NCBI RefSeq assembly: GCF_006345805.1
Contig: NC_043018.1
Location: 26,536,001 to 26,600,000 of the forward strand
Length of the DNA: 64,000 bases
Source: Octopus sinensis
Lineage: Eukaryota
Reading direction: 5' to 3'
Part shown: one piece after another, positions 1 to 64,000 of the stretch
How positions within the stretch are numbered: the first letter of the stretch is position 1
Layout: each line of letters begins with the position of its first letter
Position numbers and translations under genes: made by a program
The notes under the pieces: model-generated
Database searches by the model: none
Seen by the model: the letters and a program-made list of their open reading frames with translations, nothing else
What the model was told of the DNA's origin: nothing

Positions 1-92
1 AGTTTCCATCTTACATTTTTTAAATTCTTGTGAGAGGGAATCATCCTTTTATACAAAAATGCTAATATATTTCTGTGAAATTCATAACTTAA

Positions 93-350
93 CTGAGAGA
101 CCTGCTTGGGGTGGATGCAGATGGCTTCAAAATAAAGCTGGACCTCTTCCTGTCAGGTGTCCCGGATGAACCAACTTCACAGCAGGAGGTGCAGATGAGG
201 GCAGCTGCATCAAACTCTCTCATGCACCAAATGTCAAATTGCTAAAAAGCATTCGTGAAGTAAAATCATGTAGCAACACTGAATGGATGTGCCCCAGCAT
301 GGCCACAGCTCGTGAGCTGAAACTAGATGAAATGAAAAAAAAAATGAAAA
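93..350 (+). mobile_element. 3' end of a CR1-group LINE (ORF2 C-terminal remnant plus 3' UTR/tail)
   Basis: 93-245 reads LRDLLGVDADGFKIKLDLFLSGVPDEPTSQQEVQMRAAASNSLMHQMSNC*. The FKxxLDxFLxxVPDEP...AASNSL pattern resembles C-termini of CR1-group RTs (recalled). It is followed by a GTGCCCCAGCATGGCCACAG...CTGAAAC tail and A-rich repeats. Confidence 0.65.
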
Positions 351-477
351 AATAACATTTGATGAATTCATCTATGCCTTCAGTTATATTTCTTCCTGTT
401 ATATTTCTTAGAATTTTGAGGTTCTTTTTCTGGGAAGATTTTTTTTAAGGCTGCAGTATAAATATATGCATATAACT

Positions 478-778
478 ATATGGCTTAGTGGTTGAGACGG
501 TGCACTCAATACTGATTGTGAGATCATGGTTTCAATACCCAGCCCAGGCATTGTGTAGTGTTCTTGAGCAAAACACTCCATTTCACACTGCACTGCAATC
601 ATTTCATCATCTGACACGTGGCGCGTCATGTACCTGCACAGGTAATGTGGATTTGATGGAGGAAATGAGCTCATGTGAACACGAAGATTTGATCACAATA
701 AACAAATCATCTGTGGGGTTGTTCAGCTAGGAATTCCAGAACTCCCATGTGTTGTCCAACAACAGGAGAGTCCATTAT
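478..778 (+). mobile_element. tRNA-derived SINE (CORE-like family)
   Basis: A-box-like TGGCTTAGTGG, B-box-like GGTTTCAATACC, then GTTCTTGAGCAAAACACT. Homologous copies at about 37706-38010 and 38731-39035, and a related head on - at about 57500-57625. Confidence 0.75.
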
Positions 779-1090
779 ATATATACATATGTATAATTAT
801 AATTTTTTCTCTGTCTGAAAATTTTCTAATAGGAAATTCCTTACATATTTATCTAACATGTAAATCTTCATACTTCCTATTAGCAAATGAAACAAGTATA
901 ATGATGAATAAATAGGACCCAAAAATTTCCATTTTTTGTTGTGTTGTACAATAACTCTGCCAAATATTTCAGTAATTCTCAATTTTAATATGTTTTTTGA
1001 CTAACATACAGCAGCAACTGTGACCACATATTGGATAGTGATAATGAAATAAGCAGATATGCTTGAAGAGGAAACAGCTGAGATTTACCC

Positions 1091-1134
<44 letters not shown>

Positions 1135-1145
<11 letters not shown>

Positions 1146-1339
1146 GAGTGAAAAAACTACAGAAGGCTTGTTTTGTAAGGTTAAAGAATATATTTAAGTT
1201 GTTATGTTAGAAAAATGTTATAAAATTTGCGTATAGTAATATACAAAATTTTATAACATTTTTCTAACATAACAACTTAAATATATTATTTAACCTTATA
1301 AAACAAGCCTTCTGTAGTTTTTTCATTCCTTTATATTTT
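1135..1339. repeat. Long fold-back inverted repeat (about 100-bp arms, about 4-nt loop) next to a (TA)n tract
   Basis: AAAAAACTACAGAAGGCTTGTTTT...GTTATGTTAGAAAAATGTTATAAAATTT is mirrored by AAATTTTATAACATTTTTCTAACATAAC...AAAACAAGCCTTCTGTAGTTTTTT; centre at about 1236-1239. Confidence 0.9.
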
Positions 1340-1497
1340 TTATACATCCAACCATGTGCTTTCACATACCAACTTTCTCACTTATATATATATATAATAT
1401 ATATATATAATCTATATAATTTATATATTGTTAATCTAAGATATAACTATGCCACTTCATACCTTGGTTCCAATATTCACGTTTTGCCAGTAAATTA

Positions 1498-1687
1498 TGA
1501 GGGAGCGCTGATAAGTTGCTGGTTTTGAGTAAAAAAAAATGCAGGAGGATCTCCCCTCTCAGATTCATGCACTTATTGCAGCAGTCCTTCAGATTTTCTA
1601 AGCCCTGTAAAAAATCTTGGAATTTTGGGCCTCTAACCAGGCCTTCCATGATACCCATAAAGCCAGGAACTTTTCAGCACCCCCTCA
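1498..1687. mobile_element. mariner-derived MITE (second copy 2633-2822; related copy 46746-47439)
   Basis: Imperfect TIRs TGAGGGAGCGCTGATAAGTTGCTGGTTTT / AAAGCCAGGAACTTTTCAGCACCCCCTCA, flanked by TA on both sides. The minus strand retains a degenerate mariner C-terminus (GLENLKDCCNKCMNLRGE). Confidence 0.8.
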
Positions 1688-2045
1688 TATAAAGCAAGGT
1701 TTATTGATCAAATGTATGTATGTTTGTTTATATTCTGGATACGTGTGCATGTGTATGTGTGTGCCCATTGACATGTACCTGTATATGTCAGTATAATGTA
1801 GATGTATGGGCACAGCTCTGTGATTAACAAGTTTGTTTTCCAACCATATGATTTCAGGTTCAATCCCATTGCATGGCACCTTAGGCAAGACAGCCTAAGA
1901 TTTAAATAAGATTTATCTCTTATTGTAAATCTCATGTGTCTAAAATCATGATTAAGTTTTGTTTCCATTTAGTTTCTCTTTTTTTTTCATTTTTTTCTTC
2001 TTTTTAAATCACATTTGCTTAGTTCTCACAACATTTTATCTTCAG

Positions 2046-2135
2046 GATAATTTGGCTAGTCGAGGCTTCCAGATCCAGCCTATTGCTCAGCTGTCAAACC
2101 AGCTGTCCAGTCAACCAGCGTTCTCCTCTGCTCAG
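2046..2135 (+). CDS. unc-13: Probable unc-13 cassette exon (90 nt, phase 0-0) in the variable MUN-domain loop, copy 1
   Basis: Long pyrimidine tract with TTTATCTTCAG| acceptor and CAG|GTCAGT donor. Open frame DNLASRGFQIQPIAQLSNQLSSQPAFSSAQ, phase compatible with the exon at 9634. No recognisable homology, so the assignment is by context. Confidence 0.6.
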
Positions 2136-2499
2136 GTCAGTTAGAGGGAGATTTCTTGGATGCAGTGTGCAGTGTTGTGCATCTGCATCCAAGGCGACTG
2201 TCTAACTTAATAACTATGAGGGGTGACACAGCATACAGCTTCTATCTGTCCTCACTGTTTTTATTTTCTTCCGTTCCGTCTGTGCAGTCAGTCTATGCAG
2301 CATAGTAGGCAGATGTGGTTATTTTGTTTCATTTTTGTTGTTGTTATGTGGATATTATACATATACATGTCTCTTTCTCTCTTCCTCTCCTTCCTTCTCT
2401 TCTCTCTCTCCTTCCTTCTTCTCTCTTTATGTGTGTATGTATATGTATATATATATAATATATATAAAATACAAAATGGGACAAGACTGCAGAACATAT

Positions 2500-2531
<32 letters not shown>

Positions 2532-3181
2532 ATATATATATATAATCTATATAATTTATATATTGTTAATCTAAGATATAACTATGCCACTTCATACCTT
2601 GGTTCCAATATTCACGTTTTGCCAGTAAATTATGAGGGAGCGCTGATAAGTTGCTGGTTTTGAGTAAAAAAAAATGCAGGAGGATCTCCCCTCTCAGATT
2701 CATGCACTTATTGCAGCAGTCCTTCAGATTTTCTAAGCCCTGTAAAAAATCTTGGAATTTTGGGCCTCTAACCAGGCCTTCCATGATACCCATAAAGCCA
2801 GGAACTTTTCAGCACCCCCTCATATAAAGCAAGGTTTATTGATCAAATGTATGTATGTTTGTTTATATTCTGGATACGTGTGCATGTGTATGTGTGTGCC
2901 CATTGACATGTACCTGTATATGTCAGTATAAATGTAGATGTATGGGCACAGCTCTGTGATTAACAAGTTTGTTTTCCAACCATATGATTTCAGGTTCAAT
3001 CCCATTGCATGGCACCTTAGGCAAGACAGCCTAAGATTTAAATAAGATTTATCTCTTATTGTAAATCTCATGTGTCTAAAATCATGATTAAGTTTTGTTT
3101 CCATTTAGTTTCTCTTTTTTTTTCATTTTTTTCTTCTTTTTAAATCACATTTGCTTAGTTCTCACAACATTTTATCTTCAG

Positions 3182-3271
3182 GATAATTTGGCTAGTCGAG
3201 GCTTCCAGATCCAGCCTATTGCTCAGCTGTCAAACCAGCTGTCCAGTCAACCAGCGTTCTCCTCTGCTCAG
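3182..3271 (+). CDS. unc-13: Identical second copy of the 90-nt putative unc-13 exon (inside the tandem duplication)
   Basis: Same sequence and splice sites as 2046-2135, offset 1136. May be an assembly duplicate. Confidence 0.45.
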
Positions 3272-3627
3272 GTCAGTTAGAGGGAGATTTCTTGGATGCA
3301 GTGTGCAGTGTTGTGCATCTGCATCCAAGGCGACTGTCTAACTTAATAACTATGAGGGGTGACACAGCATACAGCTTCTATCTGTCCTCACTGTTTTTAT
3401 TTTCTTCCGTTCCGTCTGTGCAGTCAGTCTATGCAGCATAGTAGGCAGATGTGGTTATTTTGTTTCATTTTTGTTGTTGTTATGTGGATATTATACATAT
3501 ACATGTCTCTTTCTCTCTTCCTCTCCTTCCTTCTCTTCTCTCTCTCCTTCCTTCTTCTCTCTTTATGTGTGTATGTATATGTATATATAAATATATATAT
3601 AAAATACAAAATGGGACAAGACTGCAG

Positions 3628-3629
<2 letters not shown>

Positions 3630-3671
<42 letters not shown>

Positions 3672-3895
3672 TATATACATATATACACACATATATATAT
3701 ACATATACACATATATATTCATACATATATCTATATATTCATACATACATATATATATATATGCAATATATGCATATATATATGTGTGTATATATATACA
3801 TATATATTTACATATATGTGTATATATATATATATTTATATATATATATATGTATGTATCTATTTACCTATCTTTCTATCTATCTATCTATCAAG

Positions 3896-3967
<72 letters not shown>
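3630..3967. repeat. (TA)n/(CA)n compound microsatellite
   Basis: Direct reading. Confidence 0.95.
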
Positions 3968-3970
<3 letters not shown>

Positions 3971-5499
3971 TTTAAGTGAGTATATAATACATGAATTTAT
4001 TGTTTTGTTCATTGTGTGTTTTTATTATGTCATGCCATGGATTCTGACTTTTTAAAAATCTTAATTAAGATCCTTAAAAAAAGTTAATTATTGATATTAA
4101 ACCATTACAAATTGCTCATTTATTGATTTAGTGTGTGTGTACATCATCATCATCCTCATATGTGTACATATATAATGCACACGCACACACACACATATAT
4201 GTGTACTTTTTTAATCTAAGATCCAGGAGGTCAAAAATCCAAAGGGCCAAATTGTGGAGGGAAGAGTTATGTAGTCGTATTTTACAGGCTGGCTCTTTTA
4301 GTGAAACAAATTCTTTCACCAATTCAAAAACAGTCTTCTGAAATTGACTATTAGAATCAACTCCATATTCTTAAACAATTGTTCATGCATACCAAAAGAT
4401 CAAAGTTTAAAGAAGAAACTATTTGAGGTTCTTCTGGAAATCCAGAACTTTATATTCTTTCATGTAGGTGACCAAATAGCAAATGTGGTCACCTTAAAAA
4501 AATTATTTGATTTATACTTTATTATTTATATTATTTATATTTATAGATTTTATTTATATTATTATTATTATTTATATAATTCATTATTATTATTATGATT
4601 ATATTATTTATATTATTATTTATATTATTTATATAAATCATCTTTCTTGGACTTAAGAGACTACCATTATTATTGTAACTATATGGTTTGGATGTTTAGT
4701 ACCACTGCATGGCACCATGGGCAAATGTCTTTTGCTATTACTTTGAGTTAATCAATGCCTTGTGAAAGAAATATAAGGTCCCTGTCAATCAAGGTTGATC
4801 AGGAGTCTGCATATATATGTGTAGGAGTGGCCTAGATGTTTTTCTTTTAGGAAGATAGTAGTTTCTTTCATCTCCACAGTACCAATGTTTATCAAAAACA
4901 GAGGACCCCTGTCTTGGGTCAATACAGATGGGGTCAGCATCATAACAATGCAAATAGCTGGAATGCCACAAGGCATCTTTGCTGATAAAACCAAAAGAAC
5001 TTCCGCTTTTCAAGGTTGGTCTCTTGAGATATGTGTTACCGATACTCTGTTGCCACTTTCACTGTCCTGTTGAAAATTCTGTGACGTGGTGCAAGTGGTT
5101 CAACAGTTGGAAATCTCTAACCAACATCTCTATAGTTTTTGAATTGCAATATAGAAAAATATGTCGATAAATATGTATCCTTTCCATTATAAAGATTGTA
5201 GGGTGTGACTTGAGGTCAGATTCAGATTTTATTGCCACCCTAATCAGGTGACGCCAGAGTAACCTCTTATTCCTGTAAATTTGATCCTAACCAACAGCTT
5301 GCATCAGGATTAAGATTGGGTGTACTGATTTCTTTTCTATCCATTTGCAACATGAAAATATAGTTTGTCGGACTTTTTTTTTTATTATATTTTGTTTTTT
5401 TGCCACTAACATTATATTATATATGCATATTCTAGGCATACAGTTAATAATGATTAATTACACCCAAAGCATTGGCTTGCATGTATTTCACATAATATA

Positions 5500-5653
5500 C
5501 TAATTCATATATACGTATGTGTGTGTGTGTATATGTATATATATATTTATATATATATTCATATATATATATATGTATATATATTTATATGTATATATAT
5601 ATTTATATATATACATATAAATATATATATGTGTATATATATACATACACATA

Positions 5654-5699
<46 letters not shown>

Positions 5700-5733
5700 T
5701 GTGTATATATATATACATATACATACATGTATA

Positions 5734-5770
<37 letters not shown>

Positions 5771-5863
5771 TATGTATATATACATATATATATATACATA
5801 TATATATGTATATATACATATATATATATACATATATATATGTATATACATATATATATATAC

Positions 5864-5895
<32 letters not shown>

Positions 5896-6209
5896 TATAC
5901 ATATATATATATACATATACATATATATATATACATATATATATATGTATATATACATATATATATATACATATATACATATACATATGTATATATATAT
6001 ACATATATATATATATTATATGTATATATATATACATATATACATATGTATATATGTATATATATTATATGTATATATATATTTATATATATACATATAA
6101 ATATATATATGTGTATATATATACATACACATATATATGTATATATATATATATATAATATATATATACATATATATGTGTATATATATATAATATACAT
6201 ACATGTATA

Positions 6210-6281
<72 letters not shown>

Positions 6282-6535
6282 CATATATATATATCATATA
6301 TATATATATATTACATATATATATATACATATATATATATATTATATATACATATATATATACATATATATATATACATTATATATATACATATATATAT
6401 ATGTATATATACATATATATATATACATATATATACATATACATATGTATATATATATACATATATACATATGTATATATGTGTATATATATATAATATA
6501 TATATATATACATATATACATATGTATATATATGT
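5500..6535. repeat. About 1-kb (TA)n/(TACA)n compound microsatellite
   Basis: Direct reading; source of the poly-YI pseudo-ORFs. Confidence 0.95.
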
Positions 6536-6536
6536 C

Positions 6537-7375
6537 AGGTGTATATAAATTATGTAAAAATGAAAATAACACTGACATCTCATTTTAACAGATATATTTA
6601 CCAAAATTAAATAAAAATATCTTGAATTACTAAAGAGTTAATTTATTCAATAAATTCGCCATTGACTTCAACCATGATCTCCTTGAAACCTCCTGCAACT
6701 CTTCCAAACTGTCCCCTTGTTTAAATTGGTGAATCCTTGCCTTTAGTTTATCTTTGCTGCTACAAGGAGTTTTGTTGGTCTCTTGCTCAAATGTGCTCCA
6801 CAAATAATAATCAAAGGGTTCGTAGTCTGGGGAGTTAGGTGTCTAGATGTTAGGGGTGATGTGGTCGCAGAAATTGTCTAACACCCATCACTGGGTTCTC
6901 CTGCTTATGTGGCATGGTGCAGAGTCCTGTTGCCAGACCAAGGGTGTTCCAGCAGCCACCCTCTTGACCCAGGGCAGCACTACCTCCTCCAGGCACTTGA
7001 TATAGTCCTCTGTGATGAAATATATGCAAGACAATGTGGAAAGATGAATGGAAGCATAGTGTAATGATCACTAATGATCACTCCAAGCACAATGATGTTG
7101 ACTGTTTGAGTTTTATCACTCTCGGTACATGTCCTCAGATTGACACCCAAGCATTCTGAAATGTTCATATTGAGTGCTTCCGGCATGAATGCCAAGCAGT
7201 ACAGCATGTCATATACTAATTTCTGGTAGAGTGAATTGCATCATGGTGTTATTTATCTCACAGACGGTGCCCAACTGACCCTACTATACTGTGTTTTTGA
7301 TAAAATCAAAAACAAACAATGCACATGCGCAAAATTAAAGATATAAAATGGTGACAATTTACCCATCGCACCCTG
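6537..7375 (-). mobile_element. Internally deleted Tc1/mariner-superfamily element (maT/DD37D-like), copy 1
   Basis: Right TIR GGTGACAATTTACCCATCGCACCCTG followed by TA. Body aligns with 13811-14616. Degenerate transposase on - (NSPDYEPFDYY). Confidence 0.8.
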
Positions 7376-7517
7376 TACATATATGTATGTATATTTTTCT
7401 GTCAGAATCTTAATGCAATATATTTTGTTCTTGTGGTGTAAATTCCTAACCATTCTATGTATGGTATTTAATACTAATATCATATATTTTAATTGATGTT
7501 AATTTTATATTCTCCTG

Positions 7518-7549
<32 letters not shown>

Positions 7550-8317
7550 TAAGTTGCATGTCAGTCCTACAGTACATTGAAGGGTAAAAAAACCTGTTGT
7601 GGCCTATTTTTTGTACTTCAGAAATTTTATCATTTTCTCATTAGAGTACACTGTATATTTAACAATAATCTTTCTTTCTGTGTGGATTTGTGTTGTTGAT
7701 GTTGTTGTTGTTTATTTTTTTGTACTGCATGTTTATAGAATTTGTGATATTTTATTTATTTTCACTATTATGCTTTAATGATTGATGATTATTATAATAA
7801 AATTAATTATTATAATAAAATTAATTAATTGCAATTACTTGTTTAAATTTGCTTTACAGTATAAGATGACTAATTAATATTATCTATTTTATTTATTTAT
7901 TAAAAATAAAAATTCTATGAATCATATTTGCTTTTGACATCCAACACCACTGAAATTAATTTTCTGTAATTATTCTATAATTAATTATCTGATCAACATT
8001 AATTCCTTTTTATTCATTTATTTTTGGTTTTTGTAAAGATGGTTTCATTACTTAAGTATCCTATCAAAATTTAAGTCAAACTTATTTCAGAGTTTCAGAT
8101 AATTTTGTATCAGTATCATACTTTTTAATTAATATATGTTTAATTAATACATCAATATCTGTTGGTTACCTTGTTACATTCTTTGTATACTGTCTGTCTC
8201 GCCCTCTCCCATAAAACAGCCAACCAATCAAATAGCTAAGTGATAAACAATTATTTCAAAAAAAAGAATTTCCTTCCAAAATATCAGAGAAAAACTGTAT
8301 AAATATTAACCAAAACT

Positions 8318-8790
8318 AAGGCAGCAAGCCTTAGTTCTGAGTTCAAATTCTGCCAAGGTTGGCTTTGCCTTTCATCCTTTCAGGGTTGATAAAATAAGTA
8401 CCAGTTGAACACTGGGGTTGATGCAATCACCTTCCCCAAAATTGCTGGCCTTGTGCCAAAATTTGAAATCAATATTTATCAAAACTCAAAGTTTCCATAC
8501 ACGTTTCATCAGTCAACCACTTTGGAATGAAGAATATTAGAGTCGGAATATTTAACGTTGGAATGTTCTAAGGTGGCAAACTGGCAGAATCATTAGTACG
8601 CTGGGCAAAATTCTTAGAGGCATTTCATCCATCTTCATGTTCTGAGTTCAAATTCCGCTGAGGTCAACTTTGCCTCTCATCCTTTAGGAATCAATAAAAT
8701 AAGTACCAGTTATGCACTGGGGTCAATGTAATCGACTTATCCCTCACCACAAAAACAAAATTGCTGCCCTTGTGCCAAAATTTGAAATAG
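8318..8790 (+). mobile_element. Two tRNA-derived SINE copies with the GTTCAAATTC...GCCTTTCATCCTTT..GG..GATAAAATAAGTACCAG core
   Basis: The same core recurs at about 26431, 27538, 37405, 39645, 43205, 50070 and 52090-52810. It resembles the Meta/Sauria-type SINE central domain (recalled, not verified). Confidence 0.75.
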
Positions 8791-9180
8791 GTATTAGATT
8801 GTCCTTGTCTTTTTTTATTTATTTTAAAACCTGGCAGGGAATCACTAATTTCATAATATTCATTCAACATTTCATTAATTTGTTGTTCCCTAATGTTGTA
8901 ATTAACTTATTCAAGGCTGATAAATTAGCAGAATTAGTAGAATGGGAGAACAAAATGATTTGCAGCAGTTAAATACATTCATTTAGGTTTGTTTTTTTTT
9001 CTAAGTCCAAATTCCTCTGAGAGTAACTTTACCTTTGACCCTTCCAGAGTCAACGAAGCATTTAGGTTCATTTCATCAATTCTTCTACTTAGTCCCCTTT
9101 TCTGCCTGTTGTCTTGTGTTTCTGGTACAAATCATAATTTCTTTATTCACTTCCATCCATCCAGCCAGCCATCTTCATAG

Positions 9181-9425
9181 TCCATTGTTCCTAGAAGGGT
9201 TGCAGTGGAAGCATCCTCGGGCCCTTCTCCATACTGTCTTATCAGAAGCAACTGTCATGACACTTTCCAAATGAATTCCAAAGCATGACCAATGGAGACT
9301 ATGCAGATTATCCAACCAACCCATTCTAGGTCTATCCTTATGTCTCAGCTTGAGAAATCCATCTTATGTTTCTTCCTTGAGACATTCTAATCACATGTCC
9401 ATGGCACCAGATCTGTAACTTCACA
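9181..9425 (-). mobile_element. Degenerate RTE-type LINE 3' fragment
   Basis: The minus strand shows W(C)HGHVIRM...RPRMGWLD-like motifs typical of RTE ORF C-termini, with frameshifts. Confidence 0.5.
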
Positions 9426-9633
9426 ATTAGTCTCTGCAAATCGCTTTGCTTTTTTCGGCTTATTTCTTTGTTACTGTGATCACTGACAAAAATTTAATGA
9501 CTCATTATAATTAACAATTACTGTAGATTTCATTGATCGACTGGTTTTGTTTTTTGTGCTGTTTTTTCCTCACTAATTTTTCTAGAATAACATTAACTGT
9601 AGCATCTCTTATTATTATTATTATTTTCCCCAG

Positions 9634-9859
9634 GATATTTCCAAAGAGATAGAGAAGAATCTAACACCAAAGCAGTGTGCGGCGCTTGACTTGGCCCTGG
9701 ATACAATAAAGAACTATTTCCATGCTGGCGGCCAAGGACTTAAGAAAGCCTTCCTGGACAAAAGTGCTGAACTTCAATCATTACGCTATGCACTTTCATT
9801 ATACACTCAAACAACTGATACACTCATTAAAACATTCGTTAATACCGAAACACAACAAG
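9634..9859 (+). CDS. unc-13: unc-13/Munc13 exon, C-terminal MUN domain (phase 0 to 1)
   Basis: TTTTCCCCAG| acceptor and CAAG|GTATGG donor. Encodes [75 protein letters not shown], the hallmark Munc13 LTPKQC...[27 protein letters not shown] motif. Confidence 0.97.
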
Positions 9860-9894
9860 GTATGGTCATTAGTATCATTATTTTGTGTGTGCAT

Positions 9895-9978
9895 TTGTAA
9901 TGTGTCTTCTACTATAGCCTCGAGCCAACCAAAGCCTTGTGAGTGGATTTGGTAGACGGAAACTGAAAGAAGCCTGTC

Positions 9979-10047
<69 letters not shown>

Positions 10048-10275
10048 GTGTGTGTGTATATGTTTGTATGTCTGTGTTTGTCCCCTTCCCCAACATCGAT
10101 TGACAACCGATGCTGGTGTGTTTACATCCCCGTAACTTAGCGGTTCACCAAAAGGCACCGACAGAGAAAGTACTAGGCTTACAAAGAATAAGTCCTGGGA
10201 TCAATGTGCTCAACTAAAGGCGGTGCTCCAGCATGGTCACAGTCAAATGACTGAAACAAGTAAATGAGTAAAAAG
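9895..10275 (+). mobile_element. 5'-truncated SINE with internal (TA)n/(TG)n tract
   Basis: CCAAAGCCTTGTGAGTGGATTTGGTAGACGGAAACTGAAAGAAGCC ... GCTCCAGCATGGTCACAGTCAAATGACTGAAACAAG; same family as 16617-17013. Confidence 0.8.
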
Positions 10276-11192
10276 AAAGTAACAGTATATATATATATAT
10301 ATATGCACTTGCATTTTTTATGTATGTAAAAAGTGAGGAGTGTATATATTTGTGATGTGTATGTGTATATATACCATGTTACTTGCAAGCAATTTGGTGA
10401 CTTCATTTGTTCTGGTGCCATGACAAAATAAAAGCACTAACTACATTCTATAAAGTGGTTGGCATTAGGAAAGGCATCCTGCCATAGAAACCATGTCAAA
10501 GAAACATCAAATGATTCTGATAATATATGTATGAGCCGGCCAGGTAGAAGAGTGCACCAGGGTACTGTGTCTGTTTCGGCATGGTTTTTACAGCTGGATG
10601 CCCTTAATAATACCAACCACCCTGCAGAGAGGACTGAGTGCTTTTTTACACACCACCGGCACAGGTGAGGTCAGTTTTGGCATGGATTTTACTGCTGGAT
10701 ACCCTTCCAGGTGCCAACCACTTCACAGTGTGGACTGGATACTTTTTCTGTGACACCATCAATATATATATATAAGTTCAGCAAAATTTAGATTCAGATG
10801 GATATGGTTTTTAAGTTAAAGGCACCATACCAAATTCTGGTGACTATATATATATATATATATCGTTTATAGAAATACATAAATACAGAGGAGAAGCACA
10901 CTCTAAGATGTAGATGGTAACCTCATAAACCAGCCTACCCCACTATAATATATATATATATATATAATATATATATATATATATAATGCAGTTGTTTGTT
11001 ATTAAATTCTTCTGAAATCATTTGAAATTGACTTCCACTCCTTATTCCTTCGCCAAATGATTTAATTTATTTTTATGATATTTTATAATTCTTGCTAATT
11101 GCCAGTTCATTCTGGCACAAGTCTTTTTTTCAGATCAGTGTGACTCTTTCATTCTATGTCCCTATTTGTTTTCCATTGATTCTCCCACAAAG

Positions 11193-11210
11193 CCAAAGTA
11201 TATGGACAAG
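11193..11210 (+). CDS. unc-13: Candidate 18-nt unc-13 microexon (phase 1-1, adds AKVYGQ)
   Basis: Pyrimidine-rich tract then CACAAAG|CCAAAGTATATGGACAAG|GTATGG. Frame-preserving, and the donor is identical to that of the preceding exon. Confidence 0.5.
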
Positions 11211-11752
11211 GTATGGGTGAGGAATTTATCTAAACCAGGACTACCATGTTATGTTGGCAAATAATCTTTACTCCAGACTACTGTTACTGAGTGCCTTTCA
11301 TTGAGAGATTTACAAATAGAGATTTTTCTATTTCATTAAACCGGTGACTGTCTCACTTTGAAAACTGTATATTTTGAACAAGGATTTCGCAGCAACACCT
11401 CTAACCACACAGTTATTCTGTGCTGATTAAGGGAAATAACCCAGAAATCACGATACACAGATATTGTTTTGTGCTGAGTGGGGATGCTAAACTCCCTTGT
11501 TCGAAATATAAAGACACAGATAGTGTGTCGTATAGCCAGCTGGAGGTGATGTTTCCTCGGACTAAATAGCAGTAACGCTTGCCTTAGACTAGTACTGCCA
11601 CATAATGTTGGTAAATAATACTGTTACTGAATGTCATTCATTGAGAGATTTACAAATAGAAATTTATCAGTTTACAAAAAAAATATTCTTGTACAATTTA
11701 TATCTCACATTTTTCTCTTTTTTACCATTTCTATTTATTTTCTGCCACATAG

Positions 11753-11848
11753 ACCAACCTAGCTCTGAAGATCCTGTTGGGGAAGTTTCTATCCAAGTTG
11801 ATTTGTTTACACATCCCGGAACTGGAGAACATAAAGTCACTGTTAAGG
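11753..11848 (+). CDS. unc-13: unc-13 exon, MUN-C2C linker and start of C2C (phase 1 to 1)
   Basis: CACATAG| acceptor and AAGG|GTAGGT donor. Encodes (D)[31 protein letters not shown], matching the Munc13 [23 protein letters not shown] motif. Confidence 0.97.
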
Positions 11849-12155
11849 GTAGGTTTGCTTTTCTCTTATTTCATCACCGAGAATCGTCGTGGAATGTCTG
11901 TTATATGGAACCTGCATAGCTGAAGTTTGCTTTACAACCATGTGGTTCCTGATTCGATCCCACACTTTGGTAGCATCTTGGAACAAGCGTTTTCCATAAG
12001 AGCCTTAGGTTGGATACTACCATGTAGATAAAATTTGGTAAACAGAAATTGGGTAGAAGCTCATTCTGCATGCGTGTGTGTGGATGCATGTCTCTGTGTG
12101 TGCATGTGTGTATGTGTGTGCATGCATGTGTGTGTGTATGTCTGTGTGATTGATA

Positions 12156-12450
12156 TCACCGTGATCACCATGACCGACCAGGCTATCAGATGTTGCTACA
12201 CATCGCTGGTCACAATGCGCTTCGCATTGTTTTAGCCTTCAAATGATGCCACCCCACTGGCTAAGTGAGCAGGCCAACAGAAGAAAGAGTGAGTGAAAGT
12301 TGTGGCAAAAGAGTACAGCAGGGATCGCCAACACCCCCTGCCGAAGCCTCGTGGAGCTTTGGGTGTTTTCGCTCAATAAACACTCACAACGCCCGATCTA
12401 GGAATTGAAACCGCGATCCTATGACCTCGAGTCCGCTGCCCTAACCACTG
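12156..12450 (-). mobile_element. tRNA-derived SINE (second copy 57651-57888)
   Basis: Minus-strand head CAGTGGTTAGGGCAGCGGACTC...GGTTTCAATTCC; the body is shared with 57651-57888. Confidence 0.75.
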
Positions 12451-13023
12451 ATTGTATATACCACACTAAAACATGCTCCAAGTTGCAGTCCAGTGATGGG
12501 AACCACTAAAAGAATAATTGTAAAAAATTGTTTCTGTTGTTGCAATTGCTGTTCTCTCTTAGCACTCCTCCATTTCTCTCCCTTTCAATCTCTGTCTTGT
12601 TCTTCCTCACACACACATATACAGACATGCACACACACACACACACATTCACAGACATTGCCACTCTCACTCATACTCACACACAATGACACATGCACAC
12701 ACACAACACACACATCAGTTTCTCCACCACCACACGATACCTCTGTGTGTGTGTCAAGGAGGAACACTGAAAGTATCAGACTTAAAGAACCAAAATACTG
12801 GAGCCAGTTTGATGGACAAAACTCTTCAAGTGCTGCCCCAGCATAGTCGGAGTCTTCTGACTGAAACAATTAAAAGAATAAAAGTTATATGAAACATTAG
12901 ACTTGAATAAACACCGAAATTTAAAAAAGCATGGGTGCAAGACATTAAGAAAAAAATGAGATGTCATACTGAGAATTATATATATATTTGTATGTTGCGT
13001 TTTTTGTATATGTATCATATCAC

Positions 13024-13119
13024 TTGGACCGTTGGCGCTTTCTCCCATTCTGGTGGGGTTTTCAAATCAAGTTGTATTTGAAAGCCCCACTGGAGTGGGA
13101 GAATGCGCTGGTGGTCTGA
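13024..13119 (+). other. 44-bp stem / 8-nt loop hairpin rich in G-U pairs
   Basis: 13024-13067 pairs with 13076-13119: 33 Watson-Crick pairs, 10 G-U pairs and one U-U mismatch when read on +. Confidence 0.85.
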
Positions 13120-13414
13120 CTATTTATTAAAATTTTATGTATTGATTAAGTCTTTCCTTGTTTGTTTTGCAAAATAGTGGTTTTGTCTCTAATAATATTT
13201 TATAATATTTTACTATAAAATTGGATTTAATCCTAAATCTGATTTTTTCCCTGTAAATTTGGATTTATTCCCTAATATTTATTATTATTATATATATTTA
13301 TATATATATATATATATAATCTACTGTTCCATAATGGTAAGTTCAACAAAAAAAGTATTCCACCTGGTGAGAAATAAATATTATTTAATAAACACAATTA
13401 TATTGGTTTTTTAT

Positions 13415-13675
13415 ATGGTACTATTAGTTTAATGTGCTGAGAGCATGCCAAACAGTGTTTTTTAACATGTCTGGTGTCGTTGCACAATCATCAGACACTT
13501 TCCACATGGCATAATGAACTAAAAATTGGATGAGAGAAACAGAAAATGGAATTCATGAGATTCTTTATTAATCACAACAATCGTTTGACCCATCTTGCAT
13601 CAACCTCTTGTGGGCATGATATTATTCAACTGGTTATGGTGCAGCCTTTGGTGCAGATGTGTCTCATCAGGCGAC
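13415..13675 (-). ncRNA. Two tandem degenerate hammerhead-ribozyme-like motifs (Penelope-like remnant)
   Basis: Minus strand: CTGATGA-GACACATC...GATGGGTC-AAAC-GATTG-TT (13573-13675) and CTGATGA-TTGTGC...GCACAT-TAAA-CTAATAG-TA (13415-13498). Both have damage at G12. Confidence 0.5.
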
Positions 13676-13810
13676 TTTTTAAAAGGTACTTCATTCAATA
13701 AACTTGGTTTCACTTGGTTTGATTATACAGCATGTTAAGCTATAAACAGTGTAAGTGCTTTAATCGGCATAGTATCAGGTGTATACCCAAGCTTTATATA
13801 ACTATGTATA

Positions 13811-14616
13811 CAGGATGCAGTGAATAACCTGTCATCTAAATTACGTAAAAATGAAAATAACACTGACATCACATTTTAACAGATAAAAATATCTTGAAAT
13901 ACTAACGAGTAAATTTATTTAATAAAATCGCCATTGACTTCAATCACGGCCTCCAAATGACTTCGGAATCTCATGCAACTCTTCTGGATGATCTCCTTCT
14001 TTAAGTTGGTAAATGCTGCTATAATCCTTGCCTTCAGGTCATCTTTGGTGTTACAAGGAGTTTTGTTGGTCTCTCACTTAACTGTACCCCACACATAATA
14101 ATCAAGGGGGTTGCAGTCTGAGGAGTTAGGTGGCCATATGTTAGGGGGTGGTGTGGTCGCAGAAATTGTCTGACAACCATGACTGGGTTCTCCAGCTTGT
14201 GTAGCATGGTGCAGAGTCCTGTTGTCAGACATAGGGTCTTCCAGCAGCCACCATCTTGACCCAGGCAGCACTCCCTCCTCCTGTAGGCTTCTGTGTTGAG
14301 TGTGAGGCCGTGTGGGAAGATGAATGGAGGCATAACGTTGCCATCACTAGTGATCACTCTAAACACCATGATGTTGACTGGATGTTTGGTTTTTATCACA
14401 CTTGGTACATGTTCATATTGGAGCTTCCATTGTGAATGCCAAGCAGTACAGCATGTCATTTTCAAATTTCTAGCAGAGTGAATTGCATCATGGTGCTTTT
14501 TTTCTCATAGACGGTGCCCAACTGACCCTACTGTACTGTGTAGTCAACAAAATTAAAAACACACAATGCATGAAATTAGAAATATAAAATGGTGACAATT
14601 TACCCGTCACACTTTC
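13811..14616 (-). mobile_element. Internally deleted Tc1/mariner-superfamily element (maT/DD37D-like), copy 2
   Basis: Minus-strand remnants KTKHPVNIMVFRVITSDGNVMPPFIFPHGL and WPPNSSDCNPLDYYVWGTV (the catalytic SPDLNPLD-type motif). Imperfect TIRs of about 26 bp with TA flanks. Confidence 0.85.
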
Positions 14617-15149
14617 TATATATATCCACCATAATGAAATTGTTTTTTTATAATTTAAAGAGGAGAATGCAATTTCAGCATTATGGTAATTGTTTTAAAA
14701 AATTAAATAAGAATATACTTTCCATAGAAACTAAGAGACAAACATTGTGTGAATTTTATTGGAATTGAGTAAATAAAGGAAAATGTAGTTTTACTTGATA
14801 AAAAGTTAGAAACTATCAAAGATCTGAAGTAAATCACTTTTAAAGGTGGAAAATAAAATATAGCCGAAGCTGTTCATAGGATTTGAACTCACACCTCCTG
14901 TAAACATGGCAAACATTCAAAAGTTGACTTTGTCTTTTCATCCTTTCAAGGTCAATAAAATAAGTGACAGATAAACACTGGGGGTTACTATCATCGTCTT
15001 GTCCCTACCACCTCACAATTTCCAGCCTTGTGCCAAAAACCAAAAACCAATTATTTATTGCTTCATCCCTGTCGAATTCCACCATCAAAAATTATATGCA
15101 TTTTATATTTTCTGTATTGATGGGATTTTTCTTTTTCGTTTCTTATTAG

Positions 15150-15309
15150 TTGTTGCTTGCAATGATCTCAAATGGCAGACGGCTAGTATGTTCCGTCCGT
15201 TCGTTGAGGTACATCTCATTGGGCCCCACCTCAGTGATAAAAAGAGAAAACATTCTACTAAATCAAAGAGCAACAACTGGTCGCCAAAGTTAAATGAAAC
15301 CTTTCAATT
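15150..15309 (+). CDS. unc-13: unc-13 exon, C2C domain (phase 1 to 2)
   Basis: TTATTAG| acceptor and TT|GTAAGT donor. Encodes (V)[52 protein letters not shown]. Confidence 0.97.
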
Positions 15310-15462
15310 GTAAGTATGATTCCTTTTGAATTTTATGCAATCAACACCTCATTAGCTGTTGTTTTTTGTAAAAAATAAAAAGTTTTGAATGGTACAACAA
15401 TGCACTATAATATAGACTATGGGCTATATACCTGTAGTAATTTAGTCATCCATAGTCATCAA

Positions 15463-15502
<40 letters not shown>

Positions 15503-15658
15503 AGGATAAAAAGTTTTGAATGGTATAACAATGCACTATAATATAGACAATGGGCTATATACCTGTTGTAATTTAGTCGTCCATAGTCTGATATAATATT
15601 TCGGAATGTGACTCCATCTAAGAATATCTGAAAAAGGAATATTATTCCGAAATATCAT

Positions 15659-16405
15659 GATCTTTTCGGTTTGAACAGCAGTTTTTTAAAATAATTTCTA
15701 TGTAACTAAACACTTTTAAACTTCATATACTGGTAGAATGTGCTTATAAAACATCTTTTTCTCTTGGCTTTCTTGAGAAAATTCTGTAGTTTGTAAGATA
15801 TTTGTAAGATATTTTCTTCAATTTTGGCAATTTCAACCAATCAATGATGTCTTTTGAGGTGAAAATATTAAAATTTTCTGGCAGTGAAATATGAAAATGT
15901 CCCTCGTTTAAGAAACAGATTGGGTTTATTTACATTTCTGAAAAAAAAGATACCCTTCTCTCCACCCCTAACCCAGCCCCTAACTCTAACCCTAACCCTG
16001 AAACAGAATGAAATGCAATAGATCGATACTAGGGCCATAATTATGGGTGGACACTAAAGAGGGAACGGTTTTGTTATCCAGCTGTTTACGAGTGATCCCT
16101 CGGTTTATGGCCACAGGGTATCTTTTTTCTCATAAATAACAGGGACAATTTCATATGATACCGGAAATAATTGTTGTTGACAAAATCCGGAAATATTGTA
16201 TTCACCTCAATAGACGTCATTGATTGGTTGAAATTGCCGAAATGCAAGAAATTAAAGACTAAATATCTTACAAACTATAGAATTTTCTCAAGAAAGCCAA
16301 GAGAAAAGATGTTTTATAAATACATTCTACCAGTATACGAAGTTTTAAATTTTTTAGTTACATAAAAATTATTAAAAAAAACTGCCGTTCAAACCAAAAA
16401 GATCC
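15659..16405. mobile_element. Non-autonomous DNA transposon with TIRs of about 200 bp and a 7-8-bp target-site duplication
   Basis: GATCTTTTCGGTTTGAACAGCAG... / ...CTGCCGTTCAAACCAAAAAGATCC. AATATCAT flanks both sides (15651-15658 and 16406-16413). Internal CCCTAA-like repeats at about 15966-16000. Confidence 0.85.
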
Positions 16406-16616
16406 AATATCATATCAGACTATGGATGACTAAATTACAACAGGTATATAGCCCATTGTCTGTATTAATGTGCATTGTTGTACCATTCAAAACTTTTTAT
16501 TCTTTACAAACAATACACAATGCTTCATGCAAACTATAATACTCTCCTGTTGTTTTTTGTATTTTTATTTAGTAATGTTTGTAAATTCAGTGTTATTAAA
16601 TATTACTATACTGTAT

Positions 16617-17013
16617 GTGCAGGCATGGCTGTGTGGTAAGAAGCTTGCTTCCCAACCACATGGTTCTGGGTTCAGTCCCGTTGTGTGGCACCTTGGGCAA
16701 GTGTCTCCTATGATAGCTTCAGGCTGACCAAAGCCTTGTAAGTGGATTTGGTAAAGGGAAACTGAAAGAAGCCTATCATATATGTGTGTGTGACAACATC
16801 TGTGTATGTCCCACCACCACCACCACTTGGCAACCAGTGTTGGTGTGTTTACGACCCCATAACTTAGCAGTCCAGCAAAAGTGACTGGTAGAATAAGTAC
16901 CGGGTTTAATAAAAAAAATAAGTAGTAGGGTTGGTTCGTTCAACTAAAAATTCTTCGTGGTGGTGCCCCAGTATGGCGACAGTTAAATGACTAAAACAAG
17001 TAAAAGAAAAAGA
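16617..17013 (+). mobile_element. Full-length tRNA-derived SINE (family also at 34553-34975 +, 40808-40970 +, 61690-62047 -, 62830-63010 -, 63667-63820 -)
   Basis: TGGCTGTGTGGTAAG A-box, GGTTCAGTCCC B-box, CACCTTGGGCAAGTGTC core and GTGCCCCAG...TGACTAAAACAAGTAAAAGA tail. Confidence 0.85.
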
Positions 17014-17827
17014 TACTAAACTTGTATTTTTATCTAATCACATATTCTCTTGTAATCATCATCATCATCCTCTTCATCATTTACCCCCCCCTTCTATGCT
17101 GCCATGGGTTGGATGGTTTGACAGAAGCTGATCCGGCAGAAGGCTGCACTATGCTTCTCTGTCTGTTTAGGCATACCTTTGATAGCTAGATGCCCTCCCT
17201 AACACCAACCACTCCACAGAGTAGGCCAAGTGCTTTTTACGTGGCACCAGCACAAGCATGGTCAGTTTTGGTACGGTTTTTACCACTGGATGCCTTTTCA
17301 AATGCCAACCACTTTACAGTGTGGACTGATTACTTTTTAAGTGGCACCAGCACTGGTGGAGTCACCTAGTAATCTTTAAATAATTACCTTATGAATATTT
17401 TATTATAGAATTCAACTGAAATATATCATCTTTAATATCACTATTATTGTTGTAGTAAATGTGGAAGGCTAGCAGAATCATGACCACATTGGGCAAAATA
17501 CTTAATCACAATACATAGACATAAACCTCCTGCGTTCACATCTACATACATACACACTCACACAAACATTAACGACATAGGATGAGGTATGCCTGTGTGT
17601 ATATATATAAATATATATATATAATTTATATATATATTTAATTGCATGAAACTATTGGTATCTCATAAATATATACATTGTATTTATTAAATATATATAC
17701 ACTCATATGTATGTAGGTATTTACATGCATACAGCTATATAGTTTGTATATGTAATTAAATATATACCAAATTTTTCGTCTCTTCTGTTTTGATAGATAT
17801 GTAAATAAATAAATAAATATAATATAT

Positions 17828-17861
<34 letters not shown>

Positions 17862-17913
17862 TACTGGTGCCATATATATATACTAACTATTACTTAACCA
17901 TCCTCTCACACCA

Positions 17914-17963
17914 TCTCCGATGAAGGGATATAATTAATAAATATCCTGGAAACAGCTGTAAGA
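17914..17963 (+). ncRNA. Minimal type-I hammerhead-ribozyme-like motif (U4C variant) in the last unc-13 intron
   Basis: TCT-CCGATGA-AGGGATAT-aattaataa-ATATCCTG-GAAA-CAGCTG-TA-AGA: short stem I, stem II, palindromic stem III, GUA triplet. Confidence 0.65.
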
Positions 17964-18048
17964 CCTTCTATGAATAAATGTTCTAATATCTACACAGCCT
18001 TGATTTTTTATCTCATTATGCAAAAAATTCTCATATATATATATATAC

Positions 18049-18095
<47 letters not shown>

Positions 18096-18190
18096 ATATA
18101 TATATATTTATATACACATATATACCCATACATACATATGTTAAAAGTATACACATTACTATTGTTAACTATTATTGTTTTTTTTTCTAG

Positions 18191-18476
18191 TATTATTGGT
18201 AATGAGGATGAACCAGACGCTTATGAACTCCATATCTGCGTCAAAGATTATTGTTTTGCCCGTGAAGATCGCCAAATCGGAGTAGCCGTCATGCAACTGC
18301 GTGACATCGTCGAACAAGGTAGCTGTGCATGCTGGTGCGCCTTAGGTAAACGCCTCAATCTCGATGAAACAGGTTGGACTATTCTCAGAATTCTTTCTCA
18401 GAGAACTAACGATGAAGTTGCTAAGGAATTTGTTAAGCTGAAATCTGAATGCCGACACCAGGAAGAAGTAGGCTGA
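18191..18476 (+). CDS. unc-13: unc-13 terminal coding exon, end of C2C domain to TGA stop
   Basis: TTTTTTCTAG| acceptor. Encodes (F)[94 protein letters not shown], the canonical Munc13 C-terminus. Confidence 0.98.
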
Positions 18477-19874
18477 AATTCAAACGCATTTTTGAAGTGT
18501 TTTTTTCTCTCAGTTGTCACTTAATATCAGATTCCTAAAATAAGTTTAAAAAAAAAAGTATGCCTAATTTTTTAAAGAAACCCATTATTTCATCCGCATG
18601 GGCATATGGTTGATTGTTGGTTTTTTTTTTGTTTGTTTTTATATATATACATATATATATATATAATCATATGCTCTTTTACGATGAAAAGTTGTCTGGG
18701 GTAAATATGTGGAAATTTTAATTTTGCTGATTACTACCTATGATAGGTATTAATTAACTTAATAACGATGATTGTTTTACTTACTGTATCTCATTCATCT
18801 CTATTATGTTGTGCTTTTCAGTCACTAAAATTACCATAATACCCGGGTTCCTGAGAAGGAGGGTGTACTTTTAAGCAGATAAATATTTTATTGTTAATTT
18901 CCTTTCCCCGCTCCACCCCCATAGAGTTAATTGTTCCATGAGTTTCTCCATTTATTTATAATAATTGGGCTAATTTATGAAGCGATTTTTGTTAAAAATT
19001 TATAAAGAAGAGAAACAAAAATGAAACAAAGAAAAAAAGAAATAATGAACGCAGAACTTCCAGTTATATCGTTATAAAATAATAGTGAGTACAGTAAATG
19101 ATTATTATTATTATTATTAATATTTTTTTTTTTGCATGTTACTTAACTTTAACCCTGATTTTTTTTTAAAGTATAATTTGACATAAAACTTTACTGCCAA
19201 AGTTGACTAATATTCGTTGATATGCTCAAAATAATGTTCTCCATCTTTATAAAAACAAAACACAAACCAAACCCCCAACATACAATTCCTGGCAGTGTGA
19301 TATATATATGCAGCTTTGTATGATTCTGAATAATACTAATGGTATTTCGTTATTTATTTCTCGGTTTTAAAATTCCAACGTTAAAATCGGTTAAAAAGTT
19401 TAGTGTGGGGGGAAAAGTGTTCCTTTAGAAACTTCAAAGTGGTTCAACCATTTTATTGCTGATTATTTTATTGGTTATTGATGAACCAACCGACCAACTA
19501 ACTAACTAACCAACCATTGAACCATGAATGTTGGCATTCATGTTAAACCTTCAGAAATGAGTGACAACAAAACAAAAATATAACAAAACAAAAAACAAAA
19601 ACTGTAACAAAAAGTAAAAAGTGATTGTTCACAAAATACAAACACTTTTTTTTAATGGGTTTTCTTTTTTCTTTTCCTTTTTTTTCTCCTATTTTTAACA
19701 CATTTACCTCTTTCTATTTTAAATCTTGGACTGCTGGCTAGCTGACTATCTCTCTGCCTTAAACTCCAATGATTTCAAAATTAAAAATTATTTAAGCGTT
19801 AAAATTGTTTGTTTACTAAAGTGTTTTAATAGGGACATCTAACTATCTTTACTATTATTATTATTATTATTAAC

Positions 19875-19908
<34 letters not shown>

Positions 19909-20894
19909 GTTATTATTATTATTGTTATTATTGTTATTGTTATTATAAAGGAAATATAAGAAATTATAAGTTTCTATTTCTAAGAAGGTATTGGTCGTAT
20001 TCTGTTTTTTGTTTTCTATATCTGTGGATTTCTAAATATAATACTTTGTTTATTTAATCATCAATTTCATATTGGTTTAGCTTTCTTATGTCTAAAGGAA
20101 TTCTTCAAAAACAGTCATAATTGGTTTTTTGGTTTTTTTACACTTCTCTTGCTGGTAGAAAAAGTATTATAATATAGAAAGAAAGATGGTAGGTTCAATT
20201 TGACGTCTTGGTTTATTTCGGGCTAGTAGTTTTCTTTCATTCTTCAAAACAGCATTTTTTTTTCCTTAATAAATGGTGCTCTGTAAAACAAACAAAAACG
20301 TAATGATAATAATAATGATAATAATAAAAATGATGGTAATAACTTTCAAGCATTCAAAGATGGTTTATGTTAATACCACTGACAAGATAATTACCTTCAA
20401 AATCATCTTGGTGCTTTCATAATCAGTTTTAAGAACTCACATGTCGACTGTGTATAAATATATAGTACTATATTGAAAACAAACAAAAAAAAAAAAGAAA
20501 ACATAAGATTACTATTTCCCTGAGATGTTGCTACAAAAAATACATAAATATTCATGTTCTCCATATAGAAGTTACTTAGCTTTGCGTTCTCTTTCAACAG
20601 TTTTTATTATAAACTTTCCATTAATGTAGCTTTCTCCCTCCTGTATTATTTAAAGTTGCTAAAATTAGTTTACAATTTTATGAATTTATAATTATTATTA
20701 TTTTTATAATTATTATTATTATTTATTTATTTTAGCATTCCATAGTTATAAAGTTACATGAAGTTTTAAATTAGGCACTTCCGACATTCTACGGAGAAAA
20801 GAAAATTATTTTGAATTTTCTCAAATCTCAAATATATCAAATATATTGTGATATTTTTTTATATAGCTTAATAATTTCAATATATATTCTGTTG

Positions 20895-20936
<42 letters not shown>

Positions 20937-21087
20937 ATATGTGTGCATATGTCTATATGTATGTGTCTGTGTGTATATATATATACATACATACAAACAT
21001 GCATAAATACATATATATGCATATGAATATATATATGCATATTTCCATAAACATTTGTGTGTGTATAGCTATTTATATACATTTGTT

Positions 21088-21121
<34 letters not shown>

Positions 21122-21301
21122 CACACACACATTCATATTTGCATATGCATATATGTGTGTATTTGTATATATGCTCATTTATGTGTGTGCGGAAATATAT
21201 GCATAGATTTTTGTGTGTACACATGTGTGTCTATCTGTGCATATATACATTTTTGTATGTATGTACTTAGATATATATTCATGTATGTGTTTCATACATA
21301 C

Positions 21302-21338
<37 letters not shown>

Positions 21339-21942
21339 CATACATATATGCATACACACACACACACGTATAATAAATATGTATGAATATACATGTGTAC
21401 ATGTGTGTGAATGTCTGTATGTATGCATCTCTACCGGTATGTGTATATGATATATGAATGTATGTATATATGCGTGTGTGTGTGTGTGTGTATTAAATAC
21501 TTTTTACAGTCAAAACAATGCAAGTTATAACAAGTTACTAATACAGGTTGATGGTTAGCACTGTTATCTGGTAATAATACTTACCATTGACCTATATTAT
21601 TAATTTTTTTATAACTTGCATGGTTTTGGCTTAAAAAGCATCTCTATAACATTTTTATGTATACATCAGACAATGCTTCATGAAAACCATACTGATATAC
21701 ATATATATAGTATATTGAGGCATTAGACGTTTCTTTTTTTTTTTTTTTTGACTGGTGAGGAAGAGAGTTTTTCTTTTTGATATATAGTTAATATCTAGTA
21801 TATAGCTTGTTGAAACTGAAATCGTTTCTCTTGACTTGTGCTTCACATCACTGTTTCTCACCTTATGATCACTGTAGCATGAAACTCAAGTCACGAAAGA
21901 GGCAAGCAGTTTAAATAATATATACGTTTGTGTATGTGTGTC

Positions 21943-21978
<36 letters not shown>

Positions 21979-22289
21979 AATGTATGTTTGTATATGTATG
22001 TATATACATGTGTGTGTATATATATATATGTATATTTTTACATGTATATATGTGTGTATGTTTGTATATGTATGTATATACATGTGTGTATATATATATG
22101 TGTGTGCATATGTATATATATGTGTGTATATTTGAGTAGTTGAATGAATTGTCTTATTAAGGATAATTCGAATTAACCGATACCTGGGTAGCAAATTCAC
22201 ATCAGCTCCATTCTTTCATATATATATATGTGTATATATATATATATGTGTGTGTGTGTAGATATGTATGTATGCATGTGTGTGTGTAT

Positions 22290-22362
<73 letters not shown>

Positions 22363-22643
22363 GTAGTGTCTGTTTATGATTGATTCTGTTGCTGCTCAGA
22401 GATTCACACCTCATCCTTTCAGTCAGGTTATGCTACACCCATTGAGCATATCCTGCACAAAAGTCTAAGTTTCAGCAGAATAAATTATCCCATGTATTAT
22501 AAATTTACACTTTACATCAAGAATTTAGCAATTTTTCTTACCTTTGTAAACTTACCTACTTACATACACACATATGTGTGTGTGTGTGTGCATGTATATA
22601 TATGTTTGTATATATGTGTGTGTGTGTATTATATATGCACATG

Positions 22644-22678
<35 letters not shown>

Positions 22679-22689
22679 GTATATATAAT

Positions 22690-22725
<36 letters not shown>

Positions 22726-25360
22726 ATGTATATATTCACATATATATATGTATGTGTATGTATATATGTGTATATATACATATATACACATGCATGCATA
22801 TATATATATTATATTTATATATATATATGTATTTATATGTATTATGTACATATATATATATATACACACATTCACATATATATATATGCAACGTTATGCT
22901 TTAATATATTCATTTACTCTTTGTTGTTATTTAATTAAATATTTAGTTTCATTAACTCACTTCAGTCAACAATAATTATATTTTTACTAAAAATAAAAAC
23001 TTGTGAAATCTTAAGAAACCATTTCTTGAAAATATATATTTTTTTGCGTTTTTGCAGCAGTGACTCAATGCAGTTAAATTTCATAATAAACTGCCCTTTG
23101 TTGTTGGTTGTTTTTTTTAATCCAAAATGTTTGCATTTTTTTTTCTTTGTTATGACTATTTAAGGTTTTGCATAATTCTATGGTTTTTGGTGGGTACTTT
23201 TGCACTTAGTTTACAAAGTTAATACTTGTTGAAAGGATCTTTGTTAAATAATAGAAAAAAAAATCATTTTGCACCATCAGTGTAAACATAAATTGTTGAC
23301 ATCTTTGGCATATAATATTTGTATTTCTTAGTGAATTTAGAAAACTCTTAATTAAATTAGAAATACGGATAATTTCTGTGATGGAGAATATCGCTTGGCT
23401 TTTCTAACATGACAGCAGAAAATAATTTGAAAATTTGAAAATTAAAAATTCTTCTCTGCTACCAAAATTAGTAATATCAGGTGTTTGTTGGTGGTATGGG
23501 TTTCTTGTTATCGGGTTGGTTTGTCTGAGGAAGGAACTGTGCTTAGGGCCTCGTGGCCTGTGCTAGGCCCTCCGAGACCGGTGAAATCAACACAGTTAAA
23601 CTGAAGAACTGAAAACAAAAGTGGCCATAAATAAATGCCATTTCGTTCTGAGCGTCCATGGCTATTATTATCACAGTTACTACCCTCACCCTATCACTCC
23701 CACCACCAGCACTCCACTAGCAGCATCAATAATAACAACAACAACAGTAATACCAACATGACTGTTTTCTGCTGCTGATAATGATAATGGTTATTAAGTA
23801 CCTCTAATTGGGTATATAAAATTATTATATGAGATATGAAGTTTTATAATAAATTATCCTTAAATAACTACCCTTCATAACAAACTTTCTAAAAAAAAAA
23901 AAGAAAAAAAGCTTTATTTATTTAATTGTTTAATTATCTAGTTATATATTGAAAAAAATAAGTTTGTTATGATTTTCTTTTGTGTGTGATTACTGCTGTT
24001 GGAATTTGTATTCATTTGTCGTTAAATTCATTATTAAAATTAATTGGATTTTTAAAAATTCCTTTATTTTTACCTTTGAAACACCCATACACACACACCT
24101 GAAGCTATTGAATTAATGGTGAAAGCAAAAAAAAATAATAAATTAAAGTCACTGGTAGAATAATAATAAATTTTTCAGACACTTTCTTTTGTTCCTACAC
24201 GAGTGAGTAAAAATCACCACTTTCTCAAAAATACGATTGTCTGTTCTGCTGTATGTTGGTGTAAATTCTTCATCTATCTTAAGATATTACACACATTTCA
24301 CTAAATTGTTCCGTTTGACTGTGGCAGTTCTAATCAAGGTTTTGTTAGGCAGGAACTGTTTAATGTTTCTTCATTTGCTGTTGGAATATCATGATTAATT
24401 TTATCTGGGCCCGAGGCTCTTCGTTTTTTTTTTTTTTTCATTTTGGTGGTGTTGTTATTTTGGGGGAATATCTGCATGGGAAGGAATGAAGAAGGTTGTA
24501 TAGTTGATGAAATAGACCCCCATCCTCCTCCCCAGTAATTTATTTTACTGGTACCTATGTTAACAATCACAGATAGATTAAAATGCAAAAATATGTCACA
24601 ATTTAAATACAAAAATATAAAGCATTCCATACAAGGTAGCATGAAGTATCTAGTCTGGTGTTTTTCTACATCTACTGACTAATGTGTTCTAATTTTGTTA
24701 TTTTGAATAATATGCCGAGTAAAAAATAGAATAAGTTTTGATTAGCTGACAATTGCATTTTTTCTGTTTAAACCAGTTTTATACAATCAATAGAATAAAT
24801 GTGATATCAATGCCTTTTATAAACATCTGGAGAAACACCAGCCTCTGGAAGGCAGTTTTCTCTAAGTTTGCCTCAAAATATATTTACGTTATCTCATCAA
24901 TTACATTTTCCAGTGATATTTTCCAAACTTTTAAAGAAAGTTTGGAAGTTATAAATAGTGAAATAAGAAAAGGAAATGAAAAGAAATTAGAGAAATAGAT
25001 TTTTAAACATTTATAAGGAAGATGAAAATAAATAGATAATAAAATGACTTTAATAAATGTTTAATAACTTTTAAACATTTCTAAGCAAAATTAAAAATTA
25101 TAAAACTGTGAAATGCGAAAGTACTTTAATTTTTTCCTTTTGATATACATGAAGAATATTTCTTTCCCTTCTTTAAAATTATAATTACTCTTCCTGTAAT
25201 GTCATCACAGTGAAAATCAATGCAAGTTTCAGTTCAGGGAGAGAAATGACGAATGAATGTTAGTTTGAAGATGGTATCAGAGAAACGGAGAAGAGGTGGT
25301 TGCAATGGATGAGGACTACTGAGAGTGAGGGGTCAGCTTTAGAGCATAAATGATGTTTAA

Positions 25361-25572
25361 CCCTTTAGTATTTAAACTGGCCATATCCGGCCAAAATATT
25401 TAATCTGTTTTATGTTCAAACTGACCAGATCCAGGCTCTCACACCTACCCTACAATGTTATTCTACATTAGGTAATTACACCATCAAGATCTTGAAGATA
25501 TGAGATAATGCATGATTAATTCAAATCAATGTGAATCAATAAGTTTGATAGAATAATCAGAACACTAAAGGG
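25361..25572. mobile_element. piggyBac-type MITE (family B; related copies 46537-47453 and about 53221-53453)
   Basis: TTAA-CCCTTTAGT...ACTAAAGGG-TTAA. Confidence 0.8.
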
Positions 25573-26261
25573 TTAAGTGTAACTAAAGGCTTATTGTCTG
25601 AGATTGATTAAAAAAAAAATTAATAGTTTCAGTTACATATATAGATATACTTACCTCAAAATTATTATATAGAATTCTATAAAGGGAAATTATCTTCTCT
25701 ATCAACAATTCCTACTCTCGTTAGGTACATTCTCTCTGATCATTCTGTTTCTTTCTTGAACATCTCTATTTCTCTACCAAACAAAGAACACAAATTTTTG
25801 GTCCAGCCAGTGATGGAAATTCCACATAATTGTCCAAAATGCTGGAAACATATGCTAATTTACTAATTAGGAAAGGACACACAGGATAATGTAGCCCTAG
25901 GGATGGTCATGACTAGAATGCCTTTGATCATAAGTCTGTTGGTTCAGGGCTGACTTGGGGCTTAGCAACAATGACAACAACATAATCTGCTTCCCTTCTG
26001 TAATTTTCATTATTTGATTTCTGTCTTAGAAAAATTAATTCCTAAACATCTGCCGAAAGGAAAGCAGTAATGAAACAAATTAAAATGTTAGCGATGTTGT
26101 TTTTGTTATGGCGAGAAGCTATATGTGACTTGATGAAAATTATTTTCACTCCATCTGCCTCTCACATCTTGTTTTTATCTCTAGTCTTTCTTGTATTATA
26201 ATTCCAAGGCCTCTAGTTTTTTATTTAAATAAAAAAAAAACTTATTTTCTCTAGTCATTAG

Positions 26262-26299
<38 letters not shown>

Positions 26300-26377
26300 C
26301 CTCTCAATTACAATTCCTATTTCAGAAAATACCATATTCACTCATGCTTTCTTCTTCTTCTTCTTCTTCTTATTCTT

Positions 26378-26413
<36 letters not shown>

Positions 26414-26430
26414 GTTATTGCTATTCTTAT

Positions 26431-26645
26431 TAAGGCAGTGAGCTGGCAGAATTGTTAGCATGCTGTGTGAGATGCTTTGTGGCATTTCGTCTGTCTTTAT
26501 GTTCTGAGTTCAAATTCCGCTGAGGTCAACTTTACCTTTCATCCTTTTTGGGGTTGATAAATTAAGTATCAGTGAAATGCGGGGGTTGATGTAATCAACT
26601 AGCTCCCTCCCCAAAACTTTCGGGCCCTGTGCCTTTAGTAGAAAG
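26431..26645 (+). mobile_element. tRNA-derived SINE inserted in an (ATT)n tract
   Basis: AAGGCAGTGAGCTGGCAGAA...GAGTTCAAATTCCGCTGAGGTCAACTTTACCTTTCATCC. Confidence 0.8.
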
Positions 26646-26659
26646 GATTATTATTATTA

Positions 26660-26694
<35 letters not shown>

Positions 26695-29600
26695 TATTAT
26701 CATCATCATCTGATTCAATTAAATTTCTTATATTGGAATCTTCTTCCTTGTGAAGCTGTGAAGAATATAAATGAGTTAAGGTAGCTAATTAAACAAAATT
26801 ATTTTAAACATAAAATATTGATCTTCTTACAGCAGAATGCTGCTTAAGAATTTATCCCAAAGACATTTGAAGTTATTCAAAGTTACTTACGTTTTCAGAA
26901 TTCTATATTTATACTTCACAGATCTGTTATTTCTGAGCAGAAAAATAAATCTTCCTGTTTTTTTTCTTTAATTAGGACCAAATTTCACACCCACCACCAT
27001 TTTTCTTTTTCTTTTTTTTTTTTTTTCACAAGCATAAACATTAGTTTGTGTCAGTTATTACTATTGGGTACCTCGTTTTTTAATGTCTGCCTTCCATGAT
27101 GTAACTTACCCAAATATATATATATATACAGTATATATATTTGGGTCAGTTTGTATGCTATAGGTAGAAAAGAATCCTGGAGGTTTCCGATAAAGCTTAT
27201 TATCAAAGAGAGAGAGGAAAAATATTTTTTTTGTATTTGTGTTTTTCCTTCTAAATATGAAAACTCTTGCCTCCCTGTGGTACACAAGTTTAACTGAATA
27301 ATTTTTGCAGACAAAAGCTATCTTGTTTCCTTAGGAATTGGTTTTATATGCTAAAGAGCAGAGTTAATCTTTGGACTAAATTGGTACATAAAGACCAATT
27401 TTGATTCCATGTAACCAATATATTTCATGCGGGATATTACTGCTCTTAACAATCTCATTTTCCACTCCCTCACAAGAATTCACAATTTCATGGCCCTTTA
27501 AGAAATTAATATTATCTGCATGAAATATAACATGTAGCAAGGCAGCAAGTTGGCAGAGTCATTAGCACGCCGGGCAAAATGCTGCTAAACATTTTGCTCA
27601 TCTTCACATTCTGAGTTCAAATTTTGCCAAGGTTGACTTTGCCTTTCTTCCTCTCAGGGTTGATAAAAAGAGTACCAGTTGACCACTGGGGTTGATGGAA
27701 TCGATTTCTCCTCTCCCCCAAACTTGCTGGCCTTGTGCCAAAATTTGAAATCAACACAATATGTAAGAAGCATTCATTAGGGTCAAAAGTCGAACATATT
27801 CTAAATGGTATAAGGAATTTATTTTTCAAGATCACAATTTTTTTTGTTTTTGTTATTCTACTTTCATTGAAACAGATTTTATTTTTCTCCTGTAATTCTG
27901 CAACTCAACAGTTCAGCAAAAGAGATTGATAGAATAAGTACCAGGCTTTTAAAAAAATAAGTTCTAGGGTCGGTTTATTCAACTAAATCTTTCAAGGTGG
28001 TGCCCCAGCATGGCCATAGTCCAGTGACAGAAACAAGTAAACAAAATGGTTGAAGATCTTTTTTTTTTTCTCCCAGTCTTATTATTTTATGAAAGTTTAT
28101 CTTCAACAATTTTTTCCTCGGTCCTTGTTTTGTGATACCTACTACTTCACCCCATGATGGTTTCTAACATTCCGTATTGTTTAGTCCCAACCAGGAAATC
28201 TTATGAACATTGGTTTAAATTTTTGTTTGAGTATTTCTTTATACTCTATAACACAGAAAGTACTCTATGATACTCCTTGCTTTACTAAGCTCTTTTTTAA
28301 TGGTGTTCTTAAAAAAAAAATTCTATCTTGGATTGATATTGGATCTTTAATCCCTTTGGTATACATGTGTGTGCGTATGTGCCTCTTCGTTATTATATAA
28401 TTACATTTGGATTAGGTGTAATATTTTCTACCATTACTCAAGAATTTTTGAGCATGTGTTTCATCTTTTGTTTTTAACTGCAAAATTTCAAAAGAAACAT
28501 TGTTACTCTGTGTCTGATTGACTCCGTGGTATAAAGTTGAGGTTGACTTTACATAGTATAATGGTCTCTTTTAGTTCTGTTAAGTCAAAATGGTAGATTG
28601 TTAATTGAAAGCATTCATTTTGCTTGGTTTATTTAGTTTAAGAATTTGGATCATAAAGTTTCTCTTTCGGAGTTCGAAGGCAGTCTGGTATGTCAGCTGA
28701 AATCCAGATCAAACAATGCAATCCTGCCATTGAGGTAAAAATGAGTCGATAAAGAGGTCTTACTTCTGAGAGGAAGCTAAACTCTTTGGACAAAATTCAA
28801 TTTTATGACACCAAACCATCAAACATGGCTGCATGCGACTAAAACCGGGACTTAAAGAACAAATTTAATTCTCTATGTTATAGAATTAGTTAAAACATTT
28901 TCATTGAGGGTATATTATTAGGGGGATGTATGTAAACATTTGAACAGTATATTTTCTCTTTATTTTGTAACAACTTTTAGACATCGGAACTGCAAGGTTC
29001 TGTTATATAAACGTTTAAGTGAAATATTTTGTTTTTACCTGAACAGTTTGGGAGTTGATTTGTAAGGAAAACATTTAAGAGGTGGAAGTTGCACGTGCAT
29101 TTGGACAAATAGCATGATTTGAATATGATGCCATCACCAAATGTGATTATAATCTTCACCAATGTCTAACCTATTAAGTCTATTCCAACTAAAACATTTC
29201 CAACTTTCGGCTAAATTTCTTCTCCCCTCTGACGTTGATGGCACCATTATCAACCTTGCCTATTTACCACTGTGCAGTCTGGTTTAACTTCAACATACTC
29301 TCCTCTTTTTCTGTTTTAACTCAAGTCAACTTCTTCAAGCATTGTTAAATACTATCTGAAGCTCCTCTTTCTGTTTTTTTATGTAATTATTTTTTTAAAT
29401 AATAAAACTAAACTAAGAGGAAAAAGATGGAGTCTTTTCTTTTTCTTTTCTTTAAAAGCTTAAGATTTTCCAACTGAATATTTTTGTACATACAATCTAT
29501 AAATGATTTCTCTCACTTTGTTGTTTACTAATGATTTTTTTCTTGCAAAGTATCAATCCAAAGACTTCAGAAATAAAAGAATATATTAATTTTTTTTTTA

Positions 29601-30693
29601 ATTATTGTAGACTAGACTGTTAATTTATTAAATTCTTTACTATTTATATTCTATCTCATATGTTTCAAACTTTAAATGTATTTTTGTCTTTCAAAAAAGA
29701 AAAAAAAATCTAAATTTCAATTAAGAAACAGTCGCATGGAATCATGTTTCCTTTTTTTCAATGAAACTCATTGAATTAGATGTGAAACTATTTGTCTGCA
29801 TTTGGTAAACTAACTTTGCTGTGGTTTATTCATCCAATATCTAAGACAGTTACATTTTTTTTTTTTCCTCTTTCAACTATAAAACTTGCGCTTTAAAAAA
29901 GAAAAAGAGAAAAATTAAACAAATATTTGAATTGTAAAAGAAAATGTTTTTTTTTTAATTTTTCTTCATTGTCCTTTTTTTTTTAGTATATTTCTCCTTG
30001 AATTTCAGTTCAGACTGAATATCCAAAAAAAAACAAAAAACCTTTCATTTTAAACATAAACCATAGGTCATTACTCTGATTAAAACATGTGCCGGGCACC
30101 TTGGAGTAAAATTCATTTGGCAAACTAAGTCTGTAATTCAGTCATAAATCCCGGCTGGTACCATTTTGCTCCACTAATGGTACTAATGCCTTTGGGATAA
30201 AGATGAAAACATTTGCAATTTCTCTTCCCTTAAACCAACAGGTTTTGTTGCCTGTTTAAGAATACAATTAAACTCCAATTAAATCCAATCTATTCTATTT
30301 AAACATATTACAATATTTTTCTTTTCTTTTTCCTTTCTTTTTTCTTTTTCTTTTTGTTCTACTTCAAGAAATTATTCCATATTGATATTGTCACTAAAGG
30401 AAAAAAAATAACATAAAATAAAATAATGTTATGGTGCAAAAGAAGAATGGACTGTAAAGAAGAAAAGATAAAAATATTATTATTATTTTCATTGTATTTT
30501 CATCAATTTTTGAGAAAAAAAAAACGGTTATTCATTAAATGTTTGTGAATTGAGATTTCTGTTTTTTTAAATTCTCTTGATTAGGTGCATTATAAATGCA
30601 TCTTGTTGAAATCTACTAATAAAGAAAAAAAGTACCAGGATGGACACTGCAGGAAAATGCATAATACTAGATATATATATATATATGTATATA

Positions 30694-30728
<35 letters not shown>

Positions 30729-32577
30729 TAAAATGTTAAAAAAACAATGCAAAATAATATAAACACATTCTCTGAATATGGTTTATTAATTTAATATTTT
30801 GAAAGTGTTTAAAACTCATTAAAAACAAAACAAAAAAAAATAACGAAAATACATGTAAGTTTTAAAAATTTGCATGTAAGTTTGACAAAAGTTTTATTTT
30901 CACGATTTGTACAACTTAGCTATGCATGACATATTTGGGAGCATGAGCGACAGGGTAAGAGATAGAGAGAGAGAGAAGGAAAGAAAATGAGAGAGTGAGA
31001 GCGAGAGAGAGAGAGAATGTGTGTGTGTGTGGATGAGGGAGAGAAAGAGAGAGAAATAGAGAAAGAGGGTTTTCTGTAAGGAAAAATCTATCTTGAAAGA
31101 ATGCAAACTTGCAAACCTTAGAAAAATTAATTAAAATTTAAAATTAAAAAAATATATATATATAGATTACAGCAAAAAAATTCAACAAAAAAAATGAATA
31201 AAACCTATTACTGTTCTATTTCAAGGCGGTTCTCTTTAGAACTTAATAATACTTGACACCTGTTGCTTGTTTTTTTGGATTTTTTTATTGCCCCTTCCAA
31301 CCCACAAATTCTTATTGATGGTGGAGGTGGGGGCAGGGAGGCCAGAGTCTCATTTTTTTTGTTATTTTTGTTGTTGTTGTTGTTGTTTTGTTTTTATTCA
31401 AGTATTTCTTCCGAAAAAATTTTTTTTTCCTCCAGAAGAAAAGAAAAAGAATAAGAAAAAAAAACACTTGTGATTGTTAAGATTTAAAGAGAAAAAAAAG
31501 TAAAGAAGACAACTTCTCCCCCACCCCCAACACCACCATCACCACACCTTAAACACCAGGAAAAAAATGAAAATAAAAAAACAAAATATATATATAAATA
31601 ATAGTAAAATGTTATCAAGAATAAATACGAAAATCAAAATAAAAATAAACAAAAACAACAATTAAAAGAGAAAAGAAAAGTATTAAAAATATTGCTTTTT
31701 TTTTAACAAAAAAGCCTTGGCGGGGGCGGGGATAATTCCTGGGATTTTATTGTTTTTTTGTTTGTTTTTTTTCGGTGTCACTGATTTAAAAAAACAAAAA
31801 GAATATTATTTACATTATTTATACCAGTTTCTGTGTAACTGAAAGTAATCGTTTAAAAATGGTCATTCTTAAAAAAAAATATTCTTTTTTTTTTTTCTAT
31901 GTTGGAATAACATTTCTTTATTGCCTGATTGAAATTGATCTATTATTGATTGGTTATTTGGGTTGATTGATTGATTGATCGATTGATTGGTTGATATACA
32001 TTTTAATTCTTTGTTTTTGTTGTTGTTGTTGTTGTCGTCATTTGTCGTTGTCGTTCTTTTTTCTCACCTTTTATTCCTCTTCGTAACCATTCTCCTCCTC
32101 TTCTTCCTCCACCACCACCACCACCACCCAGACAAAATCCAGCACCATCACCACTCTTACTATCCCTGCCCCACAATCCCCCTTACACCTACCCCTGCTC
32201 TACACAGCTCTAAAATACTTTATTCTCATCTCCCCATCTTCACTACTTCTCCACTGTGGTTAAGTAACAGTTAAAATACTACTACTACTAATAATAATAA
32301 TAATAATAATAATCACTGACTAAATATTTTTTGTTTGGCAAAACAATTTTTGTCTTTGGCAAAAAGATCAATAGAATCAATACTAGGGGTCAATTCATTT
32401 GACTAAAAGTTCTTCAAGGCAATGCCCCAGCGTGGCCACACTCTAATGACTGAAATAGATAAAAGATATAGTTATTTCTTGATGATAGCTTTGTAAGGCT
32501 CATGTATTATGTTAACATTAACTATCTGTTTCACCAATTTTTCCTTTGTATTAAATAGGTTTCCTCTCACCTACTGA

Positions 32578-32578
32578 C

Positions 32579-32664
<86 letters not shown>

Positions 32665-32860
32665 CAGTACAGCTGTCTATCTAGCTATCTGTCTGTCTGC
32701 CTATCTGTTTTCTATAGATCTATGTCTGTACATCTATCTATCTATCTATCTATCTAATCTGTACATGTTTATCTATCTATCTGTCTTTCTTTCCGTCTGT
32801 CTATTTATCTATCTATTCTGTACATCCGTTTATCTATCTATCTGTCTTTCTTTCTGTCTG

Positions 32861-32933
<73 letters not shown>

Positions 32934-32975
32934 TCTGTACATCTGTTTATCTATCTATGTCTATCTATCTATCTT
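32578..32975. repeat. (ATCT)n tetranucleotide satellite
   Basis: Direct reading. Confidence 0.95.
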
Positions 32976-33071
32976 AGCTCATAATTGAATTAATGTATTT
33001 AGCTTTAGAATACTCCCTCCTGTTATATACGTTAATGTTAACATATCTCTTTTCTCACTTTTTCTCTCTCC

Positions 33072-33107
<36 letters not shown>

Positions 33108-36073
33108 CCTCAAGTCACTTCTTGTTAGCTTTATAATACTCCCCTGCTTTGAATTAAACATGTTAACTTATCTCACTGACCACATAATTATCCGTAGTTA
33201 ACATTTTAATGCTTTCTGCATTATTAGCATAATATATGAACGCCAACATAAACCACACCCACAACGGTTGGAAGTTTACGCACCACCAACTCCTCTCCCT
33301 TTCCCTACATGTACCACCACTCCACCACCACCACCATTTCTCTACCCTATCTACTTTTATGTCTGGATCAATTTGTTATTTTTTTTTAATATTTTTTTCA
33401 AGCAGGTATGCTATGCTGTTGGATTGGGTTTAAAAATAATTAAAAAAAAATTTTAAAAAAGATAGAAAGAAGAAAAAAAACAAAAACAAAAAAATAGCAT
33501 CTTTATATTTGCTCTTCTAGCTGTCATGTCTCAATTCATGTGGTTCACATCATGATCTTGGCATGTTTTATATGTCTACATAAACAGTGTTTATATGTGA
33601 ACTTGAGCCTCTAAAACAACAGCTTATATTACATAACAACAATGATGACAATGATAATAATAATAATATTGTCATTATTATTATTGTTATTATTATCATC
33701 ATTATTATTTCAAATTTTCAAAACTTTGAAAACGTTAACAAAAGAAAAAAAAAAGAAGTGAGGAAAATAAGAGAAGAAAAATGTTTTACTAAATTAAATT
33801 GAAATAGACTAAACTAAATACTAAATTGAAACAAGATATATATTACAAATTAAAACTTCAAAAATTAAAAAGCAACCCAAATCATACCAAATTATATGTA
33901 TGTGTGTGTGGATATATACATATGTGTGTGTTTGTATATATATATATAATTATATATATATATGTATATGTATGTGTATATATATATATACACCGGTTGA
34001 AACTGCAAAGACGATCTGGAACTCGACTGAGGATATGAAGCTCTGAATGACCTGTCCTTGTTTTTTTCCTGTCCTTTTCTGTATCGTCTAAGTGTCTGGA
34101 TGCTTTGTTGTCACCTGTTACATTCTTGTTCCATTTTTTTGTTTTATATATATACATCATACTAGACTTAAAACAAACAAGCCATTTACATATTTGAAAG
34201 GATCGATGGACATTTCAAGAATAAATTGTGTAACTTATGTTTTTAATTAGTTGTTTTATTGTTACATATGTTCGTATGTATGTATGTATGTATGTAATAC
34301 ATGTACTATGTATGTTCTGGTGATCTGATGAGCTAGCTTTCTTTATTTGCATTGATTTGTGAATATACAATGGAATTGTATAATGCTGACCATACATATT
34401 AATGCAAACATGGCAGCATAATTTCTTCCACACTGAAGAAGGTTTCAAACTGGCCATTATCTCCTATGGAAGTCATCTGGTTAAATATATATACTCACCT
34501 CTTATGCTTCCTAACTTTTTGTTTATGTTTATATATATATATATATATATATAGGAGTAATAGTGGCTATGTAGTATGTAGTTTGCTTACCAACTACCTG
34601 GTTCCAGGTTCAGTCCCACTGCATGTCAACTTGGGCAAGTGTCTTCCACTAAAACCTCAGGCTGACCAAAGCCTTGTGAGTGGATTTGGTAGACAGAAAG
34701 TGAAAGAAGCCCATCGTGTATATATATATATTATATATATATATATATATCATCATCATACACATTTGTGTGTCTGTGTTTGTCCCCCACCACCATTACT
34801 TGACAACCAATGTTGGTGTGTTTATGTCCCCATAACTTAGCAGTTCAGCAAAAGAGACCGATAGAAAAAGGATGAGGCTTACAAAGAATAAGTCCCGGGG
34901 TCAATTTGTTCGACTAAAGGCGGTGCTCCAGCATAGCCACAGTCAAAATGACTGAAACAAATAAAAGGATAAATGAATATATATATATTGATACACATAC
35001 ACACACACACATGAGTGAGTGGACAATTGAGTGAAAAACGCACTCAACGTGTTTACATAATAAAAGCTACATGTATTATTATTTAAAGCTGTTTCATTCT
35101 GCTCCATGTGACTTAAAGATTTGTTATCTAAACCTAAAAAAGATGGGCTTCTGTTAGAGGCCCATGAAACTTTAAGTCACATAGAACAAAATCAGACTGT
35201 TTTAAATAATAATTATTATTATTATAATACATATATATTTATATGTATATGCTTTAAAATTTTTACAACATGCAGTTATATGAATATTCCCTTAGCATCA
35301 TCAAAGAACTCTTCTGATGATGCTCAGAGAACCTTTATTTAAATTAAATAATAGTAATTATGTTGTAAGAATAATAACTCCATTTATAAAATAATTTATG
35401 TGCATATAATTGTTTGTGTGTGTGTGTTTGTGTATCTCTTATAACATGTCCTTATTTTGGATTGCCTGTTAGTGCACAATGTGAATTACTTGAAAGTGAC
35501 AAAGCTGGCGTATCAACAAAATAACAGGCAACTAGGAGCCTTGTTCTAGAATACTGTGCCGGAGAACATTCCTTTGAGGAAGTGTTCGGATATTCTTATG
35601 TGCAATTCAACGCATCTATTTCTACACTTGTGGATTGTTGTTTACCAGTGTGAAAATAGACATATAAATATCAAAACACCTCTGCAAAACAACACAGTAT
35701 TCTTGAACGATTTAAAACATCAAGAAAATATTAAAAAATACACAGGTTACAATGAGCTGAAAATTTCTGGATTGCAAAAGTACATTTCACTGAGAAGCAG
35801 AACCTTATTCTGAACCACGGTGAAGAGTAACATACATGGAAGTATAACTCTGAACGGTGGACATATACTCATTTCTTTTGTGTAATGTACCTGATTTCAA
35901 CCTATCAATAAGAATACAAATAACCATGTCTCACAAGGAGTTATACGCTCAAAATATTTGTGATTAAAAATTAAAACTTAAACCAGCAAATCAGCAAAGG
36001 GTTTTTTAGGACCCCATCATTTTGTCACTTTGTGCTAAATCACAGCTAACTGTGCCAATCCACTATACGCTAT

Positions 36074-36111
<38 letters not shown>

Positions 36112-36456
36112 TATATATATATATGTGTGTGTGCACACATTGATATCAGATGTTGAGAATGGGGGCTCGACACTGTATTGATGGATAAATATTCTCTATT
36201 TGTGGAATTGCAAGGCTACCATTGGTTTCATACTATCTCTCAATAATTATCCAAGACAGAGATAAGCACCAATGTCCAATGTGGAAGGCTCGATAATTGT
36301 TGAGACATTTCACCCAGCATGATACCATTGGTAGCCTTGTTAACCCTCAAGTAAAGTATATATATATCTACACACACACACATTCTCTTTTATATTAGTT
36401 TCATTTATTATACTGTAGCCATATTGGAGCATTTATGTATGTATATATATATATGT

Positions 36457-36490
<34 letters not shown>

Positions 36491-37057
36491 ATATATATAT
36501 ATGTATATATATATATATACATATGAATATTCAGATGTGTGTGCATGTGTTTATGCACACATGCACACACACAAATGCACGCATGCACACACACACACAA
36601 ATGTACACATACAGAGTGTCATTAAAAAATCAGCAATCATTCAAGTTGCTAAATATATTATCTTCAAACTAATTCATATTTTTGATCATTACATTTGAAT
36701 ATGAATGACGTTTCTGTTTGTTCCTTTTGTTGTTGTTGTTGTATTTTTTGTATATGTGTGCGTGTATTTTTTAACAAAAGCATTGTGGGGCAATAGCATT
36801 TCCACATAGAATATACATACATGCATACACATACACACTCTCTCTCTCTCACACATACACACACACACATACACACATACACACACTAACCTATAAATTT
36901 TTTGCTCTCGGTATTATTTTAAAAGAAAGCAAGGTAAGTACAAGTGGGTATAAAATCACTTTCCATTCTCTATATTTAAAGATTTGGATTAAGCAATATG
37001 TCACGATCATATATATGCATGTGTGTGTGTGTGTATATATATATGTATGTATGTATG

Positions 37058-37099
<42 letters not shown>

Positions 37100-37146
<47 letters not shown>

Positions 37147-38086
37147 ATCGAAAATCAGTTTTGTTCTCTAGTTTCTATTAAAAAGTGCCATTGGGTAGGA
37201 TTTGCAAGAGTTATGGTGTATTATTGGAATCTGTCGGAGTGCCAGAGAAACAGAATAAAGAAAAAGAAAATGTTTTTTGCGGTATTATTTCGTTGCCTTG
37301 CTTCCTCTCTACGTTCACAGTTTGATTCCTTAATGCTTAGACTTAAACCTTAAACCTTCTGTTGTTGACAAAATTTTAAGTGTTGGGTTTTGTGGCAATA
37401 TAATCGTTAGCACCCCGGCGAAATGCTTAGCAGTATTTCACCTGCTGCTATGTTCTGAGTTCAAATTCCGCCGAGGTCGACTTTGCCTTTCATCCTTTCA
37501 GGGGTCGATTAAATAAGTACCAGTTATTCACTGGGGTCGATGTAATCAACTTAATCCCTTTCTTTGTCCTTGTTTACCCTCTCTATGGGCAATAAAGAAA
37601 TAAATATAATGGGTACTTGATATAAATGGGTGGGGGTGATGTTACTGATTGTTCCTCTCTTACATTATTTGACATTTGTTAGAAGTTACCATCACATATA
37701 CAGTAAAGGTGCGTGGCTTAGTGGTTAGGCTGTTGCACTCACGATTGCGAGATCATGGGTTCAATTCCCAGACTGGGTGCTGCGCTGTGTTCTTGAGCAA
37801 AGCACTTCATTTCACGTTGCCCTGCAATCATTTCGACATCTGACATGTGGGCACCCAGTTGCACCTGCACAGGTAATGTCAATCTCATGGAGGGAGTGAG
37901 CTTACGTTTACACAAACATCTGATCACTATAAAACAATCCTCTGTGTGGTTGTTCGGCAAGAATTTTTCAAACCCTCATACATCGTCTAACGATGGGAGA
38001 GTCCATTATGTAAACACACACACACATAAATACATACATTCATACATATATATATATATATACATGCACACATACATATTGCATTC

Positions 38087-38171
<85 letters not shown>

Positions 38172-39107
38172 ATCGAAAATCAGTTTTGTTCTCTAGTTTC
38201 TATTAAAAAGTGCCATTGGTAGGATTTGCAAGAGTTATGGTGTATTATTGGAATCTGTCGGAGTGCCAGAGAAACAGAATAAAGAAAAAGAAAATGTTTT
38301 TTGCGGTATTATTTCGTTGCCTTGCTTCCTCTCTACGTTCACAGTTTGATTCCTTAATGCTTAGACTTAAACCTTAAACCTTCTGTTGTTGACAAAATTT
38401 TAAGTGTTGGGGTTTGTGGCAATATAATCGTTAGCACCCCGGCGAAATGCTTAGCAGTATTTCACCTGCTGCTATGTTCTGAGTTCAAATTCCGCCGAGG
38501 TCGACTTTGCCTTTCATCCTTTCAGGGGTCGATTAAATAAGTACCAGTTATTCACTGGGGTCGATGTAATCAACTTAATCCCTTTCTTTGTCCTTGTTTA
38601 CCCTCTCTATGGGCAATAAAGAAATAAATATAATGGGTACTTGATATAAATGGGTGGGGGTGATGTTACTGATTGTTCCTCTCTTACATTATTTGACATT
38701 TGTTAGAAGTTACCATCACATATACAGTAAAGGTGCGTGGCTTAGTGGTTAGGCTGTTGCACTCACGATTGCGAGATCATGGGTTCAATTCCCAGACTGG
38801 GTGCTGCGCTGTGTTCTTGAGCAAAGCACTTCATTTCACGTTGCCCTGCAATCATTTCGACATCTGACATGTGGGCACCCAGTTGCACCTGCACAGGTAA
38901 TGTCAATCTCATGGAGGGAGTGAGCTTACGTTTACACAAACATCTGATCACTATAAAACAAATCCTCTGTGTGGTTGTTCGGCAAGAATTTTTCAAACCC
39001 TCATACATCGTCTAACGATGGGAGAGTCCATTATGTAAACACACACACATAAATACATACATTCATACATATATATATATATATACATGCACACATACAT
39101 ATATGCA

Positions 39108-39135
<28 letters not shown>
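37100..39135. repeat. Tandem duplication, unit about 1025 bp, each unit carrying two SINEs, bounded by (TA)n
   Basis: TCGAAAATCAG at 37148 recurs at 38173. The differences seen lie in homopolymer runs. Confidence 0.95.
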
Positions 39136-39141
<6 letters not shown>

Positions 39142-40513
39142 TCAAATGTAACAAACTACTCCAGATTGTTGTTGGAGTATCTGCAGAAATGGGGTCTAGA
39201 CCAGTCAGTTTGTACTGGCATCAGAATATCTCTACTGAGGAAGGTTTAGGTAATGGATGCATTTACATTTACCATTATATATTATGTGAACTTGAAACAT
39301 GCGTATCAAATGATTTCAATATACCACTAATTATTTTGACTTCATGTACATACCTACACATACACACATGCACACTTCAAGTTCACCAGCCCATACATAC
39401 TCTCTTATACACACGTACTAGCGCCTTCATTTTGGGATCACCACTACTTTATTATCTCCCCTTCTTCCTAGCTCTCCTGTGTGACCCTTCTGTCTGGCAT
39501 TCATCATGATAAATTACTAGCCACTATACATTCTTTATTTTCTCTCCTTTTTTCTTTCTGTGTTCCTTTCTTTGGAAGAGCATAGGCTTGAAAAATGAAG
39601 CCTTATGCCTAGATTAGAAATTGATATTACACACACACACAGCAATCTGGCAGAATCATTAGCATACCCGGGCAAAATGCTTAGCGGCATTTCATCTGTT
39701 TTTACATTCTGAGTTCAAATTTCACCATGGTCAACTTTACTTTTCCTCCTTTTGGTGGGGGGGGGGGTGAAAATAAGTACCAGTTGAATACTGGGGTCGA
39801 TGTGATGGACTTTCCCTGCCCCCACCACGAAATTGCTGGCCTTGTGCCAAAATTTTAAATCACTAGTACACACACGCACACACTTGTTTTCGTGCATGCA
39901 TGTGTATGTGTGTGTGTGAGAGGATGTGTGGGCTATTAGTTAAGGCGTTGACCTCACAATCCTAAGTCGTTGGCTCAATTCCTGTACTGAGTGACCAGGA
40001 GTGCTTCTGAGCTCGGCTCTACACTTCACATTCCTCCTGCCTGTTCAACTGACAAAGCGTACATTAAGCCAAGTGCTGGCACAACCCCATCAACCCCATC
40101 TTACCCCCAGTAATCAGATCTTTGATGATCCACTGCATCAAGGCTGGAAGCACTGGGAAGGGGTCACTGGTTGTCCCTACATAAGCACCTAAAGCTATGA
40201 GCAATCACATGCAACTAACTACCAAATCATACTCACAAATGACTGATTGTTATCCTTTCTATACATGGGCTGGTTTCTTCCCCTGTCAGCATATTGTGTA
40301 TACATTTGCGCTCTTCCTACAGCACAAGGAGGATCTTACTCCTATTTCTAGCAATGTAGGTGTTTCATTATCCTTAGTCACATTTAGTGACAATTGAATT
40401 CTTCGTTTTGGTATTATGTTGCACCCAGTTGTTTATATTAATTTTAGATGTGGGCTGCACCACAGTCAAGTGACTGACACAAGTAAAGGAATAAAAGAAT
40501 ATATATATATATA

Positions 40514-40545
<32 letters not shown>

Positions 40546-40614
40546 TTACTGTATGGGCCAAAAGTCATGCACCAAAACATTTGACATTTTATTTATATTG
40601 TATTGTTATTATTA

Positions 40615-40646
<32 letters not shown>

Positions 40647-41357
40647 TATTTTGTTCATCATGTACAACTACATGTCTGTTCATCATTATTTCATTTAGAT
40701 TTTAGAGAAATTGAAGCTGAAATGTGCAATATACATATATTAAAGGAGTTTTATGCTGGTGCATGACTTTCGGCCCGCCCTGTGTCTTTGTGTGTGTGTG
40801 TATAGACAGTAGCATAGCTGTGTGGTTAGAGGTTTGCTTCCCAAGAACATGGTGCTGAGTTCAGTTCTACTGTGTGGCACCTTGTGCAAGTGTCTTCTAC
40901 TACAGCTCCAGGTTGATCAAAGCATTGTGAGTGAATTTGGTAGATGGAAACTGTAAGAATCCCATCATGTATATGTGTATGTATATATATATTTACATAT
41001 ATATATATATATATATGACAATTGTGATCTCTTTTAATAGAAAAGTTTCTGGAGAACCCTCTTTCTCATTGAGTCTACTGGGTGATAACTTACTGGTGGA
41101 ACTTATGCTGCAAGTGCCAATGTTTGATTCTTGATTCTTGACAAAGTGAAGTGTAGCAAACAAATTTCAATTTTCGATTGATGCTATCATATCCTCCATA
41201 TTTTCCACTCCTTCTCACTCCAGTTCTTCCCAAATTAAAAAGCAATTATCTTCTTCGCATTTCAAAATGCTGAGAAGCTACTTGCTTTTTTAACTGTGGA
41301 TTTCATCGTCATTTTTATCTGCTAATGATTATTTGTTGGAGTAATTTCGTTAAGATA

Positions 41358-41770
41358 TGAGGTCCATTCAAAAAGTTTCAGAACTGTTACTATAAACAGA
41401 AAAATACAACAGATATCAATTTGGCATTTAATCTCCTTCGATGTAGTTTCCTTCTGAAGCCTCACACTTTATCCCGTGTTGTTTCCATGAATGGATGAAT
41501 TCCTGGTGGGGATAGCAAGCAGTTGCCTCATCACATTTCCTCAACATCTTGAAATCTTGTTGGGCGGGTCTTCCATTGCAAAAATTGAGCCTTGATTTTG
41601 AAGTCATAGATCCATAGATCCATGATTTGTCACTTGGAAGTGAGTGAGAACATTATAGCTTTGTGTGCATGTACATCAGAGTTCAAGGTCAATTTATGCC
41701 AAGCAGCTTCACTCTGCAGACCTTTCTTCTGTTACCATAGCAACAGTTCCAATATTTCATGAGTCCTCAT
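41358..41770. mobile_element. Degenerate mariner-like MITE
   Basis: TA-TGAGGTCCATTCAAAAAGTTTCAGAACTG ... CAGTTCCAATATTTCATGAGTCCTCA-TA imperfect TIRs. Confidence 0.55.
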
Positions 41771-41808
41771 ACAGGAGTATCCATATGTTTTAGTATGTGT
41801 GTGTATGC

Positions 41809-41854
<46 letters not shown>

Positions 41855-42367
41855 TTTGGACTAATAGGTATTTGTCGATCAGTGTGTTGAAGTATTGAGT
41901 AGAATACTGGCACACTCTGGGTTCCCTGGTATTATCTGCAGTCAGGGTATATTTCCTGATGGGTCAAAACTGTCATATGAAATGAAGATTAATACCAAAT
42001 CCATCATCTGGTTACTTAAGAATTATTTATATATATATATATATATATATGCCAGTACCGTCTGACTGGCCCTCATGCCAGTGGCACGTAAAAGCACCCA
42101 CTACACTCTTGGAGTGGTTGGCATTAGGAAGGGCACCCAGCTGTAGAAACTCTGCCAGATCAGATTAGAGTCTGGTGCAGCCATCTGGTTCGCCAGACCT
42201 CAGTCAAATCGTCCAACCCATTAAACGATGATGATGATAATGAGATATATATATATATATATATATAAGTTCAGCAAAATTTAGATTCAGATGACTATGG
42301 TACTTAAGTTAAAGGCACTAGAATTTCGTATGGTATTATCCATATAAATCAAATGGGGTGATTATAA

Positions 42368-42475
42368 TCAAAATAAGCAACAAAGATATCCAAGGTAGTG
42401 TAGTACAATCGTTTCATGAAGTAGCATGAAACGATTGTACTACACTACCTTGGATATCCTTGTTGCTTATTTTGA
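42368..42475. repeat. Near-perfect 51-bp-arm palindrome containing the 3' half of a hammerhead-like motif
   Basis: TCAAAATAAGCAACAAAGATATCCAAGGTAGTGTAGTACAATCGTTTCATG-aagtag-CATGAAACGATTGTACTACACTACCTTGGATATCCTTGTTGCTTATTTTGA. Confidence 0.9.
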
Positions 42476-42535
<60 letters not shown>

Positions 42536-42829
42536 TACAGATATATACATATACAGAGATATACTCTCATCCACAGAGGTAGCCATATATATCTCCTTTG
42601 TAGCAAGACCCCTCTGCTTGCCCCTCTGTCATACTTTAGCCTCTCAATGTAACCTCTCTAGTGTTGGTAGTATGTAAAAAGGGGTTGGTGTTAGGAAGGG
42701 CATCCACCCATCAAAGCCATGCCAAAGCTGACATTGGAGCCTGGCGTAACCCTGCAGCTGGCTAAATCCTGTTAAACCATCCAATTCATGCCAGCATGGA
42801 AATGGACGTAAAATGATGCTGGTGATGAA

Positions 42830-43200
42830 GATATATACAGGATTATATAACTGCATGAGTATGTAACTGTGGTAGGCTTCTCATGTAAGATAGTATACAT
42901 ATGATAGTTGTATAATACACAAGTATCTCACTGCGATATTATTATGATGCAGGAGTATCGGCACATGATAGTTTTAGGACATAAGAGTATCTAGCTGTAA
43001 GAGTATTGGGATACAGGAATATCTGTATGTGATATATTATGGATATCGTATCTGTCTGTGATATGATATAATGGAGTATCTGCCTGTGATATTATGATAC
43101 AGGAGTGTCCAGATGTGAAAGTACTACGGTACAGGTGTATCTGTGTATGATTGTTATAACCCAGGAATACCTGTACATAGCAATGCTATGATGCAGGATT
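42830..43200. repeat. Degenerate minisatellite, unit about 29-32 bp (GATATTATGATACAGGAGTATCTGCCTGT-like), about 11 copies
   Basis: Recurrent GATA...TATGATACAGGAGTATC motif. Confidence 0.75.
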
Positions 43201-45478
43201 AACACAGCAAGCTAGCAGAGTTGTAACTGTGCCGGGTAAAATGTTTGTGGCATTTTGCCTATCTTTACATTCTGGGTTCAAATCCTGCAGAGGTTAACTT
43301 TGCCTTTCAACGTTTCGGAGGTTGATAAAATAAGTACCAGTTGAATACTGGTGGGGGGGGGGGTCAATGTACTTGACCTTTGTCCTGGAATTGCTGGCTT
43401 TGTGCCAAAATTTGAAATTAATATTATGATACAGGATTGGGAGCAGATCATCTTTTTTTTTTTGTTACTCTCATTTGTTTTGCTGCCCCTTTTTTTTTTT
43501 TTGGCACACTCCCGACTCCCTGTTGCCTTTGGCAGCAGTGGCTAGCATGATTGTATCAACAATGTGGTAGAGAGACTAGAGAAACTGTCTGAATCCTCAA
43601 TTATAAGTAAATAGATACCAAACTGGTACTTATTTTATCGACCCTGAAAGCAGGAAAGGCAAAGATGATTTCAGTGTAATTTGAACCCAGAACATAAAAA
43701 TGGTCGAAATGCCACTAAGCGTTTTGCTAACAATTCTGCCAACTCACCACCTTATTGTCTCCTGTAATATTAACCAAATAATATGTTAATATCTCCTGTA
43801 ACTTTAATTAGTTACTGTTTTCTGTGATATTAACTAAAAGATATTAATTCATATCTGCTAAGCAAAAGGATTTCAGATTGATTTTTTTTTAAATCTTTTT
43901 TTTTTTTTTTAATCAATATTTAATGAATGTTGTATGATTTTGTGTAAGATATTGAAGTTTCCCTAAATATAAACATGCAATGAATTAGCACCGAAAAGAA
44001 TTTTTGACAAGAAATTATTACCTTTTGAATCCCGTGTAATCAAGGAACCTTTGTAATTGCGAGCAGGTAGGTGAGGGAAGAGTACACTGATGTGACTTAT
44101 GACATTTGTGAAGTGAAGTGAACCAATGTATAAGCTGCTGTGTCATAAGTCAACAAGCTTATGACATAGCAAAGAAATTTTCCACTACCCACCCACCCAC
44201 CACCACCATCAGTGTAAATAAGGAAAGGTGGTATGATGTGATGGTCAAGATCTGAACATCTTTCATTCTAGGTTTGTATATTGACCAGTCCTTTGTCTGT
44301 CCTTGTTTGTCCCCTCCATGTTTAGCCCCTTGTGGGCAATAAAGAAATAAGAATTTAGGACAACCTTATGAAAACTACTGAAAAATTTCTTTTTTGAAGT
44401 TTTGTGGTAGTCTTTTAGTGCTTCAACATTAATTTTAATCATATAGGAAACAGGGGTTTTGCCTTGCTCCCTTAATATAATTATATATATATATATATAT
44501 ATATATACATACATATTAGAGGGAAGCCACTATGTGGACACCCTTATGCTAGAAATAGATCCGCTATGGTCTTACCACTAAGAAATGTTCTCAAGAAAAA
44601 ATTTAGCAAAACAACCAAAACGTAATCGGGCAAGACAAAAGAAAAAGCAATAAAAATATGGATTATTCGCATACATGTTTCACTATTAACATATTTAATT
44701 TTCTCACCCTCATTTTAAATTTAAATTTATATATATACATATATATATATATATATAATTATTAATTTAATAAATACATTTATATATATTTTAGTTTGGT
44801 TGAGTCAGCCTCTTGCAGTTCTGAGTTTCACATGTGAGTGCACAGGATCTTCAGGCAATTTATAGCTGAAGAAATATATACACATCTGTATATAGGATGC
44901 CTCTCGTAGGGTATGATGGTGGCGGGGCATTAAGATAAAGGAGGGTGGAGAAGTAAGAAAAAAAATCAAATACTCATACACAAACACACGCTCTATGTGT
45001 GTGTGTATGTGAGAGATAGTATGTGTGTGTCAAATGCTAATACATCACGGCGATCACCAAATGTTACAATCGCTTGTGTGTAATAATGTTGCTCAAACTT
45101 AAAGAATCCTTAGAATTCATCCAATATTACAGCAATTTTTGTTGCTTTCTTATTCTTGTAAAAGTTAGGTATTTGAAGTGTCAAGGCTTATTAACAGGTA
45201 TTAGAAAGTTGAATAAAGAAGAGATGCTTTAAGTAGTGTAATCCATGAGGTACAAAAAGACAAGGGTGGATGGTCATGGCTAGGATTTTTTTTTTTTTTT
45301 TGTAATGAAGGATGATCTGAGATTAAGTAACATCAGAAACAGTAATCACTGCAAAATGTTAGATTAGCCCTTTTGATGCCAACCTACCTAAAACTGCATC
45401 TGACTCTATGATAAAAAGAACTTCCTGCTCTAAAGTGAAATTAATTTTCTAAAATCTTCCATCAAAATTTCATATTAA

Positions 45479-45665
45479 CCCTTTTGTTACCATATTCCTG
45501 TTGAGATACTCTGTGTTTCTTTCAACTATTTTAAATATAATGAAGAATTTAGTAAAATAACTTAGTTATCATTAAGCTAGTGTTAGGATCATAAATCGTG
45601 ACTAAGGTTTGGTGGAAGATTTTAATTCAAAACTTATGGAAACAAGACATTTGGTAACGAAAGGG
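45479..45665. mobile_element. piggyBac-type MITE family A (other copies 46936-47156, 47188-47408, 49557-49777, 58164-58383)
   Basis: TTAA-CCCTTTTGTTACC...GGTAACGAAAGGG-TTAA with a shared body; copies occur in both orientations. Confidence 0.85.
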
Positions 45666-48539
45666 TTAATTAATGTTCCAAACACTAGCTTAATAATTCA
45701 ATAATGAGTTATTTTACAACAATTTAATAATTTAAGTTATTTTACAACAAGCAAAGTAGCTAGTTAGAAAGTCTCTATAAGAAATGAAAGTAGCAGCTAT
45801 ACCGAGAAGTAATGTTTGTCACCACTTCAACATGGCTCTTTGACATTACTACCATTTTTTAACCCCAGGAAGAGTCTCCTCCAGCTGGTTCTTCATTATT
45901 TACAAAATTGTCACAAAAGCGGTGCATTTCAACAGAAATATCATAAGAAAATAGTTAGTTAACAAATATTCTTTGAATTTGACCTGTGATAGAAAGAAAT
46001 CTCCTCCTCCGAAGGAGATTTCTTTCTCAGCTTTTAACACCAAGAATATCCATCTAGCCCTAAAGGATATTTTACAATTATTCAATAAAGGTTGACTACA
46101 GTTGGAATCGATGGATATTTAGGATGAAGATGGTACAGCACTGAACTAAATGCTTCAGGTCATGAACATTTTATTCCCAAGTTTTTTTAAGTTATTAAAA
46201 AAAATTTTTTTGTTTTTTTTTCGGTTAAATTCAAATATGAAATAATACAATTTATACATGTGTAAGTGTGGTATACATGTGCTATGGTGTGATGTGGGCA
46301 CTGTTGATCTTCTAATCAAAACAAGTTAACGATGTTTCCATTAGTTTTCAATTGCAGAACTGTTGCTCTTCTGTTGCTAGGATGGCATGAGGTGGGACTT
46401 GAACTCAAAATGCACAGAACTAGAAACAGCTGGCATAAACTATCTTGACCGATGCTCTAACAAGTCTGTCAATCTATCATCTCAGACTTATCGACCCTTG
46501 AAAAGATGAACAAAGTTGACCTCAGTCTGTTTTCGACCCTTTAGCATTCAGAGTTCTCTGTCAAATGTAATGCTTATTTGTTCACATTGTTTTTGAATTA
46601 ATCATCCATTATCTCATAGCTTTGAGATTTCCATGATGTCAGTGTTTATTTTTAGAATGACATTGTAGGGTAGGTGTGAGAGGCTAGATCTGGCTTCTTC
46701 CAACATAAAATAGGTAGAATATTTGAGCCTGGTATGGCCGGTTTATAATGACATGCTGAAAAGTTCCTGACTTTGGACAAAAGAAAATACAGGAGGATCA
46801 GTTTATTATGGTTTTATTCGACATATTCCCCACTCAGATTCACACACTTATTGCAGCAGCCCTTCAGTTTTTCTAAGCCTTGTAAAAGAACTTGGAAAGT
46901 TGGGCCTCCAATCAGCCCTTTTGTGATGCCCTTAACCTTTTTGTTACTGTATTCATTTGGAGATGCTCTGTGTTTCTTTCAATTACTTTAAATATAACAA
47001 AGAATGTAGTAAAATAACTTAGTCATCATTCAGTTAGTGTTAGGAACATAAATTGTAACTAAGGTTTGGTGGAAGATTTTAATTCAAATCTTATGAAAAC
47101 AAGACACTTGTACCACAGAGCCAGAGGCAGTTTCAGGCGGGTTGGTATCAAAATGGTTAAGAATTGCTTCTCTATTATATATTTTAACCCTTTTGTTACC
47201 ATATTTCTGTTGAGGTGCTCTGTGTTTCTTTCAATTAATTTTAAATATAACAAAGAATTTAGTAAAATAACTTATTTATCTTTGAGCTAGTGTTAGGAAC
47301 ATAAATTGTGACTAAGGTTTGGTGAAAGATTTTAATTCAAAACTTATGAAAACAAGATATTTGTACTCAGAGCCAGAGGTGGTTTCAGCCAGGTTGGTAA
47401 CAAAAGGGTTAAAGCTAGGAAATTTTCAACAGTTCCTTGTAAATGTTAAAGGGTTAAACTCAGATTGCAGTGAGCCAGAACAGGCTCTGCAAGGGATTCC
47501 ATCCAATGTTCTAATGATTCCACTAATCAGCCTTAAATTCTTACATGCATGCAGATGTATATACATTAATCAATTAATTAATTAGTTTAATGTTATGCAA
47601 ACATGCAAACTTAATTATCATAACTGCTTCAATGTCCACATAGTGCCAAAACATCATCTTTTTTTTTTTTCAAATGTTCAGATATGATAACATTAGTTTC
47701 ATTGTGTACAGAATAAATTATGCAAATTATGTAAATTGTGATATAATAAATATTTAATGTGATAATTCTTTAATTACAACGTTCTTTTGTAACGACGCTC
47801 CTATCCAACGACGCTCCTATAATGTAGGGTTGCCATATATCTCCTCTTTGGCATGGCATTCATGCTTGCCTTTCTCTATTATACTGCAGCCTTTCAACGC
47901 CAGTATAAATCCACCTTCATCTTTCAAATACTAACCGTTCACACACACATACACGAACATACATACATACACTTCGTAGTGGGAGCTTTTTCATTTTTCC
48001 TTTACCCCCCCCCCCCCCACCGTTGTTCTTTTTCTATGTTGAAAGTTCCTTCAGTCTCCTACACTAGTGCTGGTGACATGAAAACGGCAACCAATGCATA
48101 GTGTAATGTGGTTGGCATTAGGAACGGTATCCAGCTGTTAGAAAACCATGCCAAAGCTGACATTGGAACTTGGCACCACAGCCCTGCTGCTCATCAGATC
48201 CTGTCAAAAAAATCCAACCCAGCAAGGCCACAGTCAAATGACTGAAACAAGGGAAAGAATAAAAGAATACACATGTATATATCATCATTGTTCTAACGTC
48301 CAATTCTCCATGCTTGCATGGGTCAAACAGAATTTGTTGAGGCAGATTTTCTACAGCTGGATGCTCTTTCTGTTGCAAACCCTCATTTGTTTTCAAGTAA
48401 AGTGATATTTCCCCATAGCTAGACATGTTCTTCATTGCAAAATGGAAGCAAACAAACTCACTTCTATAGCAGTGATGCCCATTTACAACCATCATATGAT
48501 ATATATATATGTATAAATCGAAATCAAAATCAAAGTGAA

Positions 48540-49062
48540 ATTCGATGACAGGCACAAGCAACATACAAGTGTGATCGTTGACAGAGAGGCTAACTGGCTT
48601 CTGTGCCAGTGGCACATAAAAGGCATCATTTGAGTGTGATCATTACCAGCCTCACCTTACTGGCACTTGTGGCCCGTGCTAGTAGGGTGCTAAGAACACC
48701 ATCCGAGCATGATCGTTGCCAGAGTGGCTAACTGGCTTCCATGCTGGTGGCATGTAAGAAGCACCATTCGAGTGGGATTGTTACCAGCATCGCCTTACTG
48801 ACACCTGTGCCATTGGCATGTGTAAAAAGATTCAAGCGAGATCGTTGCCAGTACTGCCTGACTGGACCCCGTGCCAATGGCACGTAAAAGCACCCACTAC
48901 ACTCTCGGAGTGGTTGGCGTTAGGAAGGGCATCCAGCTGTAGAAACTCTGCCAGATCAAGACTGGAGCCTGGTGCAGCCATCTGGTTCACCAGCCGTCAG
49001 TCAAACCGTCCAACCCATGCTAGCATGGAAAGCGGACGTTAAACGATGATGATAATGATGAT
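48540..49062 (+). mobile_element. SINE-like element with internal tandem GTGCCAGTGGCACGTAAAA units and (GAT)n tail (also about 42050-42240 +, 59390-59580 +, 56899-57215 -)
   Basis: GGCACGTAAAAGCACCCACTACACTCTCGGAGTGGTTGGCGTTAGGAAGGGCATCCAGC...CCAACCCATGCTAGCATGGAAAGCGGACGTTAAACGATGATGAT. Confidence 0.75.
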
Positions 49063-49210
49063 GATATATATATATATATATATATAAACACACACACATA
49101 TACATACATGCATATACATACATATATATATATATATATGTGTGTGTCCAACCCATGCCAGCATGGAAAACAGATGTTAAACAATGACGGTTATATAATA
49201 TATATACGTA

Positions 49211-49268
<58 letters not shown>

Positions 49269-50230
49269 ATATTTTAATGTTTGTCTTTGTTTAGCTGTAA
49301 TAAAAACAATTTTATATTAATCTGAAGGATCACTCTATACTTTTGTAGAGTACAAATTTATTATCCTTACACAGAATGTTGTTGACAGTGACCTTGAAGT
49401 TTCAGCCAGCTAAGCCATTGTCAGACTGCTGACAGTTTGATGATGGCTTAGCTACATCAGCCACCTGTCTCTTGAGCCAGGCTCCTGATGGTTCCTCAGC
49501 CTGTTTAAAATAGCAGCCAGATCTCATCTCCCTCAAATCACACTTTATTACCTTAACCCTTTCGTTACCAACCTGGCTGAAACCGCCTCTGGCTCTGCTG
49601 TACAAATGTCTTGTTTTCATAAGTTTTGAATTAAAACCTTCCATCAAACCTTAGTCACAATTTATGTTTCTATCACTAGTTTAATGACAACTAAGTTATT
49701 TTACCAAATTCTTTGTTATATCTAAAATAATTGAGAGAAAAACAGAACATCTCAAAATAAATTCAGTAACGAAAGGGTTAATAAAAAAAACAGGATAATG
49801 TAGCTGTAGATTTTCTGCATCTGGAAAACATGGTATGGTCATGGCTGGAACCCCTTTAATCTCAAGTCACCTGCTGAATTAGGACTGCCCTGGAGTTAAA
49901 TAACAGTCTATATAAAGAATGTAAGATCATCTGTTGAGAATTAAGTGTCTCAGAAACCAGGTCTGCTCTGAGATTATGATCAACAGTGTTAAAATCATGA
50001 CCATCCCATGTCATCATTTAATGTCTGTTTCCGATGCTGGCATGGGTTAGGTGGTTTGAATGGTGTGGGTTAGGCGGCGAGCTGGCAGAAACGTTAGCAC
50101 ACCGGGCGAAATGCGTGAGTTCAAATTCCACCGAGGTCGACTTTGCCTTTCATCCTTTCAGGGTTGATAAATTAAGTACCAGTTATGCACTGGGGTCGAT
50201 GTAATCGACTTAATCCGTTTGTCTGTCCTT

Positions 50231-50585
50231 GCTTTGAGCCATTTCTTCACTATAGTTTTCACTTCCTCGTCACTGGAATAATGTTTGCTTCTCAAGCCCC
50301 CTTTCGTGGCGCCAAAGAGACGATAGTCTGAAGACGCCAAATCTGGTAAGTGTGGAGGTAGTGAACAAGTTGCTCAAAGAACAGTCAACAGAATTTTACG
50401 GGGCTGGGATACATGCTCTCATTTGAAGGTGGAACATTGCTATTGAGAGAAATGGTGACTATGTTGAGAAGTAGGGATGTGATCCACAGAGGAACAGCTT
50501 CATTTTGATGCATGATACATGTTCCAGTGTTGGTAATTATACGTGTCCTAAACAAAATGGCATTACTTTTTGACTCACCCCCGTA
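50231..50585. mobile_element. mariner (DD34D) transposase 3' remnant with an internal inversion
   Basis: Minus strand 50231-50360 gives PDLASSDYRLFGATKGGLRSKHYSSDEEVKTIVKKWLK. Plus strand from 50373 gives LKEQSTEFYGAGIHALI*RWNIAIERNGDYVEK*, followed by a TIR ending ...GACTCACCCCCG-TA. Confidence 0.8.
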
Positions 50586-50623
<38 letters not shown>

Positions 50624-51194
50624 CATATATATACACACACATACATACTTACAAACACAGATATACATATATAGATATACATACAACATCATCAATGTTT
50701 AACATGTGCTTTTCTTGCTGGCATGGGTTGGTGGAGTTGCAACAGTCGAAACATATTCAGAGCTACTGCTCGCCTAGACAAGGATAGTATCTTTCTCATG
50801 TGCTTCATTTTGTGCTTGCTTTCTACAGCTGGATGCTTTTCCTAACCCTAACCACTCTACAGACCACTGGATACCTTTATTGTGGCACCAGCACTAAAGA
50901 GGTAGTTAAGTCCTCAACATGACTAAAGGAACTTTGTCTGTTTGCTTGCCAATTTCTTAACAAAGTGGACAGCATGAATGATAGTGGCATGAAAGAGGAG
51001 TAAATGATAGTACTAGGCGATGAGAAGGACCTGTGATAGGAAGCAGATAGAGCTATTAGACCGTTTTTTGGTTTGGAACAGTCGAAGGGTTTTTCAACCC
51101 CAAATTTACATGCTATACTCATAGCTTTCTGCTTTTATATTCCAAAAAATTATTATTTCACATTCTTTTGAAAGGTTATAAATTATTATGATGT

Positions 51195-51197
<3 letters not shown>

Positions 51198-51242
<45 letters not shown>

Positions 51243-51247
51243 GTGTG

Positions 51248-51291
<44 letters not shown>

Positions 51292-51679
51292 GTATGTATG
51301 TGTATAATATATGTATGTATGTATGTGTATATATGTATGTATGTATGTGTATATATATATGTATGTATGTATGTGTATATATATATGTATGTATGTATGT
51401 GTATATATATGTATGTATGTATGTGTATATATATATATATGTATGTATGTATGTGTGTATATATATATGTATGTGTGTATATATATATGTATGTATGTGT
51501 GTAAATATATGTATGTGTATATATATATATGTATGTATGTGTATATATATATATGTATGTATGTGTGTATATATATGTATGTATATATATATATATGTAT
51601 GTGTATATATATATATGTATGCATATATATATATATATATAGATAGATGTGTATGTATATATATATGTGTGTGTGTATG

Positions 51680-51713
<34 letters not shown>

Positions 51714-51760
51714 GCATCATACACACACACATGTATACACACTTGTGTGTGTGTGTGTGT
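51198..51760. repeat. (TA)n/(TATG)n/(TG)n compound microsatellite
   Basis: Direct reading. Confidence 0.95.
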
Positions 51761-52022
51761 CAATCTATTGACCATGTCAGACAAGGATGTAAAACAGCAA
51801 AAGTTGTTTTTTTTAAAACTGCAATAGTGGGAGGGGTTTGTCTGAATGAAGTTTAGTAGAGTATTTGTTCTGCACCGAGTTACATACACTCCCTTGTCAC
51901 TCTTGCCATGCATTGAATCAGTGATTGACCCACTCTGTATCTATAACCAATGATAACGTTTGTTCATCAGTCATCAGTCATTGTATGATAAAGAAAAAAA
52001 GTGGTATGTCAGGTTAAATGAA

Positions 52023-52072
<50 letters not shown>

Positions 52073-52089
52073 CATCATTGTCATAGAAA

Positions 52090-52546
52090 GGCAGCAAGCT
52101 GGCAAAATCGTTAGCAAAATACTTAGTGGCATTTCAAACATCTTTACATTCTGAGTTCAAATTCCGCCAAAGTGAACTTTGCCTTTCATCCTTTTAGAAT
52201 TGGTAAAATAAAATAACATTCCAGTACTTGCATCAATGAAGTCAACTTGCCCACTCCCTTCAAAATTGCTGGCCTTGTGTTAAAATTAGAAATATTATTA
52301 TTATTATTATTATTGAGTGAGATTATTGTTATTATTCTTAGGCAAGCTGGTGGAATCATTAACATACCAGACAAATTGCTTAGCAGCATTTTGGGTCCTA
52401 ACATTCTGAGTTCAGATTCTACCAAGGTTCACTTTACCTTTCATTATTTTAAGGTCGGTAAAATAAACACCACTGGGAGGGGATGGGTAATTGACTTGCA
52501 CCCACCCCCACTGAATTTGCTGGCCTTGTGCCAAAATTTGAAACTA

Positions 52547-52601
<55 letters not shown>

Positions 52602-52810
52602 GGCAGTGAGTTGGCAGAATTGTTCGCACACTGGACAAAATGCTTGGCGGTATTTCATCTGTCACTATGTCCTGAGTTCAAATTCCACTGTGGTTGACTT
52701 TGCCTTTCATCTTTTCGGGGTCGATAGATTAAGTACCAGTTAAACACGGGCGATGATGTAATCGACTATTCCCCTTCCACGAATTCCAGGCCTTGTGCCT
52801 ATAGTAGAAC
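52090..52810 (+). mobile_element. Cluster of three same-family SINEs separated by (ATT)n tracts
   Basis: Three AGGCAG...CTGG..GAA...CTGAGTTCA.ATTC...CCTTTCAT units. Confidence 0.75.
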
Positions 52811-52827
52811 AGATTATTATTATTATA

Positions 52828-52865
<38 letters not shown>

Positions 52866-53997
52866 GATTATTATTATACACCAGATAGTGGGATATATTT
52901 TTATTGAATTGATACTGTTGCTGTGAACAAAATGATATTCGTTTTTTTACTAAAATTTTGGTCAAGCTCCAATGACTGCACTTGCTCTCAGATGATGTTG
53001 ATGATGGTGTTATGTGCGCGCGCGCGTGTGTGTGTGTGTGTGTGTACATGTGTGAACATAAATTCTTTCTGATATTTCTTGTACCTCTTTTACTCATGTG
53101 CCAACATTTTGGTTACAAATTCTCTCATATAGATGTTATAACTTACATTATTCTCTTTTTATATTCTTCTAAAATAGATAAAGATATCTTTCTTCATTCA
53201 ATTCTCCTTTATTTTAAACATTTAACCTGTCAGCATCCAGATTACATTGTCAAATGTAATGCTTATTTTATTTATTCACGTTGTTTTGAATTAATCATGC
53301 ATTATCTCATAGCTTCGAGATTTTGATGATGTGATAATTCATTTTTAGAATGGCATTGTAGAGTAGGTGTGAGAGGCCAAATCTGGCTGGTTAGAACATA
53401 AAACAGGTAGAAAATTTGGGTTGGACATGCTGGCTTAATTGCTAAAGAGTTAATTTTTTTCTTATGGTTTATTTTATGAGTCAGGCATTCTCTTCAAATT
53501 CTTATTCAAACACTTTTTTCTTAAATTACATATTTGGATGTTAAAATTCATGTCTTTTGTCTTTTGGAGTTTTTTTTTTTTTTGTTTTGTTTTTTTCATT
53601 CTGTTTTATTTTACAAATTTCTTTCTTAGAAAAAAGTGAACAAAAATATACAAATAAAAATAATCAATAAATAAATAAAACAATCATACAAACACTGTGA
53701 TTCCTGAATATCACTTTTGTGTTTCATTACTATACACACAATCATAAATATATATGTATGTTTATACATATATACGTACATACAGATATATATATATGCA
53801 TATATACACACAAATATTTACATACATGTATACATATATTTATATATACATATATGTGTCTACATATATTTATATATTTACATATACACACATGTATATA
53901 TGTATATGTATATATATTTGTCTTCAGTGATGGAAGCAGTATTAGTTCAAAATTGCATTCTGTATACCTTACTTAATGTGCATACACAAAATGGTAC

Positions 53998-54030
<33 letters not shown>

Positions 54031-54071
54031 TACTTATTCATACATACATATATGTATACATACACACACAT

Positions 54072-54107
<36 letters not shown>

Positions 54108-54183
54108 CATTGATTTTTACATATGAATATGTTTATACGTAGATATACACACACATATACACATATATGTATATACATTTCAT

Positions 54184-54222
<39 letters not shown>

Positions 54223-54600
54223 TGACATATAGTATGTTATTCACTTGATACCATTGCTAAGTACTTCATGAAAAGAAAACAAACAAAAAAAGTCAAACAA
54301 ACAAAATTAAAAAAAAAAACAATAAAAAACAACAACAACCTTTACAAGTGGTTAAATTGCTTGACTGTTTCTGCTGGCTGTGTTTTATAAGAAGCTTTGA
54401 ATGAAAACAAAATTCTTTATAAACCTCTTCCTATGCACACTTGTCTCTCGCTTCTTCATATCGTCTAATTTTGACCTTTTTCAATGGCGTTTTACACATT
54501 TTCTGCTGGTATTTGATTCAGGGCCCGTAGGTTGAACAAATTCAACCATTGCCCCCAAAGGGGCAAATTTCAGAATATTTTCGTCAATATATTTTCCTTT

Positions 54601-54637
<37 letters not shown>

Positions 54638-55514
54638 TATTCTCTCTCTTAGTCTCTCTCTCTCGTTCATTCTCTCATCCTCTCTTCCTCTCTCATTCTC
54701 TCTCCTCTTCTCTGTCTCTTTCTCTCTCTACTACTACTACTACTGCATTGATCTAGCTATCTATCTATCATAAAGCCTAAAAAATATACTACATGTGTTG
54801 TACACATGTATTTTTCTAATTAATAATAATCAGATATTAGGCTGTTGTATTTTTAAAAATTAGTTAATTAATTAACTTGTAACATAATTTTCTTTCTCAT
54901 AAAAATGCTTAAAGTTTTTTTTTTATTTAAAAGATGAAACAATTCCATTTTACTTTTGTTTTCAAAAATAACAAAAATTCAAACAGAGTGAAATTACTAA
55001 TTTATATTTATTTATAAATAATATTTATAGCATTGCTAATAAATGAGAGTAATTATCTAATTACTATCCGTAATTATTCATCTGGTTTTTATTTATTTTT
55101 ACTCATATTCAAGAAAAAGCAAAATATCTATGATAATAGCATATTTCATTATAGTAAAAGAATATATCTTTTTGATGAAAGGAAAAATAAATGGTGTGTT
55201 GCTTTCTATTCTTTAGAGTTTAACATCCATTTAATCATTCCACTGACTTTTGAAATGGTTTGGTATGACTAAGATCTCATTATTAGGTTACTATTGTTTA
55301 TGTTTTGTTAGTTGTTTTTGAATATATATATATAGATGATATATATATATATGTGTGTGTGTGTGTGTATGTGTGTGTACACATATATATATGCATACAT
55401 ATATATCATGTACATATATATATTATATATATATATATATACATGTATATCATATATATATAATATATATCATATATATATATATGTGTATACATATATA
55501 TATGCATATATATC

Positions 55515-55547
<33 letters not shown>

Positions 55548-55563
55548 TATGAATATATATATA

Positions 55564-55597
<34 letters not shown>

Positions 55598-55644
55598 ATA
55601 TATATATATATATTATATATATATATATTATATATATATATATA

Positions 55645-55679
<35 letters not shown>

Positions 55680-55777
55680 TAGTATATTTATTCTTTATTT
55701 AAAAAGAAAGGTATTTTTTGTTTAGGGTAAGTCTTTTAAATCGAAATAATTCCTGCATCATTCTATCTTTGTATGTT

Positions 55778-55811
<34 letters not shown>

Positions 55812-56307
55812 GCTGTTAGTCAGACTAATTGTTTCCAAACAACTGCTGTAGTATCAAGTAAAAAAAAAAACAAGTTTGGTTAACGGTGTGTATTGAGATA
55901 TTGATGCTAGACTGAGCAAGTGAGGTGTTGCTAATGTGCCATGTTGGCCTTTTATTCTTGTATCTACCAATTGTCTTGTACAGTTTTCATCTCTATTATT
56001 TTCTTGTTCAATAAACAGTAAATTGTTTTGATAATTTATTAAAATTATAAACATTGTGTGTATTCCAATCTCTGCTATACCACTGCTTTTAATTCTGTGA
56101 AAACGATTGAGAAAAAAAAAATTGCCAAAAAACAAAACAAAAGAATCATAATTCTTGCAAAAACAAGATGGGCGAGATATTATCTTTTGGCTTTTTTTTT
56201 TCAACGATGATGCAATTTGCATATTTTCTTGCTGGTATTTTGATTCAGGACCCATTCATTGCACAAATTCGAGCATTACTCCAAAGGGTAATTTCAGAAT
56301 ATTACAT

Positions 56308-56530
56308 TAAGTTAAGCCAAGTTAAGTTATTTTTTGGCTCAAAAAGCAAAAAGCAAGGCCATGTAGGGGGACATGGAGTTATGTACAGGGAGGGTGTTCA
56401 TGCAAAGAGTTCAGGCCATTTCTGGTCAAGAGAGACTTTGAACCGAGCGGTCGTCGGCATCTTCACTATCTCGTCCGGCAGCTTATTCCACGGATCCGCA
56501 ACCCGGACGGAGAAAGCCCCTCTCCTTCGA
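56308..56530 (-). mobile_element. CR1-type LINE 3' end
   Basis: Minus strand RRRGAFSVRVADPWNKLPDEIVKMPTTARFKVSLDQKWPELFA* (FSxRVxxxWNxLP...FKxxLD), a short 3' UTR and a (TAACT)n-like tail. Confidence 0.85.
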
Positions 56531-56719
56531 TATATCCCATTATCTGGCTGATTGTTGGGGCAACACTGATGCCCTTACAACCAGATCCTTCCACCCATCT
56601 CTGTCTTCTGCTTCTCACACTGTGCCTCTCATCTTTAGGCGTGTTCACTCACAGATGTTGTTTTCCCGCCTCTTTCTCTGTCTGATCCATTGGACAGAAT
56701 TTTGCTCAGATTTCTATAA

Positions 56720-56898
56720 CCACGAAACAAAAAGAAACACTGATAAATTGAATGTCCCACCAACAGCAGACACAGACAGCTTCCCCATTCTAAGAAAAGA
56801 AGTGGTTGAGTCATTAAAGAAAGGTAAATCAGCAGGGGTGGTCACCATCCAGCTGAGCTAGTGCAGCCAGGGGAAGAGGCCAAGGTGAATGCACTCCT
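56720..56898 (+). mobile_element. RTE-clade LINE ORF fragment (region just upstream of the RT domain)
   Basis: PILRKEVVESLKKGKSAGVVTI followed, after a frameshift, by AELVQPGEEAKVNAL. This matches the EV...LK.GK..G.D.IPAEL motif. Confidence 0.65.
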
Positions 56899-59875
56899 TC
56901 ATCATCATCATCGTTTAGCGTCCATTTTCCATGCTAGCAAGGGTTGGACGGTTCGACCGGGATCTGGGAAGCCAAAAGGCTGCACCAGGCCCAGTCTGAT
57001 CTGGCAGTGTTTCTACAGCTGGATGCCTGTGAGTGTAGTGGGTGCTTTTTACGTGCCACCGGCACAGGTGCCAGGCGAGGCTGGCAACGACCACGATCGG
57101 TTGGTGATTTTTACGTGCCACCAGCTCGGAGGCCAGTCGAGGCGGCGCTGGCAACGGCCACATTCAGATGGTTCTTTTACGTGCCACCAGTACTGGTATC
57201 ACAACTACAATTTCCATTGATTTTTGATCAATTGTAATATGTCATAGGATTTCAGAATATTTTCATCAATATTTTTCCCTTTTAAACAGCTGGACTCGAG
57301 TAGATTATGCAATCGTGGGATTGCACCCAGAAAATTACCTCCCAGGCACAAGTCCAGGCAAGGTTGTTTATGGAAGACCAGCAGTCGCCCATGCATACCG
57401 ACCTCCCCTCTCCACACCACCAGTGTTATCCAAGGGAAAGACAAAGGTCAATACAGCTTGGCACCTGTGACATCACAACTCATTTCTACAGCTGAGTGAA
57501 CTGGAGCAACATGAAATAAAGTGTCTTGCTCAAGAACACAACACGCAGCCCTGTCCGGGATTCGAACTCACAACCTCATGATCGTAAGCTTGACGCTCTA
57601 ACCACTGAGCCATGTGCCTTCACACACATACATATTTATTTATATATATATCACCGTCACCATGACCGACCAGGCTATCAAATGTTGCTACACATCGCTG
57701 GTCACAATGCGCTTCACATTGTTTTAGACTTCAAATGATGCCACCCCGCTGGTTAAGCGAACAGGTCAACAGAAGAAAGAATGAGAGAAAGTTGTGGAGC
57801 ATTAGGTGTTTTCGCTCAATAAACACTCACAACGCCCAGACTGGGAATTGAAACTGCGATCCTACGACCGCGAGTCCACTGGGCCATTATATATATATAA
57901 TGGCAATTATGTGAATATATAAATTAGATACTTAATACCCCTGATTGTGCTTTCACAATGCTAAACCTGCCCCTTTTTTTTTAGACATGAACTCGCCGGG
58001 AAGCATCTGGCCAAGCATATGAAATGTTCTGTTGGTAGTCAACACCCATAGGTAACAGTTGCATACTGTCCTTCTCTTCCAGATTGTGAAAACTTATCAT
58101 AATGTTTGATCTAAATACAGTGAAATTTTAAGACTTCATTTTTTATAGGCGTTCATGGGTTAACCCTTTTGTTACTAACCCGGCTGAAACCAGCTCTTGC
58201 TCTGTGGTAAAATGTCTTGTTTTCATAAGTTTTTAATTAAAATCTTCCACCAATCCTTAGTCAAAGTTTACCTTCCTAACACTAACTGAATGATAACTAA
58301 GTTATTTTACTAAATTCTTTGTTATATTTAAAATAATTGAAAGAAACACAGAGTATCTCAGAATAAATACAGTAATGAAAGGGTTAAATATAAATTTATT
58401 AAATGTAATAGTTTGGGTGTGAAATACAAAATATGTATATTTATATACATACAAAATGAGAGAAAGCAAAAAGTGGAGACTGATGATTTTTTAAGAATAA
58501 ATATATAGGTATTTATATTAATAGGTCCAGCTTACACAGAATACAAATGATAGTGAAAAATTAAAGGGGTACAAGAAAGGTTTTATAAGTCCAACAACTG
58601 TTTCTGGGGGCTCAGAGATCCATAATGATGATGTTGGTAGATGTAGTTTATCACAATATGCAACCATATAGATGAAATTAACCCTGGATGAGATGAGGAT
58701 CCATCTTCAGAGTAGAGAAGATCTTGCATTGCAGAGAACTTCAATATACATACATAATGTGTTTGTTTGTGTATACTTTTATCTAGACATCATGTGATGG
58801 TTATAAATGAGTGACAATGTCATACAAGTGAAGTTGTTCATTTCCAGTCTTCCATATGAAACATACCTAGTCATAGAGAAATATTACTTTACCAGAAACA
58901 GGTGAGTGTCAGCGACAGGAAGGGCATCCTGTTGTTAGGTGTTGGAAAATATGCCTGCCTTTACAAATTTCATCTGACCTATGCAAGCATGAAAAAATGG
59001 ACATTGGGCCTTCAGCATTTAAACCGGACATACCCAGCCAAAATGTTCTACCTGTCCTATGTTCAAACTAGCCGGATTTCCAGATTTGACCTCTTGCACC
59101 TAACCTAAAGTTATTCGAAAAAGTATAGTAGAAGGCTATGGTAGAAGCCACTAGCCCATGGTGCCACAGTGTGGAACTGAAACTAGAACCATGTAGTTGG
59201 GAAACAAGCTTCTTACCACACACAGTCACCCCTGTGCCATGGTGGTATAAACAATACATCATTGAAATTTCAAAGCTACAAGTAAGGCATAATTAATTGA
59301 AAGCAATGTGGCCTTTGATGATATGCCTGTGTAGACCTGTCAAGTCAAGTATGACCACAGCTGTGGCCAATGTCAATGCTAGGTCAATGGTACCTGTGCC
59401 AGTGGCACGTAAAAAGCACCCACTACACTCTTGGAGTGGTTGGTGTTAGGAAGGGCATCCAGCCATAGAAACCTTGCCAAATCTGATTGGAACCTGGTGC
59501 AGCTTCCTAGCTTAGCAGTTTTCAGTCAAAGCATCCAACCCATGCCAGCATGGAAAACGGACATTAATTGGTGATGATGTGAATAACCAAGCATTTCATT
59601 TGACAGAAATAACCTAAACACTGAAGGGACGAATGACAACGATAGTGATGCTGGATCCATATTTGGTTAGTAGTAAGTTCAGAGCTATTTACATTGGCAA
59701 TCATCATCCTTGTGCGACTGACAAAATATTGTGGACAGGGTTGGGGAGTAAAAAAAAAAAATTCACTCAGTTGGAAATGAGGGAGAAAGGAGAGGTGTTG
59801 GGAAAATAGAAACAATGTTTGAATCCTCTCACTGACCCACAAATATCAGAAACAAAACTGGGTACAGGTCTAGAA

Positions 59876-60799
59876 CAGTGGTTTCCAAACTGTGGTCCAT
59901 GGACCCCTGGTGGCCTGCAAAGGTAATACTGGGGGGTCCGTGAACTAAATTCAAAATTTCATATATATATATATTATATATGTGTGTGTGTGTGTTATGC
60001 AGGCATAAGTTACAGGTGTTCAAGCCCTCTAAGGGATAAATGTATCCAAAGGCACTCGTGGTAAGTACCTCAGTAAGTATGATCCTTGGTATAAGGTATA
60101 CGGCAGCAGGTAACTTAACGAGTAAACCATAGTTTAATTGTCTATATATACATGTGTATATAAAGGGAAAGTTTACGAAAATAAACAAAAGACGAAGGCA
60201 GGTGGAGTACAAACAAACAATGTATTAGTATAGCGCTCAAGAATAGAAAAAGTCTTTTACGTTTCGAGCCTATGCTCTTCGACAGAAAGATACACAGAAA
60301 AAAACAAGGAGAGAAAAAAATGCGTGTAGGAGCTAACGATCTATCATAGCATCCTGACTTTGGATATGTGTGTGTGTGTGTATGCAGGCATAAGTTACAG
60401 GTGTTTAAACCCTCTAAGGGATAAATGTATCCAAAGGCACTCGTGGTAAGTACCTCAGTAAGTATGATCCTTGGTATAAGGTATACGGCAGCAGGTAACT
60501 TAACGAGTAAACCATAGTTTAATTGTCTATATATACATGTGTATATAAAGGGAAAGTTTACGAAAATAAACAAAAGACGAAGGCAGGTGGAGTACAAACA
60601 AACAAATGTATTAGTATAGCGCTCAAGAATAGAAAAAGTCTTTTACGTTTCGAGCCTATGCTCTTCGACAGAAAGATACACAGAAAAAAACAAGGAGAGA
60701 AAAAAATGCGTGTAGGAGCTAACGATCTATCATAGCATCCTGACTTTGGATATGTGTGTGTGTGTACATAAGGATAGAAAATATTAAAAGGGGCCACTG
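59876..60799. mobile_element. hAT/Charlie-type MITE with an 8-bp TSD, hosting the 385-bp tandem repeat
   Basis: GTCTAGAA-CAGTGGTTTCCAAAC...GGCCACTG-GTCTAGAA (TSD at 59868-59875 and 60800-60807, the typical NTCTAGAN target). Confidence 0.85.
59996..60750 (-). repeat. Head-to-tail dimer of a 385-386-bp unit, each unit with one minimal hammerhead-like motif (60253-60290, 60639-60676)
   Basis: Units start at 59996 and 60381 and are separated by (TG)n. Minus-strand motif TCTTT-CTGTCGA-A-GAGC-ATAG-GCTC-GAAA-CG-TA-AAAGA. Confidence 0.8.
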
Positions 60800-60868
60800 G
60801 TCTAGAAGATAAACACATCAAAACCATTCTATGTCCCTGCCTTAAGCCCAGCCACCAACCTTTAAGAG

Positions 60869-61530
60869 CAGAGGTTTTCAACCATCTTTTTTCCTATGGA
60901 TCTCTTTGATTCTTAGCTTACTCGGATGGACCCTCATAGCCAGTTGATGTTTCAAAAATCCCATTACATTTGTGTAATTAAATATCGTGGGGACGCTGCA
61001 ACGGATAGTATCAGAGCTATGCCGTTGTGAACTTCGGTTCCTGGTAGGGCCACCCAAGGCAGATTGGTCTGACACCGAGTGGTATTAGGGCCACAACCCG
61101 GCAGACGGGGCTCTGGTGAAAATCCTCGGAGTGTCTGTTTTGGCAACCAGCGGCTCCTCGGTCGTTCTGTCCCTGCGTCTGCGGACAATCTGCGGCAAAC
61201 AGGATGTCTCTACATGTGGGATTGTTGGGGACCGCTTGTCAAATCAACATATTCCCACGAAACTTCTTCCATGAATTCTCAATGACGAATACAATGCCTC
61301 GAGGGTGGTGGAAGAAGCTGACTCAACCTGCCCAGGGTGAATGTCACCACAAGTACAAGTAAGTAAGTAAGAAACTGTATTAAAAAAATTGTTAAAACAT
61401 TTTGTGTATTGTAGAAGTGTAACCAATTTATTGCAGATAGATTTTAACAAAATCTTATGCTGGCCCCCAAGGGTCATATAGACCTATCCACTTCTGCAAG
61501 GGCCATATGGACTCTGGTTGAGAACCACTG
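60869..61530. mobile_element. hAT/Charlie-type MITE interrupted by an RTE-derived insert
   Basis: CAGAGGTTTTCAACC ... GGTTGAGAACCACTG termini. Confidence 0.7.
60986..61371 (+). mobile_element. Short non-coding RTE derivative (5'UTR-like segment joined to a (GTAA)n tail)
   Basis: GAGCTATGCCG...CCTGGTAGGGCCACCCAAGGCAGATTGGTC resembles RTE (BovB/Expander) 5' UTRs as recalled. It ends in AAGTACAAGTAAGTAAGTAAG and is GC-rich against its flanks. Confidence 0.6.
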
Positions 61531-61844
61531 TTTTAAGGCATTGGTAGCATGAAGGGCATACAGCCCTAAAATCTAGTTCACGCCAATTAAGTTGGCATCA
61601 CTTGTCTTATAAAAAAAAAACGAAAAAACTTGTGATGCAAATGGTTGTTTTGAAAATAAAGAGCAGAACATTGTTTGAGAGATATTACTCTTTTACTCTT
61701 TTACTTGTTTCAGTCATTTTGACTGCGGCCATGCTGGAGCACCGCCTTTAGTACTTATTCTATCGGTCTCTTTTTTGCCGAACCGCTAAGTGACGGGGAC
61801 ATAAACACACCAGCATCAGTTGTCAAGCAATGCTAGGGGGACAA

Positions 61845-61875
<31 letters not shown>

Positions 61876-63466
61876 CATATATACGACAGGCTTCTTTCAG
61901 TTTCCGTCTACCAAATCCACTCACAAGGCATTGGTCGGCCCGGGGCTATAGCAGGAGACACTTGCCCAAGATGCCACGCAGTGGGACTGAACCCGCAACC
62001 ATGTGGTTGGTTAGCAAGCTACTTACCACACAGCCACTCCTGCGCCTATATATAGGAAAAGAAAAAGTTTGGTTTTAATTGAAACAATTCCAAAGTGAAG
62101 TAAATAGATGGACAGGTGGCAGAGTCATTAGCATGATGGACAAATGTTTGGTGGATTTTTCTTCTGTTTCTTTATGTTCTGAGTTCAAATCCCACTGAGA
62201 TTAATTTTGCCTTTCATCCTCTCAGGGTTTATAAAATAAAGAAATGTTGCTAAGCATTTTGTTCAGTTTTTCAATGATTTTGCCAGCTTGCTGCCTTAAT
62301 AATAATAATAATAATAACAATAATGGCTTCAAATCTTGTGACAAGGGCTGCAGTTTTGGGGTCAGAGATAAGTCGATTACATCAACCCCAGTTTTCATGG
62401 GTACTTAATTTATCGACCCCTAAAAGGATGAAAGGCAAAGTACCAGTCAAGTATGTCAGCAATTGTACCCTTCTCTCAAAATTGCTGGCCTTGAAAATGG
62501 TGCCAGTCTATCACAGGGTGACTCATCTGTAGCTGAGTGGACAAGAGCAATGAAGTGTTTTGCTCAAGAACACAAATCACTGCCCACTCCAGGAATCAAA
62601 TCCACGATCATCTTATGCAACACCCTAACCACTGGCCCACGTGTACTTTTATTTCAGCGGGCCCAGAAGGATGAAAGGCACTGTTGACCATGGCAGGATT
62701 TGAACTCAGGATAAACACTACATGGTGCTAAGTCCCATGCTCAAACAACTCCTTAATTAAATCTGAAATTGACCTCGATTGGATTTGAACTCAGAACATA
62801 AAAAAGTGGAGCAAATACTGCATTCATTTATCTTTTTATTCCATCATTTGACTGCAGCCATGCTCGAGCACCACCTTTATTCAAACAAATTGACCCCAGG
62901 ACTTATTCTTTGTAAGCCTGGTACTTATTCTATTGGTTCCTTTTGCTGAACTGCTAAGTTACGGGGGATGTAAACACACCAACATTGGTTGTCTAACGAT
63001 TGTGGAGGGACAAACACAGACACACAAATACACACATACATACATATATATATATAATATATATATATATTATATATATATACAAGTGAGTGGACAAATG
63101 AACAAAGGACATTCAACCAATTTATTGGAAGTTACATGTATAGGTCAAAACAGTTTGATTCAAATTCACTGCTACTCTTGAGTTTCAAGCATGATGCTAG
63201 TCATCAGCCATTTTGAATTTTTAATGAGAGAACTTAATTGTTATTATTGTAAGGTGGGCTGCAATTGGTTGAGGAAGGTCATGTGGTGTATCCATATATA
63301 TATATATATATATATATATCATCATCATCATTTAGCGTCCGCTTTCCATGCTAGCATGGGTTGGATGGTTCAACTATATATATATATATATACACACACA
63401 CTGAAGTAAGCACATAAATGTGAAACAAGGTGGACAAAAGAGTACTCAAATACCAGAGGTAGAGTA

Positions 63467-63628
63467 ATATACTTTATTTAAAAGCAGCAGATATGTAGCA
63501 AAAGCTGTTACTCGGAGTTTCCCGTTCCCGTTCATCGGACAGTCTTTTTTTAACAAAACTGTCCGATGAATGGGAATGTGAAACTCCGAGTAACAGCTTT
63601 TGTTACATTTCTGCTGCTTTTAAATAAA

Positions 63629-63634
<6 letters not shown>
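63467..63634. ncRNA. Inverted repeat (77-bp arms) with a minimal hammerhead-like motif in each arm (63504-63543 -, 63558-63597 +)
   Basis: Plus: ACTGT-CCGATGA-ATG-GGAA-TGT-GAAA-CTCCGAG-TA-ACAGC. Minus: ACTGT-CCGATGA-ACG-GGAA-CGG-GAAA-CTCCGAG-TA-ACAGC. Confidence 0.75.
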
Positions 63635-63667
<33 letters not shown>

Positions 63668-64000
63668 GATGGGCTTCCATCTACCAAATCCATTCACAAG
63701 GCTTTGGTCAGCCCAAGGCTATAGTAGAAGATACTAGCCCAAGGTGCCACACAGTGGGACTGAACCCGGAACCATGTAGTTGGGAAACAAGCTTCTTACC
63801 ACACACAGTCACTCCTGTGTCATGGTGGTATTTTGTTCATTGCTGTAACAATTCTGTCTCTCCACCCCTTTAATTAAATCTGAAATCAGTGAGATTTGAA
63901 CTTAGAACATCCAAGAAGTGGAAGAAAAACTATGTGGTTGCATTTTGTCCACTGCCTTAATAAATCATGAAATGAAAGTAACAGACATAGATACTTATTT

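What the first reader, a model, noticed from the sequence alone, without database searches (positions are those of the whole stretch)
63467..63634. Inverted pair of minimal hammerheads (CCGAUGA variant), one on each strand
Seen: 77-bp inverted arms with a 14-nt spacer, ending in (TA)n. Each arm holds ACTGT-CCGATGA-[ACG-GGAA-CGT consensus, GNRA-capped stem II]-GAAA-CTCCGAG-TA-ACAG, with stem I pairing CTGT/ACAG and a GUA site. The U4C core is shared with the unrelated-sequence motif at 17914, which suggests a tolerated lineage variant rather than decay. Inference: the clearest example of the system. A transcript from either strand contains one ribozyme plus its antisense, so the long hairpin would compete with and silence the catalytic fold.
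Basis: partly seen in the sequence, partly recalled or inferred. Interest (0 to 1): 0.75.

Follow-up and report, generated by a model that had tools for sequence, protein, structure and literature searches.

The report
Penelope retrotransposon end with variant hammerheads
The two back-to-back hammerhead motifs are the decayed ends of a Penelope-type jumping gene, a layout its insertions commonly leave in this animal genome; the one unusual point is that three distantly related families here, one with intact genes, spread while carrying a core change (U4C) that is predicted to slow RNA self-cutting.

Summary
The inverted repeat is real (72 of 77 pairs, 14-nt spacer), but it is not a symmetric ribozyme/antisense device. 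The left arm runs on for about 70 nt to 63400. The whole is a 5'-truncated insertion of a Hydra-clade Penelope-like element (PLE) in (TA)n: a tailed 3' end plus an inverted, tail-less copy. Of 93 sampled loci, 62 are head-to-head and 43 have a hammerhead in both arms. The layout is published for PLEs, including a Hydra element with a hammerhead on each strand. The hairpin would block the ribozyme fold, but a single arm cannot fold its stem III anyway, and the copy is old. The U4C reading holds and extends. C4 is the master state in this family (727 vs 106), in the family at 17914 (also Hydra, EN about 33% identical) and in a third family with intact 708-aa ORFs (96 of the first 100 of 2,080 matches). 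The youngest sister subfamily has canonical CUGAUGA and nests inside the C4 copies. All 26 published Hydra hammerhead rows I saw have U4. U4C is known from a viroid, where it lowers activity. Cleavage is untested. Verdict: known architecture, new core variant.

The parts
63378..63399 (.). Left (TA)n/(CA)n flank, the microsatellite target
   Evidence: sequence; (TA)n preference of Hydra PLEs
63400..63471 (-). PLE tail, about 72 nt (+67 to +138 counted from core C3), ending at the second fixed end site; in full elements it leads into the ORF
   Evidence: alignment to family copy L070; L144 structure; 88% match to L144 over 63405-63547
63472..63548 (-). Left arm: 3' pLTR of the tailed copy
63509..63538 (-). 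Minimal type I hammerhead motif, core CCGAUGA (U4C), predicted cut after the A at 63509; stem I CUGU/ACAG flanks it
   Evidence: cleavage not tested
63544..63557 (.). Head-to-head junction; the arms meet in a T-run (likely microhomology join)
   Evidence: the join mechanism is inferred
63549..63629 (+). Right arm: inverted, 5'-truncated, tail-less pLTR copy ending at the first fixed end site (AATAAAG)
63563..63592 (+). Minimal type I hammerhead motif, core CCGAUGA (U4C), predicted cut after the A at 63592; stem II weakened by two CpG-type changes
   Evidence: cleavage not tested
63630..63667 (.). Right (TA)n flank
   Evidence: sequence
17890..18030 (+). Separate solo relic of a second Hydra PLE family (family B); hammerhead core at 17917-17960 also C4

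Best explanation
This is an old, 5'-truncated insertion of a Hydra-clade Penelope-like retrotransposon, made of a tailed 3' end and an inverted tail-less copy, likely produced when both ends of a cut (TA)n site each primed reverse transcription at one of two fixed sites and the two short cDNAs were joined head to head. Shown: family identity, linkage to an RT plus endonuclease ORF, the two fixed ends, the frequency of the inverted layout, and C4 as the master state. Inferred: two-ended priming, and a template 5' end just upstream of the core (most arms stop 2-20 nt before it). The hammerhead is the ordinary pLTR ribozyme, predicted to cut only as a dimer through its palindromic stem III and probably with help from the element's protein. 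U4C likely slows it without abolishing the fold. This is tolerated because uncut RNA is likely the template for insertion. The hairpin at this locus is a by-product with no shown function.
For: Linkage: copies extended upstream share about 2 kb and reach an ORF; L111 has a hammerhead on each side of a decayed ORF with DKT, RT motifs and a C-terminal endonuclease flanked by CxxC and CxH. These match the Hydra definition. Intact sister L144 has (TA)n, inverted pLTR, direct pLTR, tail, a 711-aa ORF, 3' pLTR, tail, (TA)n. Layout: 62 of 93 loci are head-to-head; in 54 of the 62 one arm ends at the first site and the other at the second; 8 are degraded or complex; none clearly has two tails (counted by hand). 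In 4 loci (L176, L202, L226, L251) the two arms share no element sequence, so neither was copied from the other. Published: inverted 5'-truncated copy and one-sided tail (PMC8557442); Penelope-13_HM listed with a hammerhead on each strand; two RT start sites, both strands cut and extended, ribozyme mutants still insert (PMC11167929). C4: 727 vs 106; family B 78 CG, 10 TG, 12 CA in the first 100 of 361, i.e. symmetric CpG decay from C4; family D 96 C4 and 4 U4 in the first 100 of 2,080, with 708-aa ORFs carrying RWK, DKT, YKDD and CxCX5C. Stems I, II and III keep pairing with different letters across these lineages.
Against: No cleavage data. Comprehensive mutagenesis of another hammerhead found low activity for all single mutants of the CUGA turn (PMC9901934), so C4 motifs may be nearly dead. 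Family A lacks the usual G10.1-C11.1 pair and its stem II folds at only about -1 kcal/mol. The youngest family-A wave has U4 (61 of the first 100 of 3,815 matches), which could mean selection for activity. For the 43 pairs whose arms overlap, fold-back self-priming (PMC3846280) is not excluded. Clade placement rests on motifs and a by-eye comparison with Hydra-1_Obim, not on a tree with reference proteins; Pfam found nothing in L144 or the L111 pieces. The tail (about 72 nt) and unit length (3.2-3.35 kb) exceed the published 30-40 bp and under 3 kb.
Confidence: 0.8

Rival explanations
1. Same element, but the C4 hammerheads are catalytically dead or irrelevant. The fold persists as a protein-binding, promoter or priming signal, and position 4 drifts between C and U helped by CpG mutation.
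For: HHR mutants do not affect insertion in vitro (PMC11167929). CUGA-turn mutants have low activity. In the A lineage both changes towards the young core (C7 to T, then C4 to T) are CpG transitions. Copies that begin at the predicted cut site are rare and not clearly enriched: 5 loci at +30 against 2 at a control position, p=0.45.
Against: G5, A6, G8, A9, GAAA and the UH site are unchanged across lineages whose endonucleases are about 33% identical, while the stems change and stay paired. U4C keeps enough activity in vivo for viroid infectivity (PMC3088659 passage).
Confidence: 0.3
2. The inversion arises by fold-back: a single cDNA snaps back and copies itself (self-priming), and the endonuclease trims the second arm at the first site.
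For: Palindromes at inverted junctions were read this way (PMC3846280). Many pairs are nearly symmetric: 34 of 62 partner arms start between -20 and -2 (counted by hand). Arms are almost identical in young copies (4 of 483).
Against: Four loci have non-overlapping arms, and either the tailed or the tail-less arm can be the longer one.
Confidence: 0.25
3. One reading: a selected sense/antisense pair in which the hairpin silences the ribozyme (or feeds small-RNA or editing pathways).
For: The hairpin dominates on both strands (-135.8 and -125.9 kcal/mol); hammerhead pair probabilities are below 1e-15.
Against: Hundreds of such pairs are expected from the family's insertion mode. The arms have diverged more (5 of 68) than the family mean (53 of 1081). 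One arm cannot close stem III. No exon was found near the site among the 35 window frames scanned.
Confidence: 0.04
4. A non-autonomous retrozyme or a MITE-like DNA element with terminal inverted repeats.
For: Short, non-coding, high copy (1,464 first-look candidates), flanked by TA.
Against: Copies extend into an RT-EN ORF with variable 5' truncation. Direct repeats occur in only 3 of 93 loci. The ends are asymmetric.
Confidence: 0.02

Closest known systems
Hydra-clade PLEs (Craig et al. 2021, PMC8557442; seen: passages, section 11, supplement parts 1-2 and search hits), especially Penelope-13_HM, Hydra-2_aMil, Hydra-2_aJap, Hydra-1_oBim
   Same: C-terminal endonuclease with CxCX5C linker, RWK, DKT, CxxC/CxH; (TA)n targets; inverted 5'-truncated copy; one-sided tail. 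Hydra-2_aMil has the same CTGT/ACAG stem I, ACTC-N-GAGT stem III and A17. Penelope-13_HM is listed with a hammerhead on each strand.
   Different: All 26 Hydra rows (25 families) in File S2 have CUGA; here three lineages have CCGA. Tail about 72 nt instead of 30-40; unit 3.2-3.35 kb. Family A has a 2-bp stem II with a GNRA loop.
Minimal PLE hammerheads (Cervera and de la Pena 2014, PMC4209133; seen: main text parts 1-2 of 4, passages of supplement file 2; file 1 not searched)
   Same: Type I, short stem I, palindromic stem III, predicted dimers, low in vitro activity; dual motifs on opposite strands were already noted.
   Different: Their descriptor required 'cuganga', so C4 cores were excluded; the core variant they report is U3-A8. 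Their consensus has G10.1-C11.1, which family A lacks.
PAc of Anolis (Frangieh et al. 2024, PMC11167929; seen: main text parts 1-2 of 4)
   Same: Two RT start sites that define the tail; AT-rich targets; both strands cut and extended; protein-assisted ribozyme that is not needed for insertion.
   Different: Penelope/Poseidon clade; the passages name C3 and G8 but no change at position 4; the inverted layout was not explained there in the parts I read.
Viroid U4C hammerhead variant (Perreault et al. 2011, PMC3088659, passages; the primary paper, Ambros and Flores 1998, was not held); CYGANGA descriptor (PMC13481778, passages)
   Same: Natural U4C core; much lower activity in vitro, enough in vivo; Y at position 4 is already used in a search descriptor.
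   Different: There it is a variant in a full-size viroid or viral ribozyme; here it is the master state of thousands of genomic copies in a minimal, dimer-type motif.
Adineta vaga Penelope elements (Arkhipova et al. 2013, PMC3846280; passages)
   Same: Head-to-head inverted pLTRs, optional tail on one pLTR, palindromes at junctions.
   Different: Explained there by self-priming on an antisense template; the non-overlapping pairs here need two priming events.

Membership tests
Hydra-clade PLE | Single ORF with RT and C-terminal GIY-YIG-type endonuclease linked to the repeat | tested here: met
   L111 (decayed, hammerhead on both sides) and intact sister L144; Pfam gave no hit, so domains are read from motifs
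Hydra-clade PLE | RWK and DKT motifs | tested here: met
   DKT in L111; RWK and DKT in L144 and family D; the RWK region is missing from L111
Hydra-clade PLE | CxCX5C linker; CxxC and CxH around the conserved E and N; no CCHH | tested here: met
   CxCX5C in L114, family B and family D; the young sister has lost the second C; absence of CCHH judged by eye
Hydra-clade PLE | Insertion into (TA)n | tested here: met
   this locus and most printed loci
Hydra-clade PLE | pLTRs in tandem or inverted order, tail on one end | tested here: met
   62 of 93 inverted; 54 of 62 clearly one tailed and one tail-less arm; tail longer than published
Hydra-clade PLE | Generally under 3 kb | tested here: not met
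   hammerhead-to-hammerhead 3.16 kb in L111 and 3.35 kb in L144; a tendency in the paper, not a strict criterion
Hydra-clade PLE | Phylogenetic placement with reference Hydra RTs | not tested
   only compared by eye with Hydra-1_Obim and others printed; the tree has unnamed outgroups
Minimal type I hammerhead | Core CUGANGA | tested here: not met
   C at position 4; the other core positions are intact
Minimal type I hammerhead | GAAA, UH cleavage site, stem I closing both ends | tested here: met
Minimal type I hammerhead | Palindromic stem III able to pair between two copies | tested here: met
   self-duplex -7.8 kcal/mol; 1-nt loop as monomer
Minimal type I hammerhead | Stem II with G10.1-C11.1 | tested here: not met
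   A opposite T, G or A, then 2 bp and a GNRA loop
Minimal type I hammerhead | Pairing kept with changed letters | tested here: met
   between subfamilies and lineages A, B, C, D, one real copy each; no formal covariation statistic
Minimal type I hammerhead | Match to Rfam hammerhead models | tested here: inconclusive
   no hit at the locus, but none either for the canonical CUGAUGA copies in L144
Minimal type I hammerhead | Self-cleavage | not testable with these tools
   needs an assay
Non-LTR retrozyme | Non-coding tandem units each with a hammerhead | tested here: not met
   direct repeats in 3 of 93 loci; linked to an ORF
MITE | Symmetric terminal inverted repeats with fixed ends | tested here: not met
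   arms end at two different sites and have variable inner ends

The most novel reading that the evidence does not exclude
In this host, Hydra PLEs have repeatedly adopted a U4C hammerhead as a tuned-down but working ribozyme. At least three lineages with about 33-35% identical endonucleases spread thousands of C4 copies, one still with intact ORFs, and one lineage then switched back to U4 in its youngest wave. Slower cutting would keep the RNA whole long enough for both target ends to prime at the two start sites. The genome would then hold a natural, dated C4/U4 series for testing what PLE ribozymes are for, and CUGA-only searches would have missed a whole class of animal hammerheads.
Probability: 0.3. 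Interest if true: 0.65.

Novelty: new variant of a known kind. Interest (0 to 1): 0.4.

Why it matters
The role of hammerheads in Penelope-like elements is open: they are nearly universal yet slow, and dispensable for insertion in vitro. Families that amplified with a core change reported to lower activity show that full-speed cleavage is probably not required. The close C4 and U4 subfamilies of family A differ at only a few motif positions and allow a clean side-by-side assay. Published PLE searches fixed 'cuganga', so such motifs are undercounted. The strict one-tail rule and the non-overlapping pairs help to separate two-ended priming from self-priming. The locus itself is an ordinary relic.

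Tried and rejected
Rfam: only sub-threshold miRNA-type hits at the locus, reflecting the hairpin; uninformative for hammerheads because canonical copies are also missed. Expression: no RNA holder listed. Contigs of four runs with four organism labels (X1, X8, X12, X19; RNA status a guess) were laid twice. They cover the core; no other-letter row appears at C4 among the rows shown (5 rows not shown), and cover rises sharply just upstream of the core. Contigs cannot show RNA ends, so this is weak. Fossil test for cleaved templates: copies with a non-A before the +30 cut position gave 31 matches against 9 at a control position. Of the 30 viewed, most were intact motifs with a one-base loss in an AA run or a point change; true junctions were 5 loci against 2 (p=0.45). 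Rejected as evidence. A-to-I editing as the source of U4C: partner arms show no excess beyond subfamily differences (T>C 16, A>G 11, G>A 22, C>T 11); dropped. Pfam GIY-YIG search of the genome found other PLEs, not this family's ORF. My motif scanner first missed family D; it was found by reading the sequence. No PLE ORF lies in the window. Not-in-print check: searches 'hammerhead'+'U4C' (1 paper), CCGAUGA/CCGANGA/CCGACGA/CYGANGA, 'octopus'+'hammerhead ribozyme', and searches showed no PLE U4C report in listings or in the passages read. Lunse et al. 2017 (about 150,000 short-stem-III variants, recalled) and Ambros and Flores 1998 were not held; either may bear on novelty. One supplement file of PMC4209133 could not be searched, and the Craig supplement was cut when stored.

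Full report
Observation. The inverted repeat is there: arms 63467-63543 and 63558-63634 pair at 72 of 77 positions around a 14-nt spacer. The 17-nt word spanning stem III and stem I occurs twice in the window, against 0.09 expected. Each arm has a hammerhead-like core with C at position 4.

A high-copy family. The window lies in a 2.72-Gb animal genome; that it is an octopus is my inference from size and repeat content, not a tool result. The arm has 1,464 first-look candidates. Exact 35-nt patterns gave 727 copies with C4 and 106 with U4. The majority core is CCGACGA (92 of the first 100 listed, counted by hand); this locus has T at the free position 7.

It is the end of a Hydra-clade PLE. 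Walking upstream gave copies that share about 2 kb. L111 has a hammerhead on each side of a decayed ORF with DKT, RT motifs and a C-terminal endonuclease with CxxC and CxH; L114 has the CxCX5C linker. These are the features given for the Hydra clade (PMC8557442 section 11). A protein search found a young sister subfamily with 78% endonuclease identity and open frames up to 766 aa. L144 shows the full order: (TA)n, inverted pLTR, direct pLTR, tail, 711-aa ORF, 3' pLTR, tail, (TA)n. Placement was not tested on a tree with reference proteins, and Pfam gave no hit for these ORFs.

The inverted layout is routine. I fetched 93 loci: the first 40 distinct loci of the list and 53 chosen by subfamily from the first 100 rows. 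Of these, 62 have a head-to-head partner, 43 with a hammerhead in both arms, and 3 have a direct repeat. In 54 of the 62 pairs one arm ends at the first site (+66 from C3) and the other at the end of the tail (about +138); 8 are degraded or complex; none clearly has two tails (counted by hand). Four loci have arms that share no element sequence, which needs two priming events. 34 of 62 partner arms begin 2-20 nt upstream of the core, which suggests a template 5' end there (inference). Craig et al. describe the inverted 5'-truncated copy and the one-sided tail and list Penelope-13_HM with a hammerhead on each strand. Frangieh et al. show two RT start sites, cutting and extension of both strands, and insertion without ribozyme activity. 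Arkhipova et al. proposed self-priming for junction palindromes; that remains possible for overlapping arms.

The hairpin. A read-through RNA folds at -135.8 kcal/mol, against -64.7 with hammerhead pairs enforced. But stem III has a one-base loop and pairs only between two copies (self-duplex -7.8), so one arm is predicted inactive regardless. The arms differ at 5 of 68 positions, against 53 of 1081 in 16 family-A pairs, 14 of 588 and 4 of 337 in the two middle C4 groups, and 4 of 483 in the young U4 group (one young pair aligned over only 11 nt). The copy is old. The only exon-like hits among 35 window frames scanned were MUN and C2 domains at 9.6-15.3 kb.

U4C is a master state in three lineages. 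Family B (17914) is also Hydra-type, with CxCX5C and about 33% endonuclease identity to family A. Its first 100 of 361 matches are 78 CG, 10 TG and 12 CA at positions 4-5: U4 appears no more often than a change at G5, as expected from CpG decay of a C4 master. A relative at about 57% identity also shows C4 (L353, L356), while several more distant relatives show U4. Family D has 708-aa ORFs with RWK, DKT, YKDD and CxCX5C, 44% identical to L144, and the core CCGAAGA in 96 of the first 100 of 2,080 matches. Across A, B, C and D the stems differ in sequence and still pair, while the other core positions stay fixed (one real copy each, no statistic). Within lineage A, the first 100 of 3,815 matches with a GCAA loop are 61 young CUGAUGA, 36 C4 and 3 other U4 (counted by hand). 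In a protein tree of 23 genome rows and 3 unnamed outgroups (L113 and L157 left out as too short), the 12 U4 rows group with the C4 copy L161 (99/100), and two older C4 copies lie next out with weaker support (87/88). Since all 26 published Hydra rows have U4, the simplest history is U4 to C4 early, C4 through several waves, and a return to U4 in the youngest. Long branches of decayed copies and unknown outgroup cores weaken this. A different PLE family in the genome uses the known U3-A8 variant.

Is C4 active? Not shown. U4C is a known natural viroid variant, weak in vitro but sufficient in vivo (PMC3088659 passage). All single CUGA-turn mutants were weak in a mutagenesis screen (PMC9901934 passage). 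One recent search descriptor already allows Y at this position (PMC13481778 passages). My fossil test for insertions that start at the cut site was negative after artefacts were removed.

Other papers: bioRxiv 10.64898/2026.07.22.740005 (part 1 of 5 read) for the retrozyme definition; PMC6765202, PMC3376415, PMC6155905 and PMC13282606 (passages only; the last reports recently active Penelope families in Octopus vulgaris and does not mention ribozymes in its main text). Earlier AI notes in this scan describe the same two-site head-to-head footprint for other repeats; they are not independent support.

Verdict. Known element type and known layout; the silencing idea is unsupported. The new part is a U4C hammerhead core as the amplified state of three distant Hydra lineages, with a natural U4 revertant. 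Interest 0.4.

Noticed in passing
window 9586-9897 and 14975-15310 (+): Exon-like frames with MUN (E 1e-26) and C2 (E 4e-5) domains, an unc-13-like gene (name recalled from the domain pair); the family B relic at 17914 lies just downstream.
   Followed up: no
window 8483-8512 (-): A further hammerhead-like motif with canonical CTGATGA core and imperfect stems, possibly a relic of another family.
   Followed up: no
window 16620-16661 (-): 42-bp match (88%) to the outer end of L144, probably a small fragment of the same family beside (TA)n.
   Followed up: no
L349-L352 (e.g. G000:C3:133910300-133916000): Family D: young Hydra PLE with intact 708-aa ORF, CCGAAGA core, 6-bp stem I, branched stem II and GUU site; 2,080 exact matches, many as head-to-head pairs.
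   Followed up: partly
L098, L107, L110: Another PLE family with RVT_1 and GIY-YIG hits and open frames near 780 aa, whose hammerhead has the U3-A8 core variant.
   Followed up: partly
L162-L254: Most arms stop 2-20 nt upstream of the core whichever end site they start from; a likely RNA start site inside the pLTR.
   Followed up: partly
L260, L261/L262, L265, L269, L277: Five young loci where both arms begin within about a base of the predicted cut site; not significantly more than at a control position.
   Followed up: yes
L142-L150, L158-L160: The young U4 subfamily has lost the second cysteine of the CxCX5C linker yet is the most abundant recent wave.
   Followed up: no
window 63668-63815 and 61885-62050: Copies of an abundant short repeat flank the region; recalled as a tRNA-derived SINE, not tested.
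   Followed up: no
window 46932-47161 and 49552-49781: 230-bp inverted pair, 86% complementary, 2.4 kb apart.
   Followed up: no
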